Positions 1-64,000 of a DNA stretch of 64,000 nt are shown piece after piece. Both the position numbers and the translations under genes were made by a program. Under the pieces are notes generated by a model that had not been told where the DNA came from, searched no databases, and was given only the letters and a program-made list of their open reading frames with translations. Source of the stretch: an uncultured Dehalococcoidia bacterium (lineage in GTDB: Bacteria; Chloroflexota; Dehalococcoidia; Lucifugimonadales; CATQGZ01); the NCBI GenBank assembly GCA_964570875.1, contig CAZMZE010000003.1, forward strand, positions 11,975-75,974. Direction: 5' to 3'. Position 1 is the stretch's first letter. Each line of letters begins with the position of its first letter.

Positions 1-265
1 CATCCGCTATTGGTTGGAACAGTCCAAATGGTCCCCATCGATTTGGTCCAAGCCTTACGTGAAATCTACCCAGTAACCGCCGTTCAAACCATGTGTATAA
101 AGCGGTGGCCATGACTAAAGTGTTTACAACCGCAAAAGCTAGTAAAGAACCTGCTATAGAAAATGCCATCCACTCGGGAAAACCCGGCATTCCCAAGAAC
201 CCTTTAGAAAACATTGAGTACAGGCTACAGAATCCTAGAATTCCTTGTTCAATATCATTACACAC
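1..265 (-). CDS. nuoH: NADH-quinone oxidoreductase subunit H, N-terminal part (gene continues beyond the window edge)
   Basis: Not in the ORF track because it runs off the window. My minus-strand translation reads ...[71 protein letters not shown], the conserved NuoH N-terminus. A GTG at 265-263 lies 10 nt after AGGTGAGG and overlaps the nuoD TAG by 1 nt. An ATG at 214 is the alternative start. Confidence 0.85.
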
Positions 266-1368
266 TACCGATCAACCTCACCTAAAACGACGTCTACTGA
301 ACCAAATATCACTATGAGGTCACCCATCTTCCAGCCAACTACCATCTCTTTGAGAGGAGTTAGGTTAATAAATGATGGCGCCCGAATTTTACAGCGATAT
401 GGTGCTATGCCTTCATCGCTCACTAAATAAAATCCTAGTTCCCCTTTAGGACCTTCTACAGCTGAATATGCTTCTCCAACAGGCGGCCTAAGATTAAACG
501 GAGATTCTGTCCGCACTGGACCCGCAGGTAGTTGTTTTAAACACTGCTCAATAATCTTTATGCTTTCTCTCATTTCCAATATACGAACCACATACCTGTC
601 ATATGTGTCGCCGGAAGTGCCTATTGGCACATCAAATTCGAGCCGGTCATAAATTTCGTACGGGTCTGCCTTACGAAGATCCCATTTAACGCCTGCAGCT
701 CTGAGCATAGGGCCTGTTACAGAATTTTCAAGCGCCGATTGATCACCCAAAACACCAACTCCTCGAGTTCTCGCTAAGACTATTTCGTTCTGGGTTATAA
801 GCTTTTCCAAGTCATCAATATAACCAGGCATGTTGGAAATGAAATCGTCTAACGCTGGCCAAAAATCTGCTGGTGCATCCTGAAAAACACCTCCCGGACG
901 CATATAGCTGAGTGTGATTCTCGCTCCACAAAGCATTTCGAAAAGGTCAAGAATTCGCTCTCGCTCCCTAAAGCAATACATCAAAGGGGTAGCAAATGCT
1001 CCCATATCATTAAGAAGGAAGCCTGTGGCCATCAAATGACTAGCGATTCTTTGTAATTCTGCCGATATTACCCTCAAATACATTCCGCGTTCCGGAACAG
1101 CAATACCTGCTAATTTTTCAACTGTTCGGACATAGGCCAGATTATTAGACATGCTAGCAACATAATCTAAGCGATCTGTAAGTGTTACTATTTGGACATA
1201 GGACCTAGATTCTGCTAGTTTTTCCGTCCCCCTGTGCAAATAACCAAACACTGGCTCAACATCCACCACAACCTCACCATCAAACGTCACTCTGAGCCTG
1301 AAAACTCCATGAGTGGAAGGATGCTGGGGACCAAGATTAATCGTTACTGGCTCTGATTTAATAGCCAT
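265..1368 (-). CDS. nuoD: NADH-quinone oxidoreductase subunit D (49-kDa subunit)
   Basis: 367 aa. Carries [14 protein letters not shown] and [11 protein letters not shown] motifs and is full length. Abuts nuoC. Confidence 0.97.
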
Positions 1369-1812
1369 TTATCCCAGGTAATCCTTCCTGAGCGGGTGTC
1401 CAGAAAATCCTTCCCACAACAAAATCCTCTTTAAATTTGGGTGGGCATCAAACTTAATACCCATCAAGTCCCAGATTTCACGCTCTTGTAAATCAGCACC
1501 CGGCCAAAGTTCTACTAGGGACGGAACAACAGGCTCGTCCCGACCAAAAGCACGAGCCTTTAGTACCATGCTTTGATTCAGCTTCATTGAGCGTAGGTGG
1601 TAGATCAGTTCAAAATATTCAACATAGTCTACTGCCGTTATCCCGATCAAAAATGAGAAATCTAAACTAGGTTCTTGTTTCAAGAATTTCGCTACTGGTC
1701 CAAGATGGTCAAGTTTCACCAAAAGGTCAGTTTCAGTACAGGAGACCACAGCCTCTGGTATGTGGTTATTTACTAGGCTGGCTACATCTTTTGCTACAAG
1801 TTCAACAGTCAC
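1369..1812 (-). CDS. nuoC: NADH-quinone oxidoreductase subunit C (30-kDa subunit)
   Basis: 147 aa. EREIWDLMGIKFDAHPNLKRILL is typical of NuoC. Sits between nuoB and nuoD. Confidence 0.92.
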   Translation of the reverse strand: MTVELVAKDVASLVNNHIPEAVVSCTETDLLVKLDHLGPVAKFLKQEPSLDFSFLIGITAVDYVEYFELIYHLRSMKLNQSMVLKARAFGRDEPVVPSLVELWPGADLQEREIWDLMGIKFDAHPNLKRILLWEGFSGHPLRKDYLG

Positions 1813-1813
1813 A

Positions 1814-2428
1814 CTACTCTTCCAATTCCGGTTTACGTTTTATAGAGTAACGCTTAATTTTTTCATGCAACTGCATTATCCCATACAGTAATGCGTCAGG
1901 CCGCGGGGGACATCCTGGCACATACACATCAACAGGTATAATGTGGTTGACTCCCGGTACCACACTGTACGATCCGTAATAAGGTCCTCCGCTAGTTGCA
2001 CACACTCCCATCGATATAACCCATTTGGGTTCAGCCATCTGCTCATATACACGTTGTATGGCTGGAGCCATTTTCCAAGTCACGGTACCTGCAACTATCA
2101 TTAAGTCTGCCTGGCGAGGAGATGGTCTGAACACCTCCATTCCAAACCTAGCTATATCAAATCTTGACATTGCACTTGCCATCATTTCAAAAGCACAGCA
2201 CGCCAGTCCGAATGAAAGAGGCCATACTGCTGACTTTCTGCCCCAATTAATCAAAGCATCAACTGAGGTAACAGCCAGATTACGATCAAGATCATCTGGC
2301 ACTTCAATCACAGGTGAAGCAAAGGGCTTGGTATGGGTCTCCTTAACGTGAGAGACGTGCTCTCCCTCGGAATTATCTAATCCCCATGTAGTTGAGTGAA
2401 GAGGAATTCTTTCATTACCAGTTATCAC
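1814..2428 (-). CDS. nuoB: NADH-quinone oxidoreductase subunit B (20-kDa/PSST subunit)
   Basis: 204 aa. Has [34 protein letters not shown] and VPGCPPRP, the N2 cluster ligand motifs. Confidence 0.96.
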
Positions 2429-2432
2429 AATC

Positions 2433-2840
2433 TTATCCCCAATCTAATGATCCTTTACGTATTGCATATAGCCAACCCACTACCAAAATACCTATAAAAA
2501 CCATCATTTCGAGTAAAACAAATATCCCAAATTCTTTTGACATCATCCCAAAATTTGATGCCCATGGGAATAGGAATACAACCTCTACGTCAAAAATAAC
2601 GAAGAGTAAAGCTATTCCGTAGTAGCGAAAATTAAAATTGGTCCATCTTCCCCCCAAGGTCTCGAACCCACATTCGTAGATGCTTTTTTTTACTACCGTG
2701 GGGAAGCTTGGCCTAATTTTGAACAAAGACAAAAACCACGACAAAACGATCATCCCTGTCGGCACACCAACAGCTATGGCCGTGAAGATCGCGATGAGGC
2801 CGTATCTCCGGAAATAATCGTCGAGTAAAATTTCACTCAT
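2433..2840 (-). CDS. nuoA: NADH-quinone oxidoreductase subunit A
   Basis: 135 aa with three hydrophobic helices and a YECGFE motif. First gene of the nuo cluster. Confidence 0.9.
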
Positions 2841-3240
2841 AAAATTCGCGAGTCATTATGACCCAAATAGTAAAATGTTCCCATTTCGCCGCCATTTTTT
2901 CATGATTCCCAGTATTGACGGAGCGGCAGAAATATAGCATATGAAAGCCCCTCCTTGCAAGCTTGAAAAGCCAACAAAACGCTCATAACCAGATGAATCG
3001 AACAATGTTTTAGAAAACTGATACTCGGCCCCTCGTATTAGAGTATAATCAAATCTGATATCAAAGTCCTGTAATTGGACAGTTGTTAAGACTGATTCCA
3101 AGATACTGAGTTGGTTTTACAAGTGAATCAGGTTATATATTTTAAGTGATTGCAACAATACAAATTCACCCTCAGAATCCCGGCCTCCTCCCTAACTCTA
3201 TAATTTATGTGAACTAAGACGCTAATCAGAATCGTCTAAA

Positions 3241-4281
3241 ATGCCGACAGCTTTACCAAAAATATTCTTAAAATACCGGTCGTTAATCGATAAGGCCCTC
3301 AGGACCGAGCTCTCTGAAAACTCTAACCCTGCACCCAATGTATACCAAATGCTGAGATACAACATGGGGTGGGTAGACCCTAGTGGAATTGCTAGTGATG
3401 GCAAAGAAGGCAAAGCTCTACGGCCTACACTTTGCTTGTTTGCTTGCGAAGCTGTTGGTGGAATTAGCAGACAAGCCATACCTACAGCTGTCGCTTTAGA
3501 ACTAATCCACTGTTTCTCTCTAATTCACGATGATATTCAGGATAAAGATGAGTTCAGGCATCACAGACCAACCCTGTGGACCGTTTGGGGCGTACCTAAA
3601 GCACTTACAGCTGGAAATATTCTCCGAATAGTAGCAGACATGGCTTTAGAAAAATTGCATAGGGAAGGAGTTGCATCTGAGATATCATTGCAGGGAGTAC
3701 AAATGCTAACCGACGCATACCTTTCTATGATTGAAGGACAATACCTAGACCTGTTTTATGAGGGTAAAAACGATATTAGTATCTCGCAATATCTTGATAT
3801 GATTTCTAGAAAAACTGGTGCTTTAATCAGATGTTCTACAACCATCGGAGCTTTCATAGGCAATCAAGACGAGCAAGCAGTAGCATCTATGGCAAAATTT
3901 GGAATGTCTCTCGGTTATATTTTCCAAATTAGGGACGATATTCTTGGGGTGTGGGGAGATGAAAAAAACACAGGTAAACCCGTTGGAGCAGACATCAAGC
4001 GCAAGAAAAATTCCTTGCCTATAGTCTATGCAATGTCAACAATACAAGGAGTTGACAGGCAAACTCTTCATGACATATACGGAGGAGATGACTTGTCAAA
4101 TGACCAAGTCTCGATTGTATTGGAGATAATGGCACGTTCTAAAGTTTTGGAATATGCAAAATCTCTTGCTGACCTGCATGCTCAAGAAGCTCTAAACGAA
4201 CTTTCTCTGATGGACATTGATCTGGAGGCCAGATCTGAAGCAAGAGAATTAATCCATTTCTTATTGGAAAGAGACCATTAG
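3241..4281 (+). CDS. short-chain polyprenyl diphosphate synthase (FPP/GGPP synthase type)
   Basis: 346 aa with two Asp-rich motifs, FSLIHDDIQD and FQIRDDILG. An aromatic Phe five residues before the first motif suggests a C15/C20 product. Sits upstream of hpnCDE. Confidence 0.9.
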   Translation: MPTALPKIFLKYRSLIDKALRTELSENSNPAPNVYQMLRYNMGWVDPSGIASDGKEGKALRPTLCLFACEAVGGISRQAIPTAVALELIHCFSLIHDDIQDKDEFRHHRPTLWTVWGVPKALTAGNILRIVADMALEKLHREGVASEISLQGVQMLTDAYLSMIEGQYLDLFYEGKNDISISQYLDMISRKTGALIRCSTTIGAFIGNQDEQAVASMAKFGMSLGYIFQIRDDILGVWGDEKNTGKPVGADIKRKKNSLPIVYAMSTIQGVDRQTLHDIYGGDDLSNDQVSIVLEIMARSKVLEYAKSLADLHAQEALNELSLMDIDLEARSEARELIHFLLERDH

Positions 4282-4379
4282 TGCAAATACCGACACAACC
4301 GAATCACTGTATTTGTACAACGTCAACAGTATATGTGTAGTTTTCAAAATCGAGTTATAATGATACGAGAGGGTGATTG

Positions 4380-4859
4380 ATGCAAGCAATCGAAACGGGT
4401 TTTAGAACAGCTTTATTTCATATCTCGGTTAATTCTGAGACAGCACCGGAATTCATAGACATCACTGATCAAGTTGTTGACGCAGTCAGCCGTTCAGGTA
4501 TCTCTAACGGCACAGTTCTCGTATTCTCAAAACATACCACGGTAGCAGTAACTATCCAAGAAAATGAACCCTTGCTTCTAGTAGACATGGCTAAAATGCT
4601 AGAACGACTCAGCCCTAAAAAAGCAGACTATCACCACAACGATTTTGCAATCAGAACTGTACACATGCATGAAGATGAATGCCCAAACGGCCACTCTCAT
4701 TGCCAGCACCTGACACTTGGAAGTAGTGAAACTATGCCAATTGTTGACCGAAACATCATACTGGGAGAGTTCCAGAGGATTTTTGCGGTTGAACTCGATG
4801 CTGAGAAAGCAATTAAGGTGGGCGGTCGTGAGGTGCTAGTCCATATTATGGGTGCATAA
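4380..4859 (+). CDS. yjbQ: YjbQ/UPF0047 family protein (secondary thiamine-phosphate synthase family)
   Basis: SKHTTVAVTIQENEP and NGHSHCQHLTLGSSETMPI...LGEFQRIFAVELD match the YjbQ signature. The ATG at 4380 is preceded by GAGGGTGA; the track start at 4377 is a TTG one codon upstream. Confidence 0.85.
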   Translation: MQAIETGFRTALFHISVNSETAPEFIDITDQVVDAVSRSGISNGTVLVFSKHTTVAVTIQENEPLLLVDMAKMLERLSPKKADYHHNDFAIRTVHMHEDECPNGHSHCQHLTLGSSETMPIVDRNIILGEFQRIFAVELDAEKAIKVGGREVLVHIMGA

Positions 4860-4874
4860 ATTCCCATAACCGCT

Positions 4875-5756
4875 ATGATTCCCAGGAATTCAGAAAACAT
4901 CTCGAATATCGCTGACTCATACGGATACTGCGAACGCCTTGCCAAGCGCCATTATGAAAACTTCCTTGTAGGCTCACTGCTTCTACCCAAAGACAAGAAA
5001 AGACATCTTTACGCTATCTACGCTTTTTGTCGTATTACAGACGATTTGGGTGATGATTATTTAGGCAATAGAACAGAAGCTCTTAATTACTGGGAAAAAC
5101 AAACTATGGAATGTTTTACAGGAGAGCCTCAGCATCCCAGCATGTTAGCGCTGCAGCACACGGTTAATTTACATAATATGCCCGTAGAGCCTTTTCTAAA
5201 ACTAATAGAAGCAAACCGAATGGACCAATTGAAAAACACTTATCGTACGTTCGGTGAATTGGAATTTTACTGCAACCACTCTGCTAACCCTGTAGGCCAT
5301 ATGGTGCTTTGGCTTTTTGGATACAGAGACAAAGAAAGACAAAATCTCTCCGACCATATATGCACCGCTTTACAACTGACAAACTTTTGGCAAGACATAC
5401 GCAGAGATTTAACATTGGGCCGAATATACATGCCTATTGAAGATATCGAACGATTCGGATATTCAACACATGAGTTGTTGCAGGGTAAATTCACAGATGC
5501 TTTCCAAAAGCTTATGGTGTACCAGGTAGCCAGAACCCGCGAATTATTCGATCGTGGGCAACCATTGGCAAACAAATTGGATAATAAACTGCGCTTTGAT
5601 GTTGAACTGTTTATCAAAGGCGGTTTGTCAGTTTTGAACGCTATCGAAAAGCAGAACTACAATACATTTATACATAGACCAATCGTCAGCAAAAGCCAGA
5701 AATTGTTGCTGTTACTTAGCAGCTTTATCAAAATGAAACTTTTACACAAAGATTAG
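4875..5756 (+). CDS. hpnC: hydroxysqualene synthase HpnC (squalene/phytoene synthase family)
   Basis: 293 aa. RHYENFLVGSLLLP...AIYAFCRITDDLGD and QLTNFWQDIRRD motifs; the YENF(P/L)V N-terminus is the HpnC-type signature as I recall it. First of two tandem SQS/PSY paralogues. Confidence 0.85.
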   Translation: MIPRNSENISNIADSYGYCERLAKRHYENFLVGSLLLPKDKKRHLYAIYAFCRITDDLGDDYLGNRTEALNYWEKQTMECFTGEPQHPSMLALQHTVNLHNMPVEPFLKLIEANRMDQLKNTYRTFGELEFYCNHSANPVGHMVLWLFGYRDKERQNLSDHICTALQLTNFWQDIRRDLTLGRIYMPIEDIERFGYSTHELLQGKFTDAFQKLMVYQVARTRELFDRGQPLANKLDNKLRFDVELFIKGGLSVLNAIEKQNYNTFIHRPIVSKSQKLLLLLSSFIKMKLLHKD

Positions 5757-5781
5757 TTAGTTACTATTTAACCAAATTCTC

Positions 5782-6660
5782 ATGTCAAAACAAATTGAAA
5801 ATGCTTTTAATTATTGTGAACAGGTGTCCAAAAAGCGGGCGAAGAATTTTTATTATGCCTTCCGCACACTTCCAGTTCTGAAACGTCAGGCGATTTATGC
5901 GATATACGCATTTTGCCGCTATTGTGATGATGTTACAGATGGTAATTTGCCAACCGAAGAAAAAAAACAGATTCTAGAAAAAATCAGGAACTCGTTAAAT
6001 CATCCCGACCCAGGTGGTGACGATCCGTTATTTACAGCACTCCGCGAAACAATATCTAAATTTCAAATACCAACAGTTTATTTTGACGAATTAATGAACG
6101 GTTTCGAAATGGATCTCACAAAAACCCGATTCGAGGATTTTGAAGAATTGAGGCATTATTGCTATTGCGTGGCTTCGAGCGTGGGCCTCATTTGCCTTGA
6201 AATATTCGGATATCAAGAAGATTCAAATGCAAAGACGCACGCTATCGACTTGGGCATTGGGATGCAATTGACAAATATAATGCGTGATATCAAAGAGGAT
6301 AGTGGTAGGGGAAGAATATACATACCTCTCCAAGAGATGGTAAATCATGAATATAAGGAAAGTGAGTTGATGGCCGAGCTCATAAACGACAAATACCACA
6401 GCCTGATGGATGCTCAAGCTAAGAGAGCAAGAAAATATCTTGATTCCGGCCAACAACTAGCACCATTGGTCAAGATTGAATCTCGGCCTTGCGTGGCAAT
6501 CCTGCATTCTCTTTACCGCGCCATACTTAATCGAATTGTAGATAATGATTACCAAGTATTTGGAAATCCTATCGGACTCAACCATATGGAGAAAATAATA
6601 CTCACTGTGAGACTATGGACATCAACGCTGATAATCAAGGCACTAAAGCTAAAAAAGTAG
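5782..6660 (+). CDS. hpnD: presqualene diphosphate synthase HpnD (squalene/phytoene synthase family)
   Basis: 292 aa. AKNFYYAFRTLP...AIYAFCRYCDDVTD and QLTNIMRDIKED motifs. Second tandem SQS/PSY paralogue. Confidence 0.85.
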   Translation: MSKQIENAFNYCEQVSKKRAKNFYYAFRTLPVLKRQAIYAIYAFCRYCDDVTDGNLPTEEKKQILEKIRNSLNHPDPGGDDPLFTALRETISKFQIPTVYFDELMNGFEMDLTKTRFEDFEELRHYCYCVASSVGLICLEIFGYQEDSNAKTHAIDLGIGMQLTNIMRDIKEDSGRGRIYIPLQEMVNHEYKESELMAELINDKYHSLMDAQAKRARKYLDSGQQLAPLVKIESRPCVAILHSLYRAILNRIVDNDYQVFGNPIGLNHMEKIILTVRLWTSTLIIKALKLKK

Positions 6661-7988
6661 TGATTTTCGGTGGGGGATTGGCAGGTATTACCGCTGCTAA
6701 ATACCTGATCGACCAAGGATACAGCGTGTCCCTCGTAGAAAAAAGGCCCTTTTTAGGTGGCAGGGCATATTCATTCAGTACACCTGAGTTGGACACGGAC
6801 GTAGATAATGGTCAACACGTTTTCATGGGTTGTTGCACCTCTTACACCAGATTGATCCAAGACCTTGGTTCATATGACGCAACTTTTGTACAAGAAAAAT
6901 TGGAAATTGAAATTCTCCTAGACTCTAAAAGCGGGTGGTTGACAAGCCAGCCATCTCTAAAAATACTACACATGCTCCCTGCTCTAATTGGTTACCCTCA
7001 TTTAGGCATATTGGACAAAATCAGAGTAATGTACGGACTCGCATGCATAAGATTGGATGACAGAAAAAATAATTCTGTAAAGAAAGATAGGGAAAGCTTT
7101 CTACTATGGTTAAAGCGACACCACCAATCTAAGAACTCAATAGAAAATTTCTGGAAGCTCATTATATTACCAAGCCTGAATGACAACATTCATAGCGTTA
7201 ATACTGACATGGCAATGCTAGTGCTCCAAGAAGGGTTCCTCGGTCACCCAACGAATTCCATAATAGGATTTGGTAAGGCAGGACTAGATTCTCTAACCAC
7301 GACACCTGCTGAAAATTTGATTCTCAAGAAAGGAGGAACTCTGCTGCTAGGGAAGACAGTAATCAAGATTAATATTGACGAGCAACTGGCCACTTCTGTA
7401 AAACTATCTGATGGATCTACTCTGGAAGCTGACGCATTTATCAGCGCATTACCTTTTGATACTTTATTGAACTGCCTTCCAATTGAACAAAAACAAAGCT
7501 CGTTTTTCAGTCCTATCCAACATCTAAAATACGCACCCATCGTCAACATTCATTTTTGGTACGATAAACCAGTGATGTCTCAAGCTTTTGTTTCAGTATT
7601 AAACAGTCCAATTCAGTGGGTATTTAATCGAAGCGAAATTCAAAGTTCTGGCCAAACAAGTTCACAACATTTATGTATCTCTCTTAGTGGTGCGTGGGAA
7701 TTTGTTGATTTGGCAAAAAGCGAATTGATAAAACTATTTACTAATGAAATGCATCGTGTTTTTCCCAAATCAAGGCACGCCAATATTGAAAAAGCTTTCG
7801 TCATAAAACAACCCAACGCAACTTTTAGGTGTCTGCCGGGATCGGGAGCCTATCGTCCGTCACAAATTACTCCCATATCCAATTTCTTTTTGGCAGGCGA
7901 TTGGACAAACACAGGATGGCCATCCACTATGGAAAGTGCCGTCCGCAGCGGGGAATTAGCTGCACAAGCTCTTGTTTCAAAAAGATAA
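6615..7988 (+). CDS. hpnE: hydroxysqualene dehydroxylase HpnE (FAD-dependent amine-oxidase-like)
   Basis: 457 aa with an N-terminal dinucleotide fold (VVIFGGGLAGITAA...VEKRPFLGGRA) and a C-terminal FLAGDWT motif. The start is either the ATG at 6615 (46-nt overlap with hpnD) or the GTG at 6660 (1-nt overlap with the hpnD TAG). Confidence 0.8.
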   Translation: MDINADNQGTKAKKVVIFGGGLAGITAAKYLIDQGYSVSLVEKRPFLGGRAYSFSTPELDTDVDNGQHVFMGCCTSYTRLIQDLGSYDATFVQEKLEIEILLDSKSGWLTSQPSLKILHMLPALIGYPHLGILDKIRVMYGLACIRLDDRKNNSVKKDRESFLLWLKRHHQSKNSIENFWKLIILPSLNDNIHSVNTDMAMLVLQEGFLGHPTNSIIGFGKAGLDSLTTTPAENLILKKGGTLLLGKTVIKINIDEQLATSVKLSDGSTLEADAFISALPFDTLLNCLPIEQKQSSFFSPIQHLKYAPIVNIHFWYDKPVMSQAFVSVLNSPIQWVFNRSEIQSSGQTSSQHLCISLSGAWEFVDLAKSELIKLFTNEMHRVFPKSRHANIEKAFVIKQPNATFRCLPGSGAYRPSQITPISNFFLAGDWTNTGWPSTMESAVRSGELAAQALVSKR

Positions 7989-8139
7989 TGTCTATAACGC
8001 TCGTTTTCAGGCAAACGTTCTCGATGATGAAAATCAGCATGTCATCAACGCGGATTTAGTACAATCTGACTGGTGTATACAAAAAGTTGACAACAAAATT
8101 CTCTTCCAAGGATGATTCTAATAAACGGGAAGTTGTTAT

Positions 8140-9039
8140 ATGTCATCAGTAGTAATCGATACTGATCCAGGCACTGACGACGCTATCGCTCTCATGATGG
8201 CGTTACAAAGTAATGGATTAGACGTGATCGGAATTACCACAGTGGGAGGAAATGCCCACCTTACAGAAACTACTAAGAATACCCTCAGCCTTTTGGAGTA
8301 TCTTAGTAGACCAAATATTCAAGTCCACGTCGGCAGAGCCGATCCTCTCGAAGGTAAATATACTCACGCATACGAATACCATGGCGAAGGAGGGCTTACT
8401 GTTCAATTGCCCGAACCTCGTATAAAACCGACCTCTCATGACGCTGTTGCTTTTATCGCCAATAAAATCCCTGAGTGTTCTGAACTGGTTGACATAATAG
8501 CTCTTGGACCACTTACCAACATTGCCCTTGCTTTAAACAAAAACCCCGACTTGAGCCAATCAATTGGAAAAATTGTAGTAATGGGTGGAGCCATATCAGT
8601 ACCTGGAAATATCACTACAGAATCAGAATTCAATATCTATAACGATCCAAAAGCAGCCAACATTGTGTTCTCTTCAGGAATCCCCATTAAACTAGTAGGG
8701 CTAGATGTTTGCAATCTTGTTTACTTAGAAACAAAGGATCTAAAGTCTCTCGGCGAATCAAGGGCCGCTAACCTATCAAAGCACTTACTGGGAAACTGGT
8801 TCAAACAGATGCCAGCCGGAGCAAAATATAGCCTGTACGATCCATTGGCAATCATGTGCCACACAAACTCGGGGACATTGAGATATAAATCAGCAAAAGT
8901 CGAAGTTGATGAACGTGCAACAGGGTCTTTAGGAAAAACTACCGCACACTTTGGTGAAGGACCAATTCAGGTAGCTATTGCCGTAGATCAGAAAAATGTT
9001 TCCGACATGGTAATTTCAACACTTAACAACCATCTTTGA
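8140..9039 (+). CDS. inosine/uridine-preferring nucleoside hydrolase family protein
   Basis: 299 aa. N-terminal VVIDTDPGTDDAIALMMAL aspartate cluster and GPLTNIALAL motif, typical of the IUNH family. Confidence 0.9.
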   Translation: MSSVVIDTDPGTDDAIALMMALQSNGLDVIGITTVGGNAHLTETTKNTLSLLEYLSRPNIQVHVGRADPLEGKYTHAYEYHGEGGLTVQLPEPRIKPTSHDAVAFIANKIPECSELVDIIALGPLTNIALALNKNPDLSQSIGKIVVMGGAISVPGNITTESEFNIYNDPKAANIVFSSGIPIKLVGLDVCNLVYLETKDLKSLGESRAANLSKHLLGNWFKQMPAGAKYSLYDPLAIMCHTNSGTLRYKSAKVEVDERATGSLGKTTAHFGEGPIQVAIAVDQKNVSDMVISTLNNHL

Positions 9040-9186
9040 CTCACCGATTAAATTTGGTGCGCTCCTTGATGGAGCTGTTCTCGTAACTCATACGAAACCA
9101 ATCGATTGTTAACGTTGGAGAAAATACGCTTCACACCAATGATAAAGTTGTCGTCTGTTAGATACGCATGCTATATTATACTGGTA

Positions 9187-9209
9187 TTGTTGACCAATTT
9201 AATCAACAA
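9187..9209 (+). promoter_or_regulatory. 7-bp inverted repeat TTGTTGA-N9-TCAACAA just upstream of the sufB ribosome-binding site (candidate operator)
   Basis: Arms at 9187-9193 and 9203-9209 are exact reverse complements. The repeat lies 17 nt before the sufB ATG and downstream of a TTGTCG-N18-TATATT promoter-like pair (9148-9177). Confidence 0.3.
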
Positions 9210-9225
9210 AGGCGGATCCTACTAA

Positions 9226-10686
9226 ATGGTTGATCAGAAAATTATTTCCAGAGAAACGGGAATTGAAGACACTCAATATAAATGGGGATTCGAATTCGAC
9301 ATCGAGTCGGACATAGCACCGAAAGGCCTCAGCGAAGAGGTTGTCAGGCTAATATCCAGGAAAAAACATGAACCCGAATGGATGCTCGATTGGAGATTAA
9401 AAGCCTACCGGCACTGGCTAAAACTAGAAACTGCTGAGCCGAAGTGGGCTAATGTGGAATTTTCTGAGATAGATTACCAAGACATCATCTACTATGCTGC
9501 TCCGAAATCTCAGTCTGATGGACCTAAGAATTTAGACGATGTAGATCCAGAAATCCTAGAGAGTTTTGACAAGCTAGGTATTCCGCTAGAAGAGCAGAAA
9601 AAATTAACTGGAGTTGCGGTGGACGCAGTTTTAGACAGTGTGTCTGTAGCAACGACATATCAAGATATGCTAAAAGAAGCCGGGGTGATATTTTGCTCTA
9701 TGAGCGAGGCTGTAAAAAATCACCCGGACCTAGTACAAAAATACATAGGATCAGTAGTTCCATACAGTGATAATTTTTATGCTACCCTCAACTCTGCCGT
9801 TTTCAGTGATGGCTCGTTCTGCTATGTACCTCCAGGAGTCCGATGTCCTATAGAACTTATGACTTATTTCAGAATAAACGAAGTCGATACTGGTCAATTT
9901 GAGCGAACACTAATTGTTGCAGACAAAGGTAGCTACGTCAGTTATTTGGAAGGCTGTACTGCTCCAATGCGTAAAACCCACCAACTTCACGCAGCAGTAG
10001 TTGAACTAGTAGCCCTAGAAGACGCCGAGATAAAGTACTCAACGCTGCAAAATTGGTACCCCGGAGACAAGGATGGTCAGGGAGGAGTCTACAACTTCGT
10101 GACCAAACGGGGTAATGCGAAAGGTAAGAGATCAAAGATATCTTGGACCCAAGTTGAAACTGGATCTGCAATAACATGGAAATATCCTAGTGTAATCCTT
10201 CAGGGCGATGAATCTGTTGGTGAATTTCATTCAGTGGCACTAGTGAACAATGCGCAGCAAGCAGACACAGGCACAAAAATGACTCATATCGGGAAAAATA
10301 CCAAAAGCACAATCATCGCCAAGGGTATCTCCGCAGGAAAGGCCAATAATACCTATCGTGGTCAAGTCAAAATCATGCCCAATGCCAGTGGATCCAGAAA
10401 TTTTACTCAATGCGATTCTTTATTAATAGGGAACGACTGTGGAGCTCACACAATACCCTACATAGAAGTCCGCAATCCAACGGCGCAACTCGAACATGAA
10501 GCAACAACCTCCAAGGTAAGTGACGATCAACTATTCTACCTCCAGCAAAGAGGCCTATCTCTTGAAGAAGCCAATTACATGATAATTAACGGTTTCTGCA
10601 AGGGAATATTTAAGGAATTGCCTTTCGAATTCGCGGCTGAAGCCTCTCAACTGATGAGAGTTAATCTGGAAGGGACAGTCGGATAA
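9226..10686 (+). CDS. sufB: Fe-S cluster assembly scaffold SufB
   Basis: 486 aa and strongly conserved throughout (for example [52 protein letters not shown]). Confidence 0.97.
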
Positions 10687-10773
10687 CAAAATCCTCTATT
10701 AATTTCCAGTAATTTCGGACATCCATGATCGAACTTGGTTGCTCTAGAAAAATATGAACTTCTATGGTGGAAA

Positions 10774-11550
10774 ATGAACAACAAGGATGATTCTATTAGT
10801 AAAGTATTGCAAGTAAATGACTTACACGTGAGTGTGGAAGATGTAAATATCCTCAATGGAATCAATCTAACGGTCAACCGAGGGGAAATCCACGCAATCA
10901 TGGGGCCAAACGGTTCGGGCAAAAGTACACTGGCTAATGTTCTGGCTGGCCGTCCAGAATTCAATGTTACAAGCGGACAAATAAATTATCAGGGTAAAAA
11001 CCTACTTGAAATGCCACCCGAAGAACGAGCACGTGAAGGGGTATTCCTTGCTTTTCAATATCCAGTAGAACTGGCTGGAGTGCGTACATGGCAATTCCTT
11101 AAATCCTCTGTGGATGCTATTAGAAGGCATAAAGGACTTAAAGATTTTAGTATCAGAGAATTTGATAAATTGCTTAACTCGAAAAGAGACCTCGTGAAAA
11201 TAGATCCAGATATGATAAAGAGATCAGTAAATGAGGGTTATTCTGGCGGGGAAAAAAAACGCAATGAAGTTCTACAGTTGACTCTTTTGGATCCAACTCT
11301 GGCCATTCTTGATGAAACAGACTCTGGGCTGGATATAGATGCTTTGAAAATAGTCGCAGAGGGGGTTAATGCTTTTCACTCTGATTCTAAAGCTGTAATT
11401 CTTGTCACTCACTACCAAAGAATCCTTGACTACGTAAGTCCTGACTTCGTGCATGTGCTGATGGGAGGAAGAATTGTTCGCTCAGGAAACAGAGACTTAG
11501 CCTTAGAACTTGAGGCAAAAGGTTATGACTGGGTTAAAGGTAGCGACTAA
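10774..11550 (+). CDS. sufC: Fe-S cluster assembly ATPase SufC
   Basis: Walker A GPNGSGKST, signature YSGGEKKR, Walker B ILDETDSGLD. The ATG at 10774 gives the usual short N-terminus; the track start at 10735 is an upstream TTG. Confidence 0.95.
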   Translation: MNNKDDSISKVLQVNDLHVSVEDVNILNGINLTVNRGEIHAIMGPNGSGKSTLANVLAGRPEFNVTSGQINYQGKNLLEMPPEERAREGVFLAFQYPVELAGVRTWQFLKSSVDAIRRHKGLKDFSIREFDKLLNSKRDLVKIDPDMIKRSVNEGYSGGEKKRNEVLQLTLLDPTLAILDETDSGLDIDALKIVAEGVNAFHSDSKAVILVTHYQRILDYVSPDFVHVLMGGRIVRSGNRDLALELEAKGYDWVKGSD

Positions 11551-11622
11551 TCTCAAAATATAAGTCAAGTAAATCAGACACCATCGATTAAACTAACAAA
11601 ATCAAATAGGAATTAGTGGAAA

Positions 11623-12963
11623 TTGAACCAGTCTCTCACAAATATCGAGAAACACCTGCCTGTTCCCAGGAACAGTCGCACTGCAAATAGTGATGCTGAC
11701 TGGCTTTGTAAGTTGAAAACTGAGGGAGCGAACAATTTTTCACGTCTTGGATTTCCGACAGCACGAAAAGGGAACGAAAGATGGAAATATACAGACGTTG
11801 CACCTATAGCAAAATCAGATTTTGAATTCGGCAATGATGTGAAAGAACCCGCGGATATATCGCTGGATACCGTAACTCAGTCAGTGCCAACCGGACTAAA
11901 TTGGCATCAACTGGTGTTAGTGGATGGTGTATTCTCAGAAACCCTCTCGAGCCAGGCGCTGACCAATCCTGAAATTGAAATATCTAGTCTTTCAACAGTC
12001 TTGAACTCCAATGACAAGACTGTGCAAGAATATTTAGCCAAATCCATTAGTCCTGATTCCGACGGTTTCGTGGCCTTGAACACCGCTTGTATCGACGAAG
12101 GTGTTTTCCTACATCTGGCACCAAATGCAAAAATAGATCATCCAATTCATATTATATTTGTTTCCACCGGTCTTAACAAAATAACTATTTCCAATCCAAG
12201 AATTTTACTGATAGCAGAATCTGGTAGTAAAGCGACAATTATAGAAACTTATATTGCTCTCTCTGATCACAAATACTTCACAAATTGTGTGTCTGAAATG
12301 GTGCTACAAGAAAATTCAACCATCGACCACTACCGGCTACAAAACGAGTCTGAATCAGCATTCCATATTACTAATGCAAAGGTAACTCAGTCATCTGGCA
12401 GTACCTACACTTCTAGCTCATTTTCCCGGGGATCGGCATTGGGTAGATATGACCTTTCTGTTTTTCTAAATGGTTCGGATAGTTACTGCAACCTGAACGG
12501 TCTTTATGTAACAGCCAATTCACAACACCAAGATAACAACATCAATATCGAGCATGCTCAACCTAACACCACAAGTCGTCTAGCATACAAAGGTATCTTA
12601 GATGGCCGTTCGAAAGCCGTATTTGGAGGCACCGTATTGGTTCAACAAAATGCTCAAAAAACTGATGCTCTTCAGTCCGATAAAAATTTAGTACTATCCC
12701 CAAATGCAGAAGTAGATAGCAAACCCGCATTATTTATATATGCAGACGACGTGAAATGCGGGCACGGCGCAACAGCCGGAAACATTGACGAAGAGACCAT
12801 TTTCTACATGAGAAGCAGGGGTTTAGACATTGAAACTGCAAGCAAAATGTTGATATATGGATTTGCAAAAGAGGTGATTGACACAGTCCACAACAATGAA
12901 CTAAAACTATATTTGGAATCTATCTTTTTAAATTCACTACCTAGCTATAGATTTGAGTTTTAA
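11623..12963 (+). CDS. sufD: Fe-S cluster assembly protein SufD
   Basis: 446 aa. The C-terminal beta-helix region is shared with SufB (VDSKPALFIYADDVKCGHGATAGNIDEETIFYMRSRG). TTG start. Position follows sufC. Confidence 0.9.
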   Translation: MNQSLTNIEKHLPVPRNSRTANSDADWLCKLKTEGANNFSRLGFPTARKGNERWKYTDVAPIAKSDFEFGNDVKEPADISLDTVTQSVPTGLNWHQLVLVDGVFSETLSSQALTNPEIEISSLSTVLNSNDKTVQEYLAKSISPDSDGFVALNTACIDEGVFLHLAPNAKIDHPIHIIFVSTGLNKITISNPRILLIAESGSKATIIETYIALSDHKYFTNCVSEMVLQENSTIDHYRLQNESESAFHITNAKVTQSSGSTYTSSSFSRGSALGRYDLSVFLNGSDSYCNLNGLYVTANSQHQDNNINIEHAQPNTTSRLAYKGILDGRSKAVFGGTVLVQQNAQKTDALQSDKNLVLSPNAEVDSKPALFIYADDVKCGHGATAGNIDEETIFYMRSRGLDIETASKMLIYGFAKEVIDTVHNNELKLYLESIFLNSLPSYRFEF

Positions 12964-12965
12964 TC

Positions 12966-13418
12966 ATGAGCGAACTAGACGATATATATCAAGAAATAGT
13001 ATTGGAACATAGCCGGAAACCTCGCAATTTCAGAAAGATTGACGAGGCCGACCAAGTTCAGGAAGGATACAATCCTCTTTGCGGGGACCAGTACACCATT
13101 TACATATCTATGGACGGAGATACTGTTTCAGACATTTCTTTCCAGGGAACCGGTTGCGCTATTTCCAAAGCGTCCGCATCTATGATGACAGAAGAAGTGA
13201 TTGGAAAGACCAAAAACCAAGCAACCCGAATATTTGAGGCTTTCCGATCTATGATCACCAAAGACAATGAAAATGTGAAGGAAGACCTTGGAGATATCGA
13301 AGTTTTACAGGGTGTGTCAGAATATCCGACACGCATAAAGTGCGCAACATTGTCATGGCATGCTATGCACGCAGCGGTGGAAGATCAAGAAGGCGATATT
13401 TCAACCGAAAAGGTCTAG
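12966..13418 (+). CDS. sufU: SufU/IscU-like sulfur-transfer protein, copy 1
   Basis: 150 aa with the three SufU cysteines in NPLCGD, GTGCAISKASASMMTE and RIKCATLSW. Confidence 0.9.
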   Translation: MSELDDIYQEIVLEHSRKPRNFRKIDEADQVQEGYNPLCGDQYTIYISMDGDTVSDISFQGTGCAISKASASMMTEEVIGKTKNQATRIFEAFRSMITKDNENVKEDLGDIEVLQGVSEYPTRIKCATLSWHAMHAAVEDQEGDISTEKV

Positions 13419-13436
13419 TGAAAAAGGATACATCCA

Positions 13437-13892
13437 ATGCATGTTCCTATAAAAGTAGACTATGGAGTACGGGCTCTGGTAGATCTCGCTCTTTACGGAC
13501 AAAATGGACCGGTTAGAGCGTCCGATATAGCACGTAGAACTATGATTCCGGTTCCCTTTTTGGCACAGGTTTTGCATAATCTAGGCAAGAAAAACCTGGT
13601 GAAAAGTCAACGTGGACCCCATGGTGGGCATATACTTGCTAGTGACCCTCATAAAGTCAGCTTGAATTCCGTGATGGAAGCCCTAGTAGGAGTTGAGACT
13701 TCAATAAAATGCTTGGATGACATCTCATGCTGTACACAAGTTTCATCGTGTTCTCAGAGGGAAATATGGAGGGAAGTTGATACGGCTGTGCTCCAGATTC
13801 TGCGGCGTACAACCGTTGGCCAACTTGTGGAACGAACACGCACAATGCAAACACAGCAATTAAATTTGGTTTCAAACAAAAATCCTGGATGA
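13437..13892 (+). CDS. Rrf2-family transcriptional regulator with a candidate Fe-S ligand cysteine cluster
   Basis: 151 aa. N-terminal winged helix (DYGVRALVDLAL...IPVPFLAQVLHNLGKKNLVKSQRGPHGG), then KCLDDISCCTQVSSC, spaced like the IscR-type cluster ligands. Confidence 0.9.
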   Translation: MHVPIKVDYGVRALVDLALYGQNGPVRASDIARRTMIPVPFLAQVLHNLGKKNLVKSQRGPHGGHILASDPHKVSLNSVMEALVGVETSIKCLDDISCCTQVSSCSQREIWREVDTAVLQILRRTTVGQLVERTRTMQTQQLNLVSNKNPG

Positions 13893-13938
13893 AAATCATG
13901 TGTCCGTTCCCTATTCACAGATTGAGGTGGCATTGATT

Positions 13939-14244
13939 ATGGCATTTATGGTAATTGGAGATTCGGAAGATATTACGGAAGGCACTACAAAAGTGTTTAA
14001 TGTTGATGAACGAAACATAGCTGTATGTAAAGTCGACGGGCAACTATATGCTATTGATGACATATGCTCGCATGATCTTGCTCCATTAAACCAAGGCTAT
14101 CTAGATGGATTTGAGATCGAGTGCCCGAGGCATGGAGCTAGATTTGACGTTAGAACAGGTGATGTAACAGAACTTCCAGCTAGGCTTCCAATTGACTGTT
14201 TCAAAGTGCGAGTCGTAGATGGCCAAATTGAGGTTGATATTTGA
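13939..14244 (+). CDS. Rieske [2Fe-2S] ferredoxin-like protein
   Basis: CSHDLAPL...CPRHGARFDVRTG is the Rieske CxH...CxxH pattern. The ATG at 13939 lies 8 nt after GAGGTGG; the track start at 13900 is an upstream GTG. Confidence 0.85.
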   Translation: MAFMVIGDSEDITEGTTKVFNVDERNIAVCKVDGQLYAIDDICSHDLAPLNQGYLDGFEIECPRHGARFDVRTGDVTELPARLPIDCFKVRVVDGQIEVDI

Positions 14245-14290
14245 TAACGAAGTATTCTATTGAATCCCCCCCCTAAGAGGAATAAATTGT

Positions 14291-15526
14291 ATGATCGACA
14301 TAACCAAAATCCGAAGTGACTTTCCGATACTGTCGAGGCTGGTAAACGGCGTACCATTGGTGTATCTAGATAATGCCGCAACATCACACAAGCCTGCGTC
14401 TGTAATCAAAAGCTTGGTTGACTACTATGAAAACTATAATTCGAACGTCCACAGAGGAGTCCATACTTTGAGTATGGAAGCAACAGATTCCGTAGAAAAT
14501 GCCAGAAGCAAGATAGCACGATTTATAAATGCAAGAGAACCAGAATCCATAATATGGACTAGGAACACTACCGAATCAATTAACATAGTCGCCAGAAGCT
14601 GGGCATCCCAACATTTAGGGCCCGGTGACGAGATTGTTACAACTCGAATGGAACATCATAGCAACTTGGTTCCATGGCAGCAGGTAGCAAGAGAGACTGG
14701 AGCTACGATACGATTCTTGGAAATGACAGATGATGGTTCTTTGGATTTGTCTAAAGTTGACTCCGTGATTAGTACAAAAACAAAATTACTAACATTGGTA
14801 CACATGTCAAATTCGCTTGGGACAATTAATCCAGTCAAGGAGCTCTGTGCGAAAGCCCGATCTGTTGGCGCTACCGTACTCATTGACGGAGCACAGAGCG
14901 TGCCTCACATGCCCGTGGACGTTCAAGATCTCGACTGCGACTTCTTAGCTTTCTCAGGACACAAAATGCTTGGTCCAACAGGGATTGGGGTATTATATGC
15001 CAAACAAAATCTACAGGCTCAAATGGAACCATTTCTCACAGGAGGGGAGATGGTTCTCCAAGTGTCATACGAAAAAGCAACATGGAATGACCTTCCTATG
15101 CGATTCGAAGCAGGAACTCCGAATATAGCAGACGCCATTGGCTTGGGGGCAGCTGTTGACTACCTTGAAAACATTGGAATGGACCATGTACGTAGCCATG
15201 AAATGGACATAACTCGTTACGCACTGAATTCATTTAATGAAATTGAGGAATTGGAAGTATTCGGACCACTCGATCATAAAGTTAGAGGGGGAGTAATCTC
15301 TTTCCATTCATCAGACGTACATGCTCACGACTTTGGTACGGTGTTGGATCAACGTGGTATAGCAATACGCACAGGCCATCACTGTACCATGCCCCTCATG
15401 CATACCCTTGATGTGGCGGCTACAGCAAGAGCGAGTTTCTATATATACAATACCGAAGAAGAAGTGGACTTATTGGTAAATGCGGTCAAAGAAGCGCTGA
15501 GGTATTTTGTGGATGGCTACAAATGA
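14291..15526 (+). CDS. sufS: cysteine desulfurase SufS (class II)
   Basis: 411 aa with the PLP-lysine motif FSGHKMLGPTGIG and the active-site loop RTGHHCTMPL. Confidence 0.95.
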   Translation: MIDITKIRSDFPILSRLVNGVPLVYLDNAATSHKPASVIKSLVDYYENYNSNVHRGVHTLSMEATDSVENARSKIARFINAREPESIIWTRNTTESINIVARSWASQHLGPGDEIVTTRMEHHSNLVPWQQVARETGATIRFLEMTDDGSLDLSKVDSVISTKTKLLTLVHMSNSLGTINPVKELCAKARSVGATVLIDGAQSVPHMPVDVQDLDCDFLAFSGHKMLGPTGIGVLYAKQNLQAQMEPFLTGGEMVLQVSYEKATWNDLPMRFEAGTPNIADAIGLGAAVDYLENIGMDHVRSHEMDITRYALNSFNEIEELEVFGPLDHKVRGGVISFHSSDVHAHDFGTVLDQRGIAIRTGHHCTMPLMHTLDVAATARASFYIYNTEEEVDLLVNAVKEALRYFVDGYK

Positions 15527-15992
15527 TTTAAATGATCTCTACCATAAATTAATTTTAGAACACTCCAATAGGCCCAGAAATCTCAACAAAATCGATAACC
15601 CAACTCTGGATTCACAGGGAGTTAACCCTTTCTGTGGAGACGAAGTACATATCCAGATTGACCTTGATTTTTCAGAATCTATCAAACGTATTGGAGTGCA
15701 GACTGTGGGCTGCGCCATAAACAGGGCATCCGCATCAATACTTTCAGAACTAGTGAAAAACAAATCCCTAACCAAAGCCTTAACACATTCTCTTGAATTG
15801 CGAAAATCAATAAATACTGACCAGCTTTCTTCAAACCCGTTGATTAAAGCATTGAGCGGAGTGAAAACCATCCCAATACGAGCTAAGTGTGTGCTGTTGT
15901 CTTGGTCAATCCTGGACGAACTAATACAAACCCATCAAGTTCAAATCCTCCATGGTCATAAAAATAATGGCCACGAGAGGGACATTCATTAA
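15513..15992 (+). CDS. SufU/IscU-like protein, copy 2, with a His-rich C-terminal tail
   Basis: Keeps the same three cysteines (NPFCGDE, VGCAINRASASILSE, RAKCVLLSW) and ends in HQVQILHGHKNNGHERDIH. Overlaps the sufS 3' end by 14 nt. Confidence 0.8.
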   Translation: MATNDLNDLYHKLILEHSNRPRNLNKIDNPTLDSQGVNPFCGDEVHIQIDLDFSESIKRIGVQTVGCAINRASASILSELVKNKSLTKALTHSLELRKSINTDQLSSNPLIKALSGVKTIPIRAKCVLLSWSILDELIQTHQVQILHGHKNNGHERDIH

Positions 15993-16209
15993 TCACCGAT
16001 CTTGATCGTCATTTTCCAGTACAGTTAAACCGATTTTCCTTATAGGATATCCACAGGACATGGTTGAGATTACTTTAACTTATAGAATGGCCGTTATTAA
16101 GTGGTAAGATTAGAAACATCAGGATCTTTAGTCACATCCACGGTAACTCAAATCGTTAAAGATCTACAATAAACTCTCAAAAATCCGGAGGATATCTTAA
16201 GGTTGGATT

Positions 16210-18198
16210 ATGGTCTGCCATAATTGCCACAGAGAAAATAATAATTCATCCAGTTTTTGTATATTTTGTGGAACGTTGTTGATGCAAGACGAGGACCAAT
16301 TCCCAGAAGGCAACGACCAAACAAATTTGGATACAAATAAACTTCTTAATGAACTGAAAAAAGACGTTCGTGTACTTAAACAGCAAGTACATAATCTCCA
16401 ATTATATATATCTAAAGGGGAAACAAAACAGCCAAGCGACTTCCAAGGCGAGGCTACACGAAAACCTAATTACGCTTATTTTGAAAATAACCAACGAACC
16501 ACTCCCATCTGGGGAAATTTTGACTGGGAATCGATAATTGGTGGCAATTGGTTAGCCAGAGTAGGGGTCCTGGCCGTAGTAATTGGGATGGGATTTTTTC
16601 TTAAATTAGTATTCGATCAGAACTGGGTCACACAAGAGGGTCGTATTATATTAGGAATCGTGACCGGTCTGGCATTCTTGGGAATTAGCGAATATTGGAA
16701 AAAATCGTATCCCTCTTACACTCAAGCGATTGCCGGCGGAGGAACTGGAATCCTATACGTCTCAATTTTCTCCTCTTTTGCTTTTTACGACTTGATAGGT
16801 TTCTACTCAGCGTTAGCACTTCTACTGCTCGTGAGTTGCACCTCCACCATATCTGCATTTTTCAGAGAATCCCGCTCCTTGGCCATCATAGGTATAGTTG
16901 GAGCCTTCTCAGCTCCTTTACTGCTAGAAAATTTTGGTCAGAATGTAGAATCTGCAAGTTTATATCATAACCTTGAAATAATAGTGTATATCGTAGTTTT
17001 AGACCTCGGAGTTATTGCATTATCAACAGTGCGTAATTGGTATTGGTTCAAATTAATTGCATTGACCGGGTCTATCTTGATATTTGGAATATGGCATGGA
17101 GAAAACGAAGATTTACTCAACCCCATAGTAGCTCAAGTAAGCCTAACCATCATATTTTTGATATTCGTTACTGGCACCACTGTGTTTCACTTAATCTGGA
17201 AAAAGATTCCAAAGACAAGTGACATGACCCTCTTAGTTTTCAACGCCACTGCATATTTCGCAATGAGTTACCTAATTCTGCAGGAAGATTATTCGATGTG
17301 GATTGGCACGTTAGCATTGGCGTTAGCAATATTTTATGGTGGACTTGCGTACTTGGCGCTGAAAACTAACGAACAATCCAATTTTTCTCTAATGTTACTC
17401 GGCACAGCAATTATATTCCTAGTAACCGCTGTTCCAGTACAAATGGGTGGCTCTTGGGTTGCAGTTACGTGGTCAATACAAGGTGTTATATTTATGTGGG
17501 CATCGTACAAGCTCAGCATATGGCAATTAAGAGTTTCAGCAATAATATTACTGTGCATATCTGTAATACGGTTGATATTTTTTGAAACAGCTATTTCTAG
17601 TCTAGAAAACTTCAGAATTATCTTAAACCTCCGTGTCCTTGCATTCGTTATAGGAATTATTTCTTTGTATTTGGCATCTTTCCTCTCCATCAGAAATGTC
17701 TCAGAATCAACCAAATCTTCAACAACTAATCCTGTAGATTTGTCAAATGAATTTTTTGTATCCAGACTAGCTTCTTCAGCATCAATTTTGTTGAAAGGTT
17801 TTTCTAATTCCATTTATTTAGTACATCTATTTCTGATAACGGCAAATCTACTTACCATATGGATATTGAGCGCCGAAATAATAACAACTGTTGATAGCGA
17901 TATTGTTAAGTTGGACTCGCAAAGTGAAAAACACATCACAAGTTTGTCCCTCAGTGTATTATGGGCAATTTACGCTGGATGCCTGCTGGCTCTTGGGATG
18001 TTAAAAAACTGGCAAATGGTCAGGCTGGGCGGGTTGGTACTTTTAGTTGTACCTATAGTTAAGCTATTTCTTGTGGACACTTTTGAATTGGACCAAGGAT
18101 ATCGTGTAGTCGCCTATATGTCTTTGGGGCTAATTATGTTGGTGGGGGGATTTTTCTATCAAAAACACCGGTCAGCCATCAAGGAATTCCTTTTTTGA
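16210..18198 (+). CDS. polytopic membrane protein with N-terminal zinc ribbon and coiled-coil segment (DUF2339-like, function unknown)
   Basis: 662 aa. C3-x2-C6-x10-C17-x2-C20 (MVCHNCHRENNNSSSFCIFCG), a heptad-like LLNELKKDVRVLKQQVHNLQLYISK, then hydrophobic helices to the C-terminus. The family name is recalled from memory, not searched. Confidence 0.75.
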   Translation: MVCHNCHRENNNSSSFCIFCGTLLMQDEDQFPEGNDQTNLDTNKLLNELKKDVRVLKQQVHNLQLYISKGETKQPSDFQGEATRKPNYAYFENNQRTTPIWGNFDWESIIGGNWLARVGVLAVVIGMGFFLKLVFDQNWVTQEGRIILGIVTGLAFLGISEYWKKSYPSYTQAIAGGGTGILYVSIFSSFAFYDLIGFYSALALLLLVSCTSTISAFFRESRSLAIIGIVGAFSAPLLLENFGQNVESASLYHNLEIIVYIVVLDLGVIALSTVRNWYWFKLIALTGSILIFGIWHGENEDLLNPIVAQVSLTIIFLIFVTGTTVFHLIWKKIPKTSDMTLLVFNATAYFAMSYLILQEDYSMWIGTLALALAIFYGGLAYLALKTNEQSNFSLMLLGTAIIFLVTAVPVQMGGSWVAVTWSIQGVIFMWASYKLSIWQLRVSAIILLCISVIRLIFFETAISSLENFRIILNLRVLAFVIGIISLYLASFLSIRNVSESTKSSTTNPVDLSNEFFVSRLASSASILLKGFSNSIYLVHLFLITANLLTIWILSAEIITTVDSDIVKLDSQSEKHITSLSLSVLWAIYAGCLLALGMLKNWQMVRLGGLVLLVVPIVKLFLVDTFELDQGYRVVAYMSLGLIMLVGGFFYQKHRSAIKEFLF

Positions 18199-19499
18199 CT
18201 CTCTTCTTTAAATTGCCTATCAAGTATTTTATTTTCGGGACAGCCGGATCACTATTGCTAGCCAGCCAGACAATTTTTGCATATTTTTCATTGGACGAAT
18301 GGGAATATTACAAAGAAATATTTGTACCTGAAACCTTTAATTCCTCCAATCTGATATCAATCCATCCTGATGTTGATATTTTTTCAAATAGCTCAGAGAA
18401 ATTGAAGGATGTCCGGATAATAGACAACAATGGGCTTGAAATACCATACATTCTAAATGTAGGTGTTGGAGAATATCAGGAAAGACTTCTTCACGCGGAT
18501 TTTGAACACAATAGAGACGTGGGTGGTAAATACACTTCTTTAACGGCCGACTTAGGAAGTCAAGAGAGCTTACATAATCGGATTGAAATTGATACTCCAA
18601 TACTAGATTTTAATCGGTTAAGTGTAGTTGAAACGAGTAATGACCATAAGAACTGGAGTAGAGTTTCTGAACAAAAACTGTACAGTATCCAATTTGATGA
18701 TTTGGGTCACGCTGATCACCAGAATGGCATTGATTACCCACCTACAACATCTCGTTACGTCAGGGTTCGAGTATCTGACGAGGATGATGGACCTCTGCAA
18801 ATTACAGGAGGACAAGTACTATTTGTAACAAGTACTTCTCCGCAGAAAAAATCCAATGACATTTTTAAATTTTTGTCCAGTCAAAATGATAACGGCAAAA
18901 CAACGGCTGTAGAAATCGATATTGGTTCCAACGGATTACCCTCACACCAAGTAGTTCTTGAAGTCTCTGATAACAATTTTTCTAGAAAAGTAAAAGTTCA
19001 AGTAAGTGAAGACTCCGAGTCTTGGACTACTATACAAGACGCCTCGATAATCTACTCCATCAGCGTGCCCAATTTTACCGCCCACCGTTTGGGGATTTCG
19101 TACAAAGTGCAAACATCACGATATATTAGATTAATTATTGATAATCGCGATAACCTAGCATTAAACATAAAAGGGGCTGACGTGTTGAGCTATGAAAGAA
19201 AATTTCTTTTCAGCGCAAACCCCGAAAACAATTACAGGATATATTACGGGAACCAGTTAACCGATGCACCTTCTTATGATATTAAACATCTCCGGCATTA
19301 TTTAAATCTTGGTGAGTTACCTATTGTTAGTATTGGACCAGAGTTTAACAATCCACATTTTGACAGAAAATCACTGGATACCCATAATTGGCTTACCCCT
19401 GTAGTAATCAGTGTAACTACAGTATCTTTGGGATTATTACTGCTAAATATGTTTCGGAAGGCCAGTTCTCGATTGAAGCCTCCAAGTGACAATAATTAA
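18195..19499 (+). CDS. exported, C-terminally anchored protein with two internal beta-sandwich-like repeats (DUF3999-like, function unknown)
   Basis: 434 aa. The TTG start overlaps the upstream TGA (TTGA). Signal-like FIFGTAGSLLLASQTIFA. Duplicated segment ...TSRYVRVRVSDEDDGPLQITGGQVLF / ...TSRYIRLIIDNRDNLALNIKGADVLS. A single C-terminal TM helix WLTPVVISVTTVSLGLLLLNMF. Confidence 0.65.
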   Translation: MTLFFKLPIKYFIFGTAGSLLLASQTIFAYFSLDEWEYYKEIFVPETFNSSNLISIHPDVDIFSNSSEKLKDVRIIDNNGLEIPYILNVGVGEYQERLLHADFEHNRDVGGKYTSLTADLGSQESLHNRIEIDTPILDFNRLSVVETSNDHKNWSRVSEQKLYSIQFDDLGHADHQNGIDYPPTTSRYVRVRVSDEDDGPLQITGGQVLFVTSTSPQKKSNDIFKFLSSQNDNGKTTAVEIDIGSNGLPSHQVVLEVSDNNFSRKVKVQVSEDSESWTTIQDASIIYSISVPNFTAHRLGISYKVQTSRYIRLIIDNRDNLALNIKGADVLSYERKFLFSANPENNYRIYYGNQLTDAPSYDIKHLRHYLNLGELPIVSIGPEFNNPHFDRKSLDTHNWLTPVVISVTTVSLGLLLLNMFRKASSRLKPPSDNN

Positions 19500-21364
19500 T
19501 CTTTGAGCCAAACTCTATTCCAGTGAGAATACTCAAAACCCGCAAAGTTAGGGTGAAAGTTCATAACTCGTGAACTCCAGGTCCATATAGAAAGTTTCGC
19601 AGCTGGCATAAATCTATAAGCATCCTCCAACAATTTATACTGTATCAGTTTAATTAATTGAGTTCTTGCATTTGTATCGAGTTCTCGTGACTGCTTTTCT
19701 ATTAAATCATCCAAGTCTTGATCGTGAATCCCACTGCTATTTAAACTGCCTGAACTGTGCAAAACAGGGAACAAGTAACCGTTAGGAGTGGCGGAATAAG
19801 CTGGAGGGCCAACAAGTATTTGATAGTTACCTTCAGCCCAGGCATCATTAGCATAAGTCCTTTTGTTTACCAGATTAATATCAGCAGTCAATCCCACATT
19901 CTTTAACTCATCCAATATTCTAAGGGCATGCGTATGAAAAAGTTTTCCAAAATCACCAACAGTTATCTCGATCGGGCTAATTTGGCTTACTCCTATTTCA
20001 TCCAAAAGTTCCCGTGCTCTGTCAGGGTTATCAAAATATTTCCTTAAATCTTTTTCCGGAACCAACCAATCTGAAGAGGCAATAGGGAACCCCGGTGAGA
20101 GGTAAGCCCGACCATGCCAAATAGAATCGATCGCACTCCATGGGTCAATTGATTGGAACACTGCTCTACGAACTCTCACATCAGTAAAAGGGCCCATACT
20201 TGCATTAAGACTGATTTCAAGACCCATAGTTGTGTCAGGTATAGCTAAAAATTTAGATGAAGGATTGTCTTCATAGTACGAAACCCACTGTACTTCATCC
20301 ATTTGCTCTATATCTAACGATCCGACCCTAAAGGCAGCATTCCTAGTATCTTGGTCAGAAATTATATGAATATCCAGTCCATCGACCAGAGGAACCTCCG
20401 GTTCAAAATAAGAAGAATTTGCTTGGAACGAATGCATCACATCCTGACTGGTTTCAACCAATACCCATGGACCCGTGCCTATCGTCGGTCCATCACGCAA
20501 GTCACCATTCTTTGCAACAGATTCAGGCGCAACTATTTTAGAATGCCCGTGAGCAACAGACAGTAGAAAATCTGAATCTGGAGCGGATAAGGAAATATTT
20601 ATACCATCATCGCCGACAGCTTGTATTGATGCTATCCCACCGAGCAGTGGGGCATTGGGGCGATCAGATTGCGCCTGCCTAGAATAACTGAAGATGACAT
20701 CTTCGGAATTAGCTTCCCTGCCATTTACTGGATCTATATTTTGCCACTGCGAATTCTCTCTAAGCTTGAATACAAAAACATTGTTTCCTTCCATATCCCA
20801 ACTCTGACAAAGATCGCACTCCACTTCCATGCTTGGCAAGTTCACATCTGGTCCTGTGCTATATCTCATTAACCTGCTATAAACAATTCCAGGCCCCCAT
20901 GTAGACAAGACAGGTGAAGCTTCATCGTGTACGTCCATGTGAGCAATGTTTGACCTAGAAGATAAATTTAACAATCCACCTCTACTCATGTTGTCTACAT
21001 TTGGGGATTGGGATATTTCAACCACCGGGGAAAGTGCTACTTGATTGGGGACTCTAGTGGGATTTTGATTTGAAGAAACATTGGAGCCCAATGCAGTTGG
21101 GCTAGGAGTCCCATATTCTCTGTGAATAACAATCTTTTCTTTTTCTAGTTCAGCACTACTTTGAAGCCTTGAACTTGTAGGTTGGACTTGCGGGAGATCA
21201 TTCTGGAAGGTAGGATTTTGGATTGTTTTTTCAGGTACTGAGTCTATCATTGACTGTCTTGGTCTGGAACAGCCTATCCCCAATATGACAATAACAGTTA
21301 GAAATAATACGAAGCACGATTGAGCTTTACAAGGACCTGAATTTTTTTTCTCTGGTTTATTCAT
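19496..21364 (-). CDS. ABC transporter substrate-binding lipoprotein, family 5 (peptide/nickel type)
   Basis: The conserved family-5 fold occupies the C-terminal ~500 aa. Lipobox ILGIGCS follows MNKPEKKNSGPCKAQSCFVLFLTVIV (ATG at 21364; the track start at 21448 is an upstream TTG). A long Ser/Pro/Gln/Asn-rich linker follows the lipobox Cys. Confidence 0.85.
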   Translation of the reverse strand: MNKPEKKNSGPCKAQSCFVLFLTVIVILGIGCSRPRQSMIDSVPEKTIQNPTFQNDLPQVQPTSSRLQSSAELEKEKIVIHREYGTPSPTALGSNVSSNQNPTRVPNQVALSPVVEISQSPNVDNMSRGGLLNLSSRSNIAHMDVHDEASPVLSTWGPGIVYSRLMRYSTGPDVNLPSMEVECDLCQSWDMEGNNVFVFKLRENSQWQNIDPVNGREANSEDVIFSYSRQAQSDRPNAPLLGGIASIQAVGDDGINISLSAPDSDFLLSVAHGHSKIVAPESVAKNGDLRDGPTIGTGPWVLVETSQDVMHSFQANSSYFEPEVPLVDGLDIHIISDQDTRNAAFRVGSLDIEQMDEVQWVSYYEDNPSSKFLAIPDTTMGLEISLNASMGPFTDVRVRRAVFQSIDPWSAIDSIWHGRAYLSPGFPIASSDWLVPEKDLRKYFDNPDRARELLDEIGVSQISPIEITVGDFGKLFHTHALRILDELKNVGLTADINLVNKRTYANDAWAEGNYQILVGPPAYSATPNGYLFPVLHSSGSLNSSGIHDQDLDDLIEKQSRELDTNARTQLIKLIQYKLLEDAYRFMPAAKLSIWTWSSRVMNFHPNFAGFEYSHWNRVWLKD

Positions 21365-21530
21365 AACTGAACGCCCGCTGTTAGAATTGCTATTATTTGA
21401 CTCGATGTCGTATTTCCATGACTTACTACTTATTATTGTATAATCCAACAGCCGGACTTAATGATAGTGAATCCCCTGAGCTCCCGCCAGTAATATGTAA
21501 CCAAACAAATATCCAATTTTAAGGAATGAT

Positions 21531-22325
21531 TTGCTCGTTGATTGCCACACACATATAGAGTCTTTTGACGACAGCGAAATTTCAGGCTTGTTAAATCGAG
21601 CCCACGATTCAAATGTTGGACTAATAATTACAGCAGGTACAACGATGTCTTCTTCGCTTCGGTCAGTGGAATTGTCCAACGCATTTCCAACAATATTTGC
21701 GGGCATTGGACTCCACCCAATGGACCTGGAGAAAGAGCCTGACGATTCAGCCATGGAGCAGCTCACAAATCTCGCTGCTTCTTCACCAAAAATCCTAGTA
21801 CTAAGCGAGGTAGGATTAGATTTTATGGAAGGAGCTCCAGACCGGGCGTTTCAGTTCAGCGCCTTCCGAAAACAGATTGGTATAGCACGCGAAGTTGGGC
21901 TACCTATTGTATTTCACAGTAGAGAATCTCACAGTGAAGTCCTTAGGGTGCTACGTGAAGAACGAGCTTATGAAGTTGGAGGAATTATGCATTATTTTCA
22001 AGCTGATAAAAGGATTGCGAACGAAGTCATTGACTTAGGTTTTCATATCTCGCTTGCAAGACCACTGCTACGAATTCCAGAACTACAGAAATTGGCACAT
22101 GATCTACCTCTTGAAACAATCGTGTTGGAAACTGACTCGGCACCGCAGCCATTCAAAAACAACCGTGACAACTGGACAGAGCCCAGACACCTTGAATCTA
22201 TAGCTCAGAAACTGGCCGATATTCAAGGCCTCTCGGTCAGTGAAGTTGAAAGAATTACAACTTCAAACATCAAGAAATTACTAGGTGACCGCTGGGAAAT
22301 AGTTAAAGGTTATATAGATGAATAA
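21531..22325 (+). CDS. tatD: TatD-family metal-dependent hydrolase
   Basis: 264 aa with an N-terminal DCHTH metal motif, EVGLD, and later HSR and ETDSP motifs. The TTG start lies 5 nt after AAGGA. Confidence 0.9.
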   Translation: MLVDCHTHIESFDDSEISGLLNRAHDSNVGLIITAGTTMSSSLRSVELSNAFPTIFAGIGLHPMDLEKEPDDSAMEQLTNLAASSPKILVLSEVGLDFMEGAPDRAFQFSAFRKQIGIAREVGLPIVFHSRESHSEVLRVLREERAYEVGGIMHYFQADKRIANEVIDLGFHISLARPLLRIPELQKLAHDLPLETIVLETDSAPQPFKNNRDNWTEPRHLESIAQKLADIQGLSVSEVERITTSNIKKLLGDRWEIVKGYIDE

Positions 22326-22342
22326 AATCCTGCATTTTATGT

Positions 22343-22870
22343 TCAAGCGGAATTGGGACCAAAAACAAAAGCTTGAAGTATTATATGGCCAAGAATCCAG
22401 CCTATAACAGTCGGTGAAATGGTTCTCATTAGTCCTTGCCCTTGTGCCTCGCTAACGGCCACAACACCCCCGGCCAATATCCAAATATTGACTAGCCAGG
22501 TCAACAATGCGCCAACTGCTGGTAATCCATAAAAAATTAAAAGCACACCCGGACCATAAACCAAACCCAAATGTCTCATCAAATCTCTGTGACTAGCTTT
22601 ACCCCCAAGCAGGAAACTACCTAAAATATATACAACTACGGTCCATACCATCCAGCCGATGAGCATCGTACTCAGTGCCAGCATCATTTGAAATTCAGGG
22701 CTTACCTCGCTATTGGGTATTGGAGCTGCGCGAACTCCCAATCCAAATGAAATACCCGCGACCATAACAACAGCAAGCGAGCGAAACATCGCTTCCGGAG
22801 TATCTCCAACAGTACTATAAATACGACGGTTCAATAGGGAAGATTGTAGTGCCTGCGATAGAAATAACAT
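22343..22870 (-). CDS. Yip1-like integral membrane protein
   Basis: 175 aa with about five hydrophobic helices. General resemblance to Yip1-domain proteins; no catalytic motif. Confidence 0.5.
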   Translation of the reverse strand: MLFLSQALQSSLLNRRIYSTVGDTPEAMFRSLAVVMVAGISFGLGVRAAPIPNSEVSPEFQMMLALSTMLIGWMVWTVVVYILGSFLLGGKASHRDLMRHLGLVYGPGVLLIFYGLPAVGALLTWLVNIWILAGGVVAVSEAQGQGLMRTISPTVIGWILGHIILQAFVFGPNSA

Positions 22871-22922
22871 GCGTTACTCGTTATTAATATTATTTATGAG
22901 TTCATACATCTTATCAGTAATG

Positions 22923-22962
22923 TAACATCGGGTAATCAAGACTCCAAGATTATCCGATGTTA
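22923..22962. repeat. 15-bp-arm inverted repeat (TAACATCGGGTAATC-N10-GATTATCCGATGTTA) in the divergent yip1/lysR intergenic region
   Basis: Pairing checked base by base: 14 Watson-Crick pairs plus one G-T. Lies 53 nt from the yip1-like start and 124 nt from the lysR start. Confidence 0.5.
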
Positions 22963-23085
22963 TACTTCAGCCTGCAATTCTTGTGGACCAGAGGCTTTCT
23001 CTTAATTTTTTCCTTCGTCCTAAAGAATATGTGATCTTCAATACATATACTTCACCTTGTCCATGCTAGGTTTAATTATCGTTTT

Positions 23086-24027
23086 ATGAAGGAAGCTAAA
23101 TTGGACACAAATTTTCATCAATTAAAGATTTTTGACACAGTAGCCAAGCTAGCTAGTTTTTCTAAAGCTGCGCATGCACTATCAATTAGTCAACCAGCAG
23201 TATCTATACAGATACGGAAACTAGAATCGGACTTGCACACCATATTGATCAACCGTAATTCATCAGGCATTACATTGACTGAAGAAGGAAAGATGGTCTA
23301 CAACTACACAAAACGTATCTTTGAACTCGCTGAAGACATGAGCCAGACTATGACGGATATGGCAGGATTAAAATTTGGTAGATTGTCAATAGGATCGTCC
23401 ACAACTCCAGGTGAATATTTACTACCATCTATCATTGGAAAGTTTCGAAATAAATTCCCGATGATAGAAATCTCGGTTGAGATAACCAACACACAAACTA
23501 TTATTGAGAGAATACAGCAAAAAGAGATCCATTTGGGATTCGCAGGTGCTCATATCAGAAGTGAAAATATAGAATCTTTTGAATATATATCTGACAATAT
23601 AGTACTGATTGCATCGCCAAACCATCCCTTGTCCACAAAAACAGGTTTGTACATGCAGAATTTGATAAATCACGATTTTGTACTCCGGGAATCTGGTTCA
23701 GCTACACGTGATATCGCTGAAAAGTCACTTGCCAAGCATGGTTTTCCGGTTAAAGTATCCATGGAACTCGGTAGTAATGAGGCAGTCAAAAGAGCAGTGG
23801 AATCTGGTTTGGGAATCGGCATGATATCCGAGCTTGGGATTGTTCCTGAACTTGCCTCTGGCCTGATCAAGGTTTTGGATGTAGTGGATTGGAAGTGTAC
23901 GAGACCGTTAACAGTCTTTTACAGGAATGATCTTAGATTGAGTCCTACCCAAAACGCGTTTTTGCAATTCTTGATCGAAGAAACTGAGATTATTAAAGAA
24001 AAATACCGTTGTAATGATATTTTATGA
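23086..24027 (+). CDS. LysR-family transcriptional regulator
   Basis: 313 aa with an N-terminal HTH (LKIFDTVAKLASFSKAAHALSISQPAVSIQIRKLE) and a C-terminal substrate-binding domain. Confidence 0.92.
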   Translation: MKEAKLDTNFHQLKIFDTVAKLASFSKAAHALSISQPAVSIQIRKLESDLHTILINRNSSGITLTEEGKMVYNYTKRIFELAEDMSQTMTDMAGLKFGRLSIGSSTTPGEYLLPSIIGKFRNKFPMIEISVEITNTQTIIERIQQKEIHLGFAGAHIRSENIESFEYISDNIVLIASPNHPLSTKTGLYMQNLINHDFVLRESGSATRDIAEKSLAKHGFPVKVSMELGSNEAVKRAVESGLGIGMISELGIVPELASGLIKVLDVVDWKCTRPLTVFYRNDLRLSPTQNAFLQFLIEETEIIKEKYRCNDIL

Positions 24028-24149
24028 CTATCAATATTTTATTTACCACAATTGTAAGCCATTATGATTTTGATCAACTTGTAAATTATAACTCTGTTAT
24101 CTATACGTGACTTCCTGAGTAACTTGATTTGACTGCCCTTAAACACTTC

Positions 24150-24608
24150 ATGAGAAAAATCTTTATTTCTTTTCTCTTTTTGGCATACCGTATAGGCAAC
24201 ACAAGCATGCTACCTACCATCTCACCAGGTGACCTCATATTGATCAAACTTAAACCACGATCAATTAAAAGAGGAGATGTAATTGTTATAAAACCTCATA
24301 GCGTTCAAAAAGCTCACCAAATCAAGCGAATCATAGGAATGCCAGGAGATGAAATTCTAATAGATAAAGGGGCAATTGTAGTTAACAACCACTTAATTAC
24401 AGAAACATATCTCAAAGGACGCCCTGTAACAGTATTCAGTGATGACTCTAGAAAATGGATCCTCGGTAAAAATGATTACTTTGTGATGGGTGATAATAGA
24501 ATAATTAGCAAAGACAGCAGAACCCAAGGACCAATATCCGAACAACAAATAATTGGGAAAGCTATTTATAGACTTTGGCCTCTTGGTAAAAGAGAGAGAA
24601 TTTATTAA
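24150..24608 (+). CDS. lepB: S26-family signal peptidase I-like protease (short form)
   Basis: Catalytic Ser motif NTSMLPT, Lys motif IKRIIGMPGD and GDNRIISKDSR box. About 152 aa from the ATG at 24150 (track TTG at 24129). One short N-terminal hydrophobic segment. Confidence 0.85.
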   Translation: MRKIFISFLFLAYRIGNTSMLPTISPGDLILIKLKPRSIKRGDVIVIKPHSVQKAHQIKRIIGMPGDEILIDKGAIVVNNHLITETYLKGRPVTVFSDDSRKWILGKNDYFVMGDNRIISKDSRTQGPISEQQIIGKAIYRLWPLGKRERIY

Positions 24609-25586
24609 TTAGGGTTCCAACAACCGCGCCACTTCTTTAGCATGGTAGGTTATGATTATATCTGCTCCGGCTCTCTTAATACCGATAAGTATCTCTTGCA
24701 TTACTCGTTCTTCATCTATCCAGCCATTTTGTGATGCCGCTTTAACCATTGAATACTCACCACTCACATTGTAAGCAGCTACTGGATGATTAAACATCCT
24801 CTTAGCAAGGGCAATCATATCCAAATATGCCAACGCTGGTTTCACCATCACAATGTCCGCGCCTTCATCTATGTCTGACTTGATTTCTCGAATAGCCTCG
24901 TTAGAATTCGAAACATCCATTTGATAAGCTTTCCGGTCACCGTATTGTGGCGTAGAATCGGCCGCCACTCTAAACGGGCCATAGAAAGCCGAAGCATACT
25001 TGGCTGAATATGACATTATTGGAACATCGATGAAGCCATTGATATCTAATGAATTCCTTATCGCAGAAACTTGACCATCCATCATTGCCGAAGGCGCAAC
25101 CATATCGGCTCCAGCCGCAGCATGAGATTCAGCGGTCATTGCTAGCAGGCTGAGTGTTTTATCGTTATCTACATTAAGTCCTGACACTATACCGCAATGG
25201 CCGTGATCGGTATATTCACATAGGCACACATCAGTTATCACAATTAATTCACTGGCAGTATCTTTGACCACTTTGATAGCTTGTTGCACAATTCCATCTT
25301 GTTTATAAGCTTCACTTCCTTCATGATCCTTTTTCCCAGGCAATCCGAACAGTAAAACCGCAGGTATTCCTAGCGCAGATATCTCCAAGATTTCCTGTCT
25401 CAATTTATCCAAAGATAGTTGGAAAATTCCTGGCATTGGTGCAATCGGATCATAAACCTGGTCACCTTGGGCTACGAATATTGGATAAACAAAGTCCGTT
25501 ATCTCCAATTTCGTTTCCCGTATCATGTTACGCAAAGCTGGGGTTTTCCTAAGTCTACGCAATCTTGCCTCTGGAAATTTATTCAT
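24609..25586 (-). CDS. hemB: porphobilinogen synthase (delta-aminolevulinate dehydratase), Zn-type
   Basis: 325 aa with RRLRKTPALRNMIRE, the Cys-rich zinc site DVCLCEYTDHGHCG and the Schiff-base lysine region MVKPA. Confidence 0.96.
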   Translation of the reverse strand: MNKFPEARLRRLRKTPALRNMIRETKLEITDFVYPIFVAQGDQVYDPIAPMPGIFQLSLDKLRQEILEISALGIPAVLLFGLPGKKDHEGSEAYKQDGIVQQAIKVVKDTASELIVITDVCLCEYTDHGHCGIVSGLNVDNDKTLSLLAMTAESHAAAGADMVAPSAMMDGQVSAIRNSLDINGFIDVPIMSYSAKYASAFYGPFRVAADSTPQYGDRKAYQMDVSNSNEAIREIKSDIDEGADIVMVKPALAYLDMIALAKRMFNHPVAAYNVSGEYSMVKAASQNGWIDEERVMQEILIGIKRAGADIIITYHAKEVARLLEP

Positions 25587-27095
25587 TTAGCTGTAATACT
25601 CCTCAATAGCTCTGACCAGCCCTGAAATAGTATGTTCTTTTGCAACAATTTCCACATCCAGTCCAAATTCTTTGGCAGTTGAAGCAGTCACAGGGCCTAT
25701 GCAAGCGATCGTCACACCAGACAAAACACTGATGTCTTTATTGATTGAGAGGATTAGGTTTCTGACGGTGGAAGAACTGGTGAAAGTTGCAACATCTATC
25801 CCTTTATTGAATATATTTTTAACATATGCGGACGTTAAATTTGGTGTTACTGTGTTGTACGCCACTACTCGCTCGACCACGGCACCCAATTTATTAAATG
25901 CCTGAATTAAATTATCCGGGGATATATCCCCTTGTGGAAGCAAGATTCTTGATGAATCTATTCCCTGATCTTTCAATGCGTCAATCAAGCCTTGTGAATG
26001 AAATTCCCTGGGTACGACATCAGCAACGATTCCTTTGGTTCTTAAAATTTCCGCGGTCCCTTGACCAATAGCCACTACTTTGCTATTTGCCAGACATCGA
26101 GCATCCTGACCCATCTCGTACAATCTACCGAATACTGATTCCACAGCATTAACACTCGCAAATATTATCCATTGATACTTCTTCAAATCATAAAGCGCTT
26201 TGTCCAGATATGAATCATTCTCCACATGTCTAACTTCTATAGTAGGCAATTCAACCGTATTAGCACCAATTTGGTTCAGAAGTTCAGATAACCGGCTGGC
26301 CTGGTTACTCGCTCTAGTAATCAGAATTTTTCTACCCGATAGAATCTTGCGATCGAACCATCTTATATTCTCAATAAAATTTACGACATCTCCAATAACA
26401 ATGATTACTGGCGAATGTATGGTCTCCCGTGAAACTATACTGACAATATCTGCCAGTGTCCCAACAACAGTCCTCTGGTTAGGCAACGTTCCATTTTCCG
26501 TAATTGCTATTGGAGTATTTGGTGACCGCCCATTTTTAATTAAAACCTCAACGATTCTGGATATATTTTGCAAGCCCATCATCACCACAATGGTTCCATT
26601 CTGTTGAGCTAGCAAATCCCACTTCACATCTGTGCTAATTTTCGACGGATCTTCGTTTCCAGTTACAACTGTAACCACAGATGCTATCCCTCTATAGGTG
26701 ATGGGAATACCAGAATACGCCGGCACAGCAACGGCAGAAGTTATCCCCGGCACTATTTCAAAGGGAATACAATTTGCTCTGAGGAATTCTGCCTCCTCCC
26801 CACCTCTCCCAAACACGAATGGATCCCCTCCTTTAAGCCTAACCACAAATTTGCCCATAAGGGCATTTTTCAACATTAAGTCATTGATATAATCTTGGTC
26901 ATTTTGATTTTCATTGGGGATTTTCCCTACGTTCAAAAGCTCAGCATTTGGTTTTGAAAAATCTAATATTTTCTCATTGACAAGCCTGTCAAACAAAATC
27001 ACATCAGCCATCCCCAATCGGTTAGTAGCCGCTAGAGTAATTAAATTTGGATCACCAGGACCAGCACCTACAATAGATACGAAGCCTGGTTTCAT
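25587..27095 (-). CDS. cobA/hemD: fused uroporphyrinogen-III C-methyltransferase / uroporphyrinogen-III synthase
   Basis: 502 aa. The N-terminal half carries VGAGPGDPNLITL...RLKGGDPFVFGRGGEE (SAM methylase). The C-terminal half is HemD-like. Confidence 0.92.
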   Translation of the reverse strand: MKPGFVSIVGAGPGDPNLITLAATNRLGMADVILFDRLVNEKILDFSKPNAELLNVGKIPNENQNDQDYINDLMLKNALMGKFVVRLKGGDPFVFGRGGEEAEFLRANCIPFEIVPGITSAVAVPAYSGIPITYRGIASVVTVVTGNEDPSKISTDVKWDLLAQQNGTIVVMMGLQNISRIVEVLIKNGRSPNTPIAITENGTLPNQRTVVGTLADIVSIVSRETIHSPVIIVIGDVVNFIENIRWFDRKILSGRKILITRASNQASRLSELLNQIGANTVELPTIEVRHVENDSYLDKALYDLKKYQWIIFASVNAVESVFGRLYEMGQDARCLANSKVVAIGQGTAEILRTKGIVADVVPREFHSQGLIDALKDQGIDSSRILLPQGDISPDNLIQAFNKLGAVVERVVAYNTVTPNLTSAYVKNIFNKGIDVATFTSSSTVRNLILSINKDISVLSGVTIACIGPVTASTAKEFGLDVEIVAKEHTISGLVRAIEEYYS

Positions 27096-28021
27096 TTTTC
27101 ACCAGCCCAAGTTGATAATCTTACTGCGCCGGCAATTTCCAGAGATTCTTTTACTCCCAATGCCACAATCTCAGGATCTGTAGAAGGATATGATTCTAGT
27201 ATCCTGATTATATCGCTACCGTCTATTTCTGATATCATGGCTGTCACTATCGATTTTCCATTTGAAATTTCTGCGTTAATACCTATTGGTGAATTACAAT
27301 CTCCTCCTAGCAATCGAACCACTGCCCTCTCAATACTAACCGCTTGGTAAGTCGGGTTGTGATTAAATTTTTTTAACAATTTTATTATTTGATGAGAGTC
27401 AGTCCTTGTCTGAACAGCCAAAGCTCCTTGACCAGGATCAGGTGTACACACACTTGGCATCAAATATTCTGTTATCAACTCTTCGGAACCCAGTCGAATA
27501 AGGCCCGCAGCGGCTAGTAAGACGCCGTCGTAATTCTGGCCATCAATCATATTTAGACGAGTTCCAATATTGCCACGTATAGGAACAAACTGAATGTCTG
27601 GTCTAACAGCTTTAATTTGTGCGATCCGCCGTGGGCTACCTGAGCCGATCTTGGCGCCTGTAGGTAGTTTGGTCAATTCCAGATCCCATCGGTTTACAAT
27701 TACATCTCTGGAATCAATCCTAGCTGCATAAGCAGCTATTTCAAGACTCTTCGGCAGAGCAGCAGAAAGGTCTTTTGCACTGTGTACTGCCGCATCTATT
27801 TCTCCAGATTGAATAGACCGCTCTATATCACTCGCAAACGCTCCTCGCCCAATTTCTGACAATGATTTGTTCTGTTCACGATCTCCTTTAGTGGTTATAG
27901 GAACTAACTCAAATGAAATATTGGGCTCGATTAGTTGTAAAGCTTTCAAAACATCACGAGTCTGGACAAGAGCTAATGGACTTGCTCTCGAGCCTATTTT
28001 TATTGATTGAATATTTTTCAA
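27092..28021 (-). CDS. hemC: hydroxymethylbilane synthase (porphobilinogen deaminase)
   Basis: 309 aa with IKIGSRASPLALVQT, RGNIGTRL and the cofactor Cys region GGDCNSPIG. Confidence 0.95.
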   Translation of the reverse strand: MKNIQSIKIGSRASPLALVQTRDVLKALQLIEPNISFELVPITTKGDREQNKSLSEIGRGAFASDIERSIQSGEIDAAVHSAKDLSAALPKSLEIAAYAARIDSRDVIVNRWDLELTKLPTGAKIGSGSPRRIAQIKAVRPDIQFVPIRGNIGTRLNMIDGQNYDGVLLAAAGLIRLGSEELITEYLMPSVCTPDPGQGALAVQTRTDSHQIIKLLKKFNHNPTYQAVSIERAVVRLLGGDCNSPIGINAEISNGKSIVTAMISEIDGSDIIRILESYPSTDPEIVALGVKESLEIAGAVRLSTWAGEK

Positions 28022-28092
28022 AATACTGACAACCAGTAACTCTCTAATTTAAATAGAAAGACTCAGTTCCGATCAGCCCAATCTAGGTGTTT

Positions 28093-28728
28093 TTAATTAT
28101 TATCCAGTAAACCGTTCATAAGGATCTCTTTGGCTTCTTTTAGTGCACCTGATTGAACCATTCGAAGAAGATCCTCATCCAAACAAGACTGCCAACGCTC
28201 TCCATCAACGCTTTTGCCAATTTTTTTCAATTCCATTCTTACCTCAGAAAGTAGCGGGGCAAGGTCAGCGTACTCAATTAAGTTACTTTTCTCTAGCTCC
28301 TGCCTAAATTTGCGTGCTAGAGCCGGACTTGCTCCTCCCGTAGAGATAGCAACGGAAACAGCACCCCTGTCTACAATAGACGGGGCTATAAATGTACAGA
28401 GATGAGTGACATCCATAACATTCAAAAGAATATCTCTTTCTTGCGCTTCCAAAGCAACTTGTTGATTAATTGTCTCATCTGTTGTGTCCGCTACTACGAC
28501 TAGTAAAGCTCCTTCCAAATCACCGCTTTTGTACTTTCGTCTGTACCAAGAAATTTTTTCAAGGCGGGCTATTTCCTTGATTTCTTCTTCTACTTCTGGA
28601 CTTATAACAATGACGTTCGCGTCACAATCTAGAAGTTTGTGAACTTTTTCTGCACCTTGAGTTCCGCCCCCAATTACTATGCATCGACGTTTCTTCACAT
28701 CTACAAATACCGGGTAGTAAGCTGACAA
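28093..28728 (-). CDS. sirC: precorrin-2 dehydrogenase / sirohydrochlorin ferrochelatase (siroheme synthase N-terminal-domain type)
   Basis: 211 aa with Rossmann motif CIVIGGGTQGAEKVHKLL near the N-terminus. Position is upstream of hemC. Confidence 0.85.
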   Translation of the reverse strand: MSAYYPVFVDVKKRRCIVIGGGTQGAEKVHKLLDCDANVIVISPEVEEEIKEIARLEKISWYRRKYKSGDLEGALLVVVADTTDETINQQVALEAQERDILLNVMDVTHLCTFIAPSIVDRGAVSVAISTGGASPALARKFRQELEKSNLIEYADLAPLLSEVRMELKKIGKSVDGERWQSCLDEDLLRMVQSGALKEAKEILMNGLLDNN

Positions 28729-29099
28729 TCGATCTCCTAATTTTTAGACCCGACCAGTTCCCGCTGGGATTATCACAAGATTGCTCTACGATCAAATGGG
28801 CCTGATATTGATTTGAAGTTTCAAGAATCGCTGAAAATCTTAGATTCCATCACCGATAATACAACATTAATACAAATTGAGTATGCACTTAAGGCCAACA
28901 AATCCATTTCGATCCTCGAAATTCCAACCAATACAGGTAAGTGTGCGGTTTTGGTTTTGAGCCAAGCATATATAAACAATAAATATCAGCAACCCTATCT
29001 CCATAAAATAGCGAGTTTGCCAATGTTATTTCGGTCCCATATACTCTAGATGCTCTAAAACATTGATTTTCAGACGAGCAGAAAAGATAGTGATAGCTA

Positions 29100-30578
29100 T
29101 TGGACTACGAAGTAGTCATAGGACTTGAAGTACATTCACAGCTCATGACAAACAGTAAGATGTTTTGTTCTTGTGCTGCTTCATACCAAGAAATGGAACC
29201 GAACACTCTGGTATGTCCGGTCTGTATGGGCATGCCTGGATCATTGCCCGTAATAAACAGAGAAGCCGTGAGGCTAACCATACTTACCGGTCTTGCTTTG
29301 AACTGTAATATTGGAGAATTGACCAAATTTGATCGAAAAAATTATCCGTATCCAGATCTGATGAAAGGATATCAAATATCTCAATTTGACAGGCCAATAG
29401 CAAGCTTGGGACAACTATCCATAGGCATAGGAGAGGAACAAAAGACCGTCGGGATAACACGGGTACATCTTGAAGAAGATGTCGCGAAATTACTGCATCG
29501 ATCCGAGGATCATGGGGAGAAATATAGCTTACTGGACATCAACCGTTCAGGCGTTCCACTCATGGAAATAGTTAGCGAACCGGATATGAGAAGCCCAGAA
29601 GAAGCTAGAAGTTATCTGACCAAACTCCATTCAATTCTTCAATATACTGGCGTCAGTACAGCTAACATGGAAGAAGGAAGTTTTCGTTGTGACGCAAATA
29701 TTAGCATACGTACCAAGGGGTCCGATGAACTAGGGTCTAAAGTCGAGATAAAGAATATGAATAGCTTTCGGTCAGTATATCAGGCTCTTCATCACGAAAC
29801 ACAACGTCAAACACAAGCAGCCAAAGACGGACTTCGTATAGTACAGGAGACAAGAGGCTGGGTCGAAGATTCAGGGGTAACAGTCTCCCAAAGATCAAAA
29901 GAATATGCTTCGGATTACCGTTATTTTCCTGATCCCGATATACCACCCATACACTTGGACATTTCTTGGATAGAGCAAATTAGAAGCAGCTTGCCTGAGT
30001 TGCCTGAAGCCCTAAAAGCACGATTAATTGAACAATACCAGATTTCTGATTACGATTCAGAACAGTTGACGCAGGATAAATCTGTAACAAGTTTTTTCGA
30101 GAAAGTGATGGAATCTGGGACCAAAATTGCCATAGAAAAACCTACATTGGCAAAATCAGCTGTTAACTGGATTCTAGGTGAAATGACGAGACTGATGAAC
30201 GCTAACGGAAGCGATATCCAAAAATTGTTGATCAAGCCTGCTGACTTAGTCAAATTAATCGATATGGTACGAGCCGGCATACTCAACTCGAATATGGCAA
30301 AAGAAGTTTTTGAGAAAATGTTTAAGACAGGCAAGGATCCTGAATCAATCATCCAAGAGTCCGGGGTGACCCAAATTAGCGATACAACCTCAATAGAAGC
30401 ATTCGTAGATACTGCTATCATTAACAATCCGCAACCAGTGGAAGATTACATAAGCGGTAAAGATAGTGCGATGCAATTCCTCATGGGACAAGTTATGAAA
30501 ATCACTTCCGGCAAGGCTAACCCGCAAATGGTAACCAAATTATTAAAGGCGAAACTTGACCCGAAGAAATCACCATGA
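29100..30578 (+). CDS. gatB: aspartyl/glutamyl-tRNA amidotransferase subunit B
   Basis: 492 aa. YEVVIGLEVHSQL..., CPVCMGMPGSLP and the C-terminal YqeY-like tail. TTG start. Confidence 0.96.
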   Translation: MDYEVVIGLEVHSQLMTNSKMFCSCAASYQEMEPNTLVCPVCMGMPGSLPVINREAVRLTILTGLALNCNIGELTKFDRKNYPYPDLMKGYQISQFDRPIASLGQLSIGIGEEQKTVGITRVHLEEDVAKLLHRSEDHGEKYSLLDINRSGVPLMEIVSEPDMRSPEEARSYLTKLHSILQYTGVSTANMEEGSFRCDANISIRTKGSDELGSKVEIKNMNSFRSVYQALHHETQRQTQAAKDGLRIVQETRGWVEDSGVTVSQRSKEYASDYRYFPDPDIPPIHLDISWIEQIRSSLPELPEALKARLIEQYQISDYDSEQLTQDKSVTSFFEKVMESGTKIAIEKPTLAKSAVNWILGEMTRLMNANGSDIQKLLIKPADLVKLIDMVRAGILNSNMAKEVFEKMFKTGKDPESIIQESGVTQISDTTSIEAFVDTAIINNPQPVEDYISGKDSAMQFLMGQVMKITSGKANPQMVTKLLKAKLDPKKSP

Positions 30579-31846
30579 AGAGTAACAAAGCTAGCCCGGA
30601 GAGTAACCCTAGGTGGCGGGGATTGATAAAATTGCTTTATCCAGGTATTGGAATAAAGAGGTGGTTACTCATCGGTGGTGCTGGAGTGGCAATTTGGTCT
30701 ATTGGAGTGGCATTTTTACTTAGAAAAATTTTTGATGTTCGGTTCCCTGAATTTCTTCCGTCCCACTTAGAAGGTATCGCGCTAGTTATCTGCTCTATTG
30801 GACTGATATCGCTTTCCGTCGTGAAACTCTACAACTCTATTGGTCCTATAGTACTCTCACACGGTAACATCGATAGCTTGGCCGAGACTATCTATGCTCG
30901 AAGATCACGCGGACGCGGTCCTAAGATCGTGGCTATTGGAGGAGGCACCGGACTATCAGTGTTGCTGAGTGGACTGAAAGCATACACTGAAAACCTAACA
31001 GCAATAATCACTGTAGCTGATGACGGAGGTAGTTCAGGAAGATTACGGCGCGAATTGGGGGTACTGCCACCTGGGGATTTTAGGAACTGTATCGTTGCTA
31101 TGTCCAATAGTGAATCGTTGTTACCTGAGCTATTCCAATACCGTTTTAGCGAAGGAGACGGACTGAAAGGGCATAGTTTTGGTAACTTGTTCATTGTTGC
31201 CATGTCAAACATCACCAAAAGTTTCGACCAGGCACTCATTGAATCAAGTAGAGTTCTTGCAGTCCACGGCCAGATTTTGCCTTCAACAGTGGATAATGTG
31301 AAATTATCTGCCCAATTGAGTGACGGGAATACTATTCATGGTGAATCAAAAATCACTGAGTATGGAGGGCAAATTGAACGTCTAACTATACATCCTTCTA
31401 CCGTAGAAGTATTCGGGCCTTCAGCAGATGCAATTCTCGAAGCCCAGATGATCGTTATCGGTCCAGGCAGTCTTTACACAAGCATTTTGCCAAACCTTTG
31501 CGTTCCTGGAATTTCAGAAGCGTTGGGCAAGACTACTGCCAAAAAAGTCTATGTTTGCAATGTTGCTACACAACAGGGTGAGACCACCGGATATAGCGTG
31601 GCAGACCACTTGGAAGCCATACAACTACACACATCAGATACTCTGATTGATTTTGTGATAGCCAACAGCGATGTTAATTCAGATCAAACGAAATCACCTA
31701 ACCACACAGTAATTAACGATGATAGACCTTTGGTCAATGCTGTTTTGGAAAGATCATCCTTGGTGGATCCAAACTATCCATTAAGGCATGATCCTAAAAG
31801 ACTAGCCGAAGCGATAATATCCATGTACGATAGAAGTGTAAATTAA
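30575..31846 (+). CDS. yvcK: YvcK/CofD-family (UPF0052, gluconeogenesis-factor-like) protein with an N-terminal membrane anchor
   Basis: The core starts at PKIVAIGGGTGLSVLLSGLK and includes ITVADDGGSSGRLR. It is preceded by about 110 aa holding two or three hydrophobic helices. ATGA overlap with gatB. Confidence 0.85.
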   Translation: MKSNKASPESNPRWRGLIKLLYPGIGIKRWLLIGGAGVAIWSIGVAFLLRKIFDVRFPEFLPSHLEGIALVICSIGLISLSVVKLYNSIGPIVLSHGNIDSLAETIYARRSRGRGPKIVAIGGGTGLSVLLSGLKAYTENLTAIITVADDGGSSGRLRRELGVLPPGDFRNCIVAMSNSESLLPELFQYRFSEGDGLKGHSFGNLFIVAMSNITKSFDQALIESSRVLAVHGQILPSTVDNVKLSAQLSDGNTIHGESKITEYGGQIERLTIHPSTVEVFGPSADAILEAQMIVIGPGSLYTSILPNLCVPGISEALGKTTAKKVYVCNVATQQGETTGYSVADHLEAIQLHTSDTLIDFVIANSDVNSDQTKSPNHTVINDDRPLVNAVLERSSLVDPNYPLRHDPKRLAEAIISMYDRSVN

Positions 31847-31893
31847 GAAGCTTTACAGTACATGTGGGTCAATCTTTATAATATTAACTTAAA

Positions 31894-32112
31894 ATGAGCA
31901 ATACATTATTAAATATATTACAACTGGTGATATCAGTTTTACTGATCGTCACAATATTGGTTCAAGTTCGTGGTCAAGGAGGAGGGCTTTTTGGTTCCGC
32001 AGAAAGTTCGTTTCGTACTCGAAGAGGATTAGACTTAACACTATTTAGGTTCACAATTTTTTTGGTGGTGGTATTTGTGGGTATATCGATTATTAGCGTA
32101 AGATTCTTCTGA
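31894..32112 (+). CDS. secG: preprotein translocase subunit SecG
   Basis: 72 aa. Two TM helices flank a Gly-rich loop (LVQVRGQGGGLFGSAESSF). Confidence 0.85.
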   Translation: MSNTLLNILQLVISVLLIVTILVQVRGQGGGLFGSAESSFRTRRGLDLTLFRFTIFLVVVFVGISIISVRFF

Positions 32113-32122
32113 TCTATAAATC

Positions 32123-33490
32123 TTAATCGGTTTTCCTCCTCCATTCAGTTCCGCCCTGAGTATCTTCTATAAGGATTCCAAAATCGACTAATTTGTCTCT
32201 AATGTCATCGGCCATGTCAAATTGCTTATTGATTCTGAGGCGGTTACGTAAGTCCACAAGCAAATCTACGAATGGACTAATCTCTTCTGTCGTGGAATTA
32301 TCAGAACCCTCTAATCTCAATCCTAAGACAGATGCTAGTTCTTTAAGTAAACCTTGCGCATCTGCTGCTGTTTGACCCAAATCACTGACCCGATTAATGT
32401 CTCTAACTAAATCAAACAGGACAGCCAATGCTTTCGGAGTATTAATATCGTCATCCATTGCTTCAATAAAGTTTTGTTTATACTGGGAGACATCTACCGA
32501 ATAGTTTAGCTTTGAATGAGTTGCTCTAAGAGCATTACGCATTCGATCGACGGCGCGGTCCTGAGCAAGCACGTTCTGTTCAGAATATACCAGTTTGCTA
32601 CGGTAGTGGGTGGCAAGAAAAAATAACCTTAATCCATCCGCTGTATATTTATTTAACGCATCGTGAATCGAAAGAACATTTCCTAAGGATTTACTCATCT
32701 TGTCATTACCCATTTGAACCAATCCGTGATGTACCCAAAACCTGACGAAAGGTGATTTCCCGGTATATGCTTCTGACTGAGCTATCTCATTCTCATGATG
32801 AGGGAAAATTAGCTCTGGTCCACCACCATGTATATCTATAGTATCTCCTAAATTTGATATAGACATGGCGCTACATTCTATATGCCACCCAGGCCTTCCA
32901 CTGCCCCAAGGACTATCCCAAGAAGGCTCTCCTGGTTTTTCAGATTTCCATAAAGCAAAATCCATTTCATTTTGTTTTTTGGGATCTACTTCCACGCGAG
33001 CTCCAGCCTGCATACTGTCTAAGGTTCTCCGACTTAATTTCCCGTAACCAGCAAATTTACCAACTCTATAGTAAACATCGCCTTGCTCAACGTAGGCATG
33101 ATCACTTTCTAAAAGGAAATCGATCATCGCAATAATCCTAGGTATTTCTTCTGTCGCTTTCGGATATGACTCTGCCTTTAATACATTTAATGCACTCAAC
33201 CCTGCAAAATAATCGTTGATGTTTTGGTCGGCCAATTCGTCAGTTGTAATCCCTTTTGCAAAAGCCGCTTCAATCATTTTGTCATCGATGTCAGTGAAAT
33301 TTTGGATAAGGCGTACTTTGTAACCGACATATTGAAGATACCTGTGTAAGGTATCAAATACGACCGCCGACATTGCATGGCCTATATGCGAAGGTGAATA
33401 CGGAGTTATGCCACAAACATACATCTTGACAACATTGTCATCAGTAGTGAAATTCTCAATCGTTCTTGACAGTGTGTTGTAAAGTTTCAT
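32123..33490 (-). CDS. cysS: cysteine--tRNA ligase
   Basis: 455 aa with HIGH motif (PSHIGHAMS), KMSKS present and the Zn-binding region WHIECSAM. Confidence 0.97.
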   Translation of the reverse strand: MKLYNTLSRTIENFTTDDNVVKMYVCGITPYSPSHIGHAMSAVVFDTLHRYLQYVGYKVRLIQNFTDIDDKMIEAAFAKGITTDELADQNINDYFAGLSALNVLKAESYPKATEEIPRIIAMIDFLLESDHAYVEQGDVYYRVGKFAGYGKLSRRTLDSMQAGARVEVDPKKQNEMDFALWKSEKPGEPSWDSPWGSGRPGWHIECSAMSISNLGDTIDIHGGGPELIFPHHENEIAQSEAYTGKSPFVRFWVHHGLVQMGNDKMSKSLGNVLSIHDALNKYTADGLRLFFLATHYRSKLVYSEQNVLAQDRAVDRMRNALRATHSKLNYSVDVSQYKQNFIEAMDDDINTPKALAVLFDLVRDINRVSDLGQTAADAQGLLKELASVLGLRLEGSDNSTTEEISPFVDLLVDLRNRLRINKQFDMADDIRDKLVDFGILIEDTQGGTEWRRKTD

Positions 33491-33966
33491 TTCATGGATT
33501 CCAGCATAACAATCGACAAACTTGAAATACCGTCACCTCTTCCGGTAAAACCAAGTCCATCAGTCGTAGTTGCCTTGATATTAACTTGAGAGCTATCTAT
33601 CTCAATAGAATATGCAATAATCTGTTTCATCGGTTTTAGATAGTTTTTCAAAGATGGGCGTTCAGCAATAATTGTAGCATCCACATTGCACACACGCCAT
33701 TTCTCACTTATGAGCTCATAAGTCTTAACTAATAAATCTATACTATTTATATCTTTATACTGAACATCAGAAGAAGGGAAATGCACACCTATATCTCCCA
33801 TGCCTGCAGCACCTAAAACAGCATCTATAATCGAATGGATTAACACATCCCCATCGCTGTGGCCATCTAGTCCTTTTGAAAACGGAACTTCGACACCTCC
33901 AATGATCAACGGTCGGCCAGCCGTTAAAGGGTGACAGTCAATTCCTATCCCGGATCTGAAATTCAT
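33487..33966 (-). CDS. ispF: 2-C-methyl-D-erythritol 2,4-cyclodiphosphate synthase
   Basis: 159 aa. IGIDCHPL...GHSDGDVLIHSIIDAVLGA is the classic IspF motif. 4-nt overlap with cysS. Confidence 0.95.
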   Translation of the reverse strand: MNFRSGIGIDCHPLTAGRPLIIGGVEVPFSKGLDGHSDGDVLIHSIIDAVLGAAGMGDIGVHFPSSDVQYKDINSIDLLVKTYELISEKWRVCNVDATIIAERPSLKNYLKPMKQIIAYSIEIDSSQVNIKATTTDGLGFTGRGDGISSLSIVMLESMK

Positions 33967-33978
33967 TATCTCTATGTC

Positions 33979-34671
33979 CTATCTTTCCATTTCCAAAATG
34001 GCTCTGACAACATCCAGGTCTTCCGGAGTGGTGATTTTGAAATTCTTTCTAGAGCCTTCAAATGTTCTGACACTCCCTCCCAACATCTCAATCATGGCAG
34101 CATCATCAGTAACATCAGTCGTTATCCTGAGATGAGCATCTTCCAAAATATTACGCCGGAAAATTTGTGGGGTTTGTATTGTGAAAAGCATATCTCTTGA
34201 AACTGTAGCCGAAACGACCGATGAATCATCAACTGACTTCACAGTATCTGTCACTGGAACAGCGGCAATCGCAGCACCAGTAGGCCGAGCCTCATCGAGT
34301 CCTTTCTCAATCATATCTGCTTCAATTAACGGTCTTGCCCCATCATGTACAACAACCCATTCAACATCAACAAGTTTTTGTAAACCACAGCGCACTGAGT
34401 CTTGACGCCGTTGCCCCCCTGTACACACGTCGCTACTTTTACTAGAAGCATATTTCGCCATAATGTCCCTACCAATTCTGACATTTTGACTAGAAACAAC
34501 CAAAACTATCCGGTCAATAAAAGGTGAGTTGTCAAATACTTTAATGGCATATGATATTAACGGAATGCCATTAATTTGGGAAAACACCTTGTCTTCACCG
34601 CGCATCCTTTTCCCTTGACCTGATGCCAAAATTATCGCTCCGACAGGTTCTGAATTGTGAGGCAATGTCAA
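33979..34671 (-). CDS. ispD: 2-C-methyl-D-erythritol 4-phosphate cytidylyltransferase
   Basis: 230 aa with AIILASGQGKRM, VVVHDGARPL and QTPQIF motifs. Confidence 0.93.
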   Translation of the reverse strand: MTLPHNSEPVGAIILASGQGKRMRGEDKVFSQINGIPLISYAIKVFDNSPFIDRIVLVVSSQNVRIGRDIMAKYASSKSSDVCTGGQRRQDSVRCGLQKLVDVEWVVVHDGARPLIEADMIEKGLDEARPTGAAIAAVPVTDTVKSVDDSSVVSATVSRDMLFTIQTPQIFRRNILEDAHLRITTDVTDDAAMIEMLGGSVRTFEGSRKNFKITTPEDLDVVRAILEMER

Positions 34672-34834
34672 TTATCCTTTCCGATAATGAGTGATCTAGT
34701 CAAGTGGAAGAATAAAATTGGGGCATTATGAACTACAAAACCAACTATCATTTGTCCTTAATTTACATTAGCATCCGTTGCAGATTACCACCAGATTTCT
34801 CACAGTGTCAAAATATCATTATTAGGTACATGAG

Positions 34835-35983
34835 ATGCGTCATCACTCGGTCCGCTGGCTGTTAGGTACATTCATTCTTATATTTGCGCTAGTAATGTGG
34901 ACCCCTCAAGGAAAGGGGTGGGTTAAAACATTTTTGTTCATTCCTCAAATATTAGAATCCTCCCCCGTTAAGCCACAAGAATTTGTCACAGGTACACCTG
35001 TTAGAGAGAAAATAAAATTCCCGATTGCGGTAGGAGAGTCTGAAGCAGATTTATATTTGCCACACGGGTCAGGAAAACATCCGGCAGTGTTGTTCTATAT
35101 GGGTGTTGTGCCCCCAGATCGGGATGAGAAGCGCATTGTAGACCTTGGTAACGCCCTTGCGAGATCAGGTGTGATTGTAATGATTCCTTGGCTACGGACC
35201 CAAGCCGAAAATAAGATCATTGAGAGCGATATAGACTCACTAGTTAAGGCATTTGAGTATTTAAAAACTATGAATCGAGTTGATTCAAACAGAGTTGGTA
35301 TGAGTGGAATATGTACTGGTGCATCAATGTTGGCGGTAGCTGCCCAAGATTCTAGGATAAGTTCAAATATCAAATTTCTTAATTTTTTCGCAGGATATTA
35401 TGATGCTACGGACCTTGTCCGCGCAGTAAGTAGTCGTACAAGCTTCCAAAAAAATGAATATCGACTATGGGAACCTGACAAACTTACCCGCAGTGTCCTA
35501 AATCAACATTTGATTGAAGGTGTGTCCGACGTACGTGATCGCTCTATTCTCAACCGTATGTTTATTCAAAACAAAGATATGTCGAACATGCAGCCAATTA
35601 GACTCGGTCCCGAAGGTTTCGCAACATATCAATTGATTAGTGGAGTATCCCTAGCAGAAACATATGATTTGATAGAAAATCTATCGACTTCCACCACTAG
35701 GTTTTTGAAAGCAATATCGCCTTCGACAAATATTCATCTACTTAAAACAAAGATGTTTATTATGCATGATAGGAATGATCGTCTAGTTCCATATGAAGAA
35801 TCGCTCCGATTTTTGGAAAATTACAATGATCCTGATAAGTACCACTACACAGAATTTTCCCTATTTCAAGACGCTGTACAAGTACACATGGATGAAGATT
35901 CTGAACTATCTGCGTTTAGATACAGTGTTGAACTGTTCAAGTTGATCCGTCATGTTTATCTAATCATGCGGGAGCTACAGTGA
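34835..35983 (+). CDS. membrane-anchored alpha/beta hydrolase with a Cys in the nucleophile elbow (dienelactone-hydrolase-like)
   Basis: 382 aa. N-terminal TM (WLLGTFILIFALVMW). Elbow G-M-S-G-I-C-T-G-A-S instead of GxSxG. Later MHDRNDRLVP and a C-terminal His region. Assignment is by motif only. Confidence 0.55.
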   Translation: MRHHSVRWLLGTFILIFALVMWTPQGKGWVKTFLFIPQILESSPVKPQEFVTGTPVREKIKFPIAVGESEADLYLPHGSGKHPAVLFYMGVVPPDRDEKRIVDLGNALARSGVIVMIPWLRTQAENKIIESDIDSLVKAFEYLKTMNRVDSNRVGMSGICTGASMLAVAAQDSRISSNIKFLNFFAGYYDATDLVRAVSSRTSFQKNEYRLWEPDKLTRSVLNQHLIEGVSDVRDRSILNRMFIQNKDMSNMQPIRLGPEGFATYQLISGVSLAETYDLIENLSTSTTRFLKAISPSTNIHLLKTKMFIMHDRNDRLVPYEESLRFLENYNDPDKYHYTEFSLFQDAVQVHMDEDSELSAFRYSVELFKLIRHVYLIMRELQ

Positions 35984-36060
35984 TTGCGATCAACTATAAT
36001 GATCAACAATGATTGATGATATTATTGCTCAGTTAATAATTGATCAAAGGACAATCACTT

Positions 36061-36525
36061 ATGGGTAAAAACTACTGGATGGTAGTAGAGTCTCTCGAAA
36101 ATCACCAAATCACTACTCAAATGGGGTTTGCCTTGATGGGATTTGGCAGACATCAAAAACGTCGAGTTCAGCGTATGCAACAAGATGATCGGGTCCTATT
36201 CTATGTTCCCGACCTGAAGAAATGGACCGCTACTGCATCAATTACATCTGAGTTTTTCACAGACGAAACAGCCTTGTGGAATCCATTCTCCAAACCTGAT
36301 GACCACAAATACCGAGTCAAACTAAAGCCCAACATAGTTCTTGATGCAAAATTTCAAATAGACGCATTGATTTTGGGGCCTCGTCTAGAATACGTAAAGA
36401 GATGGGTACCGGAGGATTGGCCGCTAGCATTTTTGGATAGATTGCACTTGATTCCACAAAGAGACTTTAGGCTTATTGAGGGAGAGATGAAAAGACTATT
36501 ACCAAAGAACAGCCGAAAGAGCTGA
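36061..36525 (+). CDS. EVE/PUA-like domain protein (function unknown)
   Basis: 154 aa. NYWMVV...GFG...DDRVLFYV...YRVKLKP...RDFRLIE follows the EVE-domain pattern as I recall it. The ATG at 36061 lies 9 nt after AAGGA. Confidence 0.55.
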   Translation: MGKNYWMVVESLENHQITTQMGFALMGFGRHQKRRVQRMQQDDRVLFYVPDLKKWTATASITSEFFTDETALWNPFSKPDDHKYRVKLKPNIVLDAKFQIDALILGPRLEYVKRWVPEDWPLAFLDRLHLIPQRDFRLIEGEMKRLLPKNSRKS

Positions 36526-36571
36526 GGTATTTTAACTTTTTGTCATTGCTATAACGACTATTGTAGACATT

Positions 36572-37162
36572 TCAGTGTTGATTAATTAAATCCGTAATTT
36601 CACCTACAGTTTGGTAGTATTGTTTGTCGTCCAATACTGGATCCATTTTACCCAATCCAACTTGTTGACCCAAATCTACCCACGATTTGCAACCTTCGAA
36701 TTCATCTAAAAATTCTATCGTTACAGGTTTTCGCAACTTGTATATTCTCATGAGCGCGACAGTTAATGGTTGCTTAGGTCTCCAATGTAACCTTTTCTCA
36801 GCGTATTCGTCCGTCCAGGCGTGATACGGTGCTAGCTTAACTAGAGTCTCTGGATGATCTATCTGGTAAAAATCTGTGACTTTGCACCAATACATCATCG
36901 AGATCGTGTTGGACGTTGCCGCATCCTCAAAAATTACATATGAGCCATCCCTATGTTCAGCCTTCAACAATGCTTGTCTCTGGTGTTCATATGTGGGATA
37001 CAGCAGAAATTCTTTGTGGAGAACTCTGAAATTCTTATCTGAAGGGTGGATACCTCCTTTACGGAGCGTCAGTATTTGCCTACCATTACCCATAATTCCC
37101 ACAACCACAGCCCATTCTTTCAATGCCATATAAGCGGTATTTGAATTGCCTGTGGTTTCCAA
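36572..37162 (-). CDS. DUF1802-like protein (function unknown)
   Basis: ALKEWAVVVGIMGNGRQILTLRKGGI...FLLYPTYEHQ is the N-terminal signature I associate with DUF1802. The TTG at 37162 lies 6 nt after AGGAGGAGG; the track start at 37192 is an upstream TTG without a Shine-Dalgarno (SD) sequence. Confidence 0.6.
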   Translation of the reverse strand: METTGNSNTAYMALKEWAVVVGIMGNGRQILTLRKGGIHPSDKNFRVLHKEFLLYPTYEHQRQALLKAEHRDGSYVIFEDAATSNTISMMYWCKVTDFYQIDHPETLVKLAPYHAWTDEYAEKRLHWRPKQPLTVALMRIYKLRKPVTIEFLDEFEGCKSWVDLGQQVGLGKMDPVLDDKQYYQTVGEITDLINQH

Positions 37163-37191
37163 GTTAAACCTCCTCCTGATGCAACAAATCA

Positions 37192-37234
37192 AAATTTCGT
37201 CGAGACGTATCGCTCACCAATGTCTCGGAAATTT
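37192..37234. repeat. 13-bp interrupted inverted repeat (AAATTTC-gt-CGAGAC ... GTCTCG-GAAATTT) in the DUF1802-like/sodN divergent region
   Basis: Arms checked base by base. 15-nt loop and a 2-nt bulge. Confidence 0.4.
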
Positions 37235-37276
37235 ATAGTAACTAAAGATCTATTCATACTGGTATCCTTGCGCTAG

Positions 37277-37292
37277 TACAATAGTTATTGTA
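37277..37292 (+). promoter_or_regulatory. perfect palindrome TACAATA-GT-TATTGTA upstream of sodN (candidate operator and/or -10 element); a third TACAATA lies at 37306-37312
   Basis: Exact 7-bp arms, 38 nt upstream of the sodN ATG (37330). The half-site occurs three times within 36 nt. Confidence 0.35.
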
Positions 37293-37329
37293 TGTTCATA
37301 GTATATACAATACTCAGGAGTATGGCCTT

Positions 37330-37797
37330 ATGAACATCCTAGCTATTTTACAAAAATGTATCCCTGTCCGATTTGCTGAGGCACACTGTGACATTCCATG
37401 CGGCATATACGATCCAATCTCAGCAAAGATTGCTGCTCAAACTGTCCTTAAAATGGCCGTTAGATTAGAAGCGGTTGAATTGCCTCCAAAAGATGTTTCA
37501 ACTCCGAATTCAGTCGCGCGTTATGTGACTGTTAAAGAAGAGCATGCACAACTTGTCAAAAATGAACTAAATACTCTCTGGTCTGACTATTTCAAGCCTG
37601 AACATCTTGAAAAATATCCTAACCTACATGAGCTAGTATGGAAAGCTAACAAACTTGCTGGCACAAACAAACAAAACGTAAATTCAGAGTCAGCAGGGCA
37701 ACTAGTTGAAGCTGTAGATGAAATTGCCAAAATATTCTGGGCAACTAAGGGCGTAGACTATGATGACGACGTGTCCACTATCAGGTTTGGAACCTAG
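37330..37797 (+). CDS. sodN: nickel superoxide dismutase precursor
   Basis: The Ni-hook HCDIPCGIYDP follows an 18-aa leader MNILAILQKCIPVRFAEA that ends in A-x-A. AGGAG lies 9 nt before the ATG at 37330; the track start at 37288 is an upstream TTG. Confidence 0.92.
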   Translation: MNILAILQKCIPVRFAEAHCDIPCGIYDPISAKIAAQTVLKMAVRLEAVELPPKDVSTPNSVARYVTVKEEHAQLVKNELNTLWSDYFKPEHLEKYPNLHELVWKANKLAGTNKQNVNSESAGQLVEAVDEIAKIFWATKGVDYDDDVSTIRFGT

Positions 37798-37911
37798 ACT
37801 AGAAAACTAGTTGGAAAATTGAGTGGATTTCGGTCGTTGTTGGTTTGTAGACAACATATGTTGAAATCCAAGTGTCTTGATGTAATTTACAAATAGCCGA
37901 ACTGGTTCTTG

Positions 37912-38262
37912 TTATTGTTTGTACTCTTCTCTAGGAGGACTGAATATATCAAGAGCCAGTGCCCAACCATCCGAACCTACTAAGCTGTGTTCAACTCCGC
38001 CTGGAATAATGTAAGCCTCCCCAGGGCCCAGTGTCTTTGTTTCATCTCCAATGGTAAAATCGAATTCACCTTCCAATACCAATCCAGCTTGCTCATGAGG
38101 ATGCTTATGAGGAGGTAAAACAGCTTTTGGAGCTATCTCTACCATACTCATCATTACCTTATCACCCCACATTATGCGAAGAGTTATACCAGGAACCAAT
38201 TCGCGACGCTCAACTTTATTTGGTTGGAAAAAATTGGACATATTACGCTCCTTATAGTTCAA
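37912..38262 (-). CDS. cupin-domain protein
   Basis: 116 aa with cupin metal motifs PPHKHPHEQAGLVLEGE and GGVEHSL. 4-nt overlap with the upstream reductase gene. Confidence 0.8.
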   Translation of the reverse strand: MNYKERNMSNFFQPNKVERRELVPGITLRIMWGDKVMMSMVEIAPKAVLPPHKHPHEQAGLVLEGEFDFTIGDETKTLGPGEAYIIPGGVEHSLVGSDGWALALDIFSPPREEYKQ

Positions 38263-39191
38263 CTAGTCAACCCTCTTGCTCTGTTATCGACTGTTGACAA
38301 GCAAGTATTTATAAAATCGTTTATTGGTGTCTTAATATAGTGTTTGAGTCCCTCTTTAACAACAGCCCCATTTAATACAGAAACCTCCAAAGGCTTGCCT
38401 GCTATCATGTCTAGGTACATAGAAGATGTCAACGTTTCTCTATTTTGATACATATTCTCGATTGTTCGGTCTACAATATCTGGGTCGAAATTAATCCCTC
38501 TGGCCAATCCGACTTCCTTCACTTCAGCTAAAATACCCCGGAGCATTTCCAAGCTATCAGTATTCTCCAGTACATGTTTGATAGGGCCTTGAGTAATACA
38601 AGACATGCCGCTTAATCCGCAAATATATAGCAATTTAGTCCACAGAGAATCGTTTATATTTACAGAAATTTCTGCATCAATACCAGATTCCAAAAACATC
38701 TCCTCAATGGATTTGGTTCTAGTGGTTTCATGATTTGACTCTTCTCCAAAAACTGTTTTGAAAGATTCACCCTGCTCAGCTACTATCCCGGGTGAATCAA
38801 CCCAACCATCGATATATGTGGCGCCAAGAACAACTTTGCTTCCACCAAAATTATTAGCCAAATCATTCCCCGAACCAATTCCATTCTGCAGAGTCAATAT
38901 GTTAGTTCCCTCAGCAATTGCCGGTGCCATATCAACCATAGCTCTGGGATTATGGTAGCTTTTCACACAAAAAAGCACCAAATCAGCTTTCCAGTCGGTG
39001 TTGAGTTTATCTGAAGCTTCAGGATATACAGTAAAAGTCCCTGAATTTTCACTCTTGAGAGATAGACCTTTCTCTCGGATTGCTGCAAGGTGAGTCCCTC
39101 TCGCCAAAATTCGCACCTCATTATGGCCTTTTGATAAAACTGCACCATAGTAGCCACCGACACCACCTGCACCAACAACAAGGATTTTCAT
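38259..39191 (-). CDS. 2-dehydropantoate 2-reductase family (PanE/ApbA-like) oxidoreductase
   Basis: MKILVVGAGGVGGYYG Rossmann N-terminus. The ATG at 39191 sits just downstream of GGAGGA. The track start at 39287 adds 32 unlikely residues. Confidence 0.85.
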   Translation of the reverse strand: MKILVVGAGGVGGYYGAVLSKGHNEVRILARGTHLAAIREKGLSLKSENSGTFTVYPEASDKLNTDWKADLVLFCVKSYHNPRAMVDMAPAIAEGTNILTLQNGIGSGNDLANNFGGSKVVLGATYIDGWVDSPGIVAEQGESFKTVFGEESNHETTRTKSIEEMFLESGIDAEISVNINDSLWTKLLYICGLSGMSCITQGPIKHVLENTDSLEMLRGILAEVKEVGLARGINFDPDIVDRTIENMYQNRETLTSSMYLDMIAGKPLEVSVLNGAVVKEGLKHYIKTPINDFINTCLSTVDNRARGLTS

Positions 39192-39410
39192 ATATTCCTC
39201 CACAAAACTATTTTCGAATTGGTAAATATTAGACTCAGTTTCAAATCTATTCAACTTACCATGCTGTATATATCCAAGCCTTTGCATTTCCCAGCTGTGT
39301 CATGTTAGCTTAAACTATCTGCTCTTTGAAAATGTAATATTTCAACATAGTTTGAGGTTTTAACTTCGTAATCAACGGCGTTGTATGTCCTGAGTACAAA
39401 AATATGCACC

Positions 39411-39438
39411 TTGACACCATAAAGTTCCCTCATACAAT
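39411..39438 (+). promoter_or_regulatory. sigma70-type promoter TTGACA-N16-TACAAT for the M20 peptidase gene
   Basis: TTGACA at 39411-39416 and TACAAT at 39433-39438. GGAG and the ATG (39467) follow about 20-30 nt downstream. Confidence 0.45.
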
Positions 39439-39466
39439 AAATTCTATACAGTATTTGGAGTAATTT

Positions 39467-40549
39467 ATGATAAATCGTGAACGTCTCATAAAAACATTCT
39501 GTGACCTCGTACAGATCGATAGTCCGTCTTATGAAGAATCAGAAATCACAAAAGAACTGATCAACCGGCTTGAACAACTAGATCTCGTGACAGAACTGGA
39601 TTCGTACGGTAACTTGATTGCTAAAAAGGAAGGGCGCGGAAACGAGTCGATTATATTATCTGCCCATATGGATACCGTGGAGCCGGGTCGTGGTATTAAG
39701 CCTTTGGTTAAACAAGACCGAATAGAATCTGACGGGACTACTATACTGGGTGGAGACTGCAAATGCGGATTATCAGCAATACTTGAAGCTTTAGAGTCAA
39801 TTCAGGAAGATTCAAGTAATCACATCCCCATTGAAGTGGTCCTGACTCGGTCAGAAGAGACGGGGCTACAGGGCGCACGCAATCTCGATTATTCCAAGAT
39901 CAATTCCAAACAGGCCATAGTTTTTGATGGCGAAGGTGCTCCTAGCCGTATAACACTGGCAGCACCTAAATACATCGGTTTTGAGATTGAAGTCACTGGA
40001 CGTGCGGCACACGCAGGTTTCGAACCGGAGAAAGGCTTGTCCTCCATAAAAATAGCAAGTGAGATTATTGCCAGACTACCTCAAGGAAGGCTAGACTCAG
40101 AATCCACATTCAACACTGGTACTATAGAAGGCGGTTCAGTAAGAAATGCTGTACCCGAACAGACGATCTTGACAGGAGAGTTCAGGAGCATCAACATCGA
40201 AACCATGGATAATATGCAAGTTCAGATGGCTGATGCCATTAGTGAAGTTAGGTCTTTATTCCCTGAAGCTGAAATATCTGAACATTTTGAAACTGAATTT
40301 GAATCATATTCTCTTAATGAAGAAGATCCAGCAGTTCAGAGAGTGGTTCAAGCTTTGAATAAAATTGGGATGCAACCAACAATGGGCAAATCCGGAGGCG
40401 GATCTGATGGTAATATCTTCCGCCAGCGTGGAATACAGTCGGTTGTAGTAGGGATGGGGGATCACGGCATGCACACAGTTAGAGAATTCGTGACGATATC
40501 AGATTTGGTGGATGCTGCTCATTTGTGTGAAGAAATTATCAGGGATTAG
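39467..40549 (+). CDS. M20-family metallopeptidase (peptidase T-like)
   Basis: 360 aa with LSAHMDTVEPG, the catalytic SEETGLQGA and dimerisation-domain-type central region, and a C-terminal HTVRE. Confidence 0.85.
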   Translation: MINRERLIKTFCDLVQIDSPSYEESEITKELINRLEQLDLVTELDSYGNLIAKKEGRGNESIILSAHMDTVEPGRGIKPLVKQDRIESDGTTILGGDCKCGLSAILEALESIQEDSSNHIPIEVVLTRSEETGLQGARNLDYSKINSKQAIVFDGEGAPSRITLAAPKYIGFEIEVTGRAAHAGFEPEKGLSSIKIASEIIARLPQGRLDSESTFNTGTIEGGSVRNAVPEQTILTGEFRSINIETMDNMQVQMADAISEVRSLFPEAEISEHFETEFESYSLNEEDPAVQRVVQALNKIGMQPTMGKSGGGSDGNIFRQRGIQSVVVGMGDHGMHTVREFVTISDLVDAAHLCEEIIRD

Positions 40550-40663
40550 AAGAGTCATTATCTATTAAACATCATTGTCAAAGCCAGAGATTTTACACTT
40601 GATTATAAAACTGAATTGTGGCGTCTGCCTGATATCAATTGTACCGTACAGAAACATATTTAT

Positions 40664-41929
40664 ATGAAGACTGAACTTGCATATGGTAAGAGTGGCTTAT
40701 TGGTTGATCTTCCTGATAATGCTACAACCATAATTGAGCCTAAATTTATACCCGGGTTACCAGACACCGAGGGAGCTGTGCGTTCAGCTCTCAGAAATCC
40801 TATCGGCACAGCTCCACTTCGCCACTTGGTGACTCCTAGCAATACTATTGCAATTTCAGTTTGTGACATAACAAGACCCATACCCACATTCAAAATATTA
40901 TCTGTTTTATTGAAAGAGTTGCAGCACGTACCACCAGAACAAATTGTGATACTAGTGGCAACTGGAACACATCGCAGTAACACAATTGAAGAATTAAATT
41001 TGATGCTAGGCGCGGATATCGTAAGTGAATTCCAAGTAATAAATCATGATGCTTTCAATGAGGCCAATACAAAGTATGTTGGTAGAACACAAGATGGAAT
41101 ACCTATATGGCTTAACAGTTATTGGCTAGATGCCCAAATCAGGATTACTTTGGGATTTGCTGAACCACATTTTTTCGCTGGGTTCAGTGGTGGTCCGAAG
41201 ATGGTTGCTCCAGGTTTAGCTGGTATAGATACCATCATGGAGCTACATAGCCCAAAATTGATTGGTAACCCCAACTCCATATGGGGAAGAACATCGGATA
41301 ACCCAATTCACCAATCAATTAGAGAAATTACTGATTTAACTGGCGTATCTTTTGGCATAGACGTAACGATTAACCGTCTCCATCAAATCACTAGTGTGTA
41401 CGCTGGTGAAATTTTTGAAGAGCATGAGGCCGCTATGTCAGTTGCGAAAAGAACTGCTATGCAACCAGTGAAAAATAAATTCGACGTAGTAGTCACCACA
41501 AACAGCGGTTTCCCTTTGGACTTAAATTTGTACCAAACTGTTAAAGGACTATCAGCTGCAGCGCAAATAGTGAAAGATGGTGGTTCAATTATATGTGCGT
41601 CAGAATGTTCTGATGGTATTCCCGACCAAGGTGAATACGGGAAAATAATACAGGAATCAGAAAATATGGAACAACTCTCTAGCTTAGTAAATTGCCTGTC
41701 GTATAGACGACACGACCAATGGCAGGTTCAGCTTCAAGTGGCTATTCAGCAACAAGCCCAAGTATACCTGAAATCTGACTACTTGTCCGATCAACAAATA
41801 CATGCAGCTTACATGAAGCCGGTTTCTGACATAGGAATCAAGGTTAGAGAACTGTTGAGTATATACGGTCCAAGTTCCGAAGTATGCGTACTTCCACAAG
41901 GACCGCAAACAATCCCTTTTGTGGCCTGA
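40664..41929 (+). CDS. larA: LarA-family nickel-pincer-nucleotide-dependent 2-hydroxyacid racemase/epimerase
   Basis: Motifs CDITRPIP, ATGTHRSNT and GFAEPHFFAGFSGGPKMVAPG match the conserved LarA cofactor-binding His/Lys motifs as I recall them. The ATG at 40664 gives the usual N-terminus. Confidence 0.85.
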   Translation: MKTELAYGKSGLLVDLPDNATTIIEPKFIPGLPDTEGAVRSALRNPIGTAPLRHLVTPSNTIAISVCDITRPIPTFKILSVLLKELQHVPPEQIVILVATGTHRSNTIEELNLMLGADIVSEFQVINHDAFNEANTKYVGRTQDGIPIWLNSYWLDAQIRITLGFAEPHFFAGFSGGPKMVAPGLAGIDTIMELHSPKLIGNPNSIWGRTSDNPIHQSIREITDLTGVSFGIDVTINRLHQITSVYAGEIFEEHEAAMSVAKRTAMQPVKNKFDVVVTTNSGFPLDLNLYQTVKGLSAAAQIVKDGGSIICASECSDGIPDQGEYGKIIQESENMEQLSSLVNCLSYRRHDQWQVQLQVAIQQQAQVYLKSDYLSDQQIHAAYMKPVSDIGIKVRELLSIYGPSSEVCVLPQGPQTIPFVA

Positions 41930-42000
41930 CCACTCAAAACAATTCTAGATTACGGTCGACCTCATATTGCAAAGACTCGACATGAACTTCCAACGCAACT

Positions 42001-42390
42001 TTATTCTACAGAAACGGTTGCACCAGCTGCTTCAAGTTTCTCCTTAGCCTCGTCCGCATCAGATTTCCCGACACCTTCTTTGACTTTGGTCGGAGCACCT
42101 TCCACCAGCTCTTTAGCTTCTTTAAGTCCTAGAGTGGTCACCTCTCGTACCGCCTTAATAACCTGGATTTTGTTAGCTCCGACATCTTTCAGAGTAACGT
42201 CAAACTCTGTCTGTTCTTCTTCATCAGACCCGCCATCTGTTGAGCCTGACTGGGCTGGTGCTGCTGCTACCGCAACTGGAGCTGCTGCGCTGACTCCAAA
42301 CTCCTCTTCTAAAGCTTTAACCAACTCGGCTAAATCTAAAACCGATAGTTCTTTGATACCTTCCAAAATTTCTTCTTTGTTAATTGCCAT
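42001..42390 (-). CDS. rplL: 50S ribosomal protein L7/L12
   Basis: 129 aa with an Ala-rich hinge and the C-terminal [27 protein letters not shown]. Confidence 0.97.
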
Positions 42391-42500
42391 CTACCAATTT
42401 CCTTCCACAACTATATTTATTGCTCAATAACTAAGTATTTCTATATTTTACCTATTCGCGAATGGTTCCCATCACTATCAAAGCAACTGTTCCTTGAAAA

Positions 42501-43037
42501 TTAGTCAGTATTTTCTTCTTTAGGCATGGACTCTATTCGCCTACTAAGAACACGCGCTAGGCCTTGAACCGGACCATTGAGCACGTATAGCAAACTCGTA
42601 ATTGGAGCATTGAGTTGGCCCAATAGACGTGACACCAATTCTTCCTTCGAAGGGAGGTCGGCCAATGCTTGAACCTGATCAGCCGTGAGTACGCTTTGCC
42701 CCATTACTGCTCCACGGATAATCAACGGTGAACGTGTTGATTTAACAAATTCAGACAAAATTTTAGCAGGAGCAAGAGGGTCATCATAGCCAAATGCTAT
42801 TCCAGTGGGCCCTGTTACTATTTCTTTAAACTCGGGTTTTGTAGAGTTATCGGCGGCTATGTGAGCCAACCTGTTTTTTATCACCCGATATTCAATTCCA
42901 TTCTCTCTTAAGGATCTCCTAAGTAGATTCATATCAGTAACGTTCAGACCCGTGTGGTCCGTTGATATAGCTATGGTGCACTTGTCAATCCATCCCTGGA
43001 TCGAGTTTACTTGATCTACCTTTTCTTGAGTTGGCAA
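42501..43037 (-). CDS. rplJ: 50S ribosomal protein L10
   Basis: 178 aa. Position between rplA and rplL. TTG start 4 nt after AGAGGTGA. Confidence 0.95.
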   Translation of the reverse strand: MPTQEKVDQVNSIQGWIDKCTIAISTDHTGLNVTDMNLLRRSLRENGIEYRVIKNRLAHIAADNSTKPEFKEIVTGPTGIAFGYDDPLAPAKILSEFVKSTRSPLIIRGAVMGQSVLTADQVQALADLPSKEELVSRLLGQLNAPITSLLYVLNGPVQGLARVLSRRIESMPKEENTD

Positions 43038-43054
43038 AAAATCACCTCTAAATT

Positions 43055-43083
43055 AAAAAAACCCCAGACCGCGAAGGTTGGGG
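43055..43083 (-). terminator. GC-rich hairpin plus U7 in the rplA-rplJ spacer (terminator or L10-leader attenuator)
   Basis: The minus strand reads CCCCAACC-TTCGC-GGTCTGGGG followed by TTTTTTT. It ends 17 nt upstream of the rplJ start codon. Confidence 0.5.
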
Positions 43084-43173
43084 CTGACTATCTACCTTAG
43101 TCACTCACACTACCTCGGCAGGCTTCAATTTAATCCATTACACAGGAACCTACTGTCTGCGGCTACATCTATA

Positions 43174-43887
43174 TCATTCTACCTTAAGTTCTACGGTACT
43201 TGCAATATTCATTGAAACACTTGGACCCATTGTTGAAGTAAGATAGGCTGACTTGATAAAATCTCCTTTGATTCCATTGGGCTTTGCCCTAATAATGTTA
43301 TCAATCAGTGCCGTAAGATTTTCTAACAGCTGTATCTCCTCAAAGCTAGCTTTCCCTATTGTTACGTGTATCAGAGCTGTGCGATCCAGCCTAAATTCTA
43401 CTCTACCTTTTTTGGCTTCTTCAATCGCATTTGACAAGGCATCTGGTTGAACAACTGTACCTGCTCTAGGGTTAGGCATCAATCCTTTGCGACCAAGAAT
43501 AGGTCCCAATTTACCTACCTTACCCATCATATCTGGAGTGGCTATAGTCACATCGAAGTCGGTCCATCCTCCCTGAATTTTTGTTATAAGCTCATCTCCA
43601 CCTACAAATTCAGCACCAGCTTTTTCCGCCACTGAAATACCTTCACCTTGAGTTAAAACTAAAACACGAGGCTCTTTACCAATGCCATGAGGAAGAACCG
43701 TCACTCCTCTGACCATCTGATCCGATTGTTTTGGATCAGCCCCAGTTCTTAAGTGAAGCTCGACAGTTTCATCAAATTTCGCTGTTGCAGTTCGCTTTGC
43801 CAAAGCCACTGCTTCTGAAGGCTCATACTGCCTATCCTCATCCAATTCAGCTACAGAACTCACATACCTTTTTCCACGATTAGTCAT
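43174..43887 (-). CDS. rplA: 50S ribosomal protein L1
   Basis: 237 aa. Typical L1 sequence (FDETVELHLRTGADPKQSDQMVRG). Confidence 0.97.
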   Translation of the reverse strand: MTNRGKRYVSSVAELDEDRQYEPSEAVALAKRTATAKFDETVELHLRTGADPKQSDQMVRGVTVLPHGIGKEPRVLVLTQGEGISVAEKAGAEFVGGDELITKIQGGWTDFDVTIATPDMMGKVGKLGPILGRKGLMPNPRAGTVVQPDALSNAIEEAKKGRVEFRLDRTALIHVTIGKASFEEIQLLENLTALIDNIIRAKPNGIKGDFIKSAYLTSTMGPSVSMNIASTVELKVE

Positions 43888-43906
43888 ATTATTTACCTTT
43901 AGATAT

Positions 43907-44329
43907 CTACTCTACAACAATACCCATACTCCGAGCTGTGCCCTCTACTATCCTCATGGCCCCCTCCACATCAGCAGCATTCAAGTCTTGGAGCTTCGTT
44001 TCAGCAATTTTGCGGACTGCATCTGATGTTACAGTGCCAACCTTTTCAGCCCTCGGGCTACCACTTCCTTTATCAATTCCCGCAGCTTTACGCAAAAGGT
44101 CAGATGCTGGCGGGCTCTTGATTATAAACGAAAAAGAACGATCCTCGAAAATAGTTAGTTCAGCCGGTACAATTGTCCCTGTTTGTGAAGACGTTCGTTC
44201 ATTATATTCTTTTACAAAAGACATAATATTGACGCCATATTGCCCCAAAGCTGGACCCACAGGCCATGCAGGAGTCGCTTTACCTGCCTCTATCTGAAGC
44301 TTAAGGGTAGCCATTACCTTCTTTGCCAT
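43907..44329 (-). CDS. rplK: 50S ribosomal protein L11
   Basis: 140 aa. [29 protein letters not shown] is the L11 N-terminal signature. Confidence 0.97.
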
Positions 44330-44344
44330 TTTTAACCTTCCCGC

Positions 44345-44899
44345 CTAAACATTCTCCACCTGAAGAAAATCCAATTCTACAGGAGTTTCTCTGCCGAAAA
44401 ACGAAACCAACACTTTCAATTTGGAACGGTCTGCATAAACTTCATCTACAAATCCCATGAAATCAACAAACGGGCCATCAATTATCCTTATATTTTGACC
44501 TCTAGTATACCCAACCCTGACTTTTGGCTGATCAGATGCAATGTTGGCCAAAATAGTGTCCACTTCATGCTGTTCTAATGGTACGGGTTTGGGTCGAGAA
44601 TCCGCATCACCCTCTGAAGAAACGAAGGCGGTGACACCAGGGGTATTTCTCACTAGATACCAAGTCTCATCATCCATAACCATTTGGACGAGTATGTAAC
44701 CAGGGAACACTTTACGCGCAGTCGAAGTCCTACGGCCCCCTTTAATCTCCACCTGCTCTTCAGTAGGTATGACCACTTGGAGGACTTTGTCTTGGGCGTC
44801 CATGGTAGCTACGCGCTGGTCAAGGTTATTCTTAACTCTTTCTTCATGACCAGAATACGCATGAATTATGTACCAACGTGCTTCTGTCTCAGTACTCAT
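44345..44899 (-). CDS. nusG: transcription termination/antitermination factor NusG
   Basis: 184 aa with an NGN domain (WYIIHAYSGHEERV) and a KOW motif (IRIIDGPFVDFMGFVDEV). Confidence 0.96.
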   Translation of the reverse strand: MSTETEARWYIIHAYSGHEERVKNNLDQRVATMDAQDKVLQVVIPTEEQVEIKGGRRTSTARKVFPGYILVQMVMDDETWYLVRNTPGVTAFVSSEGDADSRPKPVPLEQHEVDTILANIASDQPKVRVGYTRGQNIRIIDGPFVDFMGFVDEVYADRSKLKVLVSFFGRETPVELDFLQVENV

Positions 44900-44916
44900 T
44901 TAAATCTATTTCTCTT

Positions 44917-45150
44917 CTAGCCCAGTATTTGACCCAAAATCTTGGCAAACAAAATATCTATTACACCCAAGAACGCACCTATTACAGCCGAGACGGCTAT
45001 AACCATAATCGTGAGCCTAATCGTTTCATCTCTTGTGGGCCAAGTCACCCTGCGTAATTCAGATACAGTCTCCGCTACCATACGAAAACTGAATCCCCGC
45101 CCACCGCTATCCGGACCGACTCGCCTAGGAACGCCTTGACTACTCGACAT
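44917..45150 (-). CDS. secE: preprotein translocase subunit SecE
   Basis: 77 aa. ELRRVTWPTRDE followed by a single TM helix. Position between rpmG and nusG. Confidence 0.85.
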   Translation of the reverse strand: MSSSQGVPRRVGPDSGGRGFSFRMVAETVSELRRVTWPTRDETIRLTIMVIAVSAVIGAFLGVIDILFAKILGQILG

Positions 45151-45156
45151 TAAGCC

Positions 45157-45324
45157 CTACCTAACCTCTCGATGTAGAGTATGGGAATCACACCTTGGAC
45201 AATATTTCTTCAGCTCCAGTCGCTGCGGATCATTACGACGACTCTTATTAGTATTATAAGTGCGTTCTTTGCAATCTTGGCAGGACATTGTTGCCAATAT
45301 TCTGTTTTCGCCTCTTCTAGCCAT
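45157..45324 (-). CDS. rpmG: 50S ribosomal protein L33 (zinc-ribbon C+ form)
   Basis: Below the ORF-track size cut-off. My translation is [55 protein letters not shown], with CxxC...CxxC present. Position between tuf and secE. Confidence 0.9.
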
Positions 45325-45331
45325 GCTTACC

Positions 45332-46531
45332 CTACGTCAGAACTTTCGTTATTACACCCGAACCCACGGTCCGACCACCTTCTCTGACGGCAAAACGCAA
45401 CTGGTCTTCCATGGCCACTGGCATAATCAATTTGATCTTCATTTCTATATTGTCTCCAGGCATTACCATCTCTACTCCATCTGGGAGTTCGATTTCTCCG
45501 GTAACATCCGTCGTCCTGATATAAAACTGCGGTTTGTATCCATTGAAGAATGGCGTGTGCCTTCCTCCTTCATCTTTACTCAACACATATACCTGTGCAT
45601 TGGCCTCTGTATGGGGAGTGATGCTACCTGGTTCAGATAACACCTGACCACGCTCAATCCCTTCTCTGTCTATTCCCCTCAGCAGAAGCCCGACGGCATC
45701 GCCAGGCTCTCCTTCATCGAGCGTCTTATGGAACATTTCCACACCAGTGACGGTAGTCTTAGAAGTATCCTTAATTCCTACAATCTCTATCTCTTGACCA
45801 ACATTTACCATGCCTCTTTCAACACGACCAGTTACGACCGTACCTCTACCCTTAATGCCGAAAACGTCCTCAACTGGCATCAAGAAAGGTTGATCCTTAG
45901 GCCGATCTGGTATCGGTATATAAGAATCCACAGCATCCATAAGTTCCCATATACCTTTTGACCATTCGCCGTCTCGAGATGTGTCCTCAGCTTCTAATGC
46001 ATTTAAGGCACTAACTCTTACTATGGGGATATCGTCTCCTGGGAAATCGTACTCTGAGAGGAGTTCTCGCAATTCTAACTCAACAAGCTCCAAAAGTTCC
46101 TCATCGTCCATAGCATCAACCTTGTTGAGTGCAATGACCAATTTTGGAACTTCTACCTGCCTTGCAAGCAAAATATGTTCTCTTGTCTGCGGCATTGGGC
46201 CATCTGGAGCACTCACTACCAAAATAGCACCATCCATTTGGGCAGCACCCGTGATCATGTTTTTAATGTAATCAGCATGACCAGGACAATCCACATGCGC
46301 ATAATGACGGCCGTCAGTCTCATACTCTATATGGTTAATGGCTATCGTCACACCACGAGCTTTTTCTTCAGGAGCATTATCTATACTATCGAAGGGCCTG
46401 TAATCTGCCATACCGTTCTCAGAGAGAACCCTTGTAATCGCCGAAGTCAAAGTTGTTTTGCCATGATCGACGTGTCCAATAGTGCCGACATTTACATGTG
46501 GCTTAGTTCTCTCAAATTTTTGTTTTGCCAT
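45332..46531 (-). CDS. tuf: elongation factor Tu
   Basis: [18 protein letters not shown] and NKVD motifs, full length. The ATG at 46531 is preceded by AAGGAGAGG; the track start is one TTG codon upstream. Confidence 0.98.
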
Positions 46532-46553
46532 CAACCTCTCCTTAAATTTACTT

Positions 46554-46629
46554 TGGAGCCCACAAGCAGACTCGAACTGCTGACCTCGTTCTTACCAAGA
46601 ACGTGCTCTGCCTACTGAGCTAAGTGGGC
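46554..46629 (-). tRNA. tRNA-Thr (anticodon GGU), CCA encoded
   Basis: The minus strand reads GCCCACTTAGCTCAGTAGGCAGAGCACGTTCTTGGTAAGAACGAGGTCAGCAGTTCGAGTCTGCTTGTGGGCTCCA. Cloverleaf folded by hand; anticodon loop TTGGTAA. Confidence 0.9.
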
Positions 46630-46680
46630 CCGCATCCGCTCGCCAGTTCCATTTATTAATAGTTTTTCTTCCACATATTG

Positions 46681-46768
46681 TGGTGGAGGGGGCAGGATTC
46701 GAACCTGCGTAGCCCTTCCGGGCGCCAGATTTACAGTCTGGTGGTATTAACCACTCACCCACCCCTCC
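46681..46768 (-). tRNA. tRNA-Tyr (anticodon GUA), long variable arm, CCA encoded
   Basis: The minus strand reads GGAGGGGTGGGTGAGTGG...CCAGACTGTAAATCTGG...GGTTCGAATCCTGCCCCCTCCACCA. Anticodon loop CTGTAAA. Confidence 0.92.
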
Positions 46769-46875
46769 TGACAATAACGCGAGTGATTTTAACACAGACC
46801 GACTACCTATCCAATCTATTTTTACTGCTTAAACAACTCCATATATTGGCACAGAAACTGTCAGCCAGTCAGATA

Positions 46876-46948
46876 AGCCCCAGAGGGGACTCGAACCCAC
46901 TAACCTGTCGATTACAAATCGACTGCGCTACCGTTGCGCCACTGGGGC
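46876..46948 (-). tRNA. tRNA-Thr (anticodon UGU), no encoded CCA
   Basis: The minus strand reads GCCCCAGTGGCGCAACGGTAGCGCAGTCGATTTGTAATCGACAGGTTAGTGGGTTCGAGTCCCCTCTGGGGCT. Anticodon loop TTTGTAA. One U-C mismatch in the T stem. Confidence 0.85.
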
Positions 46949-47015
46949 ACTTGTCCAAACTAATCACTGACGACTGAGAAACTCCACTAATTCCACAAAA
47001 TATGGTCAATCCAAG

Positions 47016-47056
47016 CACAAAAACAGGCTAGCAGTCCTAAGACTATATGCTAGCCC
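47016..47056 (-). terminator. intrinsic terminator downstream of larC
   Basis: An 8-bp stem (GGCTAGCA / TGCTAGCC, 47026-47033 and 47048-47055) is followed on the minus strand by TGTTTTTGT, 63 nt after the larC stop. Confidence 0.45.
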
Positions 47057-47118
47057 ATCGTCCATAACATGATACCCAAGGAAGTATCGTTGGGTCAAGC
47101 TTCATTCAGACAGTTTGT

Positions 47119-48312
47119 TTACGATTCTATCAAACTCTCCGGAATAGCTCTATTGACAATTTGATAAACCTCTTTTAAAGGCATCCCTGTTTCGATAGCT
47201 ATTTGACGACATGATTCATACTCAGGGATCACATCAATATTGCGGCCATCCAGTTTTTTCAACTTTACATCCACATCTCCTAGGGGAGTACCTATACTAA
47301 TAATTTCTCTTCCAGCCTCATACCTCGTCAAAGGCCTGACTCGAACTCCGAAAGTAGATGATTCACGAATAATTAAGTCTACCGCATCACGTTCTATACT
47401 GGACGACACGATGGTACTTATCATTGTGCCAGGACGATTCTTCTTCATCTGAATTGGTGAGAACCAAACATCAGTGACACCTAATTTAAATAGCTTCTGT
47501 TGGAGGTAGCCCAAATTTTCTGCACTCATATCATCAACATTGGTTTCTATCAAAGTTGTATTGTTTGAGTAAGCAATATCAGGTTCTTCTCCTATCCATA
47601 ATCCAAGAACATTGGGGAAATCAGGTGAATCTTTGCTTCCAAGCCCATAACCTATTTTTTCCAATACGAGATTTGGCTGTCTGAATTCAGACAAAGTTGT
47701 AAGAATAGCCGCTCCAGTTGGTGTAACCATCTCTCCAACGTGAAAAGTATTCCCTGGAGGAGGGACTAAACAAGCACCAGATTTAGCTATCAAATTTGCT
47801 ACGGCTGGGACTGGAGTTGGGAGTGAACCATGATCGCTTTGGATGACACCAGAACCTGAAGGTAGCGGAGAACAATAGAGCCTATCTATTCCTAGCATTT
47901 CTATTGCAATAACACTACCAACCACATCGATCATAGTGTCCATGGTTCCAAGCTCATGAAGAGTAACTAGGTTGACGCTGGTACGATGAACTTCCGCTTC
48001 AGATTCTGCAAGTCGGTTAAATATATCAAGCGCTTTTGATGATATCGATGTGTCAATTGAGGAGGCTGAAATAATTGACTCAAAATCTTGCCAATTATAT
48101 TTCTGGTCATCACAATCATGTAATTCCACAGAAACAGATATTCCTTTTACCCCGCCACGACTCTCGCATCTCGCATTTAAATTGAATTTACTGACTCCGA
48201 ATTCTTCAATTTTTCGAGATAATTCGGCAACTGAAACACCTGCATCTACCACTGCTCCCAAAATCATGTCTCCACTTGCCCCACCAATGCAGTTGAAATA
48301 AGCGCTTTTCAA
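47119..48312 (-). CDS. larC: nickel-pincer cofactor biosynthesis protein LarC (nickel insertase, DUF111 family)
   Basis: 397 aa, single ORF. N-terminal YFNCIGGASGDMILGAVVDAG is the LarC signature. TTG start 4 nt after GGAGGTGA. Confidence 0.88.
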   Translation of the reverse strand: MKSAYFNCIGGASGDMILGAVVDAGVSVAELSRKIEEFGVSKFNLNARCESRGGVKGISVSVELHDCDDQKYNWQDFESIISASSIDTSISSKALDIFNRLAESEAEVHRTSVNLVTLHELGTMDTMIDVVGSVIAIEMLGIDRLYCSPLPSGSGVIQSDHGSLPTPVPAVANLIAKSGACLVPPPGNTFHVGEMVTPTGAAILTTLSEFRQPNLVLEKIGYGLGSKDSPDFPNVLGLWIGEEPDIAYSNNTTLIETNVDDMSAENLGYLQQKLFKLGVTDVWFSPIQMKKNRPGTMISTIVSSSIERDAVDLIIRESSTFGVRVRPLTRYEAGREIISIGTPLGDVDVKLKKLDGRNIDVIPEYESCRQIAIETGMPLKEVYQIVNRAIPESLIES

Positions 48313-48522
48313 TCTGTCACCTCCAACTCCGATAACATCTCATTGTTAACAATAAATCCCGTAGACACTATAACCAAGCCTCCAAAAAGTATCGCGAGAA
48401 TAAGATCATTATACGGATTATGCTCATAATCATTGGCTTGGAACTGTAATTCCCATTATTTCCAGTAATGGAAGTTCCACACACTCTGACCATTTCCTAT
48501 AAATTGCTAACATGTGCCGACC

Positions 48523-48571
48523 AAAGCACGAGGCCATTCGGAAATCAAATTTCCGAATGGCCTCGTGCTTT
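48523..48571 (-). terminator. perfect 23-bp-stem hairpin 12 nt downstream of clpC
   Basis: AAAGCACGAGGCCATTCGGAAAT-CAA-ATTTCCGAATGGCCTCGTGCTTT, checked base by base. The A/T-rich stem base gives short U tracts on both strands. Confidence 0.55.
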
Positions 48572-48583
48572 TAATGAGTATAG

Positions 48584-51058
48584 CTAAGCAGGTGCTACTT
48601 CAATAGGGGACTTAGTTATAACAGTGAGCTTACCATCATTTACATCTATAACAGCGGTATCACCTGGGTTAATGGTTCCATTCAAAACAACATCAGAAAG
48701 TTGGTCTTCAATATTGTCCTGTATTACTCGCCTTAGAGGTCGTGCTCCAAATTTAGGATCAAAGCCCTCTTCAACTAGCCAACTCTTAGCTTCTTCAGTC
48801 ACTTCCATATCAACACCCTTTTGTATCAGGTTAGACGCAACATCTGCCAGCATCAATTCAACTATTTGCTGCATATGGTTTTGACTAAGTGCATGGAAAA
48901 CAACTGTCCCGTCAATTCTATTCAAAAACTCAGGCCTGAAAAATCTCTTTACCTCGTCAAGAACGTTACTCTTCATTCTCTCGTAGGCTGCGGTTTCCTC
49001 TACATCTTCATTATGCTTGGCTAAAAATCCAATTGATCTATCTTGTCTGATCAAATCAGATCCTATATTGCTGGTCATAACTATTATCGTATTCCGAAAA
49101 TCTACCTTCCTGCCTTTTGAATCCGTCAAATGTCCATCGTCAAAAATTTGAAGCAATATGTTAAAAACTTCGGGATTAGCCTTTTCTATTTCGTCCAAAA
49201 GAATCACGCAGTAAGATTTCCGTCGGACAGCTTCTGTCAATTGACCACCCTCGTCGTATCCTATATAACCTGGAGGTGCTCCAACCAATCTTGCCACAGA
49301 ATGTCTTTCCATAAATTCAGACATGTCGATGCGAATCATTGCATCCTCGCCCCCAAACATAAATTCGGCGAGCTTCTTGACCAAAAAAGTTTTGCCCACA
49401 CCAGTGGGTCCCAAGAATATGAACGCCCCTCCTGGACGCTTAGGATCCTTAAGTCCAGCGCGAGAACGCCGAACTGCTTTGGAAACCAAACTTATAGCCT
49501 CATTTTGACCTATAACTTGTTCGTGCAAAGCATCTTCCATATTAACCAGACGTTCACTCTCTTCAAACGCGAGCCTTGTCAGAGGTATTCCCGTCCACAT
49601 ACTTACTACTTCAGCTATGTTTTCCTCTCCTACTACAGGCTTTTCTTCACCCTTTTTATCCGACCACTCTTTCTCAAGCGTAGACAGTTTTTCAATCAGA
49701 CTTGCCTCTCTGTCACGAAGCTCGGATGCATATTCGTAGTGCTTAGAAGAAATAGCTTCATCTTTATCTTTACGTACAGTGGCCAGCATCTTTGTAGCTT
49801 CTTTGATTGATAATGGAGGGCTTCCGAATTTTATCCTAACCCTTGAAGATGCTTCATCAATCAGATCGATCGCCTTGTCAGGCAAAAATCTATCAGTTAT
49901 GAATCTTGCAGCCATACTGGCCGCAACTCCCAACGCTTCGTCAGTGATTTCTAATTCATGGTGCTCTTCGTATCGAGCTTTTATTCCCCGAAGTATCTCT
50001 ACAGTATCATCCGTGCTTGGCTCGCCAACTTTTACAGTTTGAAACCGGCGCTCAAGGGCAGGGTCTCGCTCTACATATTTGCGATAATCATCCATTGTGG
50101 TCGCGCCTATAGTCTGCATTTCTCCTCTCGCAAGAGATGGCTTGAGGATATTTGCGGCATCCACGGCACCTTCAGCTGCTCCGGCACCAACCATTGTGTG
50201 TATTTCGTCAATAAACAGGATCGAGTTACCGGAGGTTTTTATCTCCTCTATAACTTTTTTCAAGCGTTCTTCAAATTCCCCCCTATATTTGGTACCAGCC
50301 ACTAAGGAACCCATATCTAGGGTAACTAACCTCTTACCTTGCAATGTGACAGGAACATCATTGTCGGCTATACGTTGTGCTAATCCTTCAACGATTGCTG
50401 TCTTTCCAACTCCAGGTTCTCCAATGAGAACAGGATTGTTCTTTGTTCTTCGGCTTAATATCTGAGTGACCCGTTCAATTTCTTGTTCGCGGCCTACAGT
50501 CGGGTCTAACTTGCCCATCCGTGCTGCTTCTGTCAGATCGATACCCAGTTGATCAAGAGTAGGAGTTCTATTCGTTGCAGCCTGAGAAGAGCGGCCAGTT
50601 TCTTGGGTGGCAGCGTCTTCAGACAAAATCTTACCTGTTTCAGCCCTGACATTATCCAAAGTAACATCTAAGCTCTCTAGAACGCCTGCCGCTACACCTT
50701 CTCCCTCTCTCATAAGGCCAATGAGCAAATGTTCAGTGCCAATATAATTGTGGCCAAGTCTTCGCGCTTCGTCCACAGATAGCTCTATGACCTTCTTGGC
50801 TCTTGGCGTAAGACCAATATCTCCTTCGGGCTCTCGCTCCCCTCGACCGATAATAAACTCTACTGCGGATCTGATTTTTTTAAGTTCTATCCCTAGGCCG
50901 ACAAGCACCTTAGATGCCGTCCCTTCAGTTTCCCTTACCACTCCCAGCAAAACATGCTCTGTGCCTATGTAGTTGTGGTTGAAACGCTGGGCCTCTTCTT
51001 GGGCCAGCGACAACACCCTGCGAGCTCTTTCTGAGAACTTCTCAAATCTACTTGTCAT
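48584..51058 (-). CDS. clpC: ATP-dependent Clp protease ATP-binding subunit ClpC
   Basis: Duplicated Clp_N repeat, two AAA+ modules (GEPGVGKTA and GPTGVGKTF) and a middle coiled-coil region. The ATG at 51058 is preceded by AAGGAGA; the track start at 51115 adds 19 aa. Confidence 0.95.
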   Translation of the reverse strand: MTSRFEKFSERARRVLSLAQEEAQRFNHNYIGTEHVLLGVVRETEGTASKVLVGLGIELKKIRSAVEFIIGRGEREPEGDIGLTPRAKKVIELSVDEARRLGHNYIGTEHLLIGLMREGEGVAAGVLESLDVTLDNVRAETGKILSEDAATQETGRSSQAATNRTPTLDQLGIDLTEAARMGKLDPTVGREQEIERVTQILSRRTKNNPVLIGEPGVGKTAIVEGLAQRIADNDVPVTLQGKRLVTLDMGSLVAGTKYRGEFEERLKKVIEEIKTSGNSILFIDEIHTMVGAGAAEGAVDAANILKPSLARGEMQTIGATTMDDYRKYVERDPALERRFQTVKVGEPSTDDTVEILRGIKARYEEHHELEITDEALGVAASMAARFITDRFLPDKAIDLIDEASSRVRIKFGSPPLSIKEATKMLATVRKDKDEAISSKHYEYASELRDREASLIEKLSTLEKEWSDKKGEEKPVVGEENIAEVVSMWTGIPLTRLAFEESERLVNMEDALHEQVIGQNEAISLVSKAVRRSRAGLKDPKRPGGAFIFLGPTGVGKTFLVKKLAEFMFGGEDAMIRIDMSEFMERHSVARLVGAPPGYIGYDEGGQLTEAVRRKSYCVILLDEIEKANPEVFNILLQIFDDGHLTDSKGRKVDFRNTIIVMTSNIGSDLIRQDRSIGFLAKHNEDVEETAAYERMKSNVLDEVKRFFRPEFLNRIDGTVVFHALSQNHMQQIVELMLADVASNLIQKGVDMEVTEEAKSWLVEEGFDPKFGARPLRRVIQDNIEDQLSDVVLNGTINPGDTAVIDVNDGKLTVITKSPIEVAPA

Positions 51059-51159
51059 ATACACCATCTCCTTGAGGGGCTTCCAGAATGAAAATCTGTT
51101 CCCTCTGAGAGTCATTCATCACTATTCAAATATTATCATTACCGAACCGAAAATATTTT

Positions 51160-52545
51160 CTACCCATTATCCTGATCACTTTCCTGATCTAATTCTGGCA
51201 GCCCATTATTTTCCAGAACTTCAACTTGCACATCATTCCCGGAGCCGCCTGATGAGCTGTACGATGTGTCGGAAATCAGTCCCTCATCGTCCAGCGCCTG
51301 CCTAAGACTAAGGCCTAACCGCTTACGGTCAGGTTCTATTCTTAGTATCTTGACCCTGATCGGCTGGCCTTCAATCACAATTTCTTTAGGATGTGTGATG
51401 ATTTTGGTACTCAATTCCGATATGTGTATGAGGCCCTCTACTGCATCTTCTACACGCGCAAAGGCTCCGAAATTAGTCAATTTAGTTACAGTAGCATCGA
51501 CTATATCGTCCACGCTGTAACGATCAGTGATATTTTCCCAGGGCTCAGGCTGCAATCTTTTTAGACTCAAAGCGATACGTTTATTTTCCACATCTACTCT
51601 AAGCACATATACATCTATCTCATCTCCTACATTGACCACGTCATGTGGAGTAGATACTTGACTCCACGAAAGCTCTGAGATATGTATCAAGCCATCTGCG
51701 CCACCTAAATCAACGAACGCTCCGAAATTACTTATCCCGGTAACGACACCACTTCGGCGTGCACCTTCCGCAAGTTCCTCAATTAACCGAGCTTTTTGTT
51801 CATCTCTTTGCTGCTGCACAGCCTGTCGTTCTGAAAAAATAGCCCTATTACGACTTCGGTTCACTTCAAGAACTTTTAATTGAAGAGACTTTCCAACATC
51901 TGCATCCATATCGTTTACTGCATTGAGTTTTTCCTCATCTGGATCACGATTTGAACCATTTCCTGCAGATTCATTTTCAGATTGTCCAGGATATTCTTCA
52001 GATTTTCCTGAACCATAGCTGTTGTCTATCCCTTGGTCATCTTGCTGTTCCCTACTTTTGAAATGTGCCTTGGAAATACTCACTAGCTGTGATACAGGGA
52101 CAAATCCATGAACACCTTCAACTTCCACGATTGCCCCACCCCGATTAAAACCGACGATCTTCCCCAAAACCGTTTCATCTGATCCAAGTGCCAGCTCGAT
52201 AGTATGCCATCCATGCTCGCCCACAGCCCGGTCAACCGATAGTATTGCACCTTCCTCTGCGGTTTCTGTGCGAATAACGAAGGTTACAATCTCATCTCCA
52301 ACCTTGAGGCGGTTGAAAGTTTCAGTATCTATCGTTTTCATCTCCGCGGGCGGAACAACACCTTCTGCCTTAGCACCAATGTTTACAAAAATACCGTCGT
52401 GATCGGCAGTCATAACCACTCCCGTGACGATATCGCCTTTTCGGACAGGCTTTATCGGCTGAACAGAATCCAGAAGATCAGCCATGTTGTTGATAGAGTC
52501 GTTGTCACTTTTTGGGATATTCATTTGGCGGTCCAAAACAAGCAA
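51160..52545 (-). CDS. rpsA: 30S ribosomal protein S1 (four S1 domains)
   Basis: Four S1/OB repeats (for example GDIVTGVVM..., VLGKIVGFNRGGAIVEV, SGVVTGISNFGAFVDLGG, VDATVTKLTNFGAFARV). An acidic low-complexity insert and tail. Start codon uncertain (TTG 52545, ATG 52524 or ATG 52485). Confidence 0.85.
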   Translation of the reverse strand: MLVLDRQMNIPKSDNDSINNMADLLDSVQPIKPVRKGDIVTGVVMTADHDGIFVNIGAKAEGVVPPAEMKTIDTETFNRLKVGDEIVTFVIRTETAEEGAILSVDRAVGEHGWHTIELALGSDETVLGKIVGFNRGGAIVEVEGVHGFVPVSQLVSISKAHFKSREQQDDQGIDNSYGSGKSEEYPGQSENESAGNGSNRDPDEEKLNAVNDMDADVGKSLQLKVLEVNRSRNRAIFSERQAVQQQRDEQKARLIEELAEGARRSGVVTGISNFGAFVDLGGADGLIHISELSWSQVSTPHDVVNVGDEIDVYVLRVDVENKRIALSLKRLQPEPWENITDRYSVDDIVDATVTKLTNFGAFARVEDAVEGLIHISELSTKIITHPKEIVIEGQPIRVKILRIEPDRKRLGLSLRQALDDEGLISDTSYSSSGGSGNDVQVEVLENNGLPELDQESDQDNG

Positions 52546-52767
52546 TAGTAGTGGGACTAATTATAGGTTCCCGAGAACTAACTGTAAAGGTATTATCCCT
52601 CATATACCTATTGTTCTATTTTTTATAGAAGTTTTATAGAAGATTGAATGCGAAAATCTGGCGCTAGAGCCCTGACCAAATTCAAGCAGAGATAAAGAAA
52701 ATATCAAACGTAACAGTTACTTAATCAAAATAAGTCTAGTTATGAAGAGTCGGCCAAACAAAAAAAG

Positions 52768-52889
52768 CCCCCTGGCAGTGACCTATTTTCCCACTCCGTT
52801 ACCAGAGCAGTATCGTGAGCGCAGAGGTGCTTAACTACCGTGTTCGGGATGGGAACGGGTGGGTCCACCTCGCAATAACCACCAAGGGA
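52768..52889 (-). rRNA. rrf: 5S ribosomal RNA, not linked to a 23S gene
   Basis: The minus strand reads ...CCTTGGTGGTTATTGCGAGGTGGACCCACCCGTTCCCATCCCGAACACGGTAGTTAAGCACCTCTGCGCTCACGATACTGCTCTGGTAACGGAGTGGGAAAATAGGTCACTGCCAGGG.... The universal CCGAACACGG-AGTTAAGC core is present. Helix I pairs CCTTGGTGG with CTGCCAGGG. Ends are approximate, within 3 nt. Confidence 0.9.
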
Positions 52890-52905
52890 CAATTTTCAGA
52901 TACTA

Positions 52906-52934
52906 ATTATGCAGTGTCTATCTTCAACTGTCAA
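52906..52934 (-). promoter_or_regulatory. sigma70-type promoter TTGACA-N17-CATAAT directly upstream of the 5S rRNA
   Basis: On the minus strand TTGACA is at 52934-52929 and CATAAT at 52911-52906. The predicted transcript start is about 10 nt before the mature 5S 5' end. Confidence 0.5.
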
Positions 52935-53199
52935 CGATCTCAGTCACAAAATAAGACTCTATTCAATAATTGTGCGCTCTATAATTTTTTTGATATTACC
53001 ACCGAATTTGTGTGTCCGAACAATAAGAAAGATCAATTATACAAGAAGGTATGGGATACATATGGATTAAAGTGCCCCATCAATCAGCACCATACAAATT
53101 ACAGTTGTTGTTTATTGTAGAATGTGGCCTTTCCTTCCGAAATAACCAAATATAAGCAACATTCCTATACAATGTACGAAACCACTCGCGGGGTAATAT

Positions 53200-55251
53200 A
53201 TGAACTACCATCTTGGGGTCGACGTAGGCGGTACCTTTACGGACCTAGTACTGTATGACGTAGATACAAATCACATTGAATTGACAAAAACTCCATCCAC
53301 TCCTTCTAACCAAGCTGAAGGCGTGACCACTGGAATTGAAATGCTACTAAAAAGAGTTGCGGTCCCTGCTAGCAATATCAGTTTCCTTATTCACGGAACC
53401 ACAGTGGCAACCAACACCCTTTTGGAACGTAAGGGAGCAAGCACCGCTCTAATTGTTACCGAGGGATTCAGAGACGTGCTTGAAGTCGGACGGCAGGATA
53501 GGCCTGATTTGTACGATTGGCGCATAAAGAAAACCACTCCATTGGTGCCACGGCACTTAAGGTTCGAGATCAAAGAGAGAATTTTATATACAGGAGAAAT
53601 ACACAAAGAGTTGGACCTCCAGGCTCTCCATAGATTGGTCGAAACAATCAGAGTCTCAGGGGCAGAATCAGTGGCTGTCTGCCTTATGCACTCATATGCT
53701 AATCCAAAGCATGAAATCGAGATCGGTCAAACTCTGCAGGAACATTTACCAAATCTGCCAGTATCTCTGTCTCACCAAATCCTCCCCGAATTTAAAGAGT
53801 TCGAGAGAATGAGTACGACAGTTATAAACTCTTATGTATCCCCCGTCATCGGAACATATGTTAACCAACTGACAAATAACATTGTTGAGGCTGGTATAAG
53901 TTCTAATCTATATATCATGCAATCAAATGGCGGAACTATGCTGGCAACTTCGGCGGTGGAACGGCCCGTAAATACAATTTTGTCTGGTCCTGCTGCTGGA
54001 GTCATTGGTAGCGTAGCCATATCAAAACAAGCCTCACAAATGAATGCTATTTGTGTCGACATGGGCGGTACTAGCTTCGATGTTACTCTTGCCCATAATG
54101 GCGAGGTGCGCCAAACCAGAGAAAGTGAAATAGAGAGACTGCCCATTAAAGTACCTATGGTAGACATCCACACACTAGGGGCTGGTGGAGGAAGCATAGC
54201 ATGGATCGATCCTGGTGGAGCCTTGCGCGTTGGACCAAAAAGTTCGGGAGCCGATCCTGGCCCAGCTTGTTACGGCAAGGGAGGAAAGGAACCGACAGTT
54301 ACGGACGCCAATCTGGTGCTTGGCAGGCTTAATCCTCGCCGTTTCTTGGGTGGCAGAATGTCATTAGATACAGACCTGGCGCGGAGCGTTATAGATGAAC
54401 GCCTTGCCAAGCCCCTAGGCCTCAGTATTGAGGCATGCGCAGAAGGAATAATTCGAGTAGTTAACGCAAGTATGATAAAAGGTATCCGGGTTGTATCAGT
54501 AGCTAAGGGATTTGATCCTAGGGATTTTTGCCTTGTCGCATTTGGCGGAGCTGGTCCAGTGCACTCTTCCGAACTTGCCTCTGAGCTTGATATCCCAAAA
54601 GTTTTGGTACCCATTGCCCCAGGTGTAACTTCAGCCTTGGGCTTACTTATGGCAGACCTGAGGCATGATTTCGTTCAAACGGTGCTAAAATCCGGAGATT
54701 CACTAGACCACAATGAAATCAATTCTAAGTTTGCAACTATGGAAGATGAAGCCGTGCAACGCATGCAACAGGATGGTGTCCCGGCAGAACAAGTAACACT
54801 TCTCAGGATGGCAGATATCCGATATGCGGGGCAAGGATATGAGCTCGAAATACCAATTAATTCTGGCAAGCTGACTAAGCAATCAATGAAAAACACAGAA
54901 GATCAATTTCATATGGCACACGAACGCATGTATGGTTATTCTACGCCAGACCGACCAATTGAGGCAGTAAATTTACGTATTACTGCTCTAACAGAACTTC
55001 CTCGACCTAAATTTGTGCCACAAAAATTGGTTCAGCGGAAAAACCCAGAAGTAGCACGTGATAGTCAAAGGAATGTTTATTTCAACGGACGGTTTGTAGA
55101 AACTTTCATTTATTACAGACCGTTACTCCAACCTGGTGACTGTATAAACGGCCCTGCTGTCATCGAACAAGAGGATTCCACAACACTGGTATGGGAAGAT
55201 CAAATTGCGAGAGTAGATGCTTTTTCGAATCTGTTGGTGGAGAGAGTTTAA
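53200..55251 (+). CDS. hyuA: hydantoinase/oxoprolinase family protein, A (HyuA-like) subunit
   Basis: 683 aa with an N-terminal GVDVGGTFTDLV and a second ASKHA-fold ATPase motif VDMGGTSFDV. Confidence 0.9.
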   Translation: MNYHLGVDVGGTFTDLVLYDVDTNHIELTKTPSTPSNQAEGVTTGIEMLLKRVAVPASNISFLIHGTTVATNTLLERKGASTALIVTEGFRDVLEVGRQDRPDLYDWRIKKTTPLVPRHLRFEIKERILYTGEIHKELDLQALHRLVETIRVSGAESVAVCLMHSYANPKHEIEIGQTLQEHLPNLPVSLSHQILPEFKEFERMSTTVINSYVSPVIGTYVNQLTNNIVEAGISSNLYIMQSNGGTMLATSAVERPVNTILSGPAAGVIGSVAISKQASQMNAICVDMGGTSFDVTLAHNGEVRQTRESEIERLPIKVPMVDIHTLGAGGGSIAWIDPGGALRVGPKSSGADPGPACYGKGGKEPTVTDANLVLGRLNPRRFLGGRMSLDTDLARSVIDERLAKPLGLSIEACAEGIIRVVNASMIKGIRVVSVAKGFDPRDFCLVAFGGAGPVHSSELASELDIPKVLVPIAPGVTSALGLLMADLRHDFVQTVLKSGDSLDHNEINSKFATMEDEAVQRMQQDGVPAEQVTLLRMADIRYAGQGYELEIPINSGKLTKQSMKNTEDQFHMAHERMYGYSTPDRPIEAVNLRITALTELPRPKFVPQKLVQRKNPEVARDSQRNVYFNGRFVETFIYYRPLLQPGDCINGPAVIEQEDSTTLVWEDQIARVDAFSNLLVERV

Positions 55252-57023
55252 TGAAATCAGAAACCGACTTAAAAATGGATAACAATAAAATTGATCCGAT
55301 TACGCTTGAAGTGATGAGGAATGCATTCTATTCAATATCTGAGGAAATGAATGCTGCACTAATAAGGGCAAGCTATTCCACAAACATAAAAGATCGTCGA
55401 GATGCTTCATGTGCTATATACACTGCAACTGGTGATATCGTGGTTGTAGCTCAAAGTGAAATGGGTACGCCTCTGCATCTTGGTACCATGCATTCAGCTG
55501 TACAAACAGCTTTGGATGCATTTCCATTTGGCGAACTGGAGCCTGGAGACGCAGTGGCAATGAACACTCCGTACCCAGGTGGACCAGGTCACCTAAATGA
55601 TCTGTGCCTGATATCCCCAATTTTTCACGAAGATAGACTCGTAGCACTCACTGCCAACCAGGCGCATCATGTTGATATGGGCGGCTTCGCTCCTGGCTCC
55701 ATGCCTTTTGGAGTAACAGAAATTTACCAAGAAGGAATGCAAATACCACCTGTACGACTTTTCAGAAAAGGAAATCTTGACAGAGACTTATGGAACCTCA
55801 TCTCTCAAAATGTAAGAACTCCTGTAGAGGTGCGAGGTGATTTATTTGCTCAGCTGGCTGCTAACAGCGTTGGGGGGAGAAACATAGTTGGGTTAATGAA
55901 GAGGTACGGTACTAGAACCGTTCAGGACTACCTAGAGGAAATGCTCAATTATTCAGAAAGAAGAATGCGAGCCGCATTGCAGATCATTCCAAAGGGCAGA
56001 TATGAAGCATCAGATGTAATAGAAGGAGATGGCATCGTCGACCAAGACTATTCGATCAGGGTAAAAATCGACGCGAACGGAGAATCCATTAAATGCGACT
56101 TTTCTGATACAGATCCATCCACCCTCGGTCCATTGAATTGTCGTTGGCCTTCAGTTGCTGCTTGCGTATACTATGTCCTCAAAGCTGTACTTGATCCTGA
56201 ATTGCCCCCAAACGCCGGACTTTATAGACCAATAGAAATAATTGTCAAAGAAGGCACAGTTTTATCGGCCAAATATCCAGTCGCTGTTTGCAACGCAAAT
56301 ATCATCACCACCCAACGAATCGTTGATGTACTGATCTCTGCGCTCTCACAGGCTGTACCTGAACGTGTGCTTGCAGCATCTTCAGGAACTATGAACCTGC
56401 TCAACATAGGTGGCATAGATCCGCGGACCGGAATCTATTACAACTATGTTGAAACCTATGCTGGTGGCCAAGGAGCCATGAAAATACAAGATGGCATGGA
56501 TGCAGTTCAGAATCATATGACAAACACTCGCAATGCACCAGTGGAATCCATAGAACAGGCCTATCCTCTACTTGTGGAAGCTTACTGCCTAGTAACCGAT
56601 TCTGAGGGAGCAGGTGAACATCGAGGTGGAGTGGGCTTACGGCGATCTTTCCGGGTGATGGGTGATGAAATTCGAGTTACTTTAAGTTCTGATCGAGCAC
56701 GCGTTGCTCCGTGGGGACTTTTTGGCGGAGGAAGTGCAAGCACGTCAAAATGCGAAGTCATAGGACTTGACAACACCAATCGTAGACTTCCATCCAAGGT
56801 CACCACAAGTGTGCAACATGGGTCCATCCTAGAGACTACCACTCCCGGTGGCGGAGGCTGGGGAAATCCCAGAAAACGTGATCCTGAACTGGTTCTGGAA
56901 GATGTTGTTGCCGGGTTGGTTAGCGTAGACAGGGCTAGAGAAATTTATTCAGTGGCAATAGATCTCAATGAAATGATTGTCAACATCCCAGAAACTGCTA
57001 CGCTTAGAAATCAAATCGAGTGA
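55251..57023 (+). CDS. hyuB: hydantoinase/oxoprolinase family protein, B (HyuB-like) subunit
   Basis: DPITLEVMRNAFYSISEEM N-terminus typical of HyuB. The ATG at 55251 overlaps the hyuA TAA by 1 nt; the track start at 55191 adds 20 aa. Confidence 0.9.
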   Translation: MKSETDLKMDNNKIDPITLEVMRNAFYSISEEMNAALIRASYSTNIKDRRDASCAIYTATGDIVVVAQSEMGTPLHLGTMHSAVQTALDAFPFGELEPGDAVAMNTPYPGGPGHLNDLCLISPIFHEDRLVALTANQAHHVDMGGFAPGSMPFGVTEIYQEGMQIPPVRLFRKGNLDRDLWNLISQNVRTPVEVRGDLFAQLAANSVGGRNIVGLMKRYGTRTVQDYLEEMLNYSERRMRAALQIIPKGRYEASDVIEGDGIVDQDYSIRVKIDANGESIKCDFSDTDPSTLGPLNCRWPSVAACVYYVLKAVLDPELPPNAGLYRPIEIIVKEGTVLSAKYPVAVCNANIITTQRIVDVLISALSQAVPERVLAASSGTMNLLNIGGIDPRTGIYYNYVETYAGGQGAMKIQDGMDAVQNHMTNTRNAPVESIEQAYPLLVEAYCLVTDSEGAGEHRGGVGLRRSFRVMGDEIRVTLSSDRARVAPWGLFGGGSASTSKCEVIGLDNTNRRLPSKVTTSVQHGSILETTTPGGGGWGNPRKRDPELVLEDVVAGLVSVDRAREIYSVAIDLNEMIVNIPETATLRNQIE

Positions 57024-57200
57024 ATATATTCAATATGTGAAGTGCAAAGAAAATGCTGTTGTGTGGATAAAACTCTAGCGGGATGGTCGCTTGTTTCCAA
57101 GGATGGTTCAGGGTCTTCGCAATAAATGGTCAGTTTATATTTGTTGGACTCAATAAATCCACCGAGAATTCTGGCGCTATTCAGAAAGTAGTCTTAGATA

Positions 57201-58373
57201 ATGAACAAAAATGCTGATGCTGTGATAGTAGGAGGCGGAATACTAGGAGCCAGTACCCTCTACTATCTGGCAAAGATGGGGTTACGCAATGCAATAATGC
57301 TAGAAAAAGGGGATCTAGCTTGTGGGTCATCAGGCGACTCGGCTGCTATGGTGCGACAGCATTATTCTAACGAAGTAAGCATTAGACTAGTCAAAGAAAG
57401 TCTGCGGTTTTTCCAAAATTTTGAGGACGAATTCAACGAGCAAGGCGTTTTTAAGCAAACTGGATGGATGTTTTTGTGTCCACCTGATGCCAAAGACAGC
57501 TTTGATCTCAATATGGATCGATTAATTAATTTAGGTGTGCGTACCAGAGAGATCTCACTGAACGACGCCAAGGAACTAATCCCTAGCCTCAACACAGACG
57601 GCATAGGCCCCATCGCCTTTGAACCAGATTCTGGTTATGCTGATCCGAAACGGACCATTCAAGCCTTAGTTAATAGAGCTGAAGACATGGGAGCAGCTGC
57701 TCATACTCAAACAACCGCCACCGGACTGATACTTAACAAAGGTAAAGTGTGTGGTATTTCAACGTCTAGTGGAACTATATCAACTCCAATAGTGGTCAAT
57801 ACAGCAGGTCCGTGGGCGTACCAGGTAGGACTTTGGGCAGGACTAGAATTGCCACTAACTATCTCGCGAGAACAAGACATAGTTATTGAACCACCTAAAG
57901 ATGCAACTACTTTGGACCTTGTAGTGTCCAACATGGTGGACCGTACTTATTTTCGGCCTATTGGAAACCGATCTATTTTGGCAGGTGTTGGACACCCTAA
58001 GGAAAACGAGCCCGTTGATCCAAACAACTATAACCGTGAAGCCAACATGGATTTCATCTCAGATATAATGAATCGCATTGAATATAGATTCCCCAATTTG
58101 CGTGGATCCAAAGTGACTTCTAGTTGGGCCGGCCTATACACAATAACTCCTGACTGGAACACAATGGTTGGTCCAGCACCTGAAGTAGAAGGATTATTCC
58201 TCGGAGTAGGAGGCAGCGGGCACTCCTTCAAGCTGGGTCCAGCTATTGGAATGTGTTTGGCTGATCTAATAGTTAAAGGATCCTCTAGCCAGATCGACAT
58301 CTCGCCGTTGAGCCCGGATAGATTCAGCAAAGGAACCCCTCTAAGATCGACGTATGGAGGAAATCGCGGATAA
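57201..58373 (+). CDS. FAD-dependent oxidoreductase (DAO family, sarcosine-oxidase-beta/D-amino-acid-dehydrogenase-like)
   Basis: 390 aa with the N-terminal DAVIVGGGILGASTLYYLAK...LEKG dinucleotide fold and a C-terminal GGSGHSFKLGPAIG. Confidence 0.85.
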   Translation: MNKNADAVIVGGGILGASTLYYLAKMGLRNAIMLEKGDLACGSSGDSAAMVRQHYSNEVSIRLVKESLRFFQNFEDEFNEQGVFKQTGWMFLCPPDAKDSFDLNMDRLINLGVRTREISLNDAKELIPSLNTDGIGPIAFEPDSGYADPKRTIQALVNRAEDMGAAAHTQTTATGLILNKGKVCGISTSSGTISTPIVVNTAGPWAYQVGLWAGLELPLTISREQDIVIEPPKDATTLDLVVSNMVDRTYFRPIGNRSILAGVGHPKENEPVDPNNYNREANMDFISDIMNRIEYRFPNLRGSKVTSSWAGLYTITPDWNTMVGPAPEVEGLFLGVGGSGHSFKLGPAIGMCLADLIVKGSSSQIDISPLSPDRFSKGTPLRSTYGGNRG

Positions 58374-58402
58374 GTCATTAAAGATAAAAGGAGTTGATCA
58401 AT

Positions 58403-60073
58403 ATGCCAAGAATGACGGGTAAACATGCGGTCATGCAAATGCTCAGGGCTGAAGGTGTCGAATATATATTTGGTAATCCGGGTACCACAGAAACCCCTCT
58501 AATGGACGCCCTTGAAGATTATCCTGAAATAAAATACATGTTGACAGTCCAAGAAGGTGTCGCAATGGGTATGGCAGATGCGTACAGCCGCGCTCTAGGC
58601 CAACCTTCTTTCGTAAATCTCCATATTGAAACTGGACTCGCAAACGGTATCAGCCTACTCCAGAACGCGTATGACGGCGGTTCCCCAATTGTGCTAACAG
58701 CTTGTAACAAAGACATACGTGAACTTGCCCATGGACGTACTGATCTTCGTGAGATGGCCCGACAATTCACAAAATGGAGTGTGGAAGTAAGTCACCCGGA
58801 TGCTATTCCTGTAGCAATGAGGAAAGCCTTTTATGAAGCCAAGACTCCTCCAACTGGACCAACATTTATTTCGTTTACAGCCAATGCTTTGGACGACGAA
58901 GCAGACATTGAAATACTACCTTCCTCTAGATCATTCAGCAGTGCCAGACCCGACAGTACTGCAATTGAATTAGCTGTTGATATACTATCCACTGCATCCA
59001 ATCCAATCATTTTAGTAGGTGACAGCGTCGGAGAATCCGGAGCACTTGGGGAGGTGATCGAGCTTTCTGAAAAGCTTGGATCTAAAGTCTACTCAACCAT
59101 GTTTTCAGGAGTAAATTTCCCTACCAGTCATCCGCACTACATGGGACCCATCCGACTGGGATATCGCGGGACAAGAGATATTTTAGAGACAGCTGACGTT
59201 ATAGTTATGGCTGGTCGCATCGCTAGTAACTACTACATGTTCTCAGATCCTCCATTGAGATATTTCAGTGGAAAGAGCAAGCTTATTCACATCCACTGTG
59301 ATTCATCCAACGTTGGCCAAACCGAACCCACGGATGTTGGAATAGTCGCGGATCCTAAGGCAGCGATCAGTGAGATAGTTCAAGGATTAGGCATCAATAT
59401 GCACAAAGATGCTGTGACAGCATCCGCGGTAAGAAGCCAGTTGACAAGGTCAGAGAAGGAAGCAGCCTATTTAAAAGATACTGAGCGAACAAAACGCCTT
59501 TGGAAAAACGTTCCGATGAGTCCCGAAAGGATGATGGCTGAACTCTCCAAAAGTTTGCCGGAAAATGTGATCATTGCAAATGACTCTGTTACCAGTGGAG
59601 GAGCCTTGCATCACTCTGTTCAATTTGACAAAGCAGGCAGTCTATATGGAGGCCGTGGTGGAGCATTAGGATGGGGTATGGGAGGAACTTTGGGGATTAA
59701 ACTTGCCAATCCAGACAGCCCGGTCGTAGGTGTAATAGGGGACGGTAGTGCCATGATGACTATTCAGGCTTTGTGGACAGCGGCAGCCGAAAATATACCC
59801 GTCGTATATGTGATTTGCAACAACGGTGTATACCGTGTGCTTAAGGTCAACATGAATATGTACAAAGAACTTGTTCTCAAAGGTGAGGCGCCTCCAAGCA
59901 AATATATCGGTATGGACTTCTCGCAGCCGTTCGATATGGCAGGCATAGCCAAATCTATGGGAGTTTATAGTCGTCGCATAGAAGATCCGAACCAAATCGC
60001 CCCTGCACTTGAAGAAGCGCTTAATCTAGATTCTCCTGCATTACTTGATGTAATAATAGATCCAGCTTTATAG
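58403..60073 (+). CDS. thiamine-diphosphate-dependent enzyme (acetolactate synthase / benzoylformate decarboxylase superfamily)
   Basis: N-terminal VEYIFGNPGTTETPLMDAL, the ThDP motif GDGSAMMTIQALWTAAAENIPVVYVICNNGVY. The ATG at 58403 lies 9 nt after AAAGGAG. Confidence 0.88.
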   Translation: MPRMTGKHAVMQMLRAEGVEYIFGNPGTTETPLMDALEDYPEIKYMLTVQEGVAMGMADAYSRALGQPSFVNLHIETGLANGISLLQNAYDGGSPIVLTACNKDIRELAHGRTDLREMARQFTKWSVEVSHPDAIPVAMRKAFYEAKTPPTGPTFISFTANALDDEADIEILPSSRSFSSARPDSTAIELAVDILSTASNPIILVGDSVGESGALGEVIELSEKLGSKVYSTMFSGVNFPTSHPHYMGPIRLGYRGTRDILETADVIVMAGRIASNYYMFSDPPLRYFSGKSKLIHIHCDSSNVGQTEPTDVGIVADPKAAISEIVQGLGINMHKDAVTASAVRSQLTRSEKEAAYLKDTERTKRLWKNVPMSPERMMAELSKSLPENVIIANDSVTSGGALHHSVQFDKAGSLYGGRGGALGWGMGGTLGIKLANPDSPVVGVIGDGSAMMTIQALWTAAAENIPVVYVICNNGVYRVLKVNMNMYKELVLKGEAPPSKYIGMDFSQPFDMAGIAKSMGVYSRRIEDPNQIAPALEEALNLDSPALLDVIIDPAL

Positions 60074-60121
60074 AACTAAACCAAGTTTTGGGGAATAGAG
60101 TTACACTGATATTCCAGGTAA

Positions 60122-60661
60122 CTAGATACCGTCTGGAAGACGGACTACAATGGTTTTTGTACTAGTATCAACGCTTCTAACTACCTCTTGTGTTGCAGGT
60201 ATTAGGATCTCTCTGGAATTCGGGCTTCCAACGACATAGACATCATTAGCCCCCGTTTCAAGAATTTCAACAACTGCACCCAAGCGCATCCCATTTTCAT
60301 CATAAACATCACTGTCAATAATTTCAAAATGATAAAAGTTACCATCAATTTGGCTGGGACGGACATAGCTCAAAGGAACTTCTAGAAATAACCCAACAAT
60401 CGTCTCTGCTTCTGTTCTATCGTTCAAATTCTCTAAGCCAAGAATCAGTCCAGATTTTGTTGGACGCTCGCTTTCGATCTTGTGTGGATTGCCGGCAATA
60501 AAAACTACGCTTCCAACAGACAACCGACCACCAACACTTGTCAAAGATCGGACCTTAAGCAACCCTTCTATACCCCAAACGCCTACAATTTTACCTACTG
60601 TCACCCAATCTGATTTAGGAGAAACACTCTGTCTTCGTTCGTTCAAACTGAAGTTCGGCAA
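60122..60661 (-). CDS. rimM: 16S rRNA processing protein RimM
   Basis: 179 aa. VTVGKIVGVWGIEGLLKV and a PRC-barrel C-terminus. Position follows rpsP and the KH gene. TTG start. Confidence 0.88.
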   Translation of the reverse strand: MPNFSLNERRQSVSPKSDWVTVGKIVGVWGIEGLLKVRSLTSVGGRLSVGSVVFIAGNPHKIESERPTKSGLILGLENLNDRTEAETIVGLFLEVPLSYVRPSQIDGNFYHFEIIDSDVYDENGMRLGAVVEILETGANDVYVVGSPNSREILIPATQEVVRSVDTSTKTIVVRLPDGI

Positions 60662-60681
60662 TATTTATCCGTATTGGGAAA

Positions 60682-60909
60682 TCAGACTATCTCCAACACT
60701 GCCCGAACTGAATGCTTTACAGCTGCAACCCTCAACAAAACACGTATCGCTTGAGCTACATGCCCTTGCCTGCCAATAATTTTCCCCTTGTCTTCTTCGG
60801 CAACTTCAAGTTGATAAAGGAGTCTTCCGTCACTATTGGTCTCGGTAACTTTTACCTCGTCGGGGTTAGCTACAATCTGTTTGGCGATATATTCGACCAG
60901 ATCTTTCAT
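60682..60909 (-). CDS. khpA: KH-domain RNA-binding protein (UPF0109/YlqC type)
   Basis: 75 aa with GKIIGRQGHVAQAIRVLL, the KH GxxG motif. Conserved position between rpsP and rimM. Confidence 0.85.
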   Translation of the reverse strand: MKDLVEYIAKQIVANPDEVKVTETNSDGRLLYQLEVAEEDKGKIIGRQGHVAQAIRVLLRVAAVKHSVRAVLEIV

Positions 60910-61163
60910 TCTTCATCAGCCTTTTTGATAGTGCCCATGCTCTTCAACATCCGCTCAACCGATTCCGACGGCTTAGCACCTTGACTGATCCATTTTAAAG
61001 CTTTGGGTTCATCTATATTAATTGTCGGAGGTTCAGTCGTTGGATTGTAATGACCTAGTTGGTCAACAAAGGCGCCATCCCGAGCAGCCCTTGAGTCAGC
61101 CACCACAATTCTGTAGCTGGGTTGGTTTTTTGCGCCAACACGGCGCAACCGAATTCTTAACAT
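60906..61163 (-). CDS. rpsP: 30S ribosomal protein S16
   Basis: 85 aa. MLRIRLRRVGAKNQPSYRIVVADSRAARDG is the S16 signature. Confidence 0.96.
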   Translation of the reverse strand: MLRIRLRRVGAKNQPSYRIVVADSRAARDGAFVDQLGHYNPTTEPPTINIDEPKALKWISQGAKPSESVERMLKSMGTIKKADEE

Positions 61164-61244
61164 TTCCTATTCACCTCCACCAGCGCAAGGCTTCTTTTGA
61201 TTTATATGTTTATTTACCTTGCCTGTTAATATCATCTTATTTTT

Positions 61245-61517
61245 TTACTCGGCAGACCGATTCAGCATTTTTTCTAGCCGTGATTTGCGCCGGGCAGCAT
61301 TATTCGGGTGAATCACTCCTTTTTGAGCAGCCTTGTCTAAGGCGATTACTCCCTCCGCAACAGCTCTCTTAGCAGCATCTTCATCATCTGACAAAACAAG
61401 TTTCCTTGCATTCTTCACTAGCGTTTTTGCTCTATTCCGTATAGGCGCATTACGCTGTTGCCTTCTGATACTCACTCTGGCCGATCTTTTACTTGGCACT
61501 TTTTCAACTACCTCCAA
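61245..61517 (-). CDS. rpsT: 30S ribosomal protein S20
   Basis: 90 aa, basic and helical. SARVSIRRQQRNAPIRNRAKTLVKNA and GVIHPNNAARRKSRL. Confidence 0.93.
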   Translation of the reverse strand: MEVVEKVPSKRSARVSIRRQQRNAPIRNRAKTLVKNARKLVLSDDEDAAKRAVAEGVIALDKAAQKGVIHPNNAARRKSRLEKMLNRSAE

Positions 61518-61535
61518 AGATACTCAATTTCCCAT

Positions 61536-63713
61536 TCAACTAGATGAAACTCTACTTACGCTGACTATACCTTTTACACTTTCGAGCTTCGAAAACAAAC
61601 GGCTAAGCTGATCTATTCCCTGTGTAAAAACAGTGAGGGAAATCACACTTAGATCATCAATTTCTTCTGAAACGCATGAAGCTATATTAACACCTTCTTC
61701 TGATACAAGCGAGGTTACGTCCATCAACAATCCCACTCTATCCCAGGCATCTAGCTTGATTCTGACAGGGTACAGAACCTGAGTGCGTCCCCAATTTACC
61801 GGCACCAAGCGTTCACGCTCAGTCTCGGATGCTATATTGACGCAATCCTCTTTGTGCACAGTAATGCCTCTGTTACGAGTTATATAGCCAATAATTGTTT
61901 CACCGTTTATTGGGTTGCAACATTTCGCCATCCTTGTAAGAAGGTCTCCTACTCCCAATACTTGAATACCTGAGGCTGGGCTAGTAGATGGAATGGGCTG
62001 AACATTATCGTATTCATTTTTCTTATCTTGGGGTGATAATCGGCTTATGAGTTGTGGTACAGTAATCGTTCCGCTACCAAGGGCGACAAAAAACTCATCG
62101 ATGTTTTTGAAGTTTGCAGCCTCCGACAATTCTTCTTCTTTGATCGATACATGTAATCTACGTACTTGTTTTTGAAAAATCTCTTTACCACGATCGATAT
62201 TGGTCCTTCGCTCCTGCTTGTTGAACCACTGGCGTACTTTTTCCCTAGCTGACGCAGTTTTCACATATCCAACATTGGAGTTAAGCCAATCCAAGCTAGG
62301 TCCCTTCATCTGCTTACTGGTCATTATGCTCACAGTGTCGCCATTATTAAGATTGTAATGGAGTGGTACGAGTTTGCCATTAACTTTTGCACCAATACAC
62401 CTATGCCCAACATCTGTATGAATCCTATAGGCAAAATCAAGTGGAGTTGATCCAGAAGGAAGTTCCTTAAGATCACCTTTGGGAGTGTAAACAAACACTT
62501 GGTCCTGAAAAACATCTGTTTTGAAGGATTCCACAAATTCCTCAGCCCCTGTTACTTCACGTTGCCAATCCAACAGTTGCCTAAGCCACATCATTTTTTG
62601 ATCAAATTTAGTATCAGTTTCTGAGTTTTCTTTATACAGCCAATGAGCTGCTATTCCATATTCTGAAACTCTGTGCATATCATGAGTTCTAATCTGTACC
62701 TCAACAGGGGATGCTCCCTCACACAAAACCGTCGTGTGTATGGACTGATACAAATTATCTTTAGGATTTGCTATATAGTCATCGAACTGACCTGGCAGTG
62801 GCCTCCATCTAGTGTGCACAACACCCAAAGCTGCATAACAGCCTGGCTCGTCGTCAACGATAATTCTAAGCGCAAATAAATCGTATATCTCCCCAATTTC
62901 CTTATTTTGGCTAGCGTAGTTCTTGATTTTCTTGTGGATGCTATAAATGTGTTTAGGCCTACCGGTAATTTCAGCATTGATCCCAGAACTATCTAAATCT
63001 CCAATCATGAGCTGTGCGGCATTCTGTATGTATTGCTCTCTATCAACTCTTTTGGTATTGAGTAGAGACGAAATAGAGCGGTAAGCATCGGGGTCCAAGT
63101 GCTGGAAAGCCAAGTCCTCAAGACGCCATTTTAATTCCCATATACCTAACCTGTGTGCCAAAGGGGCATAGATATCAAGAGTTTCCTGAGCTATAACTAG
63201 TCTTCTTTCTTTAGGCAGTGATTTAAGTGTCCTCATATTGTGCAATCGATCGGAAAGCTTAATGAGCACTACCCTTACGTCTTCAGCCATGGTCACTAGC
63301 ATTTTCCTGACACTAGCCGCATGGGCAAGGCTGTCTGCCGAATCGGATAGTTCAAAATCGAATTTCTCTGTTAGGAGTTCTGTTTTGGTGAGTTTGGTTA
63401 CTCCGTCAACGAGGCCTGCTATCTCTTGTCCAAACCTATGTTCTATTTCCTTAGTGCTGACTTGGCAATCCTCTATCACATCATGCAAAATCGCTGCTGA
63501 AAGGGCATTAGCATCGAGCTTTAACTCTGCCAAGAAAAGAGCAGTTTGCAGGGGGTGATCTATGAAAGGCTCGCCCGAAAGGCGCATCTGACCATAATGC
63601 GCTTTTTCGGCGAACCGATAAGCTTCATCTATCACACTAATTCGTTCTTCTGGTATATACTCTCGAGCTTTGGCTAATAATTCATCTACAACCATTTTGC
63701 CTGCACATCCCAT
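61536..63713 (-). CDS. rel: bifunctional (p)ppGpp synthetase/hydrolase (RelA/SpoT homologue)
   Basis: 725 aa with an HD hydrolase domain (HPLQTALFLAE...LHDVIED), a synthetase domain (RPKHIYSIHKKI...DLFALRIIV), and TGS and ACT domains. Confidence 0.95.
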   Translation of the reverse strand: MGCAGKMVVDELLAKAREYIPEERISVIDEAYRFAEKAHYGQMRLSGEPFIDHPLQTALFLAELKLDANALSAAILHDVIEDCQVSTKEIEHRFGQEIAGLVDGVTKLTKTELLTEKFDFELSDSADSLAHAASVRKMLVTMAEDVRVVLIKLSDRLHNMRTLKSLPKERRLVIAQETLDIYAPLAHRLGIWELKWRLEDLAFQHLDPDAYRSISSLLNTKRVDREQYIQNAAQLMIGDLDSSGINAEITGRPKHIYSIHKKIKNYASQNKEIGEIYDLFALRIIVDDEPGCYAALGVVHTRWRPLPGQFDDYIANPKDNLYQSIHTTVLCEGASPVEVQIRTHDMHRVSEYGIAAHWLYKENSETDTKFDQKMMWLRQLLDWQREVTGAEEFVESFKTDVFQDQVFVYTPKGDLKELPSGSTPLDFAYRIHTDVGHRCIGAKVNGKLVPLHYNLNNGDTVSIMTSKQMKGPSLDWLNSNVGYVKTASAREKVRQWFNKQERRTNIDRGKEIFQKQVRRLHVSIKEEELSEAANFKNIDEFFVALGSGTITVPQLISRLSPQDKKNEYDNVQPIPSTSPASGIQVLGVGDLLTRMAKCCNPINGETIIGYITRNRGITVHKEDCVNIASETERERLVPVNWGRTQVLYPVRIKLDAWDRVGLLMDVTSLVSEEGVNIASCVSEEIDDLSVISLTVFTQGIDQLSRLFSKLESVKGIVSVSRVSSS

Positions 63714-64000
63714 TAGACTGCTTTAACAAAGTATATCTCTAGCTTGAACACGCCGCAATTAAAAATCAATCCGGCAAAACAGATCTCAATAAATCCTTTT
63801 ATCTACTGCTACATAGTGGCAAGTGAACTTCTATAAAACACTCACGTACTGGAAATAATAAAAGCCGGCACACCTATTTATAACTCAAAGGTATATGGAT
63901 TCGTTTGCAAAACAGAGGTTTTCTCAATTTCAGAATCTTTTCGCCTTACAATTCATTGAGTTATGATTAATACTAACATTTAATGAGATGTTGGGAGAAT

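What the first reader, a model, noticed from the sequence alone, without database searches (positions are those of the whole stretch)
53200..60073. hyuA-hyuB / FAD amine-oxidase-like / ThDP-enzyme block: candidate catabolic pathway for a cyclic amide
Seen: four large co-directional genes. hyuA and hyuB overlap by 1 nt (TAATG). After a 177-nt gap, a DAO-family flavoprotein is followed 29 nt later by a ThDP enzyme with an intact GDG-x24-NN motif. Established: HyuA/HyuB-type enzymes are ATP-dependent ring-opening amidohydrolases or carboxylases (N-methylhydantoinase, 5-oxoprolinase, caprolactamase, acetone/acetophenone carboxylase). DAO-family enzymes oxidise the C-N bond of amino or N-alkyl-amino acids. 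ThDP enzymes of this superfamily decarboxylate or carboligate 2-oxoacids.

Inference, as a chemically coherent sequence: lactam or hydantoin ring opening gives an amino or N-substituted amino acid. Flavin oxidation gives a 2-oxoacid, which then undergoes ThDP-dependent decarboxylation or ligation. It resembles, but does not match, the creatinine/N-methylhydantoin route: no carbamoyl-sarcosine amidase is present, and there is an extra ThDP enzyme. No regulator or transporter is adjacent. The substrate is unknown.
Basis: inference. Interest (0 to 1): 0.55.

Follow-up and report, generated by a model that had tools for sequence, protein, structure and literature searches.

The report
Ring-opening amidase module beside unrelated ThDP gene
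Three of the four genes (an ATP-driven ring-opening amidase pair and a flavin amine oxidase) form a catabolic unit conserved in marine Chloroflexota, while the fourth, thiamine-dependent enzyme is a separately conserved gene that only sits next to them in this lineage.

Summary
The anatomy is exactly as described. There are four intact co-directional genes: HyuA, HyuB, a DAO-family flavoprotein and a benzoylformate-decarboxylase-like ThDP enzyme. The gaps are a 1-nt overlap, 177 nt and 29 nt.

The proposed four-gene pathway is only partly supported.
- **HyuAB–DAO link holds.** Among loci anchored on DAO orthologues with at least 6 kb of upstream sequence, 11 of 13 carry HyuAB upstream on the same strand. 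These come from many Dehalococcoidia/SAR202-type contigs.
- **ThDP link does not hold.** None of 84 DAO-anchored loci has a ThDP gene. None of 80 genomes anchored on ThDP orthologues (51–75% identity) has HyuAB beside it.
- **The four-gene layout is narrow.** It recurs only in one sister species (86–94% protein identity). The nearest outgroup already has ThDP next to rimM without the trio, so the trio most likely landed beside a resident ThDP gene.

HyuAB scores as a hydrolase, not a carboxylase. It falls below the caprolactamase family cut-offs. The ThDP enzyme is not ilvB and not a true BFD.

In relatives the trio is accompanied by varying hydrolases, racemase-family genes, an IlvE-type transaminase, GntR regulators and peptide-type ABC transporters. 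The substrate remains unknown. The closest precedent I found is the oxidase–HyuA–HyuB arrangement in Ti-plasmid opine regions. Interest is modest.

The parts
52887..53199 (+). Intergenic region upstream of hyuA, between the orphan 5S rRNA gene and hyuA. It is the presumed promoter region of the block.
   Evidence: Sequence read. No Rfam match at E<=1. Only weak consensus promoter matches, at chance level.
53200..55251 (+). hyuA: large ATP-binding (ASKHA) subunit of a hydantoinase/oxoprolinase-family ATP-dependent amidohydrolase, 683 aa.
   Evidence: Pfam PF05378, PF01968 and PF19278. NCBIfam best match is caprolactamase alpha at 634 bits, below the 1000 cut-off. PDB best match is N-methylhydantoinase 7hk5 at 531 bits, then CapA 468, acetophenone carboxylase 304 and acetone carboxylase 292. 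The motifs DVGGTFTD, DMGGTS and GADPGP are visible in the alignment.
55251..57023 (+). hyuB: metal-containing hydrolytic subunit, 590 aa. It overlaps hyuA by 1 nt.
   Evidence: Pfam PF02538, E 2e-188. PDB scores are 7hk5 288 bits, CapB 250, ApcD 147 and AcxA 65. D51, H114, D117 and H139 align with the CapB metal tetrad D41, H99, D102 and H124 (PMC8453981).
57024..57200 (+). hyuB-DAO spacer of 177 nt. It carries an insertion of about 117 nt relative to the 60-nt spacer of the sister species.
   Evidence: Alignment with L172. No Rfam match.
57201..58373 (+). DAO-family FAD flavoprotein, stand-alone and SoxB/PDH1-beta-like, 390 aa. It is the third member of the conserved trio.
   Evidence: Pfam PF01266, 2e-60. 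It is below every NCBIfam cut-off; MTOX scores 131 against 257 and SoxB 129 against 529. PDB best match is 1y56_B at 181 bits. Orthologues are linked to HyuAB in 11 of 13 informative loci.
58403..60073 (+). BFD-like ThDP enzyme, 556 aa. It is adjacent and probably co-transcribed here, but it is not part of the conserved module.
   Evidence: Pfam TPP_enzyme_N, M and C. NCBIfam BFD PRK07092 scores 339 bits, below the 493 cut-off, and ilvB scores 219, below 538. PDB BFD scores about 245 bits against 139 for the next family. Zero of 80 orthologue loci have HyuAB beside the gene.
59738..59824 (+). ThDP/Mg-binding motif GDG-x24-NN (G446-N474).
   Evidence: Invariant columns in alignment A1.

Best explanation
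The block is a composite of two independent units.

**The functional unit.** The unit is the three-gene module hyuA-hyuB-dao, widespread in marine Dehalococcoidia/SAR202-type Chloroflexota and relatives.
1. HyuA uses ATP to activate the amide (iminol) oxygen of a cyclic amide. (Inferred from the family.)
2. HyuB, through its conserved Asp-His-Asp-His metal site, hydrolyses the ring. The product is a linear amino acid, N-substituted amino acid or N-carbamoyl/N-acyl amino acid. (Inferred from the family.)
3. The DAO flavoprotein oxidises the C-N bond of that product to an imine. The imine hydrolyses to a 2-oxoacid plus ammonia or an amine. (Inferred from the family and from conserved linkage.) In relatives a variable extra hydrolase may act before this step.

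**Accessory genes in relatives.** The trio is joined by variable genes that fit this scheme:
- CN_hydrolase, an AtzE-like amidase or an M19 dipeptidase;
- racemase-superfamily genes (Asp/Glu/hydantoin racemase, Amdase/EutA-like);
- an IlvE-type class IV transaminase directly after DAO;
- RidA, GntR/FCD regulators and SBP_bac_5 ABC transporters.

None of these is present in this window, so here the module is in its minimal form.

**The ThDP gene.** It belongs to a separately conserved BFD-like family that was already next to rimM. The trio landed upstream of it in the ancestor of this species and its sister. It may be read through from the trio, but its participation in the pathway is unproven.

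**Substrate.** The substrate is unknown. Candidates are 5-substituted or N-methyl hydantoins, pyroglutamyl/opine-type lactams, amino-lactams and diketopiperazines.
For: **Family assignments.**

**HyuAB is a hydrolase, not a carboxylase.**
- HyuA bit scores: N-methylhydantoinase 531 > caprolactamase 468 >> acetophenone carboxylase 304 and acetone carboxylase 292.
- HyuB bit scores: 288 > 250 >> 147 and 65.
- ATP motifs and the metal tetrad are conserved.
- No third small subunit ORF is present.

**HyuAB-DAO linkage.**
- Individual contexts: L086 (Cupin-HyuA-HyuB-DAO), L087/L088 (HyuA-HyuB-CN_hydrolase-DAO-Amidase-SBP_bac_5), L089/L090 and L176 (HyuA-HyuB-M19-Asp_Glu_race-DAO).
- In the metagenome scan anchored on DAO, 11 of 13 loci with DAO at 48% identity or more and at least 6 kb upstream carry HyuB. 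Eight of these have HyuB at 67-82% identity. For DAO at 39-43% identity the count is 4 of 6 by HyuB (5 of 6 counting HyuA), and below 38% it is 2 of 9.
- Gaps between HyuB and DAO are as short as 22 nt (L093, L094).

**Accessory families.** Confirmed by Pfam and NCBIfam. None is found in the window.

**ThDP is independent.**
- 0 of 80 ThDP-anchored genome loci have HyuAB adjacent, and 1 of 80 has a 38%-identity DAO, on the opposite strand.
- 0 of 84 DAO-anchored loci hold any ThDP-superfamily gene.
- The trio (L086) and the ThDP orthologue (L171) lie on the same 2.5-Mb contig but about 120 kb apart.
- The outgroup L006 has ThDP-rimM-KH-SpoT without the trio.

**All four genes are functional.** The sister species keeps all four intact, with dN/dS 0.05-0.11.

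**Precedent.** Ti plasmids carry FAD oxidoreductase-HyuA-HyuB operons and nox genes beside HyuAB in opine catabolic regions.
Against: - No enzyme was assayed, and the substrate and the product of ring opening are unknown.
- The reverse linkage is only partial. Of three HyuB orthologues (70% identity) chosen without regard to DAO, two have no DAO within 9 kb.
- Some counted loci are close relatives of each other (L098/L099; L123/L127/L133; L145/L148/L153/L157), so the counts are not independent events.
- Insertion of the trio versus its loss is polarised by a single close outgroup (L006) plus the general lack of linkage elsewhere.
- The minimal window version lacks the second hydrolase seen in many relatives. 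So either the ring-opened product is oxidised directly, or needed genes lie elsewhere in the genome.
- The tight 29-nt DAO-ThDP spacing, kept in the sister species, is compatible with ThDP having been recruited.
Confidence: 0.6

Rival explanations
1. In this lineage the ThDP enzyme has been recruited as the fourth step. It decarboxylates or ligates the 2-oxoacid made by DAO, so the block is one operon encoding lactam to amino acid to 2-oxoacid to aldehyde or acyloin.
For: - The genes share a strand, with a 29-nt spacer holding a good RBS and no convincing terminator between DAO and ThDP.
- The arrangement and all four reading frames are kept in the sister species at dS about 0.65.
- In relatives the slot right after DAO is often held by an IlvE-type transaminase, another 2-oxoacid-handling enzyme.
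- The ThDP enzyme is BFD-like and keeps the cofactor Glu and His70 equivalents.
Against: - 0 of 80 ThDP orthologue loci and 0 of 84 DAO loci outside the genus show the linkage.
- The ThDP family is conserved by itself, with other neighbours such as CoxL-like/MoxR genes, DinB and Fmt.
- ThDP-rimM synteny predates the arrival of the trio.
- Juxtaposition between housekeeping genes looks like a rearrangement rather than operon assembly.
Confidence: 0.2
2. HyuAB is a housekeeping HyuAB-type 5-oxoprolinase that recycles pyroglutamate to glutamate. The neighbouring DAO and ThDP genes are unrelated to it.
For: - Some sources name close homologues '5-oxoprolinase'.
- The block sits among housekeeping genes.
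- Two HyuAB orthologue loci lack DAO.
- A paralogous HyuAB type is interleaved with gamma-glutamyltranspeptidase genes in L098/L099.
Against: - DAO orthologues are linked to HyuAB orthologues across many organisms with otherwise different neighbours.
- Glutamate needs no DAO-type oxidase.
- The accessory hydrolases, racemases, regulators and transporters in relatives indicate catabolism of an imported compound.
- The source names are automatic family-level labels. JGI calls the same family N-methylhydantoinase B.
Confidence: 0.1
3. HyuAB is an ATP-dependent carboxylase of the acetone or acetophenone carboxylase type rather than a hydrolase.
For: It belongs to the same superfamily, and the metal tetrad and ATP motifs are shared by both classes.
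Against: - Scores to the carboxylases are far lower than to the hydrolases: HyuB scores 65 bits against AcxA and 147 against ApcD, compared with 288 and 250 for the hydrolases.
- No gamma or epsilon subunit genes are present.
- The metal ligand is Asp, not the gating Glu of acetone carboxylase.
- Linkage to amine-processing enzymes does not fit ketone carboxylation.
Confidence: 0.03

Closest known systems
Ti-plasmid opine-lactam catabolic genes (FAD oxidoreductase-HyuA-HyuB operon of octopine-type plasmids; HyuAB beside nox/noc genes of nopaline-type plasmids; HyuAB of pTiEU6)
   Same: - A HyuA/HyuB pair is genetically coupled to a DAO-family flavoprotein, with ABC transporters and RidA nearby.
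- Window HyuA is 43% identical to the plasmid HyuA.
- The proposed logic is the same: open a lactam ring, then oxidatively cleave the secondary amine (PMC6733357).
- From memory, these are the agaE/agaF/agaG genes for agropinic and mannopinic acid. I could not verify that here.
   Different: - The DAO is only 26% identical to the plasmid oxidase and 20% identical to NoxB-like proteins.
- Gene order differs: oxidase first, or divergent.
- The host is a marine Chloroflexota chromosome with no transporter or regulator adjacent.
- Opines are not an expected marine substrate.
N-methylhydantoin amidohydrolase (EC 3.5.2.14) with sarcosine oxidase, the creatinine route
   Same: - The best solved-structure match for both subunits is a fused N-methylhydantoinase (7hk5/9h03).
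- HyuB shares its NTRN...E region rather than the caprolactamase Cys-Cys.
- The DAO is SoxB/MSOX-related.
- Some relatives add a CN_hydrolase or amidase, or DMGDH-like and BHMT-like genes.
   Different: - No creatinine deaminase and no N-carbamoylsarcosine amidase is in the window.
- The subunits are separate, not fused.
- The DAO is far below the SoxB, MSOX and MTOX family cut-offs.
- Similarity to N-methylhydantoinase is only moderately higher than to caprolactamase.
Caprolactamase CapAB / P. putida lactamase
   Same: - It is the best NCBIfam match for both subunits.
- It has the same two-subunit architecture, ATP motifs and metal tetrad.
   Different: - Scores are 634 and 312 bits against cut-offs of 1000.
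- The vicinal Cys410-Cys411 platform of CapB is absent.
- The caprolactam pathway continues with an omega-transaminase, not a DAO flavoprotein (PMC8453981).
Pseudomonas sp. NS671 hyuA-hyuB-hyuC-hyuE 5-substituted hydantoin utilisation (recalled from memory; HyuA Q01262 is listed in PMC8453981)
   Same: It combines an ATP-dependent HyuAB hydantoinase with a racemase-family gene and a carbamoyl- or acyl-amino-acid hydrolase. Relatives of the trio carry Asp_Glu_race and CN_hydrolase, amidase or M19 genes.
   Different: - The window itself has neither a racemase nor a carbamoylase.
- The NS671 cluster has no DAO oxidase.
- Sequence relatedness to NS671 HyuAB was not measured here.
Benzoylformate decarboxylase (MdlC)
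   Same: - It is the best family and structure match for the ThDP enzyme.
- The Glu47 and His70 equivalents (E51, H74) and GDG-x24-NN are conserved.
   Different: - The score is 339 bits, below the 493 cut-off.
- Ser26 is Thr and His281 is Tyr across the whole family.
- No mandelate-pathway genes are nearby.
- The family is conserved across Dehalococcoidia and Acidobacteriota with unrelated neighbours.

Membership tests
Hydantoinase/oxoprolinase-family ATP-dependent hydrolases (HyuA/HyuB) | HyuA domains Hydant_A_N, Hydantoinase_A and Hydant_A_C, plus HyuB domain Hydantoinase_B, above the Pfam gathering scores. | tested here: met
   201, 348 and 80 bits, and 627 bits, against cut-offs of 21-27.
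Hydantoinase/oxoprolinase-family ATP-dependent hydrolases (HyuA/HyuB) | ASKHA ATP-site motifs (DxGGTxTD, DxGGT, GxxPGP) in the large subunit. | tested here: met
   DVGGTFTD, DMGGTS and GADPGP are aligned with the same motifs of 7hk5 and CapA. The motifs are as defined in PMC8453981.
Hydantoinase/oxoprolinase-family ATP-dependent hydrolases (HyuA/HyuB) | Asp-His-Asp-His metal site in the small subunit. | tested here: met
   D51, H114, D117 and H139 align with CapB D41, H99, D102 and H124.
Acetone/acetophenone carboxylases | Additional gamma or epsilon subunits, and closest similarity to Acx/Apc subunits. | tested here: not met
   There are no extra small subunit ORFs. HyuB scores 65 bits to AcxA and 147 to ApcD, against 288 and 250 to the hydrolases. 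NCBIfam Apc models score far below their cut-offs.
Caprolactamase CapA/CapB (NCBIfam NF050156/NF050157 equivalogs) | Score at or above the curated cut-off (1000 bits each). | tested here: not met
   634 and 312 bits.
Caprolactamase CapA/CapB (NCBIfam NF050156/NF050157 equivalogs) | Vicinal Cys-Cys substrate platform in CapB. | tested here: not met
   CapB 'PLCCFGAL' aligns with 'NHMTNTRN' in the window protein. The feature is described in PMC8453981.
N-methylhydantoin amidohydrolase / creatinine route | Orthology to a characterised N-methylhydantoinase. | tested here: inconclusive
   It is the best PDB match (531 and 288 bits), but only moderately better than caprolactamase. There is no curated model and no phylogeny with other characterised members.
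N-methylhydantoin amidohydrolase / creatinine route | Companion creatinine deaminase and N-carbamoylsarcosine amidase. | tested here: not met
   Neither is adjacent. No homologue of the accessory hydrolases of relatives occurs anywhere in the 64-kb window. The rest of the genome was not available.
HyuAB-type 5-oxoprolinase | Orthology to a characterised 5-oxoprolinase (OPLAH or bacterial OplAB). | not testable with these tools
   No solved structure or curated model of this type is in the libraries searched. The source names are automatic.
Benzoylformate decarboxylase (NCBIfam PRK07092 equivalog) | Score at or above the cut-off of 493 bits. | tested here: not met
   338.7 bits.
Benzoylformate decarboxylase (NCBIfam PRK07092 equivalog) | Catalytic residues Ser26, His70 and His281, plus the cofactor Glu47 (residue roles recalled from memory). 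| tested here: not met
   E51 and H74 are conserved, but Ser26 is T28 and His281 is Y277, family-wide.
Anabolic acetolactate synthase large subunit (ilvB, TIGR00118) | Score at or above the cut-off of 538 bits, and an adjacent ilvN small subunit. | tested here: not met
   219.5 bits. No ilvN-like gene is adjacent.
Sulfoacetaldehyde acetyltransferase (Xsc) / glyoxylate carboligase | Score at or above the curated cut-offs. | tested here: not met
   Xsc scores 217-237 against 620-676. Gcl scores 191 against 791.
Sarcosine oxidase (SoxB, monomeric MSOX) / N-methyltryptophan oxidase / glycine oxidase ThiO | Score at or above the curated cut-offs. | tested here: not met
   MTOX scores 131 against 257, SoxB 129 against 529, soxA_mon 108 against 480 and ThiO 77 against 251. 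The protein is in the DAO superfamily only.
Conserved four-gene operon (hyuA-hyuB-dao-ThDP) | Co-conservation of all four genes in other genomes. | tested here: not met
   It occurs only in the same species and one sister species. It is absent from 80 ThDP-anchored and 84 DAO-anchored loci.
Conserved three-gene module (hyuA-hyuB-dao) | DAO orthologues found next to HyuAB orthologues in unrelated contexts. | tested here: met
   11 of 13 informative loci at DAO identity of 48% or more, plus the individual contexts. The reverse direction (HyuB to DAO) held in 1 of 3 loci.

The most novel reading that the evidence does not exclude
The hyuA-hyuB-dao trio may be the core of an uncharacterised ATP-driven pathway. 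Its variable add-ons are a hydrolase, a racemase, a transaminase and a transporter. By this pathway deep-ocean SAR202-type Chloroflexota would open chemically stable cyclic amides of marine dissolved organic nitrogen and funnel the released amino acids into central metabolism. Candidate substrates are hydantoins, amino-lactams, pyroglutamyl compounds and diketopiperazines, and the released amino acids may be D- or N-substituted. In this particular lineage the resident BFD-like ThDP enzyme would have been co-opted as a new terminal step.
Probability: 0.25. Interest if true: 0.6.

Novelty: new member of a known kind. Interest (0 to 1): 0.33.

Why it matters
Ordinary amidases do not readily open lactams and hydantoins, which is why cells spend ATP on them. 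SAR202-type Chloroflexota are thought to consume recalcitrant dissolved organic matter in the dark ocean.

A widely conserved HyuAB-plus-amine-oxidase module gives a concrete, testable candidate for how cyclic nitrogen compounds are mineralised there. It could also supply new ATP-dependent lactamases or hydantoinases for biocatalysis.

For annotation, the practical lesson is that the neat four-step chemistry is not backed by conservation. The ThDP gene should not be annotated as part of this pathway on adjacency alone.

Tried and rejected
- **RNA elements.** I searched Rfam for a riboswitch or leader in the block at E<=1 and found nothing. The gathering-threshold scan of the whole window found only 5S rRNA, two tRNAs and the L10 leader.
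- **Promoters and terminators.** The scan found 17 promoter-like sites against 15.4 expected, and 5 terminator-like sites against 6.1 expected. That is chance level, so it gives no evidence for or against an internal transcript boundary.
- **Closer annotated homologues on plasmids.**
  - DAO reached 34% identity at most, and the two best contexts (Cupriavidus, Natrononativus) were uninformative.
  - HyuB reached 44% at most.
- **Literature.**
  - No paper links SAR202 with hydantoinase genes in a relevant way.
  - I found no paper on the 7hk5/9h03 N-methylhydantoinase structures.
  - I could not verify my recollection of the agaE/F/G functions.
- **Accessory genes in the window.** I searched the window for every accessory gene seen in relatives: BCAT, M19, racemases, CN_hydrolase, amidase, cupin, SBP_bac_5, RidA, CoA-transferase, OCD and CocE. 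None is present.
- **D-amino-acid transaminase.** I considered this identity for the class IV gene after DAO. I rejected it because the gene passes the ilvE_I equivalog cut-off and matches the D-AAT models only partially.
- **Acetone/acetophenone carboxylase.** Rejected on scores and on the missing subunits.
- **ilvB, Xsc and Gcl identities for the ThDP enzyme.** Rejected on curated cut-offs.
- **Not pursued.** I did not run structure prediction or fold search, because sequence matches to solved structures were already strong and would not reveal the substrate.

Full report
**1. Observation**

The four ORFs are present exactly as described.
- hyuA is 53200-55251 and hyuB is 55251-57023. They overlap by one base (TAATG).
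- A 177-nt spacer follows, then the DAO gene at 57201-58373.
- A 29-nt spacer containing AAAGGAG follows, then the ThDP gene from ATG 58403 to 60073.

Pfam assigns them unambiguously.
- HyuA carries Hydant_A_N, Hydantoinase_A and Hydant_A_C.
- HyuB carries Hydantoinase_B (E 2e-188).
- The third gene is DAO, and the fourth carries TPP_enzyme_N, M and C.

The GDG-x24-NN motif is intact and invariant in the family.

The flanks are housekeeping genes on the opposite strand.
- Upstream lie an orphan 5S rRNA gene, S1, ClpC, LarC, tRNAs and EF-Tu.
- Downstream lie rimM, a KH protein, S16, S20 and SpoT.
- No regulator or transporter is adjacent.

Identical copies of the locus occur in several marine metagenome assemblies. 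The nearest named relative is a 'Chloroflexota bacterium' MAG.

**2. Family placement**

*HyuAB*
- The best curated models are caprolactamase alpha and beta, but both score well below their cut-offs (634 and 312 bits against 1000).
- Against solved structures, both subunits match a fused N-methylhydantoinase best, then caprolactamase. Acetophenone and acetone carboxylase score much lower.

| Subunit | N-methylhydantoinase (7hk5/9h03) | Caprolactamase (6yra) | Acetophenone carboxylase | Acetone carboxylase |
|---|---|---|---|---|
| HyuA (bits) | 531 | 468 | 304 | 292 |
| HyuB (bits) | 288 | 250 | 147 | 65 |

- The ATP-site motifs and the HyuB Asp-His-Asp-His metal site (D51, H114, D117, H139) are conserved.
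- These features were defined in the caprolactamase structure paper (PMC8453981). All family members share them, so they show an active enzyme but do not separate hydrolases from carboxylases.
- Three things do separate them: the score hierarchy, the absence of gamma or epsilon subunit genes, and Asp rather than the gating Glu of acetone carboxylase.
- The caprolactamase-specific vicinal Cys-Cys is absent. The region instead resembles the N-methylhydantoinase sequence.
- Verdict: a hydrolase-type HyuAB of unknown specificity.

*DAO*
- The DAO protein is below every curated cut-off, including MTOX, SoxB, MSOX and ThiO.
- Its best structural relative is 1y56_B (181 bits). From memory, that chain is the beta subunit of Pyrococcus L-proline dehydrogenase.

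*ThDP*
- The ThDP enzyme is clearly BFD-like. PRK07092 scores 339 bits and PDB BFD about 245 bits, against 139 or less for other families.
- It is nevertheless below the BFD cut-off of 493.
- It keeps the Glu47 and His70 equivalents but has Thr for Ser26 and Tyr for His281. Both changes are conserved family-wide.
- It is not ilvB, Xsc or Gcl.

**3. Co-conservation, anchored on the ThDP gene**

- An alignment of ThDP orthologues retrieved 80 loci from other species. They are mostly Dehalococcoidia/SAR202 with some Acidobacteriota, at 51-75% identity, and most have 10-kb flanks.
- A tblastn search with the window's HyuA, HyuB and DAO found no HyuAB next to any of them.
  - One locus (L077) has a 31-34% identical HyuAB about 8 kb away.
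  - One locus (L036) has a 38% identical DAO on the opposite strand.
- The family's commonest neighbours are a CoxL-like molybdoenzyme with a MoxR-type ATPase, DinB, Fmt and Tag. These are variable and unrelated to amide catabolism.

**4. Co-conservation, anchored on the DAO gene**

Three look-ups of DAO orthologues at 60-68% identity all showed HyuA-HyuB immediately upstream on the same strand, without ThDP.
- One locus reads Cupin_2-HyuA-HyuB-DAO.
- One reads Cupin_2-HyuA-HyuB-CN_hydrolase-DAO-Amidase-SBP_bac_5 with permeases.
- One reads HyuA-HyuB-Peptidase_M19-Asp_Glu_race-DAO, followed by a class IV transaminase.

Two of these contigs also hold a ThDP orthologue elsewhere. On the 2.5-Mb contig it lies about 120 kb from the trio.

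A metagenome scan with a DAO alignment gave 80 more loci. Among loci with at least 6 kb upstream of DAO, linkage to HyuB tracks DAO identity.

| DAO identity to window | Loci with HyuB | Note |
|---|---|---|
| 48% or more | 11 of 13 | 8 have HyuB at 67-82% identity |
| 39-43% | 4 of 6 | 5 of 6 counting HyuA |
| below 38% | 2 of 9 | |

- Several short contigs also show HyuB directly before DAO, with gaps as small as 22 nt.
- No ThDP-superfamily gene occurs in any of these loci, apart from one contig of the window's own species.
- The reverse test is weaker. I chose three HyuB orthologues (70% identity) because their contigs did not appear in the DAO list. One has M19-Asp_Glu_race-DAO downstream and two have no DAO.
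- Some loci are close relatives of one another, so the counts overstate the number of independent events.

**5. History of the juxtaposition**

- A sister species (GCA_036339275.1) has the same layout: 5S, hyuA, hyuB, DAO, ThDP, rimM.
  - Protein identities are 92, 92, 86 and 94%.
  - dN/dS is 0.05-0.11 at dS about 0.65.
  - So all four genes are functional and the layout is stable within this genus.
- The next closest ThDP orthologue (L006, 75% identity) is followed by the same rimM-KH-SpoT genes. It is preceded by a YaaC-like ORF, not by DAO or HyuAB.
- Together with the general lack of linkage, the most parsimonious history is that ThDP already sat beside rimM and the trio was inserted upstream of it.

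**6. What the trio probably does**

Accessory genes found with the trio in relatives were confirmed by Pfam and NCBIfam.
- CN_hydrolase. From memory, this superfamily includes the N-carbamoyl-D-amino-acid and N-carbamoylputrescine amidases.
- An AtzE-like amidase and Peptidase_M19.
- Asp/Glu/hydantoin racemase, and an Amdase/EutA-like relative.
- An IlvE-type branched-chain transaminase directly after DAO. It passes the TIGR01122 cut-off.
- RidA, GntR/FCD regulators and SBP_bac_5 ABC transporters.
- In some loci, DMGDH-like and homocysteine-S-methyltransferase genes.

A more distant group embeds HyuAB with a mu-crystallin homologue, and with genes I labelled by eye only as SoxA/SoxG-like and PurU.

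All of this fits an imported cyclic amide that is opened with ATP, sometimes further hydrolysed or racemised, and then oxidised at the C-N bond to a 2-oxoacid. None of the accessory genes is in the window, so this genome has the minimal version.

The steps themselves are inferred from family chemistry and linkage. Nothing was assayed, and the substrate is open.

**7. Comparison with what is known**

- The same gene logic exists on Ti plasmids.
  - An octopine-type plasmid carries FAD oxidoreductase-HyuA-HyuB flanked by ABC transporters and RidA.
  - Its HyuA is 43% identical and its oxidase 26% identical to the window proteins.
  - A nopaline-type plasmid has nox-like oxidase genes divergent from HyuAB next to nocPTQM.
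  - The pTiEU6 paper proposes that these HyuAB proteins open opine lactams (PMC6733357).
- The creatinine route (N-methylhydantoinase plus sarcosine oxidase) is the other close analogue. Its deaminase and carbamoylsarcosine amidase are missing here.
- I therefore file the trio as a new, uncharacterised member of a known kind of system: HyuAB-led cyclic-amide catabolism coupled to a DAO-family oxidase.
- I file the ThDP gene as a neighbour of unproven relevance.

**8. Verdict**

- The chemically tidy four-step pathway dissolves into a conserved three-gene module plus an independently conserved BFD-like gene.
- ThDP recruitment in this genus remains possible. I put it at about 0.2, because of the tight, stable spacing.
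- Interest is modest. The module is a reasonable target for enzymology of cyclic-nitrogen-compound turnover in SAR202-type bacteria, but nothing here is mechanistically unprecedented.

Noticed in passing
window 52770-52886 (- strand); promoter-like site 52934..52906: A full-length 5S rRNA gene (92 bits) stands alone with no 23S or 16S gene nearby. An 11-of-12 sigma-70-like match lies just upstream. The same orphan 5S sits before hyuA in the sister species (L172 1720-1836). Together these suggest an unlinked, independently transcribed 5S gene.
   Followed up: partly
window about 57040-57160: The hyuB-DAO spacer is 177 nt here but 60 nt in the sister species. The difference is an insertion of about 117 nt, and part of it looks like a local duplication of the ATTCAATATGT...AAAGAAAA segment. 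It has no Rfam match.
   Followed up: partly
loci L006-L085 (ThDP-anchored), e.g. L020, L031, L033, L039: The BFD-like ThDP family has T for Ser26 and Y for His281. It is conserved at 51-75% identity across Dehalococcoidia/SAR202 and some Acidobacteriota. In roughly 25 of 80 genomes it sits just downstream of a CoxL-like molybdoenzyme gene and a MoxR/CoxD-like ATPase gene. Its function is unknown.
   Followed up: partly
L121, L123, L127, L133: A distant version of the theme runs HyuB, OCD/mu-crystallin, HyuA, GntR, CocE/NonD-like hydrolase, MFS, DAO, SoxA-like, SoxG-like, DAO, RraA-like, PurU-like, aminotransferase, PALP enzyme. It looks like a larger cluster for demethylating and degrading an N-alkyl amino acid. 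Several of these labels were assigned by eye.
   Followed up: no
L098, L099: A paralogous HyuA and HyuB (36-40% identity) are separated by two ORFs that I labelled gamma-glutamyltranspeptidase by eye. An Amidohydro_3 gene and a DAO orthologue (56% identity) follow. This may link one HyuAB subtype to gamma-glutamyl or 5-oxoproline chemistry.
   Followed up: no
L001 4836-6849: In one metagenome assembly of the same species, hyuA is split into 633-aa and 50-aa ORFs. This is either a frameshift variant in the population or an assembly error. The other assemblies have the intact 683-aa gene.
   Followed up: no
window 43047-48312: An L10 leader, EF-Tu and two tRNA genes lie here, along with a LarC-type nickel-insertion protein gene (47119-48312). 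It is an ordinary translation-gene neighbourhood, and LarC is the only non-housekeeping item.
   Followed up: no
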